In this document: one piece after another, positions 1 through 64,000 of the stretch
How positions within the stretch are numbered: the stretch's first letter is position 1
How the letters are laid out: the number at the start of each line of letters is the position of its first letter
Assembly: GCA_963844715.1 (NCBI GenBank)
Contig: CAWJPJ010000001.1
Coordinates: forward strand, 64,001-128,000
Source: an uncultured Phycisphaerales bacterium
Lineage (GTDB): Bacteria > Planctomycetota > Phycisphaerae > Tepidisphaerales > Tepidisphaeraceae
DNA: 64,000 nt
Direction of reading: 5' to 3'
Position numbers and translations under genes: made by a program
Notes under the pieces: generated by a model
Told to the model about the DNA's origin: nothing
Database searches by the model: none
Seen by the model: only the letters and a program-made list of their open reading frames with translations

Positions 1-2600
1 TCAGCCCTAGTTCTTCGGCCAGCTTTGCGGGAACGTCGCTGGTGTTGCGGCACTTGGGGTATCCGCTGCAGCCGAGGAATTTACCCTTTCGGCCGTCGCG
101 GATGAGCATCGGTTTGCCGCATTCGTCGCAGTCGATGTCGGTGGTGATGGGGCCCACTTTGATGGCCGCCGCGGGCATCTGGCCGCCGGTGAGTTTCATG
201 ACCATCTCATTGGCCTTGGATTGACCTTCCTTGAGCGCGGGGATCAGCGCTTCGACGAGTTTCAGATTCTCGGCGTCCAATTTGGCGACTTGCCGCGTGG
301 CCCGGCATTTGGGGAAAGCGCTGCAACCGAGGAACGGCCCGCGCTTGCTGTCGCGGAGGATCATGGAACTGCCGCATTTTTCGCATTTCACCGGCGTGAC
401 GATCTTGGTCTTCGGCGGGAGGGGTTTCCCCTCCTTGTCGAGATTGAGAATGGTTTCGCACTCGCGCGTGCCGTCGGGTTTTTTGACGTTGTAGCCGGTG
501 CAGCCGAGGAACTCGCCGAAGCGCCGCGCCATCTTCCGCATTTCGCGCCGCAGTTGGGGCACTTGAATTCGCTCTTTTCCTGCATCTTCGGCTTCCCCTG
601 CTTGTCGACGGATTTGATCCCGTCGCACTCGGGGTAATTGCTGCACGAGAGGAAGAACCCGTTCTTGCTGATGCGGTAGACCATCGGCTTGCCGCACTTG
701 TCGCAGGTGTATTTCGAGGGCGTCCCGCCGGCGTGCTCGAGCTTGTCCAGCGCCGAGTCCACCGTCTTGTGGAACGGTCCGTAGAATTCCTTGAGGAGCT
801 TGATCCAGTCGAGGTGTTTCTCCTCGATTTCGTCGAGCTTGCCTTCCATGCCGGCGGTGAATTGCACGTCCATGATCTCGGGGAACGCCTGCATCAATTT
901 GTCGGTGACGATCGACCCAAGCATCGTCGCGTGGAACCGGCGGTCGATCTGCTCGACGTATTCGCGGTCCTGGATTGTTGAAATGATCGAGGCGTAGGTG
1001 CTGGGCCGGCCGATGCCGAGGCGCTCCAGTTCCTTCACCAGCGTCGCCTCGCTGAAACGCGGGGGCGGCTGCGTGAAGTGCTGCGTGGGCGTGATCTCGA
1101 TCGGGAAGACCGGCGAACCCTGCGGCAATTCCGGCAGCAGCTGATCCTCGCTCGATATGCCCGCAACTTTCATATAACCGTCGAAGACAAGTTTGCGGCC
1201 CGATGCCTTGAAGATGGCCTCGCCGTCCTTGGTTGGAGCGGCAATCTGGACGGTCGTCGCATCGAATTGAGCCGGCGGCATCTGGCAGGCGACGAAACGA
1301 TTCCAGACAAGCTGGTAAACGCGGTAATCGTCGCCCCCGAGTTTGGCATGAGCCTCGGCGGGCGTGAACGCCGCGTCCGTGGGGCGAATCGCCTCGTGAG
1401 CTTCCTGGGCCTCTTGCCGGAGGCGTATGTATTCGGAGATTCCGGCAGATATTTGGCGCCAAATTCCTTTTCAATGAATCCGCGAACCATGGTGAGCGCG
1501 TTGGCGGACAGATTGGAACTGTCCGTTCGCATGTAGGTAATGTGCCCGGCCTCATAGAGACCCTGGGCGATGCGCATCGTGGCGCTGGCGCCAAATCCGA
1601 GCCGGCTGCTGGCGGCCTGCTGGAGCGTGCTGGTGATGAACGGAGCCGGGGGCTTGCTGGTCACGCGCTTCCGCTCGATTGACTTGACCGTCATCTTCGG
1701 CGGCTTGCCGATGGAACCGATATAAACCGTCGGATGCCGCGCCGGGCCCTTTTCATCGGCGTCCTCGGTCGTCTCCTCGTTCTTGAGGACCCAGCCGAGC
1801 AGTTCCGCCGCGCGGCGCACGGCGGCTTTGTTGTCCGGCTCGAATTTCTTCCCGCCGATTTCCGCGAGTTCGGCAACGAACGCCGCGTGCTCCGCGAGCC
1901 ATTTGTCTTTTTCAATCTTGGTGCGCTCGCCGTTGCCGGTGTTGGTCAAAAATTCGCCCCACTGCCGTGCCAAGTCCGCGACCTTGGCGCCGTTGGCCGT
2001 AAGGACCGAGCCGATTTTCCAGAACTCCGCGGGCACGAACGCCTCGATGGCCCGCTCGCGCTCGACGATCAACCGCACGGCGACCGATTGGACGCGCCCC
2101 GCCGACAGCCCCCGGGCGACCTTGCGCCAAAGCAGCGGGCTGATTTCGTAACCGACGATCCGGTCGAGGATCCGCCGCGCCTGCTGGGCGTTGACGCGAT
2201 CGATATCGATGGAATGCGGCTTCTGGAACGCCTTTTGAATTTCGCTCTTGGTGATGGCGTTGAAGATGACGCGGAAGACCCGCTCGTCCGGGATGCCGAG
2301 GGTTTCCTTCAAATGCCAGGCAATCGCCTCGCCCTCGCGGTCCAAGTCGGTTGCGAGATAGATCTTGTCGCTTTCCTTGGCCAGCTTTTTGAGTTCCCCG
2401 ATGACCTTGGAGCGGCTTTCCAGGACTTCGTAGTCCGGCTCAAACGTCGTGAGATCGACCCCCATCCCCTTGCTGGGCAGGTCGCGGACGTGGCCCATGC
2501 TCGCTTTTACGACATAGTCGTTGCCGAGGTACTTATTGATGGTCTTCGCCTTGGCGGGCGATTCGACGATGACAAGATGTTTTCCGGTCTTACGCACCAT
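1..2600 (-). CDS. topA: DNA topoisomerase I (type IA) with C-terminal zinc-ribbon repeats; runs off the left window edge; apparent frameshifts near ~1410 and ~540
   Basis: TOPRIM start [39 protein letters not shown], active-site [17 protein letters not shown], and repeated C..CGKPM / FLGCSGYP zinc ribbons, spread over ORFs 1170-2600, 388-1281 and further frames. Confidence 0.97.
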
Positions 2601-2930
2601 AGTTTGTTGTCTACTTATTTATTGCCACCAGACTCCATTCTTGAGGCTCGTATCGACCTTCCTCCCATAACTCTTCAGCAAAACCCCAGCAAAGGGGCGG
2701 GCAGTCTGTAGACCAAACCACGGGCTGTCAAGCCGGGTTTGGCTCCAAACGCCCATGCAGCGGTACGCCGGGGGGAAAAATAGGTTCATTTCCTACTGCG
2801 CAAAACGGGCCAAATATGCCGTTTCGAACATGAATCTAAGATCATTTCAAATAATGATTTATGTGATCAGTTTGCCGGAATTTGATAAATCATTCCCCCT
2901 ACCCCCGCCCTAACGGCCGGAAGGCCCATC

Positions 2931-2967
2931 AAAAAAAATATGGCCCCGCATTGTTTTTGCGGGGCCA
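2931..2967 (-). terminator. Intrinsic terminator downstream of rpoC
   Basis: Perfect 10-bp stem TGGCCCCGCA/TGCGGGGCCA (2941-2967) next to an A8 tract (U tract on the minus strand), ~30 nt after the rpoC stop. Confidence 0.8.
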
Positions 2968-2999
2968 CTTGCATGCAAGATTCAGTCAAAAAGGTGTAA

Positions 3000-7425
<4,426 letters not shown>

Positions 7426-7497
7426 GATCGTCTTCTTTCCTAAAAGCCACAGGCGTCTTGCCCGCGATTTATCTCATCACCGTTACGCTGATTTCCG

Positions 7498-10400
7498 TCA
7501 CATCAGATCCGCATCCTCTTCCTCGCGGCTGGCGCCCTTCTTCTTCTCCAGCTGAATATTGAGACCCAGCCCGCGGATTTCGTTGCAGAGGACGTCGAAG
7601 CTGACCGGTGTGCCGGCTTCGAGCGTGTTGGTGCCTTTGACCATGCTTTCGTAAATCTTCGTGCGGCCTTCCACGTCGTCGCTCTTGACGGTGAGCAGTT
7701 CCTGGAGGACGTAGGAAGCGCCGTAGGCCTCGAGGCCCCAGACTTCCATTTCGCCGAAACGCTGTCCGCCGGTGCGGGCCTTGCCGCCGAGCGGCTGCTG
7801 CGTGATCAGCGAATAGGGGCCGGTGGCGCGGGCGTGAATCTTGTCGTCGACAAGATGGTGCAGCTTCATCATGTAGATGTAGCCGACGGTCGTCTTCTGC
7901 TCGAAGCGTTCGCCGGTGCGCCCGTCGACGAGCTGAATCTTTCCGCCCCACGGCATGACGATGTCCAGCTCGTGCTCGCCGACCGACTTGTGATCGGTCT
8001 TGCGAGTCTTGCGGCGATTCTGAATCGCCACGTTCGCCTCGTCCATGGTGGCGTGGATTTCATCTTCCGTCGCGCCGTCGAAGACCGGCGTGGTCGCCTG
8101 CTGACCGAGGACCGCCATCGCCCAGCCGAGGTGCGTCTCCAGGATCTGGCCGACGTTCATACGGCTCGGCACGCCCAGGGGATTCAGCAGAATCTCCACC
8201 GGCGTTCCGTCCTCGAGGAACGGCATATCTTCCTCGGGCACGATGCGGGCGATAACGCCCTTGTTACCGTGCCGCCCGGCCATCTTGTCGCCGACGCTCA
8301 GTTGGCGCTTGGTGGCGACGTAGACCTTCACCATTTCCAGCACGCCGCTGGGAAGCTCGTCGCCGCGCTTCATGTGCTCCATGCGGCGATTCTTTTCCTT
8401 CAGGACGGCCTGCACGCGCGGCCAGAAACGGCTGTGCGTGTTGATCGCCTGTTCCTTGGCTTCCTTGCTCCCCTTGATCCAATCAGGGGCGAATTTTTCA
8501 ACCTGCTCGAGAATGACGTCGGCGTTTTCCGATTGTCCGACCTTCTGGCGGGTGCCCGGGTCAACCATCGGCTGGCCGCTCACTTCGTTGATCTCCGCGA
8601 TCATCTGCTTGAAGATCGCGATCGCCCGCTGATTCATTTCCTTTTCGTAGCGGTCGATGTCCTTCTTCAGCGCCTTCTTCTGATCGTCCGTCATGTGCAT
8701 GCGGCGGCTGAAGCGCTGGGTGTTGATCACCACGCCTTCCTCGCCGGCAGGCATCTCCAGGGAATCGTTCTTCACGTCCTCGCCGGCGCGGCCGAAGATG
8801 GCGTGCAGGAGTTTTTCTTCCGGCGTCAGTTCGCTCTTGCTCTTGGGGGCGATTTTACCGACCAGGATATCGCCCGGCCCGACGCGCGTTCCCACGCGCA
8901 CCACGCCGTTCTCATCCAGATTCGCCAGCGCCCTTTCCGAGACGTTGGGGATATCGCGAGTGAATTCCTCGCGGCCGAGCTTGGTCTCGCGGATTTCCAC
9001 ATCGTATTGCTCGATGTGGATCGACGTGAACGCGTCGTTCTTCACCAGCCGCTGGCTGATGACGATGGCGTCCTCGAAGTTGTAGCCATCATAAGTCATG
9101 AACGCGACCAGCACGTTTCGGCCCAGGGCCAGTTCGCCCAGATGCGTGGCCGCGCCGTCGGCGATGATCTGCCCGCGCTTCGACGCGCTGGCCTTTCTTC
9201 ACCACCGGCTTCTGATTGAGGCACGTGCGCTCGTTGAGCCCGACGAATTTGCGCAGGACGTATTCATCCGCGTTATCCACCAGGATTCGCGATGAATCGA
9301 CGTACGTAATGACTCCGCCGCGTTCGGCGCGGACGACCATGCCGCTGTTCTGAGCGACCGGGCGTTCCATGCCGGTGGCGACGATCGGCGGGTCGGTCCG
9401 CAGAAGCGGAACCGCCTGGCGCTGCATGTTGCTGCCCATCAAAGCGCGGTTGGCGTCGTCGTGTTCGAGGAACGGAATCAGCGCCGCCGAGACCGAAACC
9501 GTCTGGCGCGGGCTGATATCGACGTACTGCACATCGCGGCTCGGCACCGTCGCCAGGTCTCCCTGCACACGGGCCAGAACAAGCCCCTTGCGCAGCGAGT
9601 GATCCTTTTCGACAACATCCGGCGGGGCGAGGATGGATTTCATCTCCTCGTCGGCGCAGATACTTGTGATCGCCGTTGACCTTTCCTTCCTTGACCACGC
9701 GGTAAGGCGTGATCAGGAAGCCGTACTCGTCGATGTCGCTGTAAATGGAGAGCGACGCGATCAACCCGATGTTGGTCCCTTCAGGGGTTTCGATCGGGCA
9801 GATTCGGCCGTAGTGCGAAATGTGCACGTCGCGCACTTCGAACCCGGCTCGCTTGCGGTTCAAGCCGCCCGGCCCAAGGGCCGAGAGACGCCGTTCGTGA
9901 GTGAGCTGACTGAGCGGATTCGTCTGGTCGACCACCTGCGAAAGCTCGCCGCGGCCGAAGAAGAAGTCGATCGAGCTGCTGATGCTCTTGGAGTTCACCA
10001 GTTCTGCGATGCGGCCCAGTTCGTTCGGGTCCTTCAGGCTCATGCGCTCCTGAACGGTGCGCTTCAGCTTCAGGAATCCCTTGCGAAGTTCCTCGGCCGC
10101 CAGTTCGTCAATCGTGCGCAGACGACGATTCCCTAAATGGTCGATGTCGTCCACATAACCTTCGCCGCTACGCAGCTTGAACATGTACTTCAGCGAATTG
10201 ACCAGATCCTCGCTGCGGAGGGTCATAACCGTTTCCGGAACGTTCTGGTCGAATTTGCGGTTGATGCGGAAGCGCCCGACCCGGCCAAGGCGATAACGGT
10301 TCTCGTCGAAGAACTTTTCCTCGAAGAGGGTCTGCGCCTTGTCGAGCTGCGGCGGGTTACCGGGACGCAGCCGGGCGTAAATCTTCAGCAGCGCGTTCTG

Positions 10401-11289
10401 ATGCTCGTTGTGATCCTTGGAGGCAGTGATGTTGTCTTCGGCCAGGGTATTGAGGATCAGCGGATCGGTCAGTTTGGTGACCACCTCGACGTGTTTGAGG
10501 TTGCTCGCCTGGATTTTGTTGATGGCCTCGCCGATCTGGGCGCCGGCCTTGACCAGTTCCTCGCCGCTTTCGGTATCGATGATCGCCGAGGCTGCGTAGT
10601 ACGAGGCCTGGAGCTGCCCGACCTTGACGGTTTCAACCTGATAAAACTCACGAATGATCGCCTCGGTGGTCCCGTATTTGGGATCGAGGGCCCGCAGGAA
10701 GGTTGTTGCCGGAATCTTGCTGCTCTGGTCGATGCGGACGGCCAGGGCGTCTTTCTTGGTGACCGAGCATTCGATCCAGCTTCCGCGCCTCCGGGATGAC
10801 GCGGCAGCCGTGCAGCGGGCGGTCGCCTTCCTGGACTTCAACGAGGAAGTCCACGCCGGGAGACCTGTGCAGCTGGTTCACGATGACGCGCTCGGCGCCA
10901 TTGATGATGAACTCGCCCCCGCCAATCATGATGGGGATTTCGCCGAGGTAGATCGAATCCTCGACCACCTCGTCCTTGTCCTTTCGGACGAAGCGCACCT
11001 TGATGCGGAAGGGCATCCCGAACGTCAGCCGCAGAGCGCGGCATTCGTCGGTGGTGTATCGCGGCTCGGAGAGCTCGTAGCTGATGTATTCCAGACGGAG
11101 ATTCCCGTCGTAGCTCTCGATGGGGAAGACCTCGCGCAGAAGGGCCTCGAGGCCCTCGTTCTTGCGAGCTTCCGGCTTCGCGTCCTTCTGCAGAAACCTC
11201 TGGTACGAGAGGATCTGGATAGCGATCAAATTGGGGATCGGAAGGGTATCCCCACGCTTACTGAAATCGCGCGGCTCGTAGACTTGCAT
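7498..11289 (-). CDS. rpoB: RNA polymerase beta subunit; apparent frameshifts near ~10790, ~9655 and ~9180
   Basis: [72 protein letters not shown] across four ORF pieces. Confidence 0.99.
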
Positions 11290-11572
11290 CCGTTATTTCC
11301 TTTTCACAAGCCCAAGAAACTGAATGGTTTGCGATGTTTCGACAAAATGAGCCGCCTTACCCTGATAAAGTGAAGCGGCTTTTGTCCTTAGGCCCAGTTC
11401 ATCCAGTATGAGCCCGTATTCGTTCTAAGTTTAGCAACAGTAACGACTAAAGTTCACGTCCCGGTGGCAAAATAGCAAACGGCCACACCTCTCCCATCTC
11501 GTCCGATCTGGAAGATTCGTGGCTTTCCACCGAGATTATTTAGTGCCTTTTTCCAAAAGCGACTGTGCTAGA

Positions 11573-11601
11573 AGGATAGATACCCCTCCGTGGGTTGTCA
11601 A
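11573..11601 (-). promoter_or_regulatory. Putative sigma70 promoter for rpoBC
   Basis: Minus strand TTGACA-N17-TATCCT, just after the rplL terminator. Confidence 0.6.
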
Positions 11602-11650
11602 ATAAAATCCTCGCCCGAGGCCCAGAGAGGTGGTCTCCCTGGGCCTCGGG
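11600..11650 (-). terminator. Intrinsic terminator after rplL
   Basis: 12-bp stem CCCGAGGCCCAG/CTGGGCCTCGGG (11614-11650) followed on the minus strand by TTTTATTT. Confidence 0.65.
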
Positions 11651-11659
11651 GATAGATAT

Positions 11660-12061
11660 CTACTTGAGTTCAACAGTCGCGCCCTGCTCTTCAAGCTCCT
11701 TCTTAAGCTTGTCGGCGTCAGCCTTGGGGAGCGCTTCCTTGACCGTCTTCGGTGCTCCCTCAACCAAGTCCTTGGCTTCCTTGAGCCCAAGATTGGTCGC
11801 GGCACGCACCACCTTGATGACGTTGATCTTCTTGTCGCCCGCCGCCTTGAGAACCACGTCGAACGTGGTCTTCTCTTCGGCAGGCGCGGCCGCGCCGCGC
11901 GCAGCGCCGGCTCCGCCTGCGGCAACCATGACCGCGCCACCGGCGGCGGCCTCGATGCCGTGGGCATCCTTGAGATACGCGGCGATCTCAACCGCTTGCT
12001 TCAGGGTCAGTCCCGCCAACTTATCTCCCAGTTCCTTGATATCAGCAGTTACTTCAGCCAT
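11660..12061 (-). CDS. rplL: 50S ribosomal protein L7/L12
   Basis: Ala/Gly hinge, [30 protein letters not shown]. Confidence 0.98.
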
Positions 12062-12186
12062 GACGTCCATCTCCAGGCCGTGACGTGGCCCAAACGTGTC
12101 GAGTTCATCCCGCCGTCAATGCCCGCCTCACATCGAAGCGGTTTAACCCCGCAGGGGCATCGGCAGCCGCCGGATTGCTTGTATCG

Positions 12187-12744
12187 TTAGGCTTGCGCCT
12201 CCGCAGGCGCCGCCGCTGGTGCGGCCTTGGCAGCCTTTTCTTCGATCGTCTTCAATATCGCGCCCAGCTTTCCGCCAGGGCCCTTGATCGCCCCAGCCAG
12301 CTTGCGGCCCGGGCCGAGGAGCGCGGCGACGATGGTCGCGACAGCTTCCTCGCGTGTGGGGAATTTACTGACCTGCTCGACGCCTTTTTCGCCCGCGTAG
12401 ATTTCCCCGTCGAAAAAGATGCCGCGAAGGTCGAGCTTTTCGTCGCTTTTCTTGGCCTCAATCAGCAGGCGGGCGATCGCGGAAATGCTCGCTTTCCCAA
12501 AGATCACGGCGCTGGGGCCGTCGAGCAGTTTGTCGAAGCCTTTCAGTTTGCTCTTTTCAGTGGCGCGGCGGGCGAGGGTGTTCTTCACAACCTTCATCTT
12601 CAGGCCCTTTTCGCGCAGCTTGCGGCGGAGCTGATTGTTCTTGATGCCATTTACGCCGCTGGGGCTCAGCACCGCCACCGATTCCACGCCCTCGAACGCC
12701 GCGGCGAATTCTTTTTCGATCAGACTTTTGACTTTCTTACTCAT
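12187..12744 (-). CDS. rplJ: 50S ribosomal protein L10
   Basis: LRRKLREKGLKMKVVKNTLARRA, SKFPTREE; lies between rplA and rplL. Confidence 0.96.
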   Translation of the reverse strand: MSKKVKSLIEKEFAAAFEGVESVAVLSPSGVNGIKNNQLRRKLREKGLKMKVVKNTLARRATEKSKLKGFDKLLDGPSAVIFGKASISAIARLLIEAKKSDEKLDLRGIFFDGEIYAGEKGVEQVSKFPTREEAVATIVAALLGPGRKLAGAIKGPGGKLGAILKTIEEKAAKAAPAAAPAEAQA

Positions 12745-12757
12745 GGTTTCACCTGCT

Positions 12758-13450
12758 TTACGCGACGTTGAGGTAAACGGCCGGTGTCATCGTGCCCTTG
12801 AGCACGACCTTCCTGATGAAAACGCCCTTGGAACTTTGCGGCTTCATCTTGTGAATCTGCCCGACCATGGCGTTGATGTTGTCCAGCAGCTTCTGCTTGT
12901 CGAAGCTCATTTTCCCGACGACCGTGTGCACGTTTCCGCCCGCGTCGTTGCGAAATTCCACTTTACCGGCCGCGTATTCCTTGACGGCGGCGGCGATGTC
13001 CGCGGTAACGGTGCCGGCCTTGGGAGACGGCATCAGGCCCTTGGGCCCGAGGACTTTTCCCAATCGTCCGACGAAACGCATCATGTCCGGCGTGGCGATC
13101 GCGACGTCAAAATCCGTGAAGTTTTCCTTTTCGATCGCCTGCACGAGGTCCTGCCCCCCGGCCCGCACCGCGCCCGCCGCGGTGGCGGCAGCGACGAGAT
13201 GATCGGGACAGAACGCGACGACGCGCTTCGCCTTGCCGATCCCGTGCGGGAGCGACAGCGAGCCGCGGATCATCTGATCCGCCTGCTTGGCGTCGATTCC
13301 GAGTGAAAAGATCAATTCGACCGACTGATCGAACTTCGTCGGGGCAAAGGTCTTGAGCGTATCAACGCCCTTGTCCGCGGAGACCAACTCCTGCGAAGCC
13401 TTCTTGGCGGTTTCTCGATATCGCTTGGATCGTTTGACAATGACAGGCAT
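12758..13450 (-). CDS. rplA: 50S ribosomal protein L1
   Basis: KFDQSVEL, DQMIRGSLSLPHGIGK, LGKVLGPKGLMPSPKAGTV. Confidence 0.98.
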   Translation of the reverse strand: MPVIVKRSKRYRETAKKASQELVSADKGVDTLKTFAPTKFDQSVELIFSLGIDAKQADQMIRGSLSLPHGIGKAKRVVAFCPDHLVAAATAAGAVRAGGQDLVQAIEKENFTDFDVAIATPDMMRFVGRLGKVLGPKGLMPSPKAGTVTADIAAAVKEYAAGKVEFRNDAGGNVHTVVGKMSFDKQKLLDNINAMVGQIHKMKPQSSKGVFIRKVVLKGTMTPAVYLNVA

Positions 13451-13472
13451 GATTTCATTCGCTCCGAAAAAG

Positions 13473-13505
13473 AAGCTCCCACTGTTCAAGCCCGTGGTTC
13501 GGCTT
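13473..13505 (-). promoter_or_regulatory. Candidate L1-binding autoregulatory RNA element upstream of rplA
   Basis: Minus strand AAGC-CGAA-CCAC...GTGG-GA-GCTT forms two stems around an asymmetric internal loop with the GTGGGAG/ACCAC signature. Confidence 0.5.
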
Positions 13506-13518
13506 TCAGCAGTTACTG

Positions 13519-13773
13519 TTACGCCGCGGATTTCCCGCGTCTTGATCTTCCGTTTCCGCCTTCCCGTCGGGAAAGCTTGGTGATGTGAAGCAGGTCGATG
13601 ATCTCTTCACGATCTTCCTTTTTTGACGTCGCCACCATAATCACTCTCCGGCTCGGATGAAGCCAGGCGAATTCCGGCGACCGCACGGTAACGACCTCTC
13701 CATCTGACGTATGGATCTCAAACGGCCGAAACGGCTGTTCCTCCAACATGGCTTCCAGTCGTTGCACCGTCAT
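13519..13773 (-). CDS. Small hypothetical protein (84 aa) inserted between rplK and rplA
   Basis: MTVQRLEAMLEEQPFRPFEIHTSDGEVVTVRSPE...; ATG 13 nt after the rplK stop, same strand; resembles a 'QPFRPFxIxxxDG...V.xPE' small-protein family I recall from Planctomycetes. Confidence 0.8.
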   Translation of the reverse strand: MTVQRLEAMLEEQPFRPFEIHTSDGEVVTVRSPEFAWLHPSRRVIMVATSKKEDREEIIDLLHITKLSRREGGNGRSRRGKSAA

Positions 13774-13786
13774 AGGCCACCCAGGA

Positions 13787-14215
13787 CTATCCTTCGACCG
13801 TGATACCCATGCTCCGGGCAGTCCCGGCGATGATTCTCGCCGCGTGATCTTCATCAAACGCGTTGAGATCCTTGATCTTCTCCTTGGCGATGGCCTTGCA
13901 CTGGGCCATCGTGAGTTTTCCAATTTTATTCTTGTTCGGCTCGCCGCTCCCCTTCTCGGCCTTGACGGCATCCTTGAGAAGTACGCTGGCCGGCGGGCTT
14001 TTGAGTTCGATGTCGAACGTTCGGTCCTTATATACCGTGACGAGACAGCCGATCACTTTCCCCTTCATATGGGCGGACATCGCGTTGAAGCGCTGAATGA
14101 ACTGCCCGGGGTTAACGCCGTGCTGGCCGAGCGCGGGACCGATGGGGGGCGCGGGGGTCGCGGACCCGCCCGGGGCCTGAAGCTTGAACTGCACGGTAAT
14201 CTCTTTTTTGGCCAT
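13787..14215 (-). CDS. rplK: 50S ribosomal protein L11
   Basis: [26 protein letters not shown]. Confidence 0.99.
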
Positions 14216-14242
14216 AATTCGTCCCGATTTAAGGGGTCGAGG

Positions 14243-14271
14243 ATGCTACCAATCCGGGGCGCGATTGACAA
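14243..14271 (-). promoter_or_regulatory. Putative sigma70 promoter for rplK
   Basis: Minus strand TTGTCA-N17-TAGCAT, ~28 nt upstream of the rplK ATG. Confidence 0.55.
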
Positions 14272-14298
14272 GTTGCGATAATTAATCGGCTTCCAGGC

Positions 14299-14625
14299 TT
14301 ATTCAACGGGCTTTTCCGGAAGCGTCCCGCATTCGGGGCACCGGTCCGGCGAACCGCGCAAATCATACCCGCATTTAGCGCACCGGTTCGGATTCGGCTC
14401 CGGAAAGCACCAAATCATCAACCACGGAGCCCCGCGCAAAAGCCACGCCGCCGCCGCGCCCAGGACGACGATATCGATCCCATACGCCAAGAGACTGTCG
14501 GCAATCGAGAAATGGGAGACCCCGAAAATCGAGGCGATGAATCCACAGAGGTACAAAAGAGCCTGATACGCCAGGAAGAGCCCGGCGATACGCACGAGGA
14601 TTCCGAAAATATCCTTCGGCTTCAT
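14299..14625 (-). CDS. Small two-TM membrane protein with C-terminal zinc ribbon
   Basis: Two hydrophobic segments followed by CAKCGYDLRGSPDRCPECG. Confidence 0.8.
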   Translation of the reverse strand: MKPKDIFGILVRIAGLFLAYQALLYLCGFIASIFGVSHFSIADSLLAYGIDIVVLGAAAAWLLRGAPWLMIWCFPEPNPNRCAKCGYDLRGSPDRCPECGTLPEKPVE

Positions 14626-14702
14626 GGCGCGATTCTACCATCGTGTCCGGAAATCACGGGAGATTTTATTTTCGCGCCGGTGGAGCGTAGAATCGGCTTG
14701 GC

Positions 14703-15672
14703 ATGAGCGACCCGATGGTGATCTGGTGCAACGCGCGGTTGCCCGCCGAAGCCATGGCGGAATTGTCCGCCGGGACGCGGCAACATCGACTCATCATTGC
14801 CACCCAGTTGACCGGCAATCTGTCGGCAGGACCGCCCGATCCGCAATTGGGCCACGCGTCCATCGCGCTCGGCCAGCCCGATGTGAAGCAGATCATCGAA
14901 TTGGGAAACCTCGCCTGGGTGCATCTGACCAGCGCGGGCTACGCTCGCTACGATCGGCCGGACGTTCGCCAGGCACTGCAAGCGCGCGGCGCGAGGATGA
15001 CCAACAGCTCCTCTGTGTTCGCCGATCCCTGTGCGCAGCATGTTCTGGCTTTAATGCTTGCCGACGCTCGTCAGATTCCTCGGTGCGTCACGGACCAGGA
15101 GCATCGCACTGGCAGACCATTCCAATCCGCCAAGCGTCGCGGCTGCTCACCGGCGCACGATTCTCGTCCTCGGCATGGGAGCGATTGCCCGCCGATTGAT
15201 GGAACTCCTCGCGCCGTTTCAGCCGAAGCTGATCGTGGTCAGAAAAACCGTTCGCGGGGATGAGCCGGTCGAGACCCACGCGAATTCGGAACTCCCCAAG
15301 TTGCTTCCCCGAGCCGATCATGTCGTGAACATCCTCCCGAGCACCCCCGAAACCGACGGCTTCTTCAAATCCGATCTGTTCGCGCAGATGAAACCCGGCG
15401 CGGTTTTCTACAACATCGGCCGTGGAACGACCGCGGACGAAGACGCCCTGGCCGCCGCCCTGAAATCCAATCATTTGCGAGCGGCTTATCTCGATGTGAC
15501 CAACCCCGAACCGCTCCCGCCGGATCATCCCCTGTGGTCCGCGCCGAATTGCCACATCACCCCCCACACCGCAGGCGGCCATGGCGAGGAGTTCGTCTAT
15601 ACGGTGCGGCATTTCCTGGCGAACCTGAAAAGATACGAATCCGCCCAGCCGCTCCTCGACCGCGTGATCTGA
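14703..15672 (+). CDS. D-isomer-specific 2-hydroxyacid dehydrogenase (NAD-binding); apparent frameshift near ~15110-15150
   Basis: WVHLTSAGY, VLGMGAIA, YNIGRG, AYLDVTNPEPLP, ITPHTAG. Confidence 0.9.
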
Positions 15673-15751
15673 TTGCCAATGAGCTGTCTTCATCTGATTT
15701 TCACCCGCGTCCAATATCTTTTGCGTTTCCTTCCCGGTTAAAATCCGCGGC

Positions 15752-17060
15752 ATGAGTCGTTCCAGCCGCCAGATGCTCGACGAGCTATCGCATTATGTGG
15801 TAGCCGATCCCTATCCCTTCGTGATCGATCTGGAAAAATGCCATGGCGCGTGGCTGGTCACCCTGGAGGGAAAGGAAATCTTCGATTGGGCCGGCTACTT
15901 CGGGGCGAAACTCATCGCCCACAATCACCCGGGGCTCAGCGAGCCGGAGTATTTGAAGCAGCTTTGCCTGGCCGCCAACAACAAGACTGCCAATCCCGAT
16001 TTTCTGACGCCCCAATGCCTCGATTACTACCGCCTGCTGTACGAGCTCGCTCCGAGAAGCATGCACAGCCTCGATTGGAAGTTTATGCCGTCAATTCTGG
16101 CGCCGAGGCCGTCGAGAACATGATGAAGTATTTCATCAATCTCCAACGCCAGAAGCTCAAGCGCGCGGGCAAGACCCCGGCGGCAAGCCGGTTCGTTTAT
16201 TTCGATCAGGCGTTTCACGGGCGAACGATCTTCGCCCTCAACGTCACGCAGCTTTCCGACGATCCGGTCATCACCAAGGATTTTCACGGAATCGTGCGCG
16301 GCAATATTGAAGTCCCCTTCCCCTACGTCGATTTCGAAAAGCCCGATCCGGAAAACCAGGCGACCACCGATCGCACGCTGCAAACCATTGATGGCTTTCT
16401 GACGGCATTCGCCGACGAAATCGCCGGCGTGATCGTTGAGCCCCTCCAGGGCGCCGGCGGGCACCGCGTCGCCCTCTCTCGATTTTTCGAGCAGCTAAGC
16501 GAGCTATGCCACCGGCACGACTGCTTTCTCGGTTTCGACGAGGTGCAAACCGCCGGCGGACAAACCGGGACGTTCTGGGCCATCGATCAGTTCAATCTTC
16601 CGCATCCGCCGCAGGCCGTGGCGTCGGCGAAAAAACTGGGCAACGGCGTCGTCTATATGCTTTATCCGATGGAGGACCACGGCGTTCTCGATAGCACCTG
16701 GGGCGGAAATCTGGCGGACATGGTTCGATTTGTGCAGGAAATGAAAATCGTTCGCCGCGAAAACCTTATCGAACAGGTCCCAGAAAAAGCGCACGACTGA
16801 CCGCAGGGCTATTTGATTTGGCAGCGAAATACCCCGGGATGATCCATAATCCCCGCGGATTGGGCCTCTATCAGGGTTTTAGCCTGCGGGACCCATTAAC
16901 TGCGACAAATTTTCTTACCCACGCGCTGGAGGACGAGTCTCTTCTACTTTTGGGAGCGGGCGCCCATAGCATCCGCGTGCGCCCATCTTTGAGCATAAAT
17001 GAAACAGAAATTGACCTTCTTTATAAAAAATTGGATCGAATTTTGCAGAAATTGATGTAA
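15752..17060 (+). CDS. Class-III PLP aminotransferase, L-lysine 6-transaminase-like; apparent frameshifts near ~16070 and ~16795
   Basis: NSGAEAVEN, AFHGRT, IVEPLQGAGG, FDEVQT, SAKK (PLP lysine), STWGGNLADMVRF, RGLGL. Confidence 0.88.
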
Positions 17061-17073
17061 AATACCTCCGGCC

Positions 17074-17900
17074 ATGTTGAAAAAGGGGGCCAGCATCATC
17101 ACGCCCACGCGTTGTCGGGAGCGATTCCTCCCACACGCATATAAGGGGTTGTGCGCCCAGACATTTACCGATTGGGAATGGCTCGTCGATGACGATAGCC
17201 CCATCCCCTCTTCGTTCATGACGTCCCTCTCCGACCCGCGCGTGCGTTACCACCATGATCCGACTTCCCGTAGCGTTGGCAACAAACGCAACGACCTGAT
17301 CGAGCGGTCCGAAAGCGACACCATTGTCCATTTTGACGACGACGACTATTACGCCCCGAATTACCTGGCGAGCATGATCTCCACGATGCGCCAGGCCAAC
17401 GCTGATTTCATCAAACTCTCTTCATACTACTTGTATAGCACCCTGACCGGGACGGTGGCGTACTGGAATATGCACATCACCAAGGGGCTCCACTTCGCCT
17501 GGGACGGCGGAGACGTGCAACCCGTCATCCTCACCAACGAAAACAATCAGGGGTTCATCGAGAATTATTTAGGGTATGGCTTTTCGTATGTTTACAAGAG
17601 GAGCTTGTGGGGTGCTCAAAGATACCCGGACGAAAGCGGCCCGGAAGATGGCAAGTTTCTCAGGTCCGTCTATCACGGACGTAACTTGCTTTGCGTCGAC
17701 GATCAGATGGGGATCTGCATTCACGTTCTACATGGGAAAAACCTCTCGTTCTGCTACCCACAATTTTTCCTGCCTCAGTTTTTGACCAAGCACCTATTCC
17801 CCAATGCGTTCGAATTCCTCGAGGCGGTCACGCATAAAGCGACGGAGCTTCCCGCTCGACCGGCCCCCGAGGAAGCCGTGGCCGGCGCAAAAAGCCTAAA
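17074..17900 (+). CDS. Glycosyltransferase family 2 (GT-A); 3' end uncertain because the called ORF overlaps priA
   Basis: SIITPT..R, QTFTDWEWLVDDDS, VGNKRN, HFDDDDYY, GPED; visibly more AT-rich than its neighbours. Confidence 0.85.
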
Positions 17901-17912
17901 AGTCTTTGGCGT

Positions 17913-20275
17913 TTACAGCAGGGACACCGGATCGACATCGACCGCGACCCGATCCGCGCTTTCCAGCCCCCCCGCCGTTCGAACCGCGTCGAGTAACTTC
18001 TGAATAGGCTCGGCCGTCGGGCTGCTGAGCACGATTTGCTGGCGGTGATACCCGGCGATGCGCACAATCGCGCACGGCATGGGGCCGCGGATTCGCACGG
18101 GGGATTTCAGGCTTTCCGCCGCCGCGCCGATTCGCCGCGCCGTTTCCGCCGCCAATTCCAGGATCGCCTCCTGATCCTGATGCCGCAGGATGATCCGCGC
18201 CATCCGCGCAAACGGCGGCAACCCGACCTCGCGGCGGCCGACCATCTCATTGGTTGCGAAGCTCGCAAAATCCTGGCTCAGCGCCGCCCGAATCGTCGGA
18301 TCCTCCGGCAGAAATGTCTGCACGGCAACGCGGCCCGGGGCATCGCCGCGCCCGGCCCGGCCGGCGACCTGCGTGATGAGCTGAAACGTCCTTTCCGCCG
18401 ATCGAAAATCCGGCAGCGCCAGCGCCGTGTCCGCGCTGATCACCCCCACCAGCGTCACATTCGGATAATCCAGCCCCTTGGCGATCATCTGCGTGCCGAG
18501 CATCACCTGAATCTCGCCGCGCGCGAATCGGGCCAGAACCGCCTCGTAATCGCCCGCCTGCCGCATCGTATCGCTGTCCACGCGGGCGAGTTTTATGTCG
18601 GGGAATTTCCGCACCAGTTCCTCCTCCACCCGCTGCGTTCCCAGCCCGTACAAACTGAGCTGTTTCCCGCAAACCGGACACGCCGTCGGCAAAGGATTCA
18701 CCGCCAGGCAATAATGGCAATGCAACTGCCCGGTATGCACACCCTCGCTGGTTTTGCCGCTGTGCGCGCTGCGCCTCGGCCGACCGATGGTACGTCATCG
18801 TCGCGTCGCAGTATTTGCACTGAACCACGTTCCCGCACGACCGGCAATAAATGTAATTCGCGTATCCGCGCCGATTGAGAAGGATGATCGCCTGGCGTTT
18901 CGCGTCGATCGTCGCGCGCAACAGATGCTCCAGGCGGCGCGAGATCAGATGAATTCCCTTCCGAAGCCGCTGCTCCTGGCGCATGTCCACAAGTTCCACC
19001 GTCGGCATCGCCAGCCCGCGCACCCGCCGCGGCAGGTTCAGATAGTGATATCGCCCCGTCTTGAGCGCGTCGGATTCGTCCTTGCAGCGGCGATACATTT
19101 CCAATGAAGGCGTCGCGCTGCCGAGAATAACCGGCACGCCCTCGATCTGCGCACCGTTTGACGGCGACGTCGCGCCCGTTGTAGCGCGGGGCCTGATCCT
19201 GCTTGTAACTGGCGTCGTGCTCCTCATCGACAACGATAATTCCCAGCTTCGGCAGCGGCGCAAACACCGCCGACCGGGCCCCCACCACCACATCCGCCTG
19301 GCCGGTCATGATCTGCTGCCAAAATCGATGCCGCTGGGTCGCGGTTAAGCCGCTGTGCAGCACGGCGACGCGCTCGAACCGCGCCATAAACCGCCGCACC
19401 GTCTGCGGCGTCAGGGCGATCTCCGGGACCAGAACCAGCGCCTGTTTCCCGGCCTCCACGCATCGCGCGATGCACTGAAGATAAATCTCCGTCTTTCCGC
19501 TCCCCGTTACCCCGTGGAGAAGATTCACGCTGAATCCTCCCCCTAGAATTCGCGGCTCAAGCTCGGCGAAGATTTTCCGCTGATCTTCGTTCAATTCGAT
19601 TTGCTTTTCGTCTGCCTCTCCGCGCGGCAGTTCCCGCACCAGCTCGGGCAAATCCGGCTCAGCGCGGATCGAGATCAACCCCAGCCCCGCCAATTTTCGA
19701 ACCGTCCCCGGCGACACGCCCGCCTCCCCCGCGAGTCGAATCAGTTCAACCCCGGCATCCTGTTCCAGTTGCAGCAACCGCGCCAGGATCGCCCGCCGCT
19801 TGCGCGCCTTCGTCTTCTCCAGAAATCCCTGGATTGACGCCCGATCCTGGTTCAGGCGGACGATCTGGTTGTATCCCAACCCCGTGCGGCGTTTTACCGC
19901 CGAGGGAATGACGCTATCCAAAACGATGCCCAGCGGGGTCGCGTAATAGCGGGCCATCCAGCGGGCCAGTTCCAGCAGCCGGGCGTTAACGAGCACGCGA
20001 TCGTCCTCGATCGCCGCGATATTTTTGATTCTCGGATAATCCGTCTTGGCGTGAATCGAAACAACGTACCCGTGCGCCGGCCGATTCGATTTCCCCAGCG
20101 GCACCTTCACGCGCTGCCCGATCTGCAATCGCGTCGCCAGCCGCGGCGGAATCGAATAATCCAAAACGCGGTCGATCCCCTGCTCCAAAGCCACCCCCGC
20201 CAACGGACCCGCGGAATCCGCGGCTTCGACCGATTCTTCATGACCGAAAAGGGTATTGGCGTTGCTCACTGTCAT
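17913..20275 (-). CDS. priA: Primosomal protein N' (replication restart helicase); apparent frameshifts near ~19155 and ~18750
   Basis: LLHGVTGSGKTEIY, LVPEIALTPQ, DEEHDASYKQ, LGSATPS, C..C zinc motifs, GTQMIAKGLDYP, QVAGRAGR, VDVDPVSLL. Confidence 0.97.
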
Positions 20276-20375
20276 CAGTTTAGTGCGTCCCACCCACGGC
20301 GACCAATGAAAGTTTAGGGGCGAATGCCGCCTGACTTCCGCGCACCCCTCTCGCCGGTTAAACTCCCATCCCAAC

Positions 20376-21290
20376 ATGACCGACTCGCCCGCTTTATCTC
20401 ACATCGACGAAGGAATCTTCGGCTCCGGCACATTCGGCCGCCCGCGCGGAGCGGCGGCGCAGGCGGTGGTCGTCATCGCCATGCTTGTCGCCTGGGTGAT
20501 CTTCGGATTTGCCGCGCGTTGGCTCGGCGTGCCGGAATTGCCCCATTTTGACGGCAGCCTGTTCCTCGGCACATCCCCCGTCTCGTCCCTGTTGATCGTG
20601 GCGGTTTTGCTCATCGTGTGCACTCTGGTTTGCACGATCATCGCCGGCTGCGTCCGATTCGAGGCCGGTCTGTTCGCCGCCTGTTTCGGAATGATCGCCA
20701 TCTCGCTTCGCGGCGGGACGACTCAATCCGTGCTCTTCGAATCCGGCTGCGATCCCCATGTTTATTCAATCCTGGCGGCGGAGATGTTCGTCCTGGCCGC
20801 GGTGGTCGGTTTGGCTTGGGTGATGCTTTGGTTCATGGGCCGCGCCGGAATGATCCGGCCGATTCCAGATCACGTCCCCCCCGAACCGATCCCGAGCGAA
20901 GGGGCCCTTGCCGGAACCAGCGCGCTGGTCGCGCAGGCCGTCGCAACCACCATATTGATGATGCTCTTTTGCCAGTCGCAGGCCAAATTTCAGACGCTGG
21001 CATCCGTGTTTATCTCCTCCGCATTCGGCGCAATGATCGCCTATGGCGTGTTTCCCGCGCGCCCAAGCACGTGGTACTGGGTCGGCGCCCTTCTCGTGGG
21101 ATTCGTGGGATATTTGCTCGCCGCCTCGGGTCAGGATGCCGGCCTTGCCATCGGCGTCCCGCAGGGATATTTCGCCCCGCTGGCGCGTCCGCTCCCCCTG
21201 GATTACGCCAGCATGGGCACGGCCGGTGCGATCTTCGGGTATTGGACGATTCGCAATCGGCGCATTTCTGCGCTTCTTCCCCTCACACCA
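20376..21290 (+). CDS. Multi-pass membrane protein of unknown function; 3' end uncertain
   Basis: About 8 hydrophobic segments; the ORF reads through into the antisense of the next gene, so the stop is probably lost to an indel. Confidence 0.7.
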
Positions 21291-23454
21291 CTTCTTCCAG
21301 ATCCGCCGGTACGCCTCTTCCATTTTCCGCGCAAACCCCGGGCCATCCATGAGCGGCGACTTTTCCAGCCGCCCTCGCAAAGACTGCCTCAATCGATCCA
21401 GCGCCGGCAAGTCGCTCGCCAGCCTCGCCACGATGCGCGCAAAATCCTCCTCGTCCTTCGCGACCAGATCCGGCAGATTCAGATTCTTCGCATGCGTCAG
21501 CCCCACCCGCCCCGGCGGAGTTTGCCCGGGCAGCGTGATCACCGGCACCCCCATCCACAGCGCGTCCAGGCTGGTCGTGTGGCCGTTGTACGGAAGCGTG
21601 TCCAGGCAGATATCGATCCGGTTGTAATTCTCCAGATATTCCAGCCGCTGAACGTGTTCCAAAAACCCGATTCGATCGGACTCGATCCCCAATCCCCGCA
21701 TCTTCTCCAGAAATCTCGGCCGGGCCGACCCCTTCGGAGCCAGCACGAGCAAACGCGACCCGGCGACCGCCTTGAGCGCCGACGCCCATAGGGAAAGCGT
21801 CGCGTCGCTGGTTTTGCAGAAATTGTTCAGCGAGCCGAAGGTGACATGCCCCGCCGACAGCGCCGGCAGCGCATTCACGCCCGGGTCGATCCCCAGCGAG
21901 TCGTAAACCCAGAAACAATCGGCGATATAAATCGGCTCTTCCGCAAAGGGATAGACGCCGCCGCCGGGCTCCAGATTTTCGTCGGTGACGCGATAGTCCA
22001 TCGTCTCCAGCCCGCTCGATCCCGGATATCCCAGCCAACTGACCTGCACCGGCGCCGGCTTTCGCGCCAGCACCATCAGCCGATTTTCCGAGCAATGCAA
22101 TTTCGCGTCGATCAGCACGTCGATCTTGTCCCGTCGGATCATCTCGGCGACATCCTTGTCCGATTTCCCGATCGTCACGCCGCCACTCATCGGCATAGCC
22201 GCGGAACTTCTCGGTCATCCAATCGCCGTTATCCATTTGGGAGTAAAGGAAGACCTCAACATTGTTGTGATCATGGTTTTTCAAGAGCGGATCGAGAAAG
22301 AACGCGCAGGCGTGATACCGGTAATCGGCCGACACGTACCCAATGCGCAGCCGCCGATCGGGATCGGGGTCGTTCCCGTGCGGACGGATTTCCCCGCGCA
22401 GCGGAACCGCGCGGCGCTCGTTCCACTTTTTCAGTTCCTCGACGATCGCCGGCAAGTCGTAATCCGCCGAGTAATGGACCGCCAGAATGAGATTGCTGTC
22501 GCTGTCAGGCATATCAGCACGCAGCGAGACGGCGCGGCGGAAACTGTCAATCGCTTCCGAAACTCGCCCCATGTCCTTCAGAGCGTTCCCCATGTTGTTG
22601 TAACTCTCCGCGTGGTCCGGATTGGCGGCGATCGACTTCATATAAGCGTCAATCGCCCCGTCCAAGTCGCCCGCCGCGCGCAGCGCCACGCCCAGGTTGT
22701 AATACCCGTCGCGAAGTTTGGGATCGAGTTCGACTCCCCGGCGGCATTCCGCAACCGCCTCGGCGCTCCGTCCCTGAAGACGCAGAGTCTCCCCAAGATT
22801 GACGTGCGCATGCGCGGCCCCGGGAGAGACGGCGACCATCTTGCGGTAGACCTCCTCCGCCTCCTCAGTCCGCCGCAGATGCAGCAGACTCACGCCCAGA
22901 TTATTCAACGCCATCAGATGATCGGGCACCAGCGCCAAAACCTGGCGGTACGCCTCGATGGATTCCTCCAATTGCTCGTTGCCCTGATACGCAACGCCCA
23001 GGTTGTACGTCAGGTCGAGCGTCATCCGTCCGTGGCGAAGCGCTTTTTTGCACACTTCGATGGCCTCGACCGCCCTTCCCACCGGGACGAGAATGCTGCT
23101 GAGATTCAGCGACGCCTCGGCAAAATCCTCGCGCTGCGAAAGCGCCCGCTGGAACGCGCGGATCGCCTCATCGATCTTCCCCAGCCGGGTGAAGACCGCG
23201 CCGAGGTTGAACGCGTAATCGGATCGCGATGGATTGACGCTGATGGCCCGCTGAATCAACTCCGGTGACAATTCCCCTTTTCCCAATTCAAAAAGCACCA
23301 GACCCAGCAGATGCAGAGCATCTCCGTCGTTGGGTGATTGTGCCAGCACCCGGCGATAAATCTTCTCCGCCTCGGAAAATTTGCCCGAGTGCCGGCAGAT
23401 TTTCGCGGCTTCCATCAGTTCCGGGATCGATTTGTTCTGCAGCAGCTTTTCCAC
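21270..23454 (-). CDS. TPR-repeat O-GlcNAc/O-fucose transferase, SPINDLY/GT41 family (copy 1); apparent frameshift near ~22180; exact stop uncertain
   Basis: About 9 TPRs, RLRIGYVSADYRYH, KPAPVQVSWLGYPG, TFGSLNNFCK, LDTLPYNGHTTSLDALWMGVPV. Confidence 0.92.
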
Positions 23455-23580
23455 GCTGATTCTCGAAAATGCCCACGACGCCGGCGCGTAGCCGGTTGAT
23501 GCCTTTTGGGGGATCTCCTCGCAAAGAGCGGCAGAACCGCAAGCCGCCCTTTTGTTGCCGCAGGTATCCCCCTGCGTCAT

Positions 23581-25560
23581 TTATTTTGGCGAAACTTGCT
23601 TCGCCTGCTGATTTTCCTTCAGCGCCTCCGCAAGGTTGCGCCGCGCCAGATCAAAATTCGGGTCAGCCGTCAATGCCGCTTCAAATTCGCCAATCGCCTC
23701 GGGCCAATTCTTCTGCCGCGCGTAGACATCGCCCAGATTGTTCATGGCGCGGGCGTCGCCCGGGCGCCTTTGCAAGACGGATTGGTATTCCCGCGACGCC
23801 TGCTCGAAATTCCCCTGGGCGAGATATGCATTGCCCAGACCCGTGTGAGCGGGAACGGAATCCGGATCAATCTTCAATGCCGCCCGATATTCGGCGATCG
23901 CCCCATCCGTGTCACCTTGCTCCAACATTATGACAGCAAGATTGTCGCGTGCCATCTCAAAATCAGGGCGAATTTTGATCGCCTCGCTGTACGCCTCCTC
24001 GGCCAGCCGCCGGTTCTCATCCCCGGTCACTGAGCCGTATACCCACCCCAACCTGTAAAATGGTTCGCTCCGCATGTTATTAATGACGGATTCTTGCGAT
24101 TCCGGCGAGTCCTGAATCGCCCGTTTAAGCCAAGCGATGGCCCCGGCATCATCCCCCAGCGCGGCCCGGCAGACGCCTATCCGCGTCTCCAGCAATCCAT
24201 CCCCCGGACGCAGCCCCAGGGCTTTGCGGAATTGGACCTCCGCCCCATTCCAATCCCCCGCGTCGGCAAGAGTCTGCCCATAGTTGGCCACGACGATCCA
24301 CGAGTCAGGATTCTTTTTCAGCGTGTCCGCCCAAAGAGTCGCCCGATCGGAAAAAACTTCGCATCGAGCCGCCGACAAGCCGCAACAGACTGCTGCGATA
24401 GCCAACACGACAGGCACGCCGATTGCGCGGAAAATTTCCACAGCCCCGCGCAAAACAGGGCGATCGGCCCGATGCACGCCAAATACTGAAAATGATCCGC
24501 GACGAACGAATACCGCATCGGAAAAACATTCGCAAAACCCAGCGCCGGCGAAAGCGTGCCGACGAAAAACAGCGCACACGCAATCGGCCCGCGCCCCCGC
24601 CGCTTTCGTCGCAGCCAGAGAAAAATCAATACTCCGATTGCCGTTAGCGGATAAAGGAGCTGAGCCGGGCGATGTGCCGGATCGACGTTCCACCGTGGAT
24701 AGATGAAGCTGAGATGGAATGGCCAGACCAGTTTTCCAAAGTAAAACCAAACCGCGTGACCGGCGATCACGACTCTCTGAAGCCACGTGAACTGAAAATC
24801 CGGCCCGACCGCGCCAACGACGTGCCTTTCCATCCAACTGGTAATCGACCCCATCACCGCGCCGGCCAGAAACATGGGAAGAAGCGGCGGCACATCGCTC
24901 CACTTCAATTTTCCGCGACGCCACCAGATGACCAGAAGAATCGCGGCGGGCAGAGTGCAGACAACCGATTTGGCCAAAATTGCCGCCAGAAAAAGGATCA
25001 GGCTCACTACGTACCAGCCGAGGTGGAAACCCCCTCCCCTGCCCTCCCCCGGAGTACCGAGGGAGGGAGTAATTGCTCGAAAATACGTCAACGCCGAAAG
25101 AAAATAGAGCAGGCCCGACAGCACATTCTTTCGCTCCGTCGCCCAGGCGACGCTTTCCACTTGCAACGGTTGAACGCAAAACAGAAGCGCCGCACCCCAC
25201 GCTCCGGGGATTTCCAATCGCAACAGCAACCGCCAAAGCGCGATCGCCCCCAGCGTGTGGAGGATCACGTTATCGACGTGGTACGGCAGCGGATTGGCGC
25301 CGAAGAAATGGTACTCAATCCAGAATGACGTGTGCGTCAGCGGATACCACTGCGGCTCGGAATCGAGTTTCGACCAGATTCGCCCCAAGCCTGCCGGGGT
25401 CAGAAGCTGCACGTTCCCGTGAATGTAATAGTCGTCGTCCCAGACAAAACCATTCCGCAGGACCGGAAAATAGGCGAACACCGAAGCCAGGATCAGAGTT
25501 ACGGCGGGAAGGAGTACGCGCGGCGGGGGCGTCGTCGGAAATGTGCAGCCAAGCCACGTG
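23581..25560 (-). CDS. TMTC-like membrane glycosyltransferase (GT-C fold) with C-terminal TPRs; apparent frameshift near ~24420, start uncertain
   Basis: GFVWDD motif, WYPLTHTSFW, QVESVAWATERK, VADHFQYL, many TM helices, then LWADTLKKNP and TPRs. Confidence 0.85.
25028..25073 (-). repeat. GC-rich palindromic REP-like element located in frame inside the TMTC-like gene
   Basis: Minus strand ATTACT-CCCTCCCTCGG-TACT-CCGGGGGAGGG-CAGGGGAGGGGGTT aligns with the intergenic element at 33131-33177. Confidence 0.8.
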
Positions 25561-25563
25561 CTT

Positions 25564-26735
25564 TTATTCGGCGATGATGTCAATGGGCGTGGTCGCCTCC
25601 GCTACGCGGCTCGATTGCGGATCGGTTATCGTCACCTTCAGAAGATATCTTCCGATCGTCAGCGCTTCCGGCAAGTGTACCTTCGCGCGATGAAGAAATC
25701 ATGCCGCCGGGCGTGCGCCACGTCCACGAATAATTCCGCGTTCGATTTTTCCGGCCAAACCGCCATCCCGCTTTCCGTGTACAGCGTCATCTCCTGCTTC
25801 AGCCGGGTTTCCCACATCTTGTCGTTGTTCTGCGTCGATGAAAAATTCGCCACTTCGCTGTAGACGATCACCTCGTTATCCGCCCCGGCTGGGAACCGGC
25901 ACGACGGAACTTCCTTATACACCGCGAAACTATCCACCCGCGTGCATAGCGCGATCACCGGGATCGCCAGCTCCGCCTGCTGATGCAACCGATCCACCAT
26001 ATCCACCAGCGGCTGGATCTTGCTCCCCAGCATCTGGTCCCCATCCGCCCGAACCGTGTTGCGGAAATTGTTGATCCCATCCAGAAGCGCCGAAAGAATC
26101 TCCTTATCCTCCGACGTCAAACCCGAAATCGTCGACAAATCCGGCGTCGGCTCATCGCGCACGAACCGGAGCAGTTCGTAATCGATCTGATTCCCGAGAT
26201 CGCGGGGATAGTCGATCACATTCTGATACAGCTTCTTCTCATAGTCGTCGGTCGGCACATTCACCCCGCTTGCCGTCGTCGAATCGGTGATATGGTCCGC
26301 GCTCTCCGGCAGAATCTGCGGAACGTCATCATCCATCTTCGCCGCCGCCAGACTAGCCGGGCGGTTCGGCTGATTGTCCGGAGTCACGACCGGCTGAGTC
26401 GCCGGTGCCACCGCGACGACTGCCGCCGGCTCCATCGGATGCGGATGGTTCGGCTCCCCCCACTGCACAATCGAAGGCTGCGTCGCCGGCAGCGTCCCCC
26501 CCGTATCCTGCTGCTCCAACAGCGGCGACATGTCCCGCGCATACTGCCGAGTCTTCCGAGCCAGCACCCCCGCCTCGTCCACAAACTGCGCCTGCGGAAC
26601 CGCATCCGGCGCCGCGACCGGGGCGACAATCGGCTGCACCGGCGCCCTAGCCGCGGTCGAACCGCTTCCATGACAACCCAGGGCACTCAATGTTCCAGCA
26701 AGAATTAAAGAAGGAAAGATCCGGGATATGCGCAT
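25564..26735 (-). CDS. Hypothetical lipoprotein with Pro/Ala-rich linker; apparent frameshift near ~25680
   Basis: Lipobox LSALGC; C-terminal beta-rich domain (ALCTRVDSFAVY...RHDFF, continuing GRYLLKVTITD...IDIIAE* in the shifted frame). Confidence 0.8.
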
Positions 26736-26819
26736 AAGCCATCCTTGGCTAACGCAATGCAGTATATCACCCCATTTCAGGTTTGGAAGTGACGCGAGTC
26801 TGATAGAATTTCATTTCCT

Positions 26820-27866
26820 ATGAGGCATTTGCCGCTGGTTATTTGCCTTTTATGCCTGTCATGTCAGTCAGCCAGACCTTCCCCCGCCCCTGTTGCCGCT
26901 AGTGCGCCGCCTACCGCCGAGCCGGTCGCGCGAACGCTCGTCGATCCGGACGAAGTCAAGTACCTTTGGTTGCAGTACTCGGTCAAGGAGGGAGATCGAC
27001 ACCGCGGCGAACAGTTCGCCCGGTTGGCCGGCGCTATCGGAGCAATGAGAATGAATATTCCTCCCACGCCCGTTTCCGAGCCCGAAGCCCTCTCCCTACT
27101 TGGACTGCCCGATTATGGCGCCAACGACGGAACCGAGACTACCTATGTTTACGACTATTCAGAGGGAGGGAAAATCAATGATTCTTCTGCTGTTCTCGGT
27201 TTTGATCACGGCTTTTTAACCGGTTTCGGCTGGGGCGGCACCAATATCAACGATTACCGCCACTATACAAAATTCCACGATTGGAGCGATGTCAACAACA
27301 TGTGGCGCATGGCATTGCTCCGCATTGGGAAATTCGATTTGCAAGACGTCAACGCTATCGCACCCCCTCTTTCCGACAATAGCCCTATGTGCCAACCCTA
27401 TTGCGTCGCTCGTCTCGTCGAGCTATCGGATCGTTTACGGTTTTACTGGGGTGACTACAATGAAAACGAAGCCAATCGAGCGCGCGGCGACCGCTTCGCG
27501 GATTTGGCAATGACGCTGGCCGATTTTCGGATTTCACATCCATCGATTCCAGTCACGGAAATGGAGGTCCTGTCTTTCCTGGGGCTTCCCGACTGCGGCA
27601 TGGCCTATGGCAGGCAAACCTTCTATCGCTATTCCTATTGGAGCTCCGCCTCAAACTCGCGCTGGGAATTCGTCGCAATCCTAAACGACGGGCAGCTGGC
27701 TGAAATGGGTGTCAACAAAGCCGGTGTAAATAACTACAGCGACTTTACAGTCTTCCAAACCTGGGACGACATCTATCACTTCTGGCGAAGTTCCCTCCCC
27801 CAGTTGAACGGCCCCGAAGTCGGCGTTTTGCCATGGTGTCCCCACTGGCAACCGCAGAACCCCTAA
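26820..27866 (+). CDS. Hypothetical lipoprotein with two tandem homologous domains
   Basis: Lipobox LCLSC; internal duplication RG(E/D).FA.LA...P..PV(S/T)E.E.LS.LGLPD.G...N(D/N)Y...T.F..W.D....WR. Confidence 0.8.
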   Translation: MRHLPLVICLLCLSCQSARPSPAPVAASAPPTAEPVARTLVDPDEVKYLWLQYSVKEGDRHRGEQFARLAGAIGAMRMNIPPTPVSEPEALSLLGLPDYGANDGTETTYVYDYSEGGKINDSSAVLGFDHGFLTGFGWGGTNINDYRHYTKFHDWSDVNNMWRMALLRIGKFDLQDVNAIAPPLSDNSPMCQPYCVARLVELSDRLRFYWGDYNENEANRARGDRFADLAMTLADFRISHPSIPVTEMEVLSFLGLPDCGMAYGRQTFYRYSYWSSASNSRWEFVAILNDGQLAEMGVNKAGVNNYSDFTVFQTWDDIYHFWRSSLPQLNGPEVGVLPWCPHWQPQNP

Positions 27867-27890
27867 CAAGCCCTTCCGACCCCCTCCACC

Positions 27891-27918
27891 TTGACAACTT
27901 TCCCCCCTCCCGTACGAT
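27891..27918 (+). promoter_or_regulatory. Putative sigma70 promoter of the tRNA-Gln-glmU-prs operon
   Basis: TTGACA-N16-TACGAT. Confidence 0.55.
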
Positions 27919-28112
27919 GCCAACCCTTCTCCCCCACACTCTATAGGGGGCGATTGTCGAGAGGTCCGGCGCGTGGCCGGATGGGTAGACGAGACGCGAC
28001 GGATTTCGCGGTATTCACCGACGCGTGCCCCGGGAGAAGTTATTCGGGCGGTCTTTTTCGCCCGTTCCGCGAAATACGCTCACTCCCAGCGCCTTTCGCT
28101 TTTTGCAGTCTT

Positions 28113-28183
28113 TACCCGGTAGTGTAACGGTAGCACAAGAGATTTTGGTTCTCTTTGTCCTGGTTCGAATCCAGGCCGGGTAG
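28113..28183 (+). tRNA. tRNA-Gln (anticodon TTG), CCA not encoded
   Basis: Acceptor TACCCGG/CCGGGTA (U1-A72), D arm GTGT..GCAC, anticodon arm AGAGA-TTTTGGT-TCTCT, T arm GGTTCGAATCC. Confidence 0.97.
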
Positions 28184-28213
28184 CATTATCCTTTTGCGGA
28201 AAATCGGAATCGG

Positions 28214-29164
28214 ATGTCGCTGACCGCCATCATTCTTGCCGCCGGAAAATCGACGCGGATGAAATCCAAGCGCCCCAAGCCGCTCCACGAAATCTGCGGG
28301 AAGCCCATGCTCGGCTGGATTCTCGACGCCTGCTACGACGCCGAAGTCACGCACGTGCTCCTGGTCGTCGGCCACGGCAAGGATGAAATTATCGCCGCCT
28401 TCGGAAACGACAAGCGCATCGAATTTGTCGAGCAAACCGAGCAGCTGGGCACCGGGCACGCCGCCAAAATGTGCGCGGCCCAACTCAAGCAGCACGCGGG
28501 CGACATCCTCATCCTCGCCGGAGACGTCCCGCTGATTACCGGGCAGGTTCTGAAAACCCTCCGCCAAGCGCACAAGGACGAGCGGGCCGCCGCCTCGATG
28601 GCGACCGCCATGCTCGACGACCCCACCGGCTACGGCCGCGTCGTCCGCGGCGACGACGGGCAGTTCATGGAAATCGTCGAGCAGATCGACTGCACCCCCA
28701 AACAACGCGAAATTCGCGAGGTTTTCCCCTCCCTTTATTGCATCAAAACCGACGACCTGTTGCTGGCGATGTCAAAATTGAAAAATGAGAACAAAAAAGG
28801 GGAGTATTACCTCACGGATATCTATGCGATTCTGCGCAAGGCCGGCAAAAAGGTCGTGGCCGTGCAGGCTGCGACGGCGGAGGACATTCTCGCCCCCAAC
28901 ACCCGCCAGCAACTCGCCGAGGCCGACGCCGTAATGCAGGACCGCATCCAGAGAAAAATTCGCGAGAACGGAGCGACGATCGTCAGCGGATTCAATACGT
29001 ATATCGAGGCGAACGTCTCGGTCGGAGCCGACACGCTCATCTCCCCGTTCTCTTTCATCGGGAGGGACAGTTCGATCGGCCGCGATTGCGTGATCGGGCC
29101 TTTCGCGTCGCTCCCGCCGGGAAGCATCGTGCCGGAGGGCGCCAGGGTCGCCGGAAATATTTAG
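28214..29164 (+). CDS. glmU: GlmU-like UDP-GlcNAc pyrophosphorylase with a shortened hexapeptide domain (316 aa)
   Basis: ILAAGKSTRMKS..PKPLH, EQLGTGHA, GDVPLI, PTGYGRVVR, GEYYLTD; upstream of prs. Confidence 0.9.
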   Translation: MSLTAIILAAGKSTRMKSKRPKPLHEICGKPMLGWILDACYDAEVTHVLLVVGHGKDEIIAAFGNDKRIEFVEQTEQLGTGHAAKMCAAQLKQHAGDILILAGDVPLITGQVLKTLRQAHKDERAAASMATAMLDDPTGYGRVVRGDDGQFMEIVEQIDCTPKQREIREVFPSLYCIKTDDLLLAMSKLKNENKKGEYYLTDIYAILRKAGKKVVAVQAATAEDILAPNTRQQLAEADAVMQDRIQRKIRENGATIVSGFNTYIEANVSVGADTLISPFSFIGRDSSIGRDCVIGPFASLPPGSIVPEGARVAGNI

Positions 29165-29185
29165 CGGAGCAGAGCAAAGAAGTTT

Positions 29186-30160
29186 ATGGCCAATCTGGAC
29201 GCCAAAAATCTCAAGGTTTTCACCGGCCGCGCCAATCCGCACCTGGCCCAGAAAATCTGTCAGTACCTCAAGATCGAGCAAGGCAACGGGCGGACCGAAC
29301 TCTTCCCCGACGGCGAGCTGATCGTGACGGTCGACGAGGACGTTCGCGGCCGCGATTGCTTCGTCATCCAGCCGACCTGCCATCCCGTCAACGCGCATCT
29401 GATGGAACTCTTCGTCTGGATCGACACCCTCCGCCGCGCCAGCGCCCAGCGCGTGACGGCGGTCATTCCCTATTTCGGCTACGCCCGCCAGGACCAGAAA
29501 CACGCCGGCCGCACCCCGATCACCGCCAAACTCGTGGCAAACCTGCTCGAGCGCAGCGGCGCCGATCGGGTCGTGACGGTCGATCTCCACGCCGGACAGG
29601 TGCAGGGCTTTTTCGACATTCCGGTGGACCATCTCTCCGCCGCGCCGATTTTCGCGCGCTGGTTCCGCTCGCTGAATTTGAGCAATCACATCTTCGTCTC
29701 GCCCGATGTGGGCAACGTCAAGCGCACCCAGGCCTACGCCGAACTGGTCGGCGGCGAACTCTGCTTCATCGACAAACGCCGCCGCAGCGGGACGACCACC
29801 GAAGCCAAGCACGTCATCGGCGATGTCCAGGGAAAAAACGTTTTGATCGTCGACGACATGATCACCACGGCCGGCACCATCGCCGGGGCGTGCAGCATTC
29901 TTCGCGACAACGGCGCCAAGGACATCTTCATCGCCGCCACCCACGCGGTTTTCGCCCCGCCGGCGATGGAGCGGCTGACCCAGTGCGATTTCGCGAAACT
30001 CGCCGTCACCGACTCGATTCCCATCGGCACCCGCGCCGAACCGATCAAGAATCGGCTGGTGGTCCTCAGCGTCGCCGATTTTCTGGGGGAAGCGATTCAT
30101 CGTATTCACCACAACGAAAGCGTCAGCGCGTTGTTTAACAAACACGCCAATGGAGCTTGA
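29186..30160 (+). CDS. prs: Ribose-phosphate pyrophosphokinase
   Basis: FPDGE, VIPYFGYARQD, DLHAGQVQGFF, VSPDVG, IVDDMITTAGT. Confidence 0.98.
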   Translation: MANLDAKNLKVFTGRANPHLAQKICQYLKIEQGNGRTELFPDGELIVTVDEDVRGRDCFVIQPTCHPVNAHLMELFVWIDTLRRASAQRVTAVIPYFGYARQDQKHAGRTPITAKLVANLLERSGADRVVTVDLHAGQVQGFFDIPVDHLSAAPIFARWFRSLNLSNHIFVSPDVGNVKRTQAYAELVGGELCFIDKRRRSGTTTEAKHVIGDVQGKNVLIVDDMITTAGTIAGACSILRDNGAKDIFIAATHAVFAPPAMERLTQCDFAKLAVTDSIPIGTRAEPIKNRLVVLSVADFLGEAIHRIHHNESVSALFNKHANGA

Positions 30161-30177
30161 AGACAGGAGAACGAACC

Positions 30178-30879
30178 ATGGCCGTACAATCCGCACAAGT
30201 CGCCGCCAAGAGCCGCACCGAGCTGGGAAGCCGCGCCAATCGCCGGCTGCGCCTCGCCGGCTTTCTGCCCGGCGTCATCTACGGGCACAAGGAGGCGATC
30301 GTCCCCGTCTCCCTTCCCAAGAAGGAAGTCGTCACATTTCTCAATAAAGGCGCGCACCTCTTCGATCTGAACTTCGAGGGCAAGAGCGAGAAAGTGCTCA
30401 TCAAGGAAGTGCAGTACGATCACCTGGGGATCGAAGTGATCCATGTCGATTTCGCGCGGGTGAGCCTCGACGAAAAAGTGAAGGTCACCGTCCCCGTCGA
30501 ACTCAAGGGCACCCCCGCCGGTGAAGCCGACGGCGGCGTGCTCCAGCAGATTCTCAGCGCTTTGAACATCGAATGCCTCGTCACCGAGATTCCCGACGCC
30601 ATCCGGCACAATGTCTCGGAAATGAAACTCAACGACGTGCTGCACATCAAGGAACTGAAACTCCCCGCCGGCGTGAAGTCGATGCAGGACGGCGATCTGA
30701 TCGTGGCGACCGTGAAGGAAGTTCTGGAAGTGGTCGAGGCCGCGCCGCCGGCGGAAGGCGCCGCCGCCGAACCGGAACTCATCGGCCGCAAGCCCGCCGA
30801 GGGCGAGGAAGAAGGCGCCGCGGGCGCCCCCGCCGCCGGCGATGCGAAGGACAAAGACAAGGACAAGGAAAAGAAGTAA
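30178..30879 (+). CDS. rplY: 50S ribosomal protein L25/Ctc (long form)
   Basis: RRLRLAGFLPGVIYG, LIKEVQYD, IHVDF, AEPELIGRK. Confidence 0.96.
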   Translation: MAVQSAQVAAKSRTELGSRANRRLRLAGFLPGVIYGHKEAIVPVSLPKKEVVTFLNKGAHLFDLNFEGKSEKVLIKEVQYDHLGIEVIHVDFARVSLDEKVKVTVPVELKGTPAGEADGGVLQQILSALNIECLVTEIPDAIRHNVSEMKLNDVLHIKELKLPAGVKSMQDGDLIVATVKEVLEVVEAAPPAEGAAAEPELIGRKPAEGEEEGAAGAPAAGDAKDKDKDKEKK

Positions 30880-30882
30880 CGC

Positions 30883-31500
30883 ATGCGTCTGGTCGTCGGT
30901 CTGGGAAATCCCGGGAAAGAGTTCGTGGGAACCCGGCACAACGTCGGCTGGGAAATTCTGGAGGAACTGGCGTATCGAGCCGGCTGGGTCGCAAAACCCG
31001 CCGACTTCGACGCCGCGGCGAAAAAAAAATTCGACGGCCTCGTCCTGGATGGAACCGTGTCCCTCCATTCCGGACCGGCCGAAAAGATCGTGCTGCTGAA
31101 GCCCATGACGTATATGAATCTCAGCGGCAGGGCCGTGTCGGCGGCGGCGGGATTCTTCCAGATCCCGCCCCAGGATCTGATCGTCCTGCTCGACGATATC
31201 GCCCTGCCGGCGGGAAAAATCCGAATTCGTGCCGGCGGGAGCAGCGGCGGGCACAACGGTCTGAAGGACATCGAGCGGGCGATCGGTACCGATCAATACC
31301 CGCGGCTGAGGCTCGGCATCGACGCCCCGCCTCCGTATATCCAGGGCGCCGATTATGTCCTGGGAAAATTTACCGAGGAGCAGCGCCGCCTGGTCGATCC
31401 GGCGGTGCAACGGGCGGCAAAGGCCGTCCTCGCCTGGGTCGAAAAAGGTCTCCAGGCCGCGATGAACGAATTTAACGCAGAGGAATCGTCCAATGGCTAA
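30883..31500 (+). CDS. pth: Peptidyl-tRNA hydrolase
   Basis: VGLGNPG, TRHNVG, KPMTYMNLSG, GGHNGLK. Confidence 0.98.
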   Translation: MRLVVGLGNPGKEFVGTRHNVGWEILEELAYRAGWVAKPADFDAAAKKKFDGLVLDGTVSLHSGPAEKIVLLKPMTYMNLSGRAVSAAAGFFQIPPQDLIVLLDDIALPAGKIRIRAGGSSGGHNGLKDIERAIGTDQYPRLRLGIDAPPPYIQGADYVLGKFTEEQRRLVDPAVQRAAKAVLAWVEKGLQAAMNEFNAEESSNG

Positions 31501-31956
31501 GGCAAAAAAACCGGTCGTCCCCGTCAATCAATACGAGGCGATGTTCCTTCTGGGCTCCGCTTTCGCAACGGACCTGGACGGCGCGCTGAAAATCGTCCGC
31601 GGCATCGTCGAACGCCACGAATGCGAAGTCCTCGTCCTCAAAAAATGGGACGAGCGCAAACTGGCGTACGAAATCGGCGGGCAAAAACGCGGACTCTTTA
31701 TCCTTTGTTATTACAAAGGCCCCGGCGCTTCCGTTTCGGCGATCGAGCGCGACGTGAATCTGAGCGATCAGATCATTCGCGTCCTCATCACCAAGGCGGA
31801 TCATCTGAACGCCGAGGAGATGGCCGCCGTCGAACCCCAGCCGATCATCCCGCGCGAGGACGCCCCTCGTGGGACCGCCCCTACGAGGATCGCCCGCCGA
31901 TGCGCGGCCGGCCCCCGCGCCAGGAGGATTCCGAACCCGCCGCGAGCAGGGAATAA
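31493..31956 (+). CDS. rpsF: 30S ribosomal protein S6; apparent frameshift in the C-terminal tail near ~31870
   Basis: NQYEAMFLL, WDERKLAYEI, ERDVNLSDQIIRVLI; upstream of ssb. Confidence 0.95.
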
Positions 31957-31980
31957 CACCGCCTTTACCCAAGGTGCAAC

Positions 31981-32490
31981 ATGGCCAGCATTAATAAAGT
32001 CATCCTCATCGGAAACCTTACCCGCGACCCCCAGCTCAAGTATCTGCCCAGCCAGACTGCCGTCGCGGAGTTCGGCTTGGCAATGAACCGGAAATTCCGA
32101 ACCGCCACCGGCGAGGACCGCGAGGAAGTCTGCTTCGTCGATTGCTCCGCCTTCGGACGCACCGGCGAGGTCATTAATCAATATTGCCGCAAGGGAAAAC
32201 AGATTTATATCGAAGGCCGCCTCAAGCTGGACCAATGGGAAGACAAACAAGGCGGCGGCAAGCGCAGCAAGCTCTCCGTCGTCGTCGAGAATTTCCAGTT
32301 CCTCGGTGCACCCGGCGGCGCAGGAGCAGGCGGCGGTGGAAATCAGGACGCCCCCGCCCCCGACGAAGAACAGCGCCCCCCCGCCCGTCAGGCAAACCAG
32401 GGCCGCCCCGCCCAGGCAACCAAACCCGCCCCCCAGGAACCCCCGATCGGCGAAGAACAACACTTCGGCGAAACCGACATCCCATTTTGA
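31981..32490 (+). CDS. ssb: Single-stranded DNA-binding protein
   Basis: INKVILIGNLTRDP, IEGRL, acidic C-terminus DIPF. Confidence 0.98.
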   Translation: MASINKVILIGNLTRDPQLKYLPSQTAVAEFGLAMNRKFRTATGEDREEVCFVDCSAFGRTGEVINQYCRKGKQIYIEGRLKLDQWEDKQGGGKRSKLSVVVENFQFLGAPGGAGAGGGGNQDAPAPDEEQRPPARQANQGRPAQATKPAPQEPPIGEEQHFGETDIPF

Positions 32491-32502
32491 ATGATTGATT
32501 TT

Positions 32503-32537
32503 ACTGGCAACTAGCAACTAGCAACTGGCAACTAGGA
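32503..32537 (+). repeat. Tandem heptamer repeat (ACTRGCA)x5
   Basis: actggca actagca actagca actggca actagga between ssb and rplI. Confidence 0.85.
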
Positions 32538-32551
32538 ATTAAGGATTCATC

Positions 32552-33091
32552 ATGGCAAACGTAAAACTGCTCCTCAGCGAAAGCATCAAGCACGTCGGAA
32601 AAGTTGGCGACGTCGTCGAAGTCTCCGCCGGTTATGCGCGGAATTATCTTTTGCCCAAGGGCCTGGCTGTCGAGCCCACCGCGTCCAATATGAAGCGCGT
32701 CGAGGAGCGCCGCAAGGAGATCGAAAAGCTCGAAACCGACCGGCGGCAGAAACAGGCGGATCTGATCAAGCAGCTCGAAGGCGTCGAAGTCACCCTCGAG
32801 CGCAAGGCCAACGAGCAGGGACATCTTTTCGGTTCGGTCAGCGCCACCGACATCGCCAAAGCACTGCAAGCTCAGGGTTTTGCCGTGAATCCCGACGACG
32901 TGAATTTGCCCGGCAAGCTCGACCGCATCGAGAAATACGCCGTGAAGATCGCCTTCGGCGCGGATTTGGAGATCGACATAAAGGTCTGGGTCGCCCCCGA
33001 TTCCGAAAGCAAGCAGCTCATCGACGCCGCCTCCAAGGCCAAAGCCGCCGAGCCCCCGCCGCCGAGCAATTTCGAGAATATCAAGAAGTGA
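32552..33091 (+). CDS. rplI: 50S ribosomal protein L9
   Basis: GKVGDVVEVSAGYARNYLLPKG, GHLFGSV. Confidence 0.98.
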   Translation: MANVKLLLSESIKHVGKVGDVVEVSAGYARNYLLPKGLAVEPTASNMKRVEERRKEIEKLETDRRQKQADLIKQLEGVEVTLERKANEQGHLFGSVSATDIAKALQAQGFAVNPDDVNLPGKLDRIEKYAVKIAFGADLEIDIKVWVAPDSESKQLIDAASKAKAAEPPPPSNFENIKK

Positions 33092-33096
33092 ATCGC

Positions 33097-33178
33097 ATTA
33101 TCCCCCTCTCTGCGTACTCAGGGAGAGGGCATTATCCCCCTCTCCCTGTACCCAGGGAGAGGGCAGGGGTGAGGGTTC
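33097..33178 (+). repeat. Two tandem GC-rich palindromic REP-like units between convergent rplI and argH
   Basis: 34-bp unit ATTATCCCCCTCTC..GTAC.CAGGGAGAGGGC at 33097-33130 and 33131-33164; the second is extended by AGGGGTGAGGGTTC; each forms a CCCTCTC/GAGAGGG hairpin. Confidence 0.85.
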
Positions 33179-34621
33179 TTATTTGATGGTCGCAAACCGT
33201 TTCTTCCAGGAAGCTAATTGCTCCTCGAACGGCTTCCCACCCCCCGCGCCGGCGCTCTGATACCGCTTCACCACGTTCATCGCCCCCAGCGCCTCGAAGA
33301 TCTCGCCCCCAAATCCAACGGATGGCCCGCCCTGAGCGAAGTCGATGGGCCATCCGTCGGCTTTTAGCGCGCCCTGAAAATCCTCCAGCTTAAGTTGCCC
33401 AAGCGCCGTCTTTCCCTCCTTCTCGCACTGCAACACCAGCGACCCCACCACATGATGCGCCGTCCGAAACGGCACGCCCTTGGTCACGAAAAATTCCGCC
33501 AGACTCGTCGCGTCCAAAAACCCGCGCTCCAGCGTCGGCTCGATATTTTCCTTGATGAACGACGCGCTGCTCACGATCGCCGTCGCCATGGCCAGCGAAT
33601 TGCCGACCATATCGAACGCCCGGAACACGATCCGCTTGTCCTCCTGCAAATCCCGGTTGTACCCGATCGGCAATCCCTTCAGGATCGTCATCATCGCAAA
33701 CAAATCCCCATACACATTCCCGCACCGCCCCCGGATCAATTCCAGCATGTCCGGATTTTTCTTCTGCGGCATCATCGAGCTGCTGGTCGTGTATTTGTCG
33801 GCAATTTTCAAAAACGAAAACTCCGTCGACATGTAAATGATCCACTGTTCCGCCCAGCGCGAAAGATGCATCGAGATCATCGCCAGCACGAAGATGAAAT
33901 GAGCCGCCATGTCGCGCGACGCCGTGCGCTCGATCCCATTGCTCGGCGGCGCCTGGAATTCCAGCCGCTTTGCGGTATCCGCCGGATCCAGCGGCAGCGA
34001 CGTTCCCGCGATCGCCCCGCTTCCCAGCGGCGATTGCCGTCCCGCGATCAGAAACGACTGCGTCATCAAAATGCTGTCCGACTCGAACATCTCCGTCCAC
34101 GCCAGCGCTTCCGCCCCCGCGCTGATCGGCTGCGCCCGCTGCAGATGCGTATAAGACGGCATCACGATCTCGCGCGACCGCTCCGCGAGTTTCACGAACT
34201 CCGCGCACAAAATGTGCAATCGCTTGATGATCGCCCCCACCCCTTCCTGCTTCAGCCACAGCGCCAAATCCGTCGCCACCTGGTCGTTGCGGCTTCGCCC
34301 CGTGTGCAATTTTTTTCCAGGCTCCCCGATGCGCTCGATCAGCGCCGCTTCGACGACCATGTGAATGTCTTCCAGCGATTCGTCGAATTTGAAATTCCCC
34401 GCCTCAATGTCGCGCTCGATGCTCGTCAATCCGTCGATGATCGCCTTGCACTCCGCGCCTGTGATCAGTTTCACTTTCGCCAGCATCTGCGCGTGCGCGA
34501 TGCTCCCGGCGATGTCCTGCTTAAAGATTCGCCGGTCGTAGCTGATCGATTCAACGAAGCTCTGCGCCAAGGCGTCGGTCGCCTCGGAGAGTCGCGCCTG
34601 CCAGGATTTCTCGCTTGCCAT
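33179..34621 (-). CDS. argH: Argininosuccinate lyase
   Basis: EDIHM, LHTGRSRNDQVATD, YTHLQRAQP, SSSMMPQKKNPD, YNRDLQEDK, VPFRTAH. Confidence 0.98.
   Translation of the reverse strand: MASEKSWQARLSEATDALAQSFVESISYDRRIFKQDIAGSIAHAQMLAKVKLITGAECKAIIDGLTSIERDIEAGNFKFDESLEDIHMVVEAALIERIGEPGKKLHTGRSRNDQVATDLALWLKQEGVGAIIKRLHILCAEFVKLAERSREIVMPSYTHLQRAQPISAGAEALAWTEMFESDSILMTQSFLIAGRQSPLGSGAIAGTSLPLDPADTAKRLEFQAPPSNGIERTASRDMAAHFIFVLAMISMHLSRWAEQWIIYMSTEFSFLKIADKYTTSSSMMPQKKNPDMLELIRGRCGNVYGDLFAMMTILKGLPIGYNRDLQEDKRIVFRAFDMVGNSLAMATAIVSSASFIKENIEPTLERGFLDATSLAEFFVTKGVPFRTAHHVVGSLVLQCEKEGKTALGQLKLEDFQGALKADGWPIDFAQGGPSVGFGGEIFEALGAMNVVKRYQSAGAGGGKPFEEQLASWKKRFATIK
33318..33357 (+). repeat. Palindromic REP-like element located in frame in the argH C-terminal region
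   Basis: Perfect 11-bp inverted repeat ACGGATGGCCC/GGGCCATCCGT enclosing GCCCTGAGCGAAGTCGAT; translated as ..DGWPIDFAQGGPSV.. Confidence 0.7.
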
Positions 34622-34633
34622 GGGGGGACAATT

Positions 34634-35083
34634 CTACAGACGCCGGACCATCTTGAAATGCGGCCCGGCGGTCGGAATCTCAAATTCGTCGGAAACCTTG
34701 ATCCAGCCTGCCTTTGAGTAAAACACCGCCGCCGGCGTTCTACAATTGGCCCACAGCATCTTCACGCCGCGCTCCCGCGCCAATTTCTCGATTTCGCGTA
34801 ATAACGTCTGCCCCACGCCGCGCCCGCGATACGCCGGATCGACCCCCATTCCGCGCACCTGAATCGCCGCCTCCCCTTCCCACTGGCTCGCCAGCGCCGT
34901 CGCGCATCCGATAATTTCTCCATTTTCACTCACGGCAAAGTGAACCGTCGCCGGACCATCGTCTCCCGCAAAATTCGCCGATTGGCGCGGCAATCCCGCG
35001 CGCAGTACCCTATGCCTGAGGTCGATAATCCCCTCGAGGGCCACACGATCGGCCGTCCATTTGTCAGGCAACTGCAACGACAT
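34634..35083 (-). CDS. GNAT family N-acetyltransferase (ElaA/YitI-like)
   Basis: LRHRVLR, VRGMGVDPAYRGRGVG, LWANCR..A..FYSKAGW, GPHFKM. Confidence 0.9.
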   Translation of the reverse strand: MSLQLPDKWTADRVALEGIIDLRHRVLRAGLPRQSANFAGDDGPATVHFAVSENGEIIGCATALASQWEGEAAIQVRGMGVDPAYRGRGVGQTLLREIEKLARERGVKMLWANCRTPAAVFYSKAGWIKVSDEFEIPTAGPHFKMVRRL

Positions 35084-35590
35084 GACCACATCCGCCAAAG
35101 TGAAATCTCTCTCCCAGAAATATCCTCACCACTTCGAGGTCCCCGTCCTGATTCTTCTCTGCGCCGCCTGCCTCGTCGTCGGCCTCTCGCTCCCGCTGAT
35201 GAAAGTCGAAAAAATGCTCTTCTGGAAAAATGATTATTCCGTCTTCACCGGCATCGTCAGCCTGGCCAGGGAAAACCAGTTGATCCTCGCCCTGATCGTC
35301 TTTTTCTTCTCGATGGTCTTCCCCTTCATCAAACTCGCCTCGCTTTTGGTTCTTTGGTGGCGCGCCTCAGCGAAGCCCGCCGCCAAGCCGTCTTCCACTG
35401 GCTCGGCCTGCTCGGCAAGTGGTCCATGCTCGACGTCTTTGCCGTCTCCATCCTCATCGTCCTCGTCAAGCTCGGCCCGCTGGCCCGCGTCACCCCCGAG
35501 CCGGGTCTATACTTTTTTTGCTCGGCGATCCTCGCGAGCATGCTCGTCACCATGTACGTCGAGCATCTGGCTCGCATCAAACATTTCTGA
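35082..35590 (+). CDS. Paraquat-inducible protein A (PqiA) domain membrane protein; apparent frameshift near ~35360
   Basis: FFFSMVFPFIKL, LGKWSMLDVFAVSILIVLVK, PGLYFF. Confidence 0.85.
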
Positions 35591-35593
35591 TTT

Positions 35594-36517
35594 TCAAGCC
35601 AGGGCCAGCCGATGATCCGAGCGAACCATCGCCAGGGCCGCCGCCGCCGCATTGGCGCGCACCTGCTCGACGTTCTTGCATCCCGGTATCACGCAAGACA
35701 CTGCCGGATTCGTCAGGCACCACGCCAGCGCCCACTGCGCCATAGGCACTCCCGCCGGCACCTCTTTCTCGGCGATTTCCCGCACCGTTTGTAATCGCTG
35801 ATCCACGACCCTTCGATCGCGTTCCGACCTGATGTCGTTTTCCGTAAAGGTCGCCCCCACCATGTATTTGCCGCTCAAAAACCCGCTCGCCAGGGGAACC
35901 CGAGCCAGCACCCCCAGGTCCTGCTCGATGCAGGATGGAAACGCCTTCTCCTCCGGCAAGCGATCGAGCCGATTGTAAACGCACTGAATCGTCTCGACAT
36001 GCCGTCGAGTGGACGATTCAACCTGATGCTGCATCCCCTCCGATTTACCGACGGAATTCCCCAAGTGCCGCACCTTTCCGCTCTGGAGCAGGTTCATCAA
36101 GTTCGCCGTCAATTCATCGTTATCAAATTCCGAATCCCGAACGCTGTGATATTGCAGCAAGTCGATGTAATCCGTCTGCAGCGCTTGGAGTGACGCCTCG
36201 ACTTGCGCAGCTACTTGCCCCGGCTCGCGCTCATCGCGCCGCTGCGAAAAACCCGTGTACGCATGGCCAAATTTCGTCGCCAGGATCCAATTCCGGCGAT
36301 CCCGCCGAACCGCTTGCCCAACCAGTCTTTCCGATTCGTGATCCCCATAACACTCGGCGGTATCAACCAGATTGATTCCCCCTTCTCGAGCGGCGTCGAA
36401 CATCCGATCGACCTCCGCCTGCTCGAATTTCTTTCCCCATTCCCCGCCCAACTGCCAGGTCCCCAGGCCAATGACCGATACGCGCAGTTCGCTCTTCCCC
36501 AGCCTCCGGTACTTCAT
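35594..36517 (-). CDS. Aldo/keto reductase
   Basis: YRRLGKSELRVSVIGLGTW, DTAECYG, ILATKFG, TDYIDLLQYH, PLASGFLSGK, VIPG. Confidence 0.95.
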   Translation of the reverse strand: MKYRRLGKSELRVSVIGLGTWQLGGEWGKKFEQAEVDRMFDAAREGGINLVDTAECYGDHESERLVGQAVRRDRRNWILATKFGHAYTGFSQRRDEREPGQVAAQVEASLQALQTDYIDLLQYHSVRDSEFDNDELTANLMNLLQSGKVRHLGNSVGKSEGMQHQVESSTRRHVETIQCVYNRLDRLPEEKAFPSCIEQDLGVLARVPLASGFLSGKYMVGATFTENDIRSERDRRVVDQRLQTVREIAEKEVPAGVPMAQWALAWCLTNPAVSCVIPGCKNVEQVRANAAAAALAMVRSDHRLALA

Positions 36518-36532
36518 CCCCGCGAGTGTACC

Positions 36533-36562
36533 AAAACAAAACGCCCGCCTTTTGGGCGGGCG
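36533..36562 (-). terminator. Intrinsic terminator after the cold-shock gene
   Basis: Stem CGCCCGCC/GGCGGGCG followed on the minus strand by TTTTGTTTT. Confidence 0.75.
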
Positions 36563-36595
36563 CTCTGCTTAATTTTCCGAGAGGATCATGTCGCC

Positions 36596-36841
36596 TCAGG
36601 CGGGCGCCGCGGGACTGGCGACCGACTGCGCTGCCATCATCATCCGGCGAACGCGCGTGGCCTTCATTCCTTTGGGCCCATCTTCGGCCTCATAATCAAC
36701 CGATTCCCCGTCCTGCAAAGTTCGGAATCCCTGGCCTTCGATCACGGAGTGATGAACAAAAATGTCCTTTCCGCCTTGTTCGGAGGTGATGAAACCAAAC
36801 CCCTTCTGGTCGTTAAACCACTTGACCTTGCCGGTGGCCAT
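36596..36841 (-). CDS. Cold-shock protein (CspA family)
   Basis: GKVKWFNDQKGFGFI, DIFVHHS, GFRTL. Confidence 0.96.
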   Translation of the reverse strand: MATGKVKWFNDQKGFGFITSEQGGKDIFVHHSVIEGQGFRTLQDGESVDYEAEDGPKGMKATRVRRMMMAAQSVASPAAPA

Positions 36842-37046
36842 ACAGCCACTCCTTTCGAGACGTGCAAAGACGCGGTCCGCGTCCCTTTTTTACGGCGACA
36901 CCCGAAAATGGTCCGTCGAGCCCTTCCCGAACGGATAAGCGTCCCCCGGTGCCAAGGAATTCTCCGGACGCCTTAGTCCGAAAACATACCACGTGCCCCC
37001 CAAAAACCACAAAAAAAAGTGAGGTTGTCAATCTGGAAAAGAAGAC

Positions 37047-37318
37047 TTATCCACATTTATTTGCCCGTTTCGGCCGCAAACACCCCAGTTTTCCGCTGCA
37101 TATTGCGGCTTCATTTAATAGTTTCATAGTGAAATCGAATCCAGTCCATTTGTGAGATATCTCTCTTCAGAGTCACGAGATATGGCAAACGTAGTCCCGC
37201 CGAATTATCAAGAAATGATTCACATTGGATCAGGATCGAATTGCCCCCCTTAAACCACCGATCGTTTGCTGCCTTACATTTCTCGATGCTACCAGGGGTT
37301 TTCCACGAGTTATCCACA
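37047..37318. promoter_or_regulatory. DnaA-box-like sites in an AT-rich divergent intergenic region
   Basis: Perfect TTATCCACA at 37047-37055 and 37310-37318; variant TTTTCCACG at 37299-37307. Confidence 0.45.
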
Positions 37319-37371
37319 ATTCGCGGGCAGGCTTGATTTTCCGACGCACCCCGTCACACTCCAGACCCTCG

Positions 37372-38153
37372 ATGAATCTGCTCGAAGTCACAAAACTGGT
37401 CAAGATTTACAACGATCGGACCGTCGTCAACGACGTCAGTTTCGTCCTACGCCAGCAGGAAGTTGTCGGCCTCCTGGGCCGAAACGGGGCCGGAAAAACC
37501 ACCACTTTCCGCATCATCCTCGGCATGATTGAGCCCAACAGCGGCGCGGTCGCCTTCGACGCCACCGACATCACTTTCATGCCCATGTACAAGCGGGCCC
37601 GACTCGGAATCGGCTATCTGTCCCAGGAACGCTCCGATTTCCGCAGGCTTTCCGTCTTCGATAACCTCCTGGCGATTCTCGAAACCCTCCCTATCTCCCG
37701 CCGCGAGCGGCATCGCCGCGCCGAAGCCCTCCTCGAGCATTACGGCCTGACCCGCCAACGCAAACAGAAAGCCGATACCCTCAGCGGCGGCGAACGCCGA
37801 AAACTCGAAATCGCCCGCGCCCTAGTCACCGACCCAAAGCTGATTCTCCTCGACGAACCCTTCAGCGGCGTGGACCCCATCGCCGTCGAAGAACTGCAAA
37901 ACGAAGTTCGCCGCCTCAAGGTTGAATTCGGAAAAAGCGTCCTGATTACCGATCACAACGTCGCCCAAACTCTGCGCGTGTGTGATCGCGCTCTCATAAT
38001 CAACGACGGCCATGTCTTTAAAGACGGCACCCCCAGCAGATCATCAACGACCCCGAAGTCCGCGGCGCCTATCTCGGCAACACATTCCGCGGCGACGAAT
38101 TCGATACCCCCGTCGAACCCGCGAAAAATCCGCTCACAGCCTCAAAAACGTAG
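37372..38153 (+). CDS. lptB: LPS export ABC transporter ATP-binding protein; apparent frameshift near ~38035
   Basis: GLLGRNGAGKTT, MPMYKRARLGIGYLSQE, LSGGERRKLEIARAL, LLDEPFSGVDPIAV, LITDHNV, then EVRGAYLG in the shifted frame. Confidence 0.93.
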
Positions 38154-38180
38154 ACTATCATCAACAGAACCCACGCGCCC

Positions 38181-39332
38181 ATGAAATCAGCACTCTTCGC
38201 ATTTTTCGCCGCTTTCTCGGGTCTTTTCGCCGCCAGCCCCCGCCGCCATCTCGCCGGATGCCCAAAAACTTCTCGACCAGATTCGAACCGCCTATCAATC
38301 CCTGCAAACGCTCACCGTCTCCGGCACGATTCAAGGCCAATTCGACATCGACGGCGAAAGCTCCGCCAACAGCTCCCAATTCACCGGCGATTACGACCAC
38401 GGCAAATTCCGCAACCAGGTCATCAATGACGCCCTCGTCGGAAACACCGGCAAGAATCTCTACCTCTATCTCCCCTCCGACAATCGCTACCTGGTCCGCG
38501 AACTGCCCAAGGATTCCGATCGTCTCGGCTCGGTCGATGTCGAAATCGCCGACGTCATCCGAAAACAGAATCCATCGCTCGCTCTGGCGCTGGCCGCCGA
38601 TGCGGCCGCCGAACTGATCGACGGAGCCACCGCCGTCGATCGCGCCGATCCCGTGCGTCTGGACGGCAAAACGCTTCCCGCGATCAAAATAATCCGCCCG
38701 GATCGCGACACCACCGTGGTGATCGACCCTTCCACGCATCTGCTCCTCATGCAGATTGTCGATCTAACCCGCCTCGCCCTTCAGCGCGGCGCTCACACCG
38801 TGAAAGCGGCCGTCATCACGACGCAAATGCACGAGCAGCCGGGAGCCGCGATCGATCCGGCTCGCTTCGCCTTCTCCCCGCCCGGCGCTCGGGCGCTCGA
38901 TGAAACCCCCGCCGAAGGCAATCCCGCCCCGCCGTTCTCCCTCACCTCACTGGACGGCACGCAGATTTCCGCCTCCGATCTGAAAGGGTCCGTGGTCGTG
39001 CTCGATTTCTGGGCCACCTGGTGCCCGCCATGCGTCGCTTCGTTGCCCAGGCTTGATGATCTCTTTCAGAATCTCAAAGACCCTTCCCTGAAGATATTTG
39101 CCGTCAACGAAGCGGAGGATAAGGAAACCGTCCGGAAGTTCATCGACTCCAAGAAGCTGACCGTCCCCGTGCTGCTGGATTCGGACGGTAAGGTAGGCGA
39201 ATCATTCGGCCGCAGGCCATTCCATACCTCGTCATCATTGGCAAGGACGGGCGAATAGCCAAGATTCACACTGGTCTCACGGATGAGGACATTATCCGCC
39301 ACGAAATCCAGGCCGCATTGGGCCAAAAATAA
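38181..39332 (+). CDS. Secreted protein with N-terminal LolA-like beta domain and C-terminal TlpA/ResA-type redoxin; apparent frameshifts near ~38240 and ~39210
   Basis: Signal peptide MKSALFAFFAA; VIDPSTHLL; APPFSLTSLDG...VVVLDFWATWCPPC, IPYLVIIGKDG. Confidence 0.8.
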
Positions 39333-39470
39333 GCCTATCTGAGCCGCCCCTTTTATCCCCCCATCCGGGCGCTGAGTCTTCGTCCTCGCAAAAGTGGCCA
39401 TCGTCACCAGCCGATGATCCGAGTGGATTGTCGAGTCATCCGGCTCGTTTTATGGGGCGTTGGATCAGCC

Positions 39471-40949
39471 ATGAATAAAGCGCTAGTCGAAAAGATTCGG
39501 CAATGCCCGAATCTCCCCTCCCTCCCCTCGGTCGCCGTCCAGGTTTTGGACCTGGCGGGAAAGGCCAACGTCGACATCGCCGAAATCGCCCGCGTCATCT
39601 CCAAGGACCCGGCCCTCTCCACGAAAATCCTCCGCACCGTCAACAGCAGCTTCTACGGCCGCAGCCAGCACGTCGGCACCATCAGCCACGCCCTGGTGAT
39701 CCTCGGCCTGCAATCCGTCAAAACGCTCGTCCTCGGGTTTTCCCTGGTGAGCAATCTCAGCAGCACAAAAACCAAGGGATTCCAGCACCTGCAATATTGG
39801 CGTCGCAGCATTTATTCCGCGACCGCCGCGCGAACCTTTGCCGCCAAGCTCAACGTCGTGCAGCAGGAAGAAGCCTTCCTGGCCGCGCTGTTGCAGGACA
39901 TCGGCATGCTCGTCCTGTCGCAGGTTCTTGGTCAGCAATACAGCGACATCTGCGAGCGCGGCGCGACGCATCTGGCGGTGGTTGAAGCCGAAGCAGCCCA
40001 GCTCGGCATGACCCACGCCGACGTCGGCGCCCTGCTCACCGAACAATGGAAACTGCCGCCCCTGCTCGTCACTCCGATCCGCGCCAGTCACGGCGTCCAG
40101 GTCGTACACGACCCGGGTCTGCGCGTTTTGGCCGATTTGGTGCAACTCTCCGGCCGATGCGCCGATGTCTTTGTCGAGGAATCCGCCGCCGCTTCGATCC
40201 AGCAGGTTCGCGCTTTTTGCGCTGAGCGATACAAGATGGACGAGTCCACCTGCGACCAGGTCCTCCAGGAGATTGCCGCCAAGACCAAGGAAGTCGCCTC
40301 GCTCTTTGAAATCAATATCGGCGCCGCGGCGGATTTTGAATCCATTCTGAAGAAGGCCAATGAAGCCCTGGTCGAACTGACGCTCCAATCCCAAATGCAT
40401 GCCACGCAGCTCCAGGAACAAAATCATGCCCTCAAAAAACAGGCCACGACCGACGCCCTCACCGGCCTGAACAACCGCGCCACCTTCGACGAATTCTTCA
40501 TCCAGACTTTCGAAGGCGCTCGGCAGAATGGAAAACCGCTGACCCTGCTCATGATGGACGTGGACAAATTCAAATCCATCAACGATCGCTTCGGTCACCA
40601 GGCCGGCGATCAGGTCCTCACCGCTTTGGGTAAACTTGTTCTCAGCGCCGCCCGCACCAGCGACATGGCCGCACGCTACGGCGGAGAAGAAATGGTCCTC
40701 ATTCTTCCCGGCACGACGCGCCCGTCGGAACCGCCATCGCGGATACCATTCGCCGCGCCGTCGCCGCCCAGCCCATCGTGATCGCCGGCGCAAATCCCCG
40801 TCACCATCAGCATCGGCGTCGCCACATTCGATCCCACCGGCCCCCTTCGCGAGGCAACCCAACTCCTCAAAGCCGCCGACATGGCCGTCTACGCCGCCAA
40901 ACACGGCGGCCGAAACTGCGTCAAAGTCTTCTCCGTCAAAGCCGCCTAA
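39471..40949 (+). CDS. HDOD-GGDEF diguanylate cyclase; apparent frameshifts near ~40720-40790
   Basis: LPSLP, DPALSTKILRTVNSSFYG (HDOD); TDALTGLNNR, DVDKFKSINDRFGHQAGD, RYGGEEM, AD.AVY.AK..GRN. Confidence 0.92.
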
Positions 40950-42897
40950 ACCGATCCCGCGCACCAATTCTTCCAAATTTCCCGATATGCCCCCTCCACA
41001 TCCCGGGCAAATTGAGCCGCGTCCAAAATCGGACTGGATTTCATCTTTTCTCGTAGATTCGATCTCATCGCTTTGAGCTTCGGAACATCTCCCGCCAAGC
41101 TTGCGGCGATCTGGACGTACTCCTGCGGACTCTTGGCAATCAGTTCCCCCGTCCCAAGATTGCTTAGAACACTTGCCCCCAATCTTTGACAATGCACCGA
41201 TCCGGCGAGGGTCACCACCGGCAATCCCATCCAAAGAGCATGGCACGTCACCGTATGCCCGTTCACAGGAAACGTATCCAAATAAATGTCCACTTGATGA
41301 TGCAGGGAGAAGTATTCCGACAGGGGACGCTTGCCCATCAAATCGAGCCGAGTCGGATCGATTCCCCTCCTTTCGAAGTGGCTTCGAATCTCTCTTTGGA
41401 GATCGTTTGATTGCAATCCACCGGCCGCGATGAGCAGGCGCGATGTCGGAACCTGAATCAGAATCTCCGCCCAGCAATCCAGAAGATTGGGGGGAAGTTT
41501 TCCCAATGTCGTGAAACAGGCGAACGTGACTCGGCCATAAGTTACCGCGGGCAGAGGCGAGACTTCCGTCGCCTCCGCTGGCGGGCGGTAGCAGGCAAAG
41601 GTCCGGGGCAATCTCAATAGCTTTTCGCTGTGATACTTCTCCGTCTGACCCAGGGGATCGGCGTAGATGTCCGTCATTCGATAATCGATAGCCGTCAGAC
41701 CCGTCGTATCCGGGTAGCCGAGGTAGGTGATTTGAACCGGGGCGGGTTTGCGGGCGAAGACCAGAAGTCGGTTGCCTGCCGTGTGGCCTGCGAGGTCCAC
41801 GAGGATATCGATCTGGTCCTGCCGGATCATCCGCGCGACTTCGACGTCGCTCTTGCCATAGATTGATCGCCACTGATGGATCGACTGCTGCAATCTTCGC
41901 GTCACGGCGTCCGGCTGACCGACGTCCGCGTAGGCGAAGACTTCGACTTGCTGGGGATCGTGGTAATCGAGGAGGTTTTCAAGAAAGAACGCCACCGAAT
42001 GGAGGCGGAAATCGGAGGAGACATAGCCGATTTTCAGGCGGCGGTTTGGGTCGCGGTCGTTAGTCGGCGGCAAGATCTCTCTCGCCAACGGCCGCGAGAA
42101 CCGTCTGTCCCAGTCGACATGTTCCTGGAAAATTTCCTCGGGGCCGCGCCCGGAACAAAATGCAGCGCCCACAAAAGATTGTCCGCCACAAACGGCACAT
42201 GCCGAATCTGCCCCAGCACCTCGACGGCTTGCGCCGCCCGCCCCATTCCCAACAGCGCCTGCCCCAAATTCGATTGCGCGTCGACCGAATCCGGCTGGAT
42301 CGCCAGCGCTCGCCGATAAACCTCAATCGCCTCGGCATACCGATCCTCCTCAAGAAGACACGTCCCAAGATTATTCAGGGCCTGCGAGCTCGGGCTGATC
42401 TCCGCCGCCTTGCGGAAACATTCCATCGCCTCGCCGCCCCGGCCGACCGTACGCAGCGCGTCCCCCAGATTGAACCACGCCCCGCCGTAATCCGGCTTCA
42501 GTTTCACCGCGCATTGATAGGCTTCGACCGCCCGCGGCCCCTGCCCCATCGTCGCCAGGGCGCAACCCAGATTAAACCAGGCCTCCGGCCAATCCGGCCG
42601 CATCGCGATCGCCGTCTGACACGAATTCGCCGCCTCTCCCGCAAGCGAAAGTTTGAGTAGTGCCACCGCCAGATTCAGATGAAAATCCGCGCGCTTACTA
42701 TCCAGCGCGATCGCGCGCCGAATAAGTTGCACCGCCTCCCGTGCCCGATCCGTTTGAATGAGCAGCGTCCCCAGCAGATGCCACGCCTCGGCGTTTGCCC
42801 CGTCGGCCGCCACCACTTGCCGATAGATCGCCTCGGCCTCATCCAGCCGCCCGGCGCGATGCAACTCCGCCGCCTGACTCAGAAGCGCCGAACTCAT
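40946..42897 (-). CDS. TPR-repeat SPINDLY/GT41-family O-glycosyltransferase (copy 2); apparent frameshift near ~42140
   Basis: TPRs, LKIGYVSSDFRLHSV, LVDLAGHT, KPAPVQITYLGYPDTTG, LDTFPVNGHTVTCHALWMG. Confidence 0.92.
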
Positions 42898-44541
42898 CGC
42901 AAGCTCCACACCCGTCGAAATTCCCTCTCCAAATCGCGAGCGATCCCATCGCCGTCCATCAATGGCGATCCAGCCATCCTCTCTCGCAGCGATGCCCGCA
43001 GCTCCTCCAATCCACTTATGCCCGCCGCCTTTTGCACATATTCCTCTTCAGAACTCGCCGCCAGTTCCGCCAATCCAAGATTCGTCAGCAAACTGAACCC
43101 CACGTGGCTGGCGTGAGTCTTCCCCGTCAACGTCACCACCGGCACACCCATCCACATTGCCTCGCACGTCGTCGTCGTCCCGTTGTAAGGATACGTATCC
43201 AGCGCGACATCCATCTCGCCATAGGCCTTCAGATGCTCATGAATCGTCGCGGATTTGCCCCGAAGATCGATCCGCGAGGCGTCGATGCCGGCGGATGTGA
43301 ATCGCCGCAGAAACTCCTCGCGCATCTGCGCATCGCTCAACCCCGCATTCTTGATCAGCAGCCGGCCCTTGGGAACGGCCTGGAGAATCCGAACCCACAA
43401 ATCTGTCACCTTTTGGTTCATTTTGGCCAGATTATTGAACGAACCGAAGGTGATAAACCCATTGCTTTTAGCCGGCAATGGCGAAACTTCCGGCGCATCC
43501 GCCGGGGCCCGATAGCACACAAAACTCCTCGATAATCGGATCAGCTTTTCCCTGTAATATCCGTCGGTCATCCCGACAGGATCGGCGTAGTTATCCGTCA
43601 ATCGGTAATCCATCGCCGAGAGACCGGAAGTATCCGGATAACCCAAATACGTGATCTGAATCGGAGCAGGCCTGCGCAAAAACCATCAATCGATTTCCCG
43701 CCGTATGCCCAGCCAGATCGACCAGAATATCGATCTTATCCTTGCGAATCATTTCGGAAAGATTTTGATCGCTGATTCCCGTGACATTTCGCCACTGACC
43801 GAAGAGCTTTTGCAATCGCGCCGTCATCGCATCACTCTTTGCCAAATCGGCGTACCCGAAGATTTCCACCACGTTCGGATCATGCGCCGCGAGCAAATTC
43901 TCTAGAAAAAACCCAACCGAATGCTCCCGAAAATCCGGCGACACATACCCCACGCGCAATCGTCGTTTCGGATCGCGATCCACTTCCAGCGGCTTATTCT
44001 GATTTGCCGGCGGTCGGGCAAACAGCTCATCCCACTTCCGATGTTCCGCGAAAACCTCCGCCGGATCGGCATCGGCCAAGCAATGCATCGCAAAAAGCAT
44101 GTTACTCACCGCGTCCCGATCCTCGGGACGAAGCGCCTGCGCGGTGCGATACAGCGCGATCGCCTCATCCGCGCGCCCCATGTCCCGCAATCCGTTGGCG
44201 AGATTGAAATACGGCTCGAAATAATCCGGCCGCAGCGCGATCGCCTCGCGAAAATGCGAATTGGCCTCGGCGTGTTTCCCCTCCTGAGACAGAATTACGC
44301 CCAGATTGCAGTGATAAACCGCGTGCCGCGGATTGATCGCCAGCGCCCGGCCGATCAGCTCAAGCCCCTCTCCCGGATTACCAAGCTGAAAACGAATCAC
44401 CCCCAGCAGATGCATCACATCCGGCTGATTCGGCGACGCCGCCAGAATTTCCCGATAGGTCTTTTCAGCCTCGCCAAGCTTCCCGGCCCGATGCAATTGT
44501 CCGGCCAGGTCGAGCTTCTGCTGAAGTGTGACATCCGACAT
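42894..44541 (-). CDS. TPR-repeat SPINDLY/GT41-family O-glycosyltransferase (copy 3); apparent frameshift near ~43670
   Basis: About 4 TPRs, LRVGYVSPDFREHSV, DLAGHT, TFGSFNNLAK, LDTYPYNGTTTTCEAMWMGVPV; ATGA overlap with copy 2. Confidence 0.92.
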
Positions 44542-44560
44542 GGAAAAAGAGGGGTGCTAC

Positions 44561-46216
44561 CTAGAACTCTTCATGCTCCACATGATCGCGCTGCGTATCG
44601 GCGATTCCACGATACTGATGAATCGAAAGATCGTCCACATTATGCAACACAATATTCGGCCGCCCCGGGGCATGCGGCGCCTTGATATGCGTCAAATCCA
44701 CATCCTTCACGTCGTCCAGGTAATACGCCGGCCGCATGTCTTCCTTGAGCGTGCTCATGTCGATATCCGTCAGGTCGATCCCCGTGACGTGCCGGATGAA
44801 AAATCCGTACGACGGCATCCCCCGAAATCGCGACGGCTCGGGATAGTCCTTCGCCTGCTCCTCGGGCCGCGTCGCGGCTTGCGCCAGCGTCACCCCGCCG
44901 GGATACTGAATCTGCACGTTGCTGATGTGCAAATCCTCGATGTCATGCCCCGGCACCCCAGTAATCAGCGCCGCAAAACGCCCCGCCATATTCGTGATAT
45001 TGATATTGCTGATCTGCACGCGCCGGATCGCCCCCATGGAAGTCTGATCCGCCGGCCCGCGCAAGCGCTCGCCCAGGCGGATGAAGATCGGATTGTTCAC
45101 CACATCCCGCATCGTGATGTTGGAGATTACCACGTCCTCGATGATCGCCCCGTCCACGCTCTCCAGCGCCAGCCCCCCGCAGTAATCGACCACGCAGTTG
45201 GATATGGCGATGTTCTTGAATCCGCCGTTGGATTCCGTCCCGAATTTGATCCGGCCGGTTCGCGCCGCGTGCCGGTCCGGGCTGTAATCGAGTCCGATCC
45301 GCTTATACGTGCCATCGATCATCGTCCCTTCTTCATACCCGCCGGTGACGAAGCAATTGGTGATGGTCACGTTTTCCGTCGCGCGGTTATACCCCGGCCC
45401 AAAGCTGCTCTTGAGGCACAACCCGTCATCCCACGGCGAATTGATGCTGCAATTGGAAACCCGCACGTTCCGGCAGCAATCGATATCCATCCCGTCCCGA
45501 TCCGTATCGATCTTCACGTTATCGATCGTGAAATTATCCACCGCCGTCGCCAGCAGCGCAAAGTGCCCGCCATTCAAAATCGAAATGTCGCGCAGGATCA
45601 CGTTCTTGCAGTTCTTCAGCGCGATTGTCTTGTTCCCCACACCCGCCGGCAGCGCATCTTTCGGATCGGGATACACCGGCTCCGGCGAAGGTTTCGTCGT
45701 CGAGTCCACCGCCGCATCCTGATCCAGCCCGTACGGCAGGAATTTCCGCTCGGGATGCAAATTCGCCCCGTGACTCAAACCCCTCCCCCAGATCAACCCC
45801 GGCCCTTCGATCGCCACGTTTGATAAATCCTCACCCCAGAACAAACTGTTGTGCCAGTGGCTGTGCCCGAAATCCATGTAATGATCCCATGCAAACGGCT
45901 CCGGCGGATCGTACTGACCCGCCTTATCCGTCCCGGCGGCAAGCACCATCGCCCCCTGATCGAGATAAATCGTCGTATTGCTCTTCAGGTGGATCGAATA
46001 ACAAAGATAAGTCCCCGCCGAAAAACGCACGGTCCCCCCGCCCGCGTCCGAAGCGGCGGCAATCGCGCTATTGACCGCGTCCGTATCGAGCGTTTGCCCA
46101 TCCCCTTTGGCGCCAAACGCGCGCACACTGTAGATTTCCGACGTAGCCTGGCATCCCCCCAACAACGACACAACGAGCAGCAGCAGCGACCAGCGCTGCC
46201 TCAGCGATTTCATCAT
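44561..46216 (-). CDS. Glycoside hydrolase family 28 (polygalacturonase-like) lipoprotein
   Basis: Lipobox LLGGC, FGAKGDG..DT.A, RDGMDIDCC, DDGLCLKSS, RIKFGTESNGG. Confidence 0.92.
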   Translation of the reverse strand: MMKSLRQRWSLLLLVVSLLGGCQATSEIYSVRAFGAKGDGQTLDTDAVNSAIAAASDAGGGTVRFSAGTYLCYSIHLKSNTTIYLDQGAMVLAAGTDKAGQYDPPEPFAWDHYMDFGHSHWHNSLFWGEDLSNVAIEGPGLIWGRGLSHGANLHPERKFLPYGLDQDAAVDSTTKPSPEPVYPDPKDALPAGVGNKTIALKNCKNVILRDISILNGGHFALLATAVDNFTIDNVKIDTDRDGMDIDCCRNVRVSNCSINSPWDDGLCLKSSFGPGYNRATENVTITNCFVTGGYEEGTMIDGTYKRIGLDYSPDRHAARTGRIKFGTESNGGFKNIAISNCVVDYCGGLALESVDGAIIEDVVISNITMRDVVNNPIFIRLGERLRGPADQTSMGAIRRVQISNINITNMAGRFAALITGVPGHDIEDLHISNVQIQYPGGVTLAQAATRPEEQAKDYPEPSRFRGMPSYGFFIRHVTGIDLTDIDMSTLKEDMRPAYYLDDVKDVDLTHIKAPHAPGRPNIVLHNVDDLSIHQYRGIADTQRDHVEHEEF

Positions 46217-46249
46217 AGGGTTGGTTCCTGTCGAAGGTTCAGGAGGGAA

Positions 46250-46279
46250 AGTATACGTGAAGCGTCCCCGGGCGCACAA
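46250..46279 (-). promoter_or_regulatory. Putative promoter of the GH28 gene (duplicated at 54494-54523)
   Basis: Minus strand TTGTGC-N18-TATACT, ~35 nt upstream of the GH28 ATG; identical in both repeat copies. Confidence 0.5.
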
Positions 46280-46325
46280 TTCGTGCGACCGGCCGCAATA
46301 CGCGAAATGATGGTTTCCGCGAAAC

Positions 46326-46510
46326 TTAGGCGGCTCTGCCGCGCAACCCGCGCCGGATTAATCCAATCGCCGCCAGGCCGCCCAGCATGCCCAGACCCGC
46401 CCAATCAGCCGCCGGAAGAGGAACCGCCGTCGATCCTCCGCCCGTCCCGGTGCCGGTCGGATTGAAGAAATCGAAATAGGCGCAGTTGAGGAGATACGTA
46501 TTTTCGGAAG
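46326..46510 (-). pseudogene. Orphan 3' fragment of the lectin/VPLPA-CTERM gene
   Basis: Reads SENTYLLNCAYFDFFNPTGTGTGGGSTAVPLPAADWAGLGMLGGLAAIGLIRRGLRGRAA*; in-frame stop just upstream (~46545) and no start codon. Confidence 0.88.
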
Positions 46511-46576
46511 CTTTTTCGTAAAGCCAGATATGAGTCCTTGACCGTTAGGGAACGCGACCGTACCGTCTGAGCCGTC

Positions 46577-46972
46577 GTGCTGAGTTTTCGCCATTTCATT
46601 TCCGCGGCGATTACGACTGTCCTACTGGCCGGCGGTGTTCCCTGTTTGACTTGTTCGCCCGCTGTCTGTGCGGCAAGCACGGAATGTGCATCTGTTCACT
46701 GCAATCGCTGCGGGCAAAACTGTCCCATGTCGAAAACTTCTCATGAATCGCACAAGCACGACGCCAATTGCAAGCAACAATGCCCGCCGATCACCGCCGA
46801 CAGGGTGGTAACGAACAGCAATTCGCAGTCATTTGCCGTGGCGATGTTGTCCGTTGCTGAAGTGCAGCCTTTTCTCTTCGGATACACAAGTTCCTGCGCC
46901 CCTTCGATCCGTCAGTCTGTTATCGCGCACCCCCCCTCACTTCTTAGCTTAAATTGCCAGCTGACGATCTGA
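46577..46972 (+). CDS. Small Cys/His-rich secreted or membrane-anchored protein upstream of the efflux operon (possible metal-sensing leader)
   Basis: Hydrophobic N-terminus, CLTC, HCNRC..CP, HESHKH, CKQQCPP, C-terminal HPPSLLSLNCQLTI. Confidence 0.7.
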   Translation: MLSFRHFISAAITTVLLAGGVPCLTCSPAVCAASTECASVHCNRCGQNCPMSKTSHESHKHDANCKQQCPPITADRVVTNSNSQSFAVAMLSVAEVQPFLFGYTSSCAPSIRQSVIAHPPSLLSLNCQLTI

Positions 46973-47073
46973 TTCCCTCCAAAACCTGACCACGATTGCA
47001 TCTCGCGATTCCGCCGTATCGGCGTGAATGTGCGCCTCTTTTTCAAACCGAAGTTCTCATTGCGCAGAATCCC

Positions 47074-48531
47074 ATGAAAACAATTGTCATTGTGGCATCC
47101 ACCATCGTTTTGACCTTAGCGGCTGTATTTGCGGTGCAAACCATCTCCGGGAAATTGCACCCAAAGAGCGAGTTGACGGCGGTGGCTGCTTCAACCGCTC
47201 AGCCCAGGCAACTATGGACATGTGGGATGCACCCCCAGGTCATCCAGGATCATCCAGGCTTTTGCCCCATCTGTCACATGAGGCTCGTGCCGTTGAACAT
47301 GGATTCCTCCGCCGGCGCGGGAAATTCCGCCGGAGAACAACGGAAAATCCTTTACTACTGGGATCCCATGTTGGGGCCTTCGTCCATCGCGCATGTCACC
47401 GGCAAGAGCGCGATGGGCATGGACTTGGTGCCCGTCTATGAGGACGAGCAATCCGCCGGTCCGACGGTCACAATTGATCCGACAATCGTTCAGAACATGG
47501 GGGTCCGAACCGCCGAAGTCTCTCGCGGGCCGTTGGCGAAAACGGTGCGGGCGGTGGGAATTCTGGAAGTTCCCGAGCCGGGGCAATACGACATTAACCT
47601 CAAGATCAATGGCTGGATCAAGAAGCTCTACGCCGATCAGGAGGGGATGCACGTCCATAGGGGCGACGTGCTTTTTGACCTATACAGCCCCGATCTACAG
47701 GTTGCGGAAGAGGAGTTGATCGGGGCTGTCAAATCGCTCAAGTCCCTCGATCCAAACGCGTCGAATGCGTTGCGGTCAGAGTCACAAGACCTGGTCGCCT
47801 CAGCGAAACAAAAGTTGCGGCTGTGGGATGTCGCCGACGAAGACATTGCGGGGATTGCCCAGGCGACGCAAGCGCCCGAGACGGTTCCATTCCGCAGCCC
47901 GGCGAACGGCGATGTGATCGACAAAATGGTGGTTCAAGGTTCGGCCGTTCAGGCAGGCATGAAAGTGATGCGGATCGAAGACCACACGAAACTGTGGCTC
48001 GACGCCCAGGTGTACGAAGACGACATCCCGCTGGTTGCTCTCGGCCAAACCGTGCAGGCAACGGTCGAAGCTTCGCCCGGCAAGACATTTTCCGGCCCCA
48101 TCACATTCATTTATCCCCATCTGGATCACATGAGCCGTACGGTTACGGTTCGCGTCACCCTTGATAATCCAAACCATGAACTCAGCCCCGGCATGTATGC
48201 CACCGCGAATATCCTAACCCAACCCGTGTCGGACGCGGTGTTGGTCCCGCGCGAGGCAGTGATTGACACCGGTACCCGGCAGATCGCCTTTGTGGCCTTG
48301 GCGGAGGGTCACTTCGAGCCGCGAAAGGTTCGTATGGGCGTGATGGGCGACGACGATCGCGTGCAAATTCTGGAAGGATTGGCACCCGGAGAAACAGTGG
48401 TGACCAGTGGCCAATTCTTGCTCGATGTCGAAAGCCGCACAACGGAAGCAATCGACAAGCTGCGTCGGTCCTCTGCCAGTCCCATCGAACAGGCCGCTCC
48501 GGGCCAGGAACTCCTGCATCCGGTCAATTAA
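47074..48531 (+). CDS. cusB: CusB-like RND periplasmic adaptor with N-terminal heavy-metal-binding domains
   Basis: WTCGMHPQVIQDHPGFCPICHM.LVP, YYWDPM..GKSAMGMDLVPVY, QNMGVRT, YSPDL, FIYP.LD, PGMYA, VTSGQFLLD.ES. Confidence 0.9.
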   Translation: MKTIVIVASTIVLTLAAVFAVQTISGKLHPKSELTAVAASTAQPRQLWTCGMHPQVIQDHPGFCPICHMRLVPLNMDSSAGAGNSAGEQRKILYYWDPMLGPSSIAHVTGKSAMGMDLVPVYEDEQSAGPTVTIDPTIVQNMGVRTAEVSRGPLAKTVRAVGILEVPEPGQYDINLKINGWIKKLYADQEGMHVHRGDVLFDLYSPDLQVAEEELIGAVKSLKSLDPNASNALRSESQDLVASAKQKLRLWDVADEDIAGIAQATQAPETVPFRSPANGDVIDKMVVQGSAVQAGMKVMRIEDHTKLWLDAQVYEDDIPLVALGQTVQATVEASPGKTFSGPITFIYPHLDHMSRTVTVRVTLDNPNHELSPGMYATANILTQPVSDAVLVPREAVIDTGTRQIAFVALAEGHFEPRKVRMGVMGDDDRVQILEGLAPGETVVTSGQFLLDVESRTTEAIDKLRRSSASPIEQAAPGQELLHPVN

Positions 48532-51185
48532 CAGATGCCCATAATCATCCGCAGGGAAATCCCATGATTGCAAAGATCATCGAATTGTCAATCCGCAATA
48601 AGTTCATGGTTCTCCTGCTGACGGCAATGCTTGTCGTGGCGGGGATCTGGGCGACGATCCATATCAGCTTGGACGCTGTGCCCGACCTGTCCGATGTTCA
48701 AGTGATCGTCACTACCGATTATCCAGGCCAAGCCCCTGACGTTGTGGAAGATCAAGTCACCTATCCGCTGACGACCGCCATGATGGGCATTCCTCACGCC
48801 AAGGTAGTGCGCGGCATCAGCATGTTTGAGCAGTCGTTCATCTACATAATCTTCGATGACGGCACCGACCTGTATTGGGCGCGCAGCCGGGTGCTGGAAT
48901 ACCTCAACTTCGTGAAGGACCGGCTTCCGGCCGGCGTCGAGCCGAAGTTGGGGCCTGACGCGACGGGCGTCGGATGGGTTTACCAATACGTCCTGTACCC
49001 CGGCTACTACAGCCCCGATCATCCCAACGGGATTTGGCATGATGAGTCGAACAACAAGTGGTATGCGGATCCGAGCCAGGCCTCCTCAGATCGCAGAGCG
49101 TCGCTGGTCAAGGTACGGGCGTTCGAAAAGCCCGGCCTATGCCCCCTCGACGGCAAGCCGCTTGTTCCTTCCAACCAGGATTTGGCGAGCCTGCGCAGTC
49201 TTCAGGATTGGTATTTGCGCTATCAGCTCACGGCCGTGCCGAATGTCGCCGAAGTCGCGTCGATCGGCGGCTTCGTCAAGGAATATCAGGTCGTGCTCAA
49301 GCCCGAGCGTCTGCTGGCGTACAAACTTCCCGTCAGCACGATCATGACCGCGATTCAGCGCTCCAACAATGATGTTGGCGGATCGGTCATCGAGATGAGC
49401 GAAAACGAGTACATGGTCCGCAGCCGTGGGTATCTCAAAGGATTGGAAGACTTGGCGGATGTCCCGGTCGGCGTCGGCAAGGACGGCACGCCAATCATGC
49501 TCTCGGACGTGGCCACGCTACAGATCGCCGGCGAGGAACGGCGCGGCGTGGGCGAATGGAACGGCGACGGCGAGGCCGTGGGCGGCGTGGTCATCGCGCG
49601 CTTCGGCGCCAACGCCTATCAAGTCATTCAGGACGCCAAGGCTAAGCTCGCCGATCTGGAAAACGGCCTGCCGCCCGGCGTCGTGATTAAAACGGCATAC
49701 GACCGCTTCGATTTGATCGAGCGCGCCGTTCACACGCTGCGGCACACCCTACTTGAGGAAATGCTTGTCGTCGCGCTGGTGTGCGTATTCTTTCTGTTGC
49801 ACGCGCGCAGCTCCCTCGTGGCGATCTTCGTCATTCCCAGCAGTATGCTCATCAGTCTATTGGCGATGCACCTCCTGGGCATCAACGCCAACATCATGAG
49901 CCTGGGCGGAATCGCCATCGCCGTCGGCGTGGTGGTGGACAGCGCGATCATCATGGTTGAGAACGCCCACAAGCATCTCAATCACGAAGAAGAGCGCGTC
50001 CGTGCCGGCGAGCCGTCGCGCCCGCGCAACGACATCATCATGGACGCGGCCAAAGAGGTCGGACCCAGCCTATTTTTCAGTCTTCTAATCATCACGGTCA
50101 GTTTCATGCCGGTGTTCGTTCTCGGCGGGGAAAGTGGTCGGCTGTTCAAGCCGCTCGCCTTCACCAAAACGTTCGCCATGGCGTCCGCATCGGTGTTGTC
50201 GATCACGATCATCCCGGTGCTCATGGTTTATTTCATCACGGCTCGCACGTTGCCCAAGGCGTGGGGCCGGAAGACAAATCTGTTCATTACGCTCGCGGCG
50301 ATTTTAATTCCGGCCGGTCTGTTGTATTGGCTGCCGCGTCTTGAGCCGGATTTGCAACCGTATCGCTGGTGGATGGCGGGCGGCTGGGGGCTTCTGGCGG
50401 CAATGGTGCTCGTGCCGCAGAAGATCATCCACGAAGAACGAAGTCCGATCAGTTACACATTGCAGAAGGTCTATAACCCATTCTTCTGGGCGGCGATGAA
50501 ATTCCGCTGGGTGGTGTTGGTCCTGGCTCTAGCGTTCATGGCTTCCGCCGTCTGGCCGCTCATGCGGCTCGGCAGCGAATTCATGCCGCCGCTGGACGAG
50601 GGCGATCTGCTCTACATGCCGACTACCGATCCAAGTATCAGCGTCACGAAAGCACGGCAGGTCCTCCAGCAGACCGACAAACTCATCAAGACCTTTCCCG
50701 AAGTCGTCAGCGTTTACGGGAAGATCGGCCGCGCCGACACCGCGACCGACCCTGCTCCGCTGGACATGATTGAAAGTGTCACTCGCTTGCAGACGGACCC
50801 GAGCAAATGGCGTAAGCGGAAGATGAGCTATTTCTTCGATACCTGGCCGTCCACCCTCCGCTGGCCTTTCGAGCACACATTCTGGCCGCACGAGCGCAAA
50901 ATCACCATGGATGAACTGGTCTACGGCTGGCAGGACCCAGACGGGACCGACCATCCCGGCTTGAATGCGGTCGTGACCGAGCCGGGCGTTGCCAATGCCT
51001 GGCCGATGCCCATCGAGAACCGCACAAACATGCTTTCCACCGGCATCAAGACGCCGGTGGGAATCAAGATAATGGGGCCCGACCTGCAAGTGCTGGCGGA
51101 TTTGGCCGAGAAGGCTTCGACGATCATGCTCACCGTTCCCGGCACGACCAGCGCGTATCCTGAACGATCCTTCGGCGGTTATTAC

Positions 51186-52024
51186 CTAGGGCCTGTCTGA
51201 TGAATCCAAAATCCTGAAATAGCGACGGATCATGGCGAGCTTGGCCATGGCCTGAAAGTTCACCGCCAGTTTCTCGTAACGCGTGCCCAGGCGGCGATTC
51301 TCCTTCATCCAATTCACGCAACGCTCCACCACGTTCCGTCGGCGATACGCCTTGCGATCAAAGTTCTCCTGCGGCGGCTGATTCGATTTCGCCGGGATCA
51401 CCGCTTGGATTCGGTGGCGACGCAGCCATCGCCGCACATTTCCGTAACTGTATCCCTTGTCGCCCGCCAGCCTCCTGGGGCGACGACGGCGGCGACCGAT
51501 GCGCATCGCGTTCATCACCGGCTCCACGTACCGGCTCTCGTGGCATTGGCCGGCGCTGGCCTCGACGGCGAGCGGAACTCCCTGGCCGTCAGTAACCAGG
51601 TGGAGCTTGCTGCCCCACCCGCCTCGGCTGCGGCCCAACGCGTGATCCGCCGGTTCTTCCGGGGCGGTTTTGATTTTCTGGCTCCGGCGGCGGATCGACT
51701 GGCTCGCACATTGGTGCCGTCGATGCACCACAGGTCCCAGTCGATTCGTCCTTGCTTGTCCAACCTCATCTGCAGCCGCTGGAGGATTCGATCAATCGTT
51801 CCGTCCTTTCTCCAGCGGTTGAAGCGGTCGTAGACGCTTTGCCATCTGCCGTAACGTTCGGGCATCTCGCGCCATTGAGCGCCCGAGTGCAGAATCCAGA
51901 ACATGCCGTTGAGCGTGGTGCGGTGGTCGTTCCACTGCCCGCCGCGCTTGCCGTTGCCGGGCAGCAGATCGCCGATCAACTCGTACTGCTCATCCGTGAG
52001 CTCATAACGTCGCATCCGTGACAC
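51186..52024 (-). CDS. IS5-family transposase in two overlapping ORFs (-1 shift near 51670)
   Basis: ELTDEQ, SGAQWREMPERYGRWQSVYDRFNRW, IDGTNVRA; LGRSRGGWGSKLHL, AGDKGY, YRRRNVVERC, RRLGTRYEK. Confidence 0.95.
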
Positions 52025-52074
52025 CTCGTCTGAAAACCGCTATTTATAACTAAAAGCGATTCATCAGACAGGCC
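51190..52074 (-). mobile_element. IS5-family insertion sequence (IS427-like group), ~885 bp
   Basis: Perfect 17-bp terminal inverted repeats GGCCTGTCTGATGAATC/GATTCATCAGACAGGCC flanked by duplicated CTAG (51186-51189 and 52075-52078; alternatively a TA duplication with 18-bp IRs). Confidence 0.97.
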
Positions 52075-53077
52075 CTAGATATCGACGTCAACCGCCAGCA
52101 AGCCGCACGCTACGGGCTGACCACCGGCGATGTGCAGGACGTCATCAGCACGAACCTCGGCGGAATGAAGACGACGACCGCCGTTGAAGGGCTGGAACGC
52201 TATCCGGTGAACATTCGCTATGCCCGCGATCTCCGAGACGATCCGTCGGCCATCAAGGAAGTCCTTGTCCCGACGCCGACCGGCGCTCAAATTCCGCTCG
52301 GTGAACTCGCCACGGTCAAGATCGATCCTGGCCCACCGATGATCAAGAGCGAAAACGCCCGGCGTACCGCCTGGATATTCGTGGATATGTCGGGGCGCGA
52401 TATCGGCAGCTTCATCGCAGATGCGCAGGCCGCCATTCAGCAAAAACTTCAATTGCCCGCTGGATACACGCTCGTCTGGTCGGGCCAATTCGAGAACATC
52501 CAGCAAGCCGACGCACAATTGAGATGGGCCGTTCCGCTCACATTTATCATCATTGTCATGTTGCTCTATGCCGCCACGAGAAGCTGGTTCAGGGTCGGCG
52601 TTGTATTGCTGGCGGTGCCGTTCAGTCTCGTCGGGGCAATCTGGTTCCTCTACCTGCTCGGTTACAACATGAGCCTGGCAGTGTGGATCGGAATCATCGC
52701 CCTGGCCGGACTCGATGCCGAAACGGGTTTGGTGATGCTGCTGTACCTCGACAATAGTTACGAGCGGTTCAAGACCGAGGGAAGGATGCGGACTCGCGCG
52801 GACCTGTGGCAGGCCGTCTATGACGGCGCGGTGAAGCGAATCCGACCCAAGACCATGACGGTCGCCGCGGCGTTCATCGGCTTAGTTCCGCTGCTCTGGG
52901 CGACCGGAACCGGGGCTGATGTCATGCGGCGGCTTGCCGCCCCAATGCTTGGCGGACTATTCACCAGCTTCCTGATGGAACTGCTGATTTATCCAATCAT
53001 CTTTTATGTGGCAAAAGGAATTGGATTGGGGCAGAAACCAACGGTGACAGAGCCTCAGGTCATGCTGGAGGGCATTC

Positions 53078-54452
53078 ATGCCTAATTTCATATCTGTTTT
53101 TCGGCTGATGATTGTCATGGTGCTGGTGGGATTGGCCGGCTGCACCGTCCACCCTCCGGGCGAACGCGAAGAACGCGACGCGGCACTGCGAACAGGCAAG
53201 CCGTTCGACAAGCCATTCGAAGCCCGCCCAACTGCATTACTGCCGGAAAACCCAACACCAGATCAATTGGTGGAATACGCGTTGCTGAACGACGCGGAAT
53301 TGGAGCAGCGCTATTGGGAATGGCGGTCGGCAATCGAGCAGATTCCACAGGACGGCACGCAATCCACGACTTTCAACCTCATGGCCGGAACAAACATCGC
53401 CAATGAGCGCGCCAGTTGGGGAAGCAGCACAGTGGCATTGTCCAACGACCCCATGACCGACATCAAGTGGCCAGGCAAGTTGGATGCTGCGGCCAAGCAA
53501 ACGCTGGAGAATGCGCGTGCTGCGGGTCGGCGTTTCATCAAGGCGAAATACGACCTCCGGAATAAGGTGCTCAGTGCTTACTACGACTACGCATTGAACG
53601 CGGAACTGATTCGTTTGGAACGAAGCAATCAACAATTGCTCGAGACGACAGCAACAGTCACCGAAGCCCGAAACCGTGCCGGCAGTTCCGGCCAGGAAGA
53701 CGTGCTGAAAGCGGACAACGAAGTGGATATGTCAGGCAACGACATCGCCAATATGGAATCGCAGTTGCCGAGCCAGCGCGCGGCGATCAACGCGCTCATG
53801 AGTCGTCCAGTAGATGCTCCATTGCCCGTGCCGACAGAATTGCCCCGGGCGCGATCACTGGCATATGCGGACGGGGAACTGGTTGAATTGGCCGCGAAAC
53901 AAAATCCCGAACTCATTGCCCTCGCGGATGAGATACGAGGTCGTGGCGAAGGGATACGGCTCGCCAAACTTCAATACGTGCCCGATTTCAACCTGAGCCT
54001 TGGAACAGACCTGATGGGCGTCACGCAGTCGGTGTTGGGCCAAGCGACGATTCCGATCTTTAGGTACGAAACGCTCAATGCCGCTATAGCGCAGGCCGAG
54101 GCCAACCTTCGCGCTTCTGAAGCGATGCGCCGCCAAGCCGGGAATGACTTGGCGGCACGGGTGGTTTTGGACATCAGGATCATTCAAGACTCCGACCGTC
54201 AACTTGATTTATTCGAGCACACGATCCTCCCGCACGCCCGAGAGGTCGTAAATGTCGGCCGGTCCGCATATGAGGCAGGTCTGCGCCACACTGCTCGATC
54301 TCCTGGGCGATCACCGGTCATTGATCGCCCTTGAACGTTTCGTTGCCAATCTTAGAATTGCTCGGGAAAAGCATCTTTCGGATCTTGAGTCGATCACGGC
54401 CAGTGACCTATCAGATCGGCATCTGGGAAATGCTCAAGCCGCTGTTCATTAA
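53078..54452 (+). CDS. TolC/CusC-family outer-membrane efflux lipoprotein; apparent frameshift near ~54285
   Basis: Lipobox LAGC, WPGKL, NPEL, YVPDF.L, IPIF, AYEAG..LLDLL; overlaps the cusA stop. Confidence 0.88.
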
Positions 54453-54462
54453 TGCTTCGGAA

Positions 54463-54754
54463 GGTTGGTTTCCGTCGAAGACTCGGAGAGCGAAGTATAC
54501 GTGAAGCGTCCCCGGGCGCACAATTCATGCGACGAGCCGCGACACGCAAAATGATGGATTTCCCGAGCCTTAAGCGGATCGGTTCCGCACGCCGCGCCGG
54601 ATCAAACCGATCGCCGCCAGGCCGCCCAGCATGCCCAGACCCGCCCAATCAGCCGCCGGAAGAGGAACCGCCGTCGATCCGCCGCCCGTTCCGGTGCCGG
54701 TCGGATTGAAGAAATCGAAATAGGTCCAGTCGAGAAGATATGTATTTTCCGAAG
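54463..54754. repeat. Right copy of the 292-bp direct repeat (contains the functional 3' end of the lectin gene)
   Basis: Ungapped match to 46219-46510. Confidence 0.95.
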
Positions 54755-55457
54755 AAGCCCCGTCGGCGGAAGTAAACCCGGCAAACGCGTTGGACTGCCC
54801 AAGAACGTCCGGAATATTCACCGCATACGTGAGCAGCGGGGTCGTCGGCTTGACCGTTGTATTCGCATCCACGGCATACACGCTCAAATCCGATCCGTTG
54901 TAATCGATCCATGCCGTCCAGATGGTGCCGTTGTCGAATTGCGTCGGCACATTCGTCTGTCCGCCGGGGAAATCGCCGTTGTCGATATCACCGTCCGTCG
55001 CCACGCCGATGTAATTTGAACTGGGATCGTTGTTCGCCGTGTTCTGAAACGTATCAAATTTCACCGCCACGCTCGGCGTGATCCCCTGATATCCGATCCC
55101 CTCGCCCGCCTCCCCCGCGCTGGAGCTTTCCGTCTGCACGGTAAAGACCAGTCCGTCCGCTCCCACCTGCGTCCCGTCGCTGATCCCGACCGGGTCATTC
55201 ATGCGCCACTGAAAGCTCGTGCTGAATCCCGTAGCCGCCTGAAGCTGCGTCGTGCTGAAGACGGTCCCGAAGACGAAACTCCCGCCGCTCGGCTGAAGCT
55301 CCAAAACGTTCGTATCCCCGGCCCCATCGTTGGCGACTTGCTCAGTGAAGCCGTTGAGGGTCAGCCCCGATGTGCTCGCAAAGTTATTAAAAGTAACGGT
55401 AGTGGCTGAAGCCACGGAGGCGGCCAACACTCCCGCCGCGAACGCGAGAAGACGCAT
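54570..55457 (-). CDS. Secreted legume (L-type) lectin-domain protein with VPLPA-CTERM (PEP-CTERM-like) exosortase sorting signal
   Basis: Signal peptide MRLLAFAAG.., FSTSFQW, GADGLVFTVQ, GIGY.G, SVAVKFDTFQN, AWIDYNG, FAGFTSA; tail VPLPAA-W.GL..L + TM + RR. Confidence 0.9.
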   Translation of the reverse strand: MRLLAFAAGVLAASVASATTVTFNNFASTSGLTLNGFTEQVANDGAGDTNVLELQPSGGSFVFGTVFSTTQLQAATGFSTSFQWRMNDPVGISDGTQVGADGLVFTVQTESSSAGEAGEGIGYQGITPSVAVKFDTFQNTANNDPSSNYIGVATDGDIDNGDFPGGQTNVPTQFDNGTIWTAWIDYNGSDLSVYAVDANTTVKPTTPLLTYAVNIPDVLGQSNAFAGFTSADGASSENTYLLDWTYFDFFNPTGTGTGGGSTAVPLPAADWAGLGMLGGLAAIGLIRRGVRNRSA

Positions 55458-56081
55458 GAGTCCCTTCCTTCCTGAAGTACACCGACAAGAATCCCGGCTA
55501 AACACCCAACGCCGGAGAGATGAACGACGCGAAAATAATCGAAACGAGCGAATCCGTCCAACTAAAACTTACGCACCCGCCCCCGAGAATTGTTTAGCAC
55601 CAACTTATTAAAATGCATTCTCGCCCCGCGTTCCGACCGGTCGCCCGAATTGGAGCTATGGAGAATTAAGGAGGACAAGGCAACGTCTATGCATATCCGG
55701 ATTAATGCACCTATTCGCTTGCGGCAAAAGGGAATAACCCCCGCGCCGCTCCCATTTATGGTTCGAACCGCAGAAATAGTGCGTGAGAGATTATCCACTT
55801 GTCTCGCAGTACATTTGCAACTGTCTATCAGTCCTAGATTTAAGTCCCACGACGTACCAAACGGCAAATCCCGGCAATCCCCAATTGAGCCAATGAAAAA
55901 CCCCAATTTTTCTGTTGAGATTCGCCGCAGGCGGTGTAGCTTACCCCTCGTGCCGATCACCTCGGCGCCGGCGGATAAGTAACTTCCCGGGATGGGCAAC
56001 CCCGGGTCGGTTTTTGTGCCCGTTTGAGCCATCGGAGGGCCTGGCTGTTCCGGCAGCGGATGGGCGGAGGGCTTTAAAAAC

Positions 56082-59000
56082 GTGAAATTCGGAAAAAAGA
56101 GCCGCCGCGCGGAATCTATCGGCGCGTCTATCTGGTCGGCCAAGCCTGCGCTTCAAACCCAGCATTGAAACCCTTGAATCGCGCATCTTGCTCAGCACAT
56201 ACATTACCGATCCTTTTTCGGAGCATCTTGCCGCGCATCAGTCCGTGGGCACGCCGACGATCATCGATCTCGGCGTCGTGCCTCAGGTCTCCGCCGACAG
56301 CCTGTCCGCTCCCTTCAATCCCAGCCAGATTCGCCAGGCGTATGGCGTGGATCAGATCTCCTTCAACGGCACCGCCGGCACCGGGGCCGCACAAACCATC
56401 GCCATCGTCGATGCCTACAGCGACCCGGACATCATCTCCGACGCCAACGCCTTCAGCTCGAACTTCGGCTTGCCGCAGTTCAACGGCTCCGGCGAACCGA
56501 CGCTCACCGTCCTGAATCAAGACGGCGGCACCTCTCTCCCCGGCACCCCGACGCCCGGAACCTGGGACGCCGAGGAATCTCTCGACGTCGAATGGGCCCA
56601 CGCCATGGCGCCCGACGCCAACATCATCCTCTTCGAGGCCAACACCAACTCCACCACCAATCTCTTCAAAGCCGTCAGCGAAGCCGCCGATTACGCCGGC
56701 GTTTCCGTCGTCTCGATGAGCTGGGAAAATTCCGAAGTTTCCGGCGAAACTTCCCTCGACTCCGACCTCACCACTCCCAAGGGACATCAAGGCGTCACCT
56801 TCGTCGCGTCCACCGGCGACGTCGGCGGGCAGACCGATTATCCGTCCACGTCGCCCAACGTCCTGGCGGTCGGCGCGACCAGCCTCACCATCAACAGCGA
56901 CGGCTCCTACGGCTCCGAATCCGCCTGGGCCGACGGCGGCGGCGGAGTCAGCCAGTACGAATCGCAGCCGAGTTACCAAACCGGCAATGTCAATGGCGCC
57001 AGCACCACCAACCGCACCGTCCCGGACGTTTCCATCGACGGCGACCCGAACACCGGCGTCTATCTCCTCGACACTTTCGACAACGCCTCCTACCAGGAAG
57101 CCGGTGGCACCAGTCTTGCCGCGCCGATGTGGGCCGGCCTCATCGCCGATGCCGATCAGGGCCTGGCCCTCAAGGGAGACGGCACGCTCAACGGCGCAAC
57201 GCAAACCCTCCCCGATCTCTACAACCTTCCCAGCTCCGATTTCCACGACATCACAACCGGCAGCAACGGCTTCCCCGCGACAACCGGATACGACCTGGCC
57301 ACGGGTTTGGGGACTCCCATCGCCAATCTTCTCGTCCCCGCATTGGCCGGCTATTCCACGACTTCGACCGCGTCGAGCCTCGTCTTCACCCAACAGCCCA
57401 GCAACGTAACCGCCGGAAACTCCATCGGCCCCTCCGTCGTCGTGAAAATCGAAGACCAGGACGGCAACGTACTCAGCGATGACAACTCCGACGTGACGTT
57501 TAGCGTCAACAGCGGCCCGGGATCGCTCGTGGGCACCCCCGTCACCGTCCAGGCCGTCGACGGCGTCGCGACATTCAGCAATCTCGTCCTCGACACTGCC
57601 GGCAATTACACCCTCAAGGCTTCCGACTCGACCGACTCACTCAGCAATTTCGCTTCCAGCAGCTTCACCGTCTCCCCCGCCGTGGCGGAGCAACTCGTCT
57701 ACTCCAGGAACCCTTCAAGCGGCACAGCCGGGACGGCGCTCTTCTTCCGTCGCACTGACCATCGAAGATCAATTCAACAACGTCGAAACCGGAGATACCT
57801 CCAGCGTGTCGATCTCCGCCAGCGGTCCGGGATCGCTGACCGGCAGCTCCACGACGACCGTCAGCGCCGTCAAAGGCGTGGCGACATTCAGCAATCTCGT
57901 CCTCGATACGTCCGGGTCTTATACGCTCAGTGCAACGGATTCATCGGATAGCCTCAGCAGCGGCGCATCGAACAGCTTCTCAGTCTCTCCCGCAGCCGCG
58001 AATAAATTGGTCTTCACAACCGAACCCTCCGCCGGCACGGCAGGCGTCGCCCTCTCCTCCGTTGGCGTCACCATCGAAGATCAATTCGGGAATATCGAGA
58101 CAGGGGACTCAAGCAGCGTAACCATCGCCGCCTCCGGACCCGGGCCGCTCACCGGTTCCTCGACGACCAGCGCATCGGCCTCCAAAGGCGTCGCGAACTT
58201 CAGCAATCTCGTCCTCGATACCGCCGGCAGCTACACGCTGAAGGCCTCGGATAGTTCGGATACTCTGAGCAATTTCGCGTCCAGCAGTTTCAGCATCTCC
58301 CCCACAACGGCGTCGAAGATCGTCTTCACCAGCCAACCCACAAGCGGCACCGCCGGAACGGCCCTCGCCTCGGCGAATCTCAGCATCGAGGACCAGTTCG
58401 GCAACGTCGAAACCGGCGACACAACCAGCGTCACCATCGCCGCAACCGGACCTGGTCCGCTGACGGGCTCTTCCACGGCCAGCGTCAACGCCGTGGACGG
58501 CGTGGCGAAGTTCACCAATCTCCTCCTCGACACCGCCGGCAGTTACACCCTTAAGGCGACCGACGCCACAGACAGCCTCACCAGCGCGGCATCCACCAGC
58601 TTCACTGTCTCCCCCGCCGCCGCCACGCAGCTTCTTTTCACCACCAACCCGATCAGCGGAACCGCTGGCACGGCGCTCGCATCCGTCGCGCTCACCATCG
58701 AAGATCAATTCGGCAACGTCGAGACCGGCGACAATTCAACCGTTACAGTCACCGCCGCCGGACCCGGATCGCTCGTCGGTTCGCCCGTCGGCGTCAGCGC
58801 ATCCAAAGGCATCGCGACATTCAGCGATCTCGTCCTCGACACGGCCGGTAGCTACACGCTCAAAGCCACCGACAGCTCCGACAGCCTGACCAGCGCGGCG
58901 TCCAATTCGTTCAGCGTCTCCCCCGCCTCAGCCTCGCGCGTGATCTTCAGCGCCCAGCCGGTCGGCACAACCGCCGGAGACGCGTTGGCGTCCGTGTCTC

Positions 59001-62000
59001 TGACGATCGAGGATCAATTCGGAAATACCGAAACCGGCGACACCAGCAGCGTGTCGATTGCCGTCACCGGACCAGGACCGTTGGCGTCGGGATCGGTACA
59101 GCGCTGTGAATGCGGCCGCCGGCGTGGCGACGTTCAACAACCTGACTCTCGACACCGCCGGCAGCTATACCCTCAAAGCAACCGATTCCAGCGACAGCCT
59201 CACGAGCCCGGTCTCCAATTCATTCACGATCACCCCCGCCACCGCGTCGCAACTCGTTTTCACCATACCTCCCACAAGCGGCACAGCCGGTTCGCCTCTC
59301 TCATCCGTCGCCCTCAGCATCGAGGATCGATTCGGAAACGTCGAGACGGGCGATACATCGAGCGTTTCGATCTCCCCGACCGGGCCGGGGGCGTTCACGG
59401 GAGGTTCCACAACCAGCGTGACTGCTTCCGCCGGCGTCGCGAATTTCAGCAATCTCGTCCTCGACACCTCCGGAAGCTACACGCTCAAAGCGACGGACAC
59501 CGCCGACAGCCTCACCAGCGCCGCCTCCAACAGTTTCAACGTCGCGGCCGCTACCTCGAACAAACTGGTCTTCACCCAGGAATCGACCGCCGTCACGGCC
59601 GGCGTGGCGATCACCCCGTCCGTCGTCGTCAAAATCGAGGACGAGAACGGAAACGTCCTGACCAGCGACACATCCAACGTGACGCTCACCGTTCAATCCG
59701 GCCCCGGCTCCCTTGTCGGCGGAACCGTCACGGCGCAAGCCTCGGGCGGCGTCGCCACGTTCAGCAATCTGATCCTCGACACCGCCGGAGCGTACATGCT
59801 CTCCGCTTCCGACGGCACGGATGGACTAAGCAATTTCGCCTCGACAAGCTTCACGGTGTCCCCCACGACGGCCGGCAAATTGGTCATCACCACCCAGCCG
59901 ACCGGCGGCACCGCCGGCAAGGCAATCGCATCCGTCACCTTCACGATCGAAGATCAATTCAACAACGTCGAAACGAGTGATAGCTCCAGCGTCCTGGTGT
60001 CCGCCGGCGGGCCGGGGTCTCTGGCGGGCGGTTCGACGGCAAGCGTCGCGGCAAACAAAGGCGTGGCGACATTCAGTAATTTGATTCTCGACACCGCGGG
60101 CGGATATACGCTCAGCGCATCGGATTCCACCGACAGTGTCAGCCGCGGCGCGTCCAATAGCTTCACGATCGCGCCCGCCACCGCGATGCAATTGATGTTC
60201 ACGACTCCACCGACGAGCGGCACCGCCGGCTCCACGCTGTCGCCGGTTGCCCTGAGCATCGAGGATGCATTCGGAAACGTCGAAACCGGCGATACGTCCA
60301 CTGTCTCGATCGCCGCGACCGGGCCCGGGCTCTTGACTGGATCTTCCACCGCCAGTGTCAGCGCCATCAAAGGCGTGGCCACATTCAGCAACCTCACCCT
60401 CGACACCGCCGGGTCCTACACGCTCAAAGGTACCGACGCCGCCGATTCCCTCGCCAGCGCCGCATCGGGTGCCTTCAACGTCAACCCCGCCTCGTCCGAT
60501 AAACTCGTCTTCACGCAAGAGCCAACCAGCGTGATGGCGGGAAACGCGATCTCTCCCACCGTCACCGTCAAGATCGAGGACCAGAACGGCAACGTCCTGA
60601 CCGGCGACGACTCCAACGTCTCCCTCACCGTAGATACCGGCCCAGGCGCCCTCGTCGGCGGAACCGTGACGGCGCAGGCTTCGGGCGGAATCGCCACCTT
60701 CAGCAATCTCGTCCTCGATACCGCCGGGGCCTACACCCTTTCAGCTTCCGACACCACCGACGGCTTGAGCAATTTCTCGTCCAGTTCCTTCACCGTCTCC
60801 CCCGCCGCCGCCAGTAAACTCGTCTTCACAACCGGGCCGGTCAATGGCACGGCCGGCTCGGCGATCTCGCAAGTGGCGCTCTCCATCGAAGACCAGTTCG
60901 GCAACGTCGAAATCGGCGATACCTCCAACGTCGTGATCTCGGCCGCCGGCCCCGGCGGCTATCGGCCGGCTCCACGACCACAGTCGCGGCAGTCAAAGGC
61001 GTCGCCACATTCAGCAATCTGGTCCTCGACACCACGGGCTCGTACACCCTCAGCGCTGCCGATTCGACGGACAGCCTCAGCAGCGGCCCGTCCACGAGCT
61101 TTTCAATCTCGACCGGCTCCGGCGAAAAACTGGTCTTCACGGCCGGCCCCGCAAGCGCCACCGCCGGGAATTTGCTCTCGTCCATCTCCGTTTCGATCGA
61201 AGATCAATTCGGAAACGTCGAATCGGGCGATACGTCCGCCGTTTCGATCACCGCCAACGGCCCCGGTTCCTTCGCGGCCGGCTCGACCACCATCGCAAAC
61301 GCCAGCGCCGGTGTGGCGACCTTCGGAAATCTCACTCTCGACACCGCAGGGAGCTACACGCTGACGGTCACCGATTCCGCCGACGGCATCCATGTTACGT
61401 CGGCCTCCATCACCATCTCCCCCACCGCGGCAAGCCAGTTGGTCTTCAGCGCTCAACCGACCGACGGAACCACGACCGCGCCCCTGGCGCCCATATCGGT
61501 CACCATCGAAGATCAATTTGGCAACCCCGAGACGAGCGACACCTCGGCGGTAAGTTTGACGATCACCAGCGCCCCGTTCGGCGGCGCGTTCACGAATACC
61601 TCGACCCTCTCCGTCAACGCCGTTGCAGGCATTGCGACCTTCAGCAATCTCACTCTGAACACCGCCGGCAGCTACGCCTTCACGGCTTCGGACACGACGG
61701 ACAGCATCACCAGTCCTGAATCGAATCGCTTCACCGTCACAACGCCGACCGTGACGGCTCCCGTCGCCAGCCAACTCGTCTTCCTCCAGCCGCCGACGGA
61801 CATCACGGCCGGCGGAACGATCACCCCCGCGGTCACCGTTCAAATTGAGGATAGCGGCGGCGACGTCATGACCGGCGACGACTCCCAAGTGACGATCGCG
61901 ATTGATACCGGCCCCTCCGGGGCGACTCTCGGCGGAACGCTCACCGTCGCCGCCAAGAATGGAGTCGCGACATTCTCCGATCTTTCGCTCGCAACCGCCG

Positions 62001-62764
62001 GGCAATACACGCTACAGGTTACCGACACCGCGGACGGCCTCACCAGCGCCGCGTCCAATGCCTTCACGGTTAACCCCGTCGTTTCCACCGGCGTCGCCAC
62101 GCATCTGGTCTTCATTCAGGAGCCGACCAGCGCGACGGCGGGAAGCACCCTCAGTTCCGTCATCGTCGCCGCCGAAGACCAGAACGGAAATATCGTCACC
62201 ACCGACGACGCCACCGTGACGCTCGCGATCGACGGACCGAACCGCGACTTCCGAAGTTGGCATCATCGCGGAAGCATGACCATCCAACTCGTCGACGGCG
62301 AAGCCACCTTCAGCGATCTTTCCCTCCGCCGCGCCGGCGCCTACACGTTGACCGCATACAGCCACGGATTGACTGGCGCCGTCTCCACGAGCTTCACGAT
62401 CACCCCCGCCGCCGCGACGCACATGATCTTCCAGCGCGTCCCCTGCTTCACAACCGACGGCAAAACTTTCGACGTCCAGATCGTTCTCGTCGATAAATAT
62501 GGAAATATCGCCACGAACGACACCTCGACCATAACGCTTTCCCTCGGCAAATCCCCGTCCGGCGCCGCCCTGGGCGGAACGCTGACGGCAACCGTAACCA
62601 ACGGCGTAGCGACGTTTTCCGGCCTCTCCGTAAACGATCCGGGAACCTACACCCTCGTCGCAACCGACAGCAATTCCATCCCCGTTATCACTTCCGCCCC
62701 GTTTTGCGTCCCAGCCGCCCGGAATCCTTTCTTTCGCTGCTTCGGGTTCTTCCGTCGCTTTTAG
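56082..62764 (+). CDS. Giant (~2200 aa) extracellular S53 (sedolisin/kumamolisin) peptidase with LEPR-XLL motif and 17 tandem Ig-like repeats; apparent frameshifts near ~56095, ~57740, ~59100 and ~60960
   Basis: RBS GGAGGG then GTG at 56082; IETLESRILLS; QTIAIVDAY, EESLDVEWAH (Glu/Asp), STGDVG, PDVS, GGTSLAAP (Ser), GYDLATGLGTP; repeats LVF..P..TAG..IEDQFGN..GVATFSNL.LDTAG.YTL.A. Confidence 0.9.
57370..62710 (+). repeat. Array of 17 intragenic ~310-bp (~103 aa) Ig-like repeats
   Basis: Unit starts near 57373, 57690, 58000, 58315, 58625, 58933, 59246, 59558, 59875, 60187, 60498, 60813, 61125, 61433, 61768, 62100 and 62417. Confidence 0.9.
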
Positions 62765-62869
62765 CGCGATGAATTTGAAAATAGTTTTTTTGGAACGCTT
62801 TTGTCGCGGCGTTCCGCGCCTAGCATTTTTATTGAGGGGAGGGGTTAACGCATACAAGCGAGGCGAATC

Positions 62870-63238
62870 ATGCGCACTGAATCCATACCCCCGGAAAACT
62901 GGAGCAACTTCTTCAACGAATTCAATCGCGATCATCTCGACTGGCTCGTGACGATTGAAACCATGCAGAATGCCGAGTCGGAAACGCTCGCGGCGCAGCT
63001 TCCTTTTCAGGGAATCAGCTTCGACACCAAGGGCTCCCGCACCTCAAGCCTGGAAATCAGCGTTGGAGACGCCGGCAAACCGCACGTCGCCCACTGGGTG
63101 CATCTGCCGTTCCATATTCGCAAGGTCGAGAATCCCGACGGGAGCCTGCACGTGCTCATCGAGCCCGCGGACGGCGGGCCGACCATCGTGCACCTGCGGG
63201 CGCCGTCGTGCGCCCCCAAACCGGTCATGGAGTTGTGA
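62870..63238 (+). CDS. Hypothetical protein, DUF5335-like
   Basis: IPPENWSNFFNEFNRDH..W.VTIE...LPFQGISFD...LEISVG....H..H.V..P; family assignment from memory. Confidence 0.7.
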   Translation: MRTESIPPENWSNFFNEFNRDHLDWLVTIETMQNAESETLAAQLPFQGISFDTKGSRTSSLEISVGDAGKPHVAHWVHLPFHIRKVENPDGSLHVLIEPADGGPTIVHLRAPSCAPKPVMEL

Positions 63239-63274
63239 ACCCAGCTGGCGGCCGGAGCGCTGAAAGGAAACGCG

Positions 63275-63487
63275 ATGAAACGGTGCGAATATTGCGGAAA
63301 TGCCACGATCGATGAGAACTGGGCCCAGGGGCGCGATTTGGTGGTCCGAGCGCCGGACGGACCGCATTATTTCTGCTCGAACGAATGCCTTTTGCGATTC
63401 GAACTGGACCGCGCCGAGATAGAAAGGCAGGATGAGCCGGAGCGGCGTCACGATCCCGTCACGCTTCCTCATCCTCACGCCGGTTGA
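63275..63487 (+). CDS. Small TRASH/YHS-like metal-binding protein
   Basis: C..C (CEYC) ... HYFCSNECLLRF; RBS AAGGA upstream. Confidence 0.65.
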   Translation: MKRCEYCGNATIDENWAQGRDLVVRAPDGPHYFCSNECLLRFELDRAEIERQDEPERRHDPVTLPHPHAG

Positions 63488-63504
63488 GGCGCGGCCGCAA
63501 ATTA

Positions 63505-64000
63505 TCAAGCCAAACCCAGGGACCGGAAATACGCCGCCGCGAACGATCGGTCGGCCAGCGCCTCGAGCATCTGATCCTTACCCGCCCCGTTGGACGCAAA
63601 GGTCATCGTCGCCAGGAGCGGGCGCTCCTGAAGATGAACCAGATCGAACCCCGGCTCAAAGGGCGTCTGCCTAAGCTCGCGCACCAGATGCTTCTGCAAT
63701 ACGTCGACAGTCGTTGTGTCCGCATTGGGGTCCCGCCCGGCAAGCAGCAGGCTCAGCGAAACCAATTCCCCCGTCGAGCGCCGAAGCGTGGCGATTCCCG
63801 CGCTGGCCGCCGTCGAACGCCAGCGCAACATGGCCAGGCCTTCGTCCGTAAGCGGGATTTCCAGCACCTCAGCCTTTTTCTCTAACTCTTTTGAAAACCT
63901 GGAGATAAGATCGCCCGCCCCGGGAATCTGCTGGAGAAGGGCGTAATCGTACTGCGTTACTTCGCGAAGCTCCCCTTGCGCGTTGAGGTCCGCGACGTAA
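63505..64000 (-). CDS. Hypothetical protein, 5' part outside the window; apparent frameshift near ~63915
   Basis: Open frame ..DLISRFSKELEKKAEVLEIPLTDEG..AAAYFRSLGLA*, preceded by YVADLNAQGELREVTQYDYALLQQ in another frame. Confidence 0.6.
   Translation of the reverse strand, partial: YVADLNAQGELREVTQYDYALLQQIPGAGDLISRFSKELEKKAEVLEIPLTDEGLAMLRWRSTAASAGIATLRRSTGELVSLSLLLAGRDPNADTTTVDVLQKHLVRELRQTPFEPGFDLVHLQERPLLATMTFASNGAGKDQMLEALADRSFAAAYFRSLGLA

Follow-up and report, generated by a model that had tools for sequence, protein, structure and literature searches.

Genes and repeats at the locus

The window, a stretch of 64,000 nucleotides from an uncultured bacterium of the family Tepidisphaeraceae, contains a heavy-metal efflux cassette lying between two copies of a 292-bp direct repeat. 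Realignment of the left copy, L (46219-46510), with the right copy, R (54463-54754), gave an ungapped match at an offset of 8244 with 40 mismatches in 292 positions, as an earlier note on this DNA had counted by hand, and the genome contains exactly two copies of this repeat. Its content is also as first described: the last 60 codons of a lectin gene, the stop codon and 107 bp of intergenic DNA, ending 3 nt before the ATG of a GH28 gene. Both copies read on the minus strand. R forms the tail of the working lectin gene (stop 54570-54572), and L is an orphan tail with its own stop (46326-46328) and the adjoining intergenic DNA.

The host gene on the left encodes a rhamnogalacturonidase-like GH28 protein (44561-46216, minus strand; NF049898, 682 bits, cut-off 500) with 82.5% and 75% amino acid identity to the products of the same-genus genomes G001 and G002, respectively. 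Its predicted promoter (TTG, 18 nt, TATACT; 46250-46279, minus strand) was not called by a strict sigma-70 scan; the sequence is identical in L and R, and TTG and TATACT are invariant upstream of GH28 in G001 and G002. The predicted promoter region of GH28 takes up the downstream third of the repeat, and R holds a second copy of this promoter that is directed antisense into tolC. On the right lies an intact legume-type lectin gene (54570-55457, minus strand; PF00139) with a 74% amino acid orthologue in G002, whereas G001 carries an amylase-like gene upstream of GH28 instead of a lectin. The VPLPA motif, transmembrane segment (TM) and basic tail of the lectin are visible, with a TIGR03370 score of 8.4 bits below the cut-off of 25.35, and two exosortase genes (PF09721, above cut-off) are present in the genome.

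The cassette starts with a predicted promoter (TTGACC, 17 nt, TACCGT; 46538-46566, plus strand), again not called by the strict sigma-70 scan, whose TTGACC is kept before the leader in genomes G151, G153 and G069. The Cys/His-rich leader ORF (46577-46972, plus strand) has one 56% homologue, is kept in G151 and G153 and gave no Pfam or NCBIfam match. It is followed on the plus strand by a cusB-type periplasmic adaptor with a heavy-metal-binding domain (46996-48531; PF16576 and PF19335, with PRK09783 below cut-off), a cusA-type heavy-metal RND pump (48564-53085) and a tolC/cusC-type outer membrane factor (53078-54452; PF02321) with a C-terminus of ordinary length. The N-terminal part of cusA matched TIGR00914 with 751.9 bits (cut-off 701.45), and the closest solved relative of its product is CusA of E. 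coli (E 1.5e-223), with which three Met motifs align. The Met motifs of CusA act in Cu+/Ag+ binding. The extra base at 54282 that shifts the frame of tolC is absent from a contig of the short-read run X1, a loose end in run X2 agrees, and the frameshift is likely an assembly error.

The gene cusA is split after approximately codon 875 by an IS5-family element of 885 bp (51190-52074, minus strand; NF033580, DUF4096 and DDE_Tnp_1), flanked by a CTAG duplication (51186-51189 and 52075-52078). The genome carries 28 full-length copies of this element, which are about 99.5% identical, and 26 of the 28 have CTAG on both sides. The description of the interval as only leader, cusB, cusA and tolC, and as an intact efflux unit, was therefore corrected, and in this assembly the pump is predicted to be non-functional; among the X1 joints listed, none skips the IS5 element. 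Of the claim that neither integrase nor recombinase lies between the repeats, the first half held, as no integrase was found when the main ORFs there were scanned against Pfam and NCBIfam, and none of the 38 Phage_integrase matches (PF00589) of the genome falls in the interval; the second half failed on the DDE transposase of the IS5 element, which was inserted later.

A misassembly or chimera of strains, a concern raised at the outset, is addressed by separately assembled X1 contigs that bridge the left (46444-47212) and the right (54159-54544) inner junction with the alleles of the window. X1 depth is 4.3-4.4 at these junctions, about 4-7 across the cassette and 4.7 in the flank on the lectin side, and the contigs show no circle or excised form at either inner junction. 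Runs X3 and X4, with small shares, were left out of the evidence. The assembly does have indel errors (54282, 56147), no contig covers the whole repeat, the bridging being at the inner junctions, and X1 may be the source sample; with both junctions bridged at such depth, however, we regard an artefact as highly improbable.

Distribution of the cassette and of its insertion site

The cassette of promoter, leader, cusB, cusA and tolC was found in three other genomes of the family (G151, G153 and G069) at 76-84% DNA identity and in a different place in each. Although these genomes belong to other genera, their TolC proteins are 87%, 81% and 78% identical to that of the window, respectively, versus 54% in same-genus G002. 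In G151 and G153, DNA homology ends at the cassette promoter and at the end of tolC. TolC matches at E 1e-60 were present in 64 of 140 family genomes, with a patchy and incongruent distribution. Judged from these genome comparisons, the cassette is horizontally mobile, and a predicted copper/silver efflux cassette moves among soil Phycisphaerae without an integrase of its own. Its composition is not foreign, since 94 of 642 windows across the genome deviate as much.

The settings of the relatives differ. In G153, a 35-bp 3' fragment of tRNA-Val (94%) precedes the cassette, which has the same orientation; a second, degenerate tRNA fragment is a weak match (24 bp, 83%, E 0.04), and no integrase match lies near the cassette on its contig. 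A related cus operon in G034 adjoins integrase, ParB and TraD genes. Long direct repeats bracketing the operon were found neither at four related cus operons nor in G151 or G069, and the two flanks of the G151 cassette were not seen side by side in any of 12 further genomes from its genus.

An empty lectin-GH28 junction, equivalent to the empty attB by which icd- and tRNA-type elements are recognised in a relative, was encountered neither in 60 relatives or 140 family genomes, none of them close, nor at 10 metagenome-contig loci (best 73% amino acid identity) or six loci in species genomes; plasmids gave no match. The genome contains no full-length second lectin paralogue.

Junctions, divergence and origin of the arrangement

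An exact 8-bp direct repeat, TTCGGAAG, marks both inner junctions on the plus strand: the left copy is the final 8 nt of L (46503-46510), and the right copy (54456-54463) lies 3 nt past the tolC stop. It lies within the lectin domain, with the VPLPA motif about 80 bp further downstream, and non-cassette DNA of 27 bp and 3 bp separates the two copies from the cassette. In trials with random pairs of positions, 0.1-0.3% shared an 8-mer within 2-5 nt. This 8-mer was noticed post hoc, with no inverted repeats seen to flank it, and part of its left copy may be native cassette sequence, since G153 has CGGAAG at an equal distance from its cassette promoter. Because 7-10-mers common to 150-bp end windows are found also in G151, G153 and G069, weight rests only on the exact position of the 8-mer in the window. 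We set aside a resemblance between the 8-mer and the tRNA T-loop, which is too short, and a terminator across the joined cassette ends, in which only about one base pair crosses the join.

The mismatches between L and R are unevenly spread. Perfect runs extend over 71 bp (46366-46436) and twice over 34 bp (46447-46480 and 46249-46282), and the 71-bp run, confirmed within the VPLPA/TM coding part, arises in 0.024% of 100,000 random placements of 40 mismatches. Together, 115 bp over the linker, VPLPA and TM (46366-46480, minus strand) form a near-identical core with two synonymous mismatches; synonymous differences affect 2 of 37 codons inside it and 10 of 23 outside, and the core is likely a crossover or conversion tract. 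In the intergenic part, 34 bases over the predicted GH28 promoter are identical, and 21 mismatches fall in the other 73. The coding differences, earlier put at about half synonymous, are somewhat more so (12 synonymous versus 7 non-synonymous), giving a pN/pS of 0.22, and there is no indel across 292 bp. L and R thus resemble two alleles that were both under selection, which fits the origin from a related strain proposed before.

These data also bear on an older duplication within the lineage, in which the cassette would have gone in at the 8-mer, a sister chromosome would have supplied the duplicate tail and promoter, and the copies would have drifted while patchy gene conversion held the core and promoter. 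Upstream of the core, polarisation against the G002 lectin orthologue assigns about three derived states to each copy, as drift of both would predict; L carries a W to C change at a residue kept as W by 13 of 13 lectin homologues, which would be orphan decay; the patches of identity fit conversion; and the synonymous excess over the one-copy-neutral model is modest (conditional binomial p = 0.066, against pN/pS 0.5). However, if one copy were neutral, 15.7 non-synonymous changes would be expected and 7 are present (Poisson p = 0.012), indels are absent, and the orphan retains its stop and basic tail. Identical direct repeats 8 kb apart are moreover expected to delete the DNA between them over time, and the cassette should have been lost. 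We therefore consider such a duplication unlikely.

Taking the repeat, the 8-mers, the mobility of the cassette and the IS insertion as given, we tentatively favour, with slightly less than even confidence, an entry of the cassette into the lectin gene of a relative at the 8-mer, capture of the lectin tail and GH28 promoter, and a later transfer into the present lineage by homology. The self-contained cassette would likely have inserted first into the relative's lectin gene at the 8-bp site and would then probably have picked up the last 60 lectin codons and the GH28 promoter on a circle, both circle and donor being inferred. One homologous crossover inside the 292-bp piece would likely have brought it into the lineage; its place is deduced, the near-identical core being a plausible site for a single crossover. 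RecA could have served the entry, and a tyrosine recombinase acting in trans (38 Phage_integrase matches in the genome could supply one) or microhomology could have acted at the 8-mer. The outcome would be a lectin with a host upstream part and a donor end and, on the far side, an orphan tail whose end supplies the GH28 promoter; the splitting of cusA by an IS5 copy would have come last.

This capture followed by crossover is favoured by the 8-mer at both inner junctions, by the selected appearance of both copies, by the W to C change within the part of L that would be orphan in the donor, and by the mobility of the cassette in the settings of G151, G153, G069 and G034. The 8-mer has the L allele and R differs at one base (54750/46506), as would follow if a single donor had supplied both 8-mers and the start of L. 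As a crossover alone makes no identical core, conversion must be added, and the core may have been left by heteroduplex repair or later gene conversion. Since no empty allele was found, the single crossover and the order of events are unproven, and the halves are not assignable to host and donor.

Two selected alleles would be explained equally well by linear uptake through one homologous anchor and one microhomology joint, a process termed homology-facilitated illegitimate recombination, in which host and donor would each contribute one whole copy. It would require neither a circle nor a recombinase, and at the GH28 start, to which R extends, the sequence of relatives is partly 8-mer-like. 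On the other hand, the illegitimate joint would have to hit the 8-mer exactly at the cassette edge, 3 nt past the tolC stop, and the identical core would still be unexplained; linear uptake also appears unlikely to us.

Comparison with known systems

The proposal that the sorting signal serves as attachment site did not find support: the 8-mer, located before the VPLPA motif, is the sole junction signature, and intergenic DNA with the GH28 promoter makes up 107 bp of the repeat. The broader suggestion of multi-copy tails as general docking sites fared no better, as nothing close to the lectin tail at the DNA level occurs elsewhere in the genome and the searches turned up no second island bracketed by tails. 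Of 59 tail-motif matches in the genome, only its own copy resembles the lectin tail at high identity; the next-best DNA matches lie at one other locus (76% over 66 nt and 79% over 52 nt). We rejected the idea that the tails form a DNA family here, since similarity among the 59 tracks whole-gene paralogy; besides L and R, tail-only DNA is common to just one tandem pair, T33/T34 (87% over 67 nt). A self-comparison of the genome gave 53 low-copy direct repeats. Of eight short-frame candidates for orphan tails in this genome, five resemble frameshifted whole genes, one is cut by another IS, one is likely a non-gene and one (C8:227079) is an orphan without a partner. Five other genomes were surveyed, with 150 of 173 PF07589 matches listed and the seven shortest frames inspected; none of these seven, from four of the genomes, has a cargo-bracketing partner in the 33-38 kb upstream, and one, in G016, is a true orphan tail without such a partner. 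One G002 gene has its tail in common with a neighbour 1.7 kb downstream (89% over 83 nt), and some relatives do have tails that form genuine multi-copy families at the DNA level (79-86% in G016; about 500 bp at 70-74% in genus g18).

The closest relative of the cassette, in G151, ends beside a PEP-CTERM gene, and in both this and the window cassette a convergent PEP-CTERM stop lies no more than about 120 bp from the end. Of the cassette ends considered so far, 1 of 29 falls beside a PEP-CTERM stop. If sorting-signal ends were recurrent landing zones, island capture would be tied to the turnover of PEP-CTERM genes, which is described as fast (PMC1569441), with G151 as one suggestive neighbour; the strings 'recombination' and 'shuffl' do not occur in the main text of that paper. 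That in Tepidisphaeraceae an integrase-free cus cassette travels as a circle collecting the 3' ends of target genes, with the 3' ends of exosortase substrates as preferred, self-repairing landing zones and tail-mediated cargo capture and tail swapping as a general route, strikes us as very doubtful. The window offers one event in one genome, with a pump predicted to be inactivated. The lectin tail resembles PEP-CTERM/VPLPA-CTERM substrates in motif, TM and basic tail and in the company of two exosortase genes, but falls far below the TIGR03370 cut-off. The cargo in turn resembles CusCBA heavy-metal RND operons on mobile DNA in its order of cusB, cusA and outer membrane factor and in its kinship to E. 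coli CusA; it differs from them in the split cusA, and from the cus operons of G034, G024 and G019, which have an upstream ECF sigma pair, in its short leader.

Features of composite or unit transposons were not seen, as no inverted repeat pairs the cassette ends among the 25 longest listed and the sole IS lies inside cusA. As in CIMEs, cargo without integration or transfer genes is bounded by target-derived repeats (PMC5704250), and the G153 cassette behind its tRNA-Val fragment recalls CIMEs and tandem accretion at att sites; unlike CIMEs, the window island has no adjacent ICE or IME and no known parent element, and its attL and attR are only candidates. A decayed CIME-like element, which carried an integrase targeting the 8-mer, replaced the 3' end and then lost all mobility genes, would account for the icd-like geometry, given identity blocks of up to about 250 bp in E. 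coli icd elements (PMC10111431), and for the integrase- and tRNA-linked settings of G034 and G153. Tyrosine integrases, however, enforce identity at the crossover (PMC10111431), whereas L and R differ at one of eight site bases; the non-cassette DNA next to the 8-mers amounts to only 27 bp and 3 bp, with no integrase remnant, and the lectin-GH28 site was not seen in any other genome searched, which makes this origin quite improbable.

The comparison with e14 and phage 21 in icd is nevertheless apt (PMC10111431). The locus differs from such elements in that the main ORFs between the repeats yielded no tyrosine or serine integrase and the interval no PF00589 match, the IS5 DDE transposase being the only recombination enzyme found there, in having an accessory surface-lectin gene as target and an extra 8-bp repeat inside both junctions, and in a block that is 14% diverged, spans the promoter of the next gene and is non-identical at its gene-internal end, where icd-type elements have an identical crossover core of about 7 bp. 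Capture of a 3' end would be the step that supplies the replacement sequence of icd-type elements, and the locus is likely an example of this seldom observed stage: cargo that has just acquired the 3' end of its target, with an 8-bp insertion scar inside a longer repeat. As a likely arrival with a spare tail from a related strain, it resembles known gene-restoring islands without establishing sorting signals as general docking sites: as in icd and tRNA/tmRNA elements with attP-borne replacement, the restored target stands intact on one side and its displaced 3' fragment, in the same orientation, on the other, with the cargo in between and an identity block of similar length (PMC10111431; PMC4383910).

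The lectin-tail repeat and its inner junctions

Alignment of the left (46219-46510) and right (54463-54754) repeats, both read on the minus strand, gave 292 ungapped bp with 40 mismatches and perfect runs of 71, 34 and 34 bp, bearing out the gapless repeat with a 71-bp perfect core described in the earlier note. A self-search of the genome, a 4.55-Mb assembly of 8 contigs in which the window occupies C1:64001-128000, revealed these two copies and no third at comparable identity. The right copy supplies the functional end to a lectin gene of the legume type (PF00139; best named match a Tepidisphaeraceae MAG, 73% at the amino acid level), and the left copy is an orphan lectin tail whose intergenic part stops 3 nt short of the GH28 ATG. 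Among the 60 codons, 12 synonymous and 7 non-synonymous differences were counted (pN/pS 0.22), in partial agreement with the earlier estimate that about half were synonymous. Synonymous differences affected 2 of 37 codons in the core, which was picked post hoc, versus 10 of 23 outside it, and the longest clean run gave p = 0.017 in a permutation test. An old duplication within the lineage seems doubtful, being disfavoured by 7 non-synonymous differences where 15.7 were expected (conditional p = 0.066).

The 34-bp perfect run in the intergenic part spans a TTG...TATACT motif that is unchanged 5' of GH28 in the same-genus genomes G001 and G002; because of this invariance, the repeat is predicted to include the GH28 promoter. 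A strict sigma-70 scan of 46150-47100 returned no sites. The right-copy counterpart of this predicted promoter (54494-54523) points antisense into tolC and may lower cassette expression.

The 8-mer TTCGGAAG is present at both inner junctions, as the final 8 nt of the left repeat (46503-46510) and 3 nt past the tolC stop (54456-54463). A shared 8-mer occurred between random position pairs in 0.1% (within 2 nt) or 0.3% (within 5 nt) of 20,000 trials, a frequency that overstates its weight because the 8-mer was spotted post hoc. Linear uptake with a microhomology joint is unlikely, as the joint must fall on the 8-mer. The right repeat differs by one base at the homologous position, and with this mismatch in the site a decayed site-specific element is improbable. 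The site belongs to the part encoding the lectin domain and precedes VPLPA by about 80 bp, contrary to the proposal that sorting-signal DNA served as the attachment site.

Contigs assembled from sequencing run X1, possibly the source sample itself and one of four runs from a single study, bridge the left inner junction at 46444-47212 (1 other letter, depth 4.4) and the right one at 54159-54544 (0 other letters, 1 gap, depth 4.3), with a depth of 4.7 in the lectin gene. These bridges cover the inner junctions only, no contig running across a whole repeat, and they make an assembly artefact highly improbable. The gap falls at base 54282, which makes an assembly error the likely cause of the tolC frameshift. 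Farther along, 56188-62764 encodes what by eye is a subtilisin/S53-like N-terminal region, and behind it come some 16 repeat units, each about 104 aa long with a period of 312 bp; its several frameshifts are likely assembly errors, since that at 56147 is missing from contigs of X1 and of a second run, X2.

The cus cassette and its passenger

The cassette consists of a predicted promoter followed by leader, cusB, cusA and tolC. The best solved relative of its cusA product is E. coli CusA, with which three Met motifs align; in CusA, such motifs function in Cu+/Ag+ binding. The earlier note had placed nothing else between the repeats, but an IS5-family element (51190-52074; 885 bp, CTAG duplication) splits cusA. 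With 28 full-length copies in the genome, about 99.5% identical and nearly all at CTAG, it is by its sequence a recent passenger and was rejected as carrier of the cassette. The overlap of its two ORFs hints at programmed frameshifting, its copies look like a recent burst, and its X1 depth was about 87 versus about 5 in single-copy DNA; among the X1 matches listed, there were neither joints skipping the element nor its junctions with cusA. Elsewhere, the genome carries repeated tyrosine recombinase gene trios (C7:885383-894721, C7:1355208-1357682, C8:2721-5195 and C8:833604-841629), which we take to resemble RIT elements, and a 45-kb stretch dense in 79-98% direct repeats with integrase hits (C6:5565-51157) that looks like a mobile-element mosaic.

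TolC matches at E 1e-60 were found in 64 of 140 family genomes, with best identities of 87%, 81% and 78% in other genera versus 54% in same-genus G002. Cassette DNA was 84% identical in G151, 81% in G153 and 76-84% in G069, all three of the same family, and the TTGACC box of the predicted promoter was conserved in each. Neighbours differ for every copy, and in G151 and G153 identity ends at the promoter and at the tolC end. By these comparisons the cassette is mobile as a unit, independently of the lectin tail. No integrase hits were found near the cassette in these three genomes. In G153 the cassette lies within an integrase-free array at tRNA-Val (L093:7582-16585); a 35-bp tRNA-Val 3' fragment with a one-base deletion sits about 30 bp past the tolC stop, with the intact tRNA 1.8 kb away, an arrangement matching that of the window; at the promoter end, a further such fragment matches weakly (E 0.04). 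In a further genome, G034, a related operon (L025:528-7400) adjoins ParB, TraD-like and two integrase-like ORFs; an ARAGORN tRNA-Ser call overlaps the end of one integrase ORF, and an AbiEii gene and tRNA-Gly lie farther along.

Sorting-signal tails as proposed docking sites

The genome encodes two exosortases and gave 59 tail-motif hits, a few of which are false. The lectin tail scored 8.4 bits on TIGR03370 (cut-off 25.35), and its best other matches, both at one locus, reach 76% across 66 nt and 79% across 52 nt. Multi-copy tails had been suggested to act as general docking sites, with orphan tails bordering other islands. DNA likeness among the hits instead tracks whole-gene paralogy, and cargo flanked by an intact and an orphan tail was not seen for any of the short-frame tails surveyed, 8 from this genome and 7 from four others. 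The broad claim is improbable. Tails do form real DNA families in some relatives (79-86% alike over 70-97 bp in G016; 70-74% over about 500 bp in genus g18). An orphan VPEP tail directly follows another gene's stop in G016 (L105:17900-18200), and the genome under study has one at C8:227079, where GC content is 52%, but holds no second copy of it.

In favour of docking, 1 of 29 other tolC loci (4 with <400 bp of flank) has the stop of a convergent PEP-CTERM gene shortly past the tolC end, and it is that of G151, the closest cassette; this single case is within chance because tail genes are common. At one further locus a tail on the same strand lies about 890 bp away. In G151 (L090:1749-3506) the two stops are about 40 bp apart, and on the far side there is neither an orphan tail nor a long repeat. 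Unpublished G004 entered both the family counts and the set of 29 loci, to which it contributed one locus lacking a tail; no claim is based on its sequence. A literature search that covered few subscription papers yielded no title or abstract opening about integration into a sorting-signal tail.

Origin of the arrangement and comparison with known islands

The minus-strand order is lectin body, right tail with promoter, 8-mer, cassette, 8-mer opening the left tail with promoter, and GH28. One crossover in the shared piece would yield this order if the incoming DNA were a circle carrying 8-mer, cassette, 8-mer, tail and promoter, and we tentatively propose entry of such a circle by one homologous crossover. 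The circle could have arisen when a cassette sitting at the 8-mer excised imprecisely, which is also the model for how icd-type replacement sequences originate. A crossover in the core would bring both 8-mers and the start of the left repeat from the donor, which fits the one-base difference in the right repeat and a W to C change in the left one at a position that is W in all 13 homologues; the identical core would require heteroduplex repair or later conversion. The single-crossover entry with swapped and orphan tails proposed earlier agrees with the gene order and with these two differences. No empty lectin-GH28 allele turned up in 60 relatives, 140 family genomes, metagenome contigs or species genomes.

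Identity blocks of att sites can be as long as about 250 bp where the target is icd or a tRNA gene, attP then carrying replacement sequence (PMC10111431), and phage 21 and e14 use a common site in icd (PMC3530522). CIMEs have been defined (PMC5704250), and PEP-CTERM genes are reported to turn over fast (PMC1569441). With neither integrase nor identical crossover core, the locus is not assigned to the replacement-carrying islands of the icd type; the likeness to e14 and phage 21 drawn in the earlier note nevertheless holds for the geometry, and the locus, real and modestly unusual, works alike.
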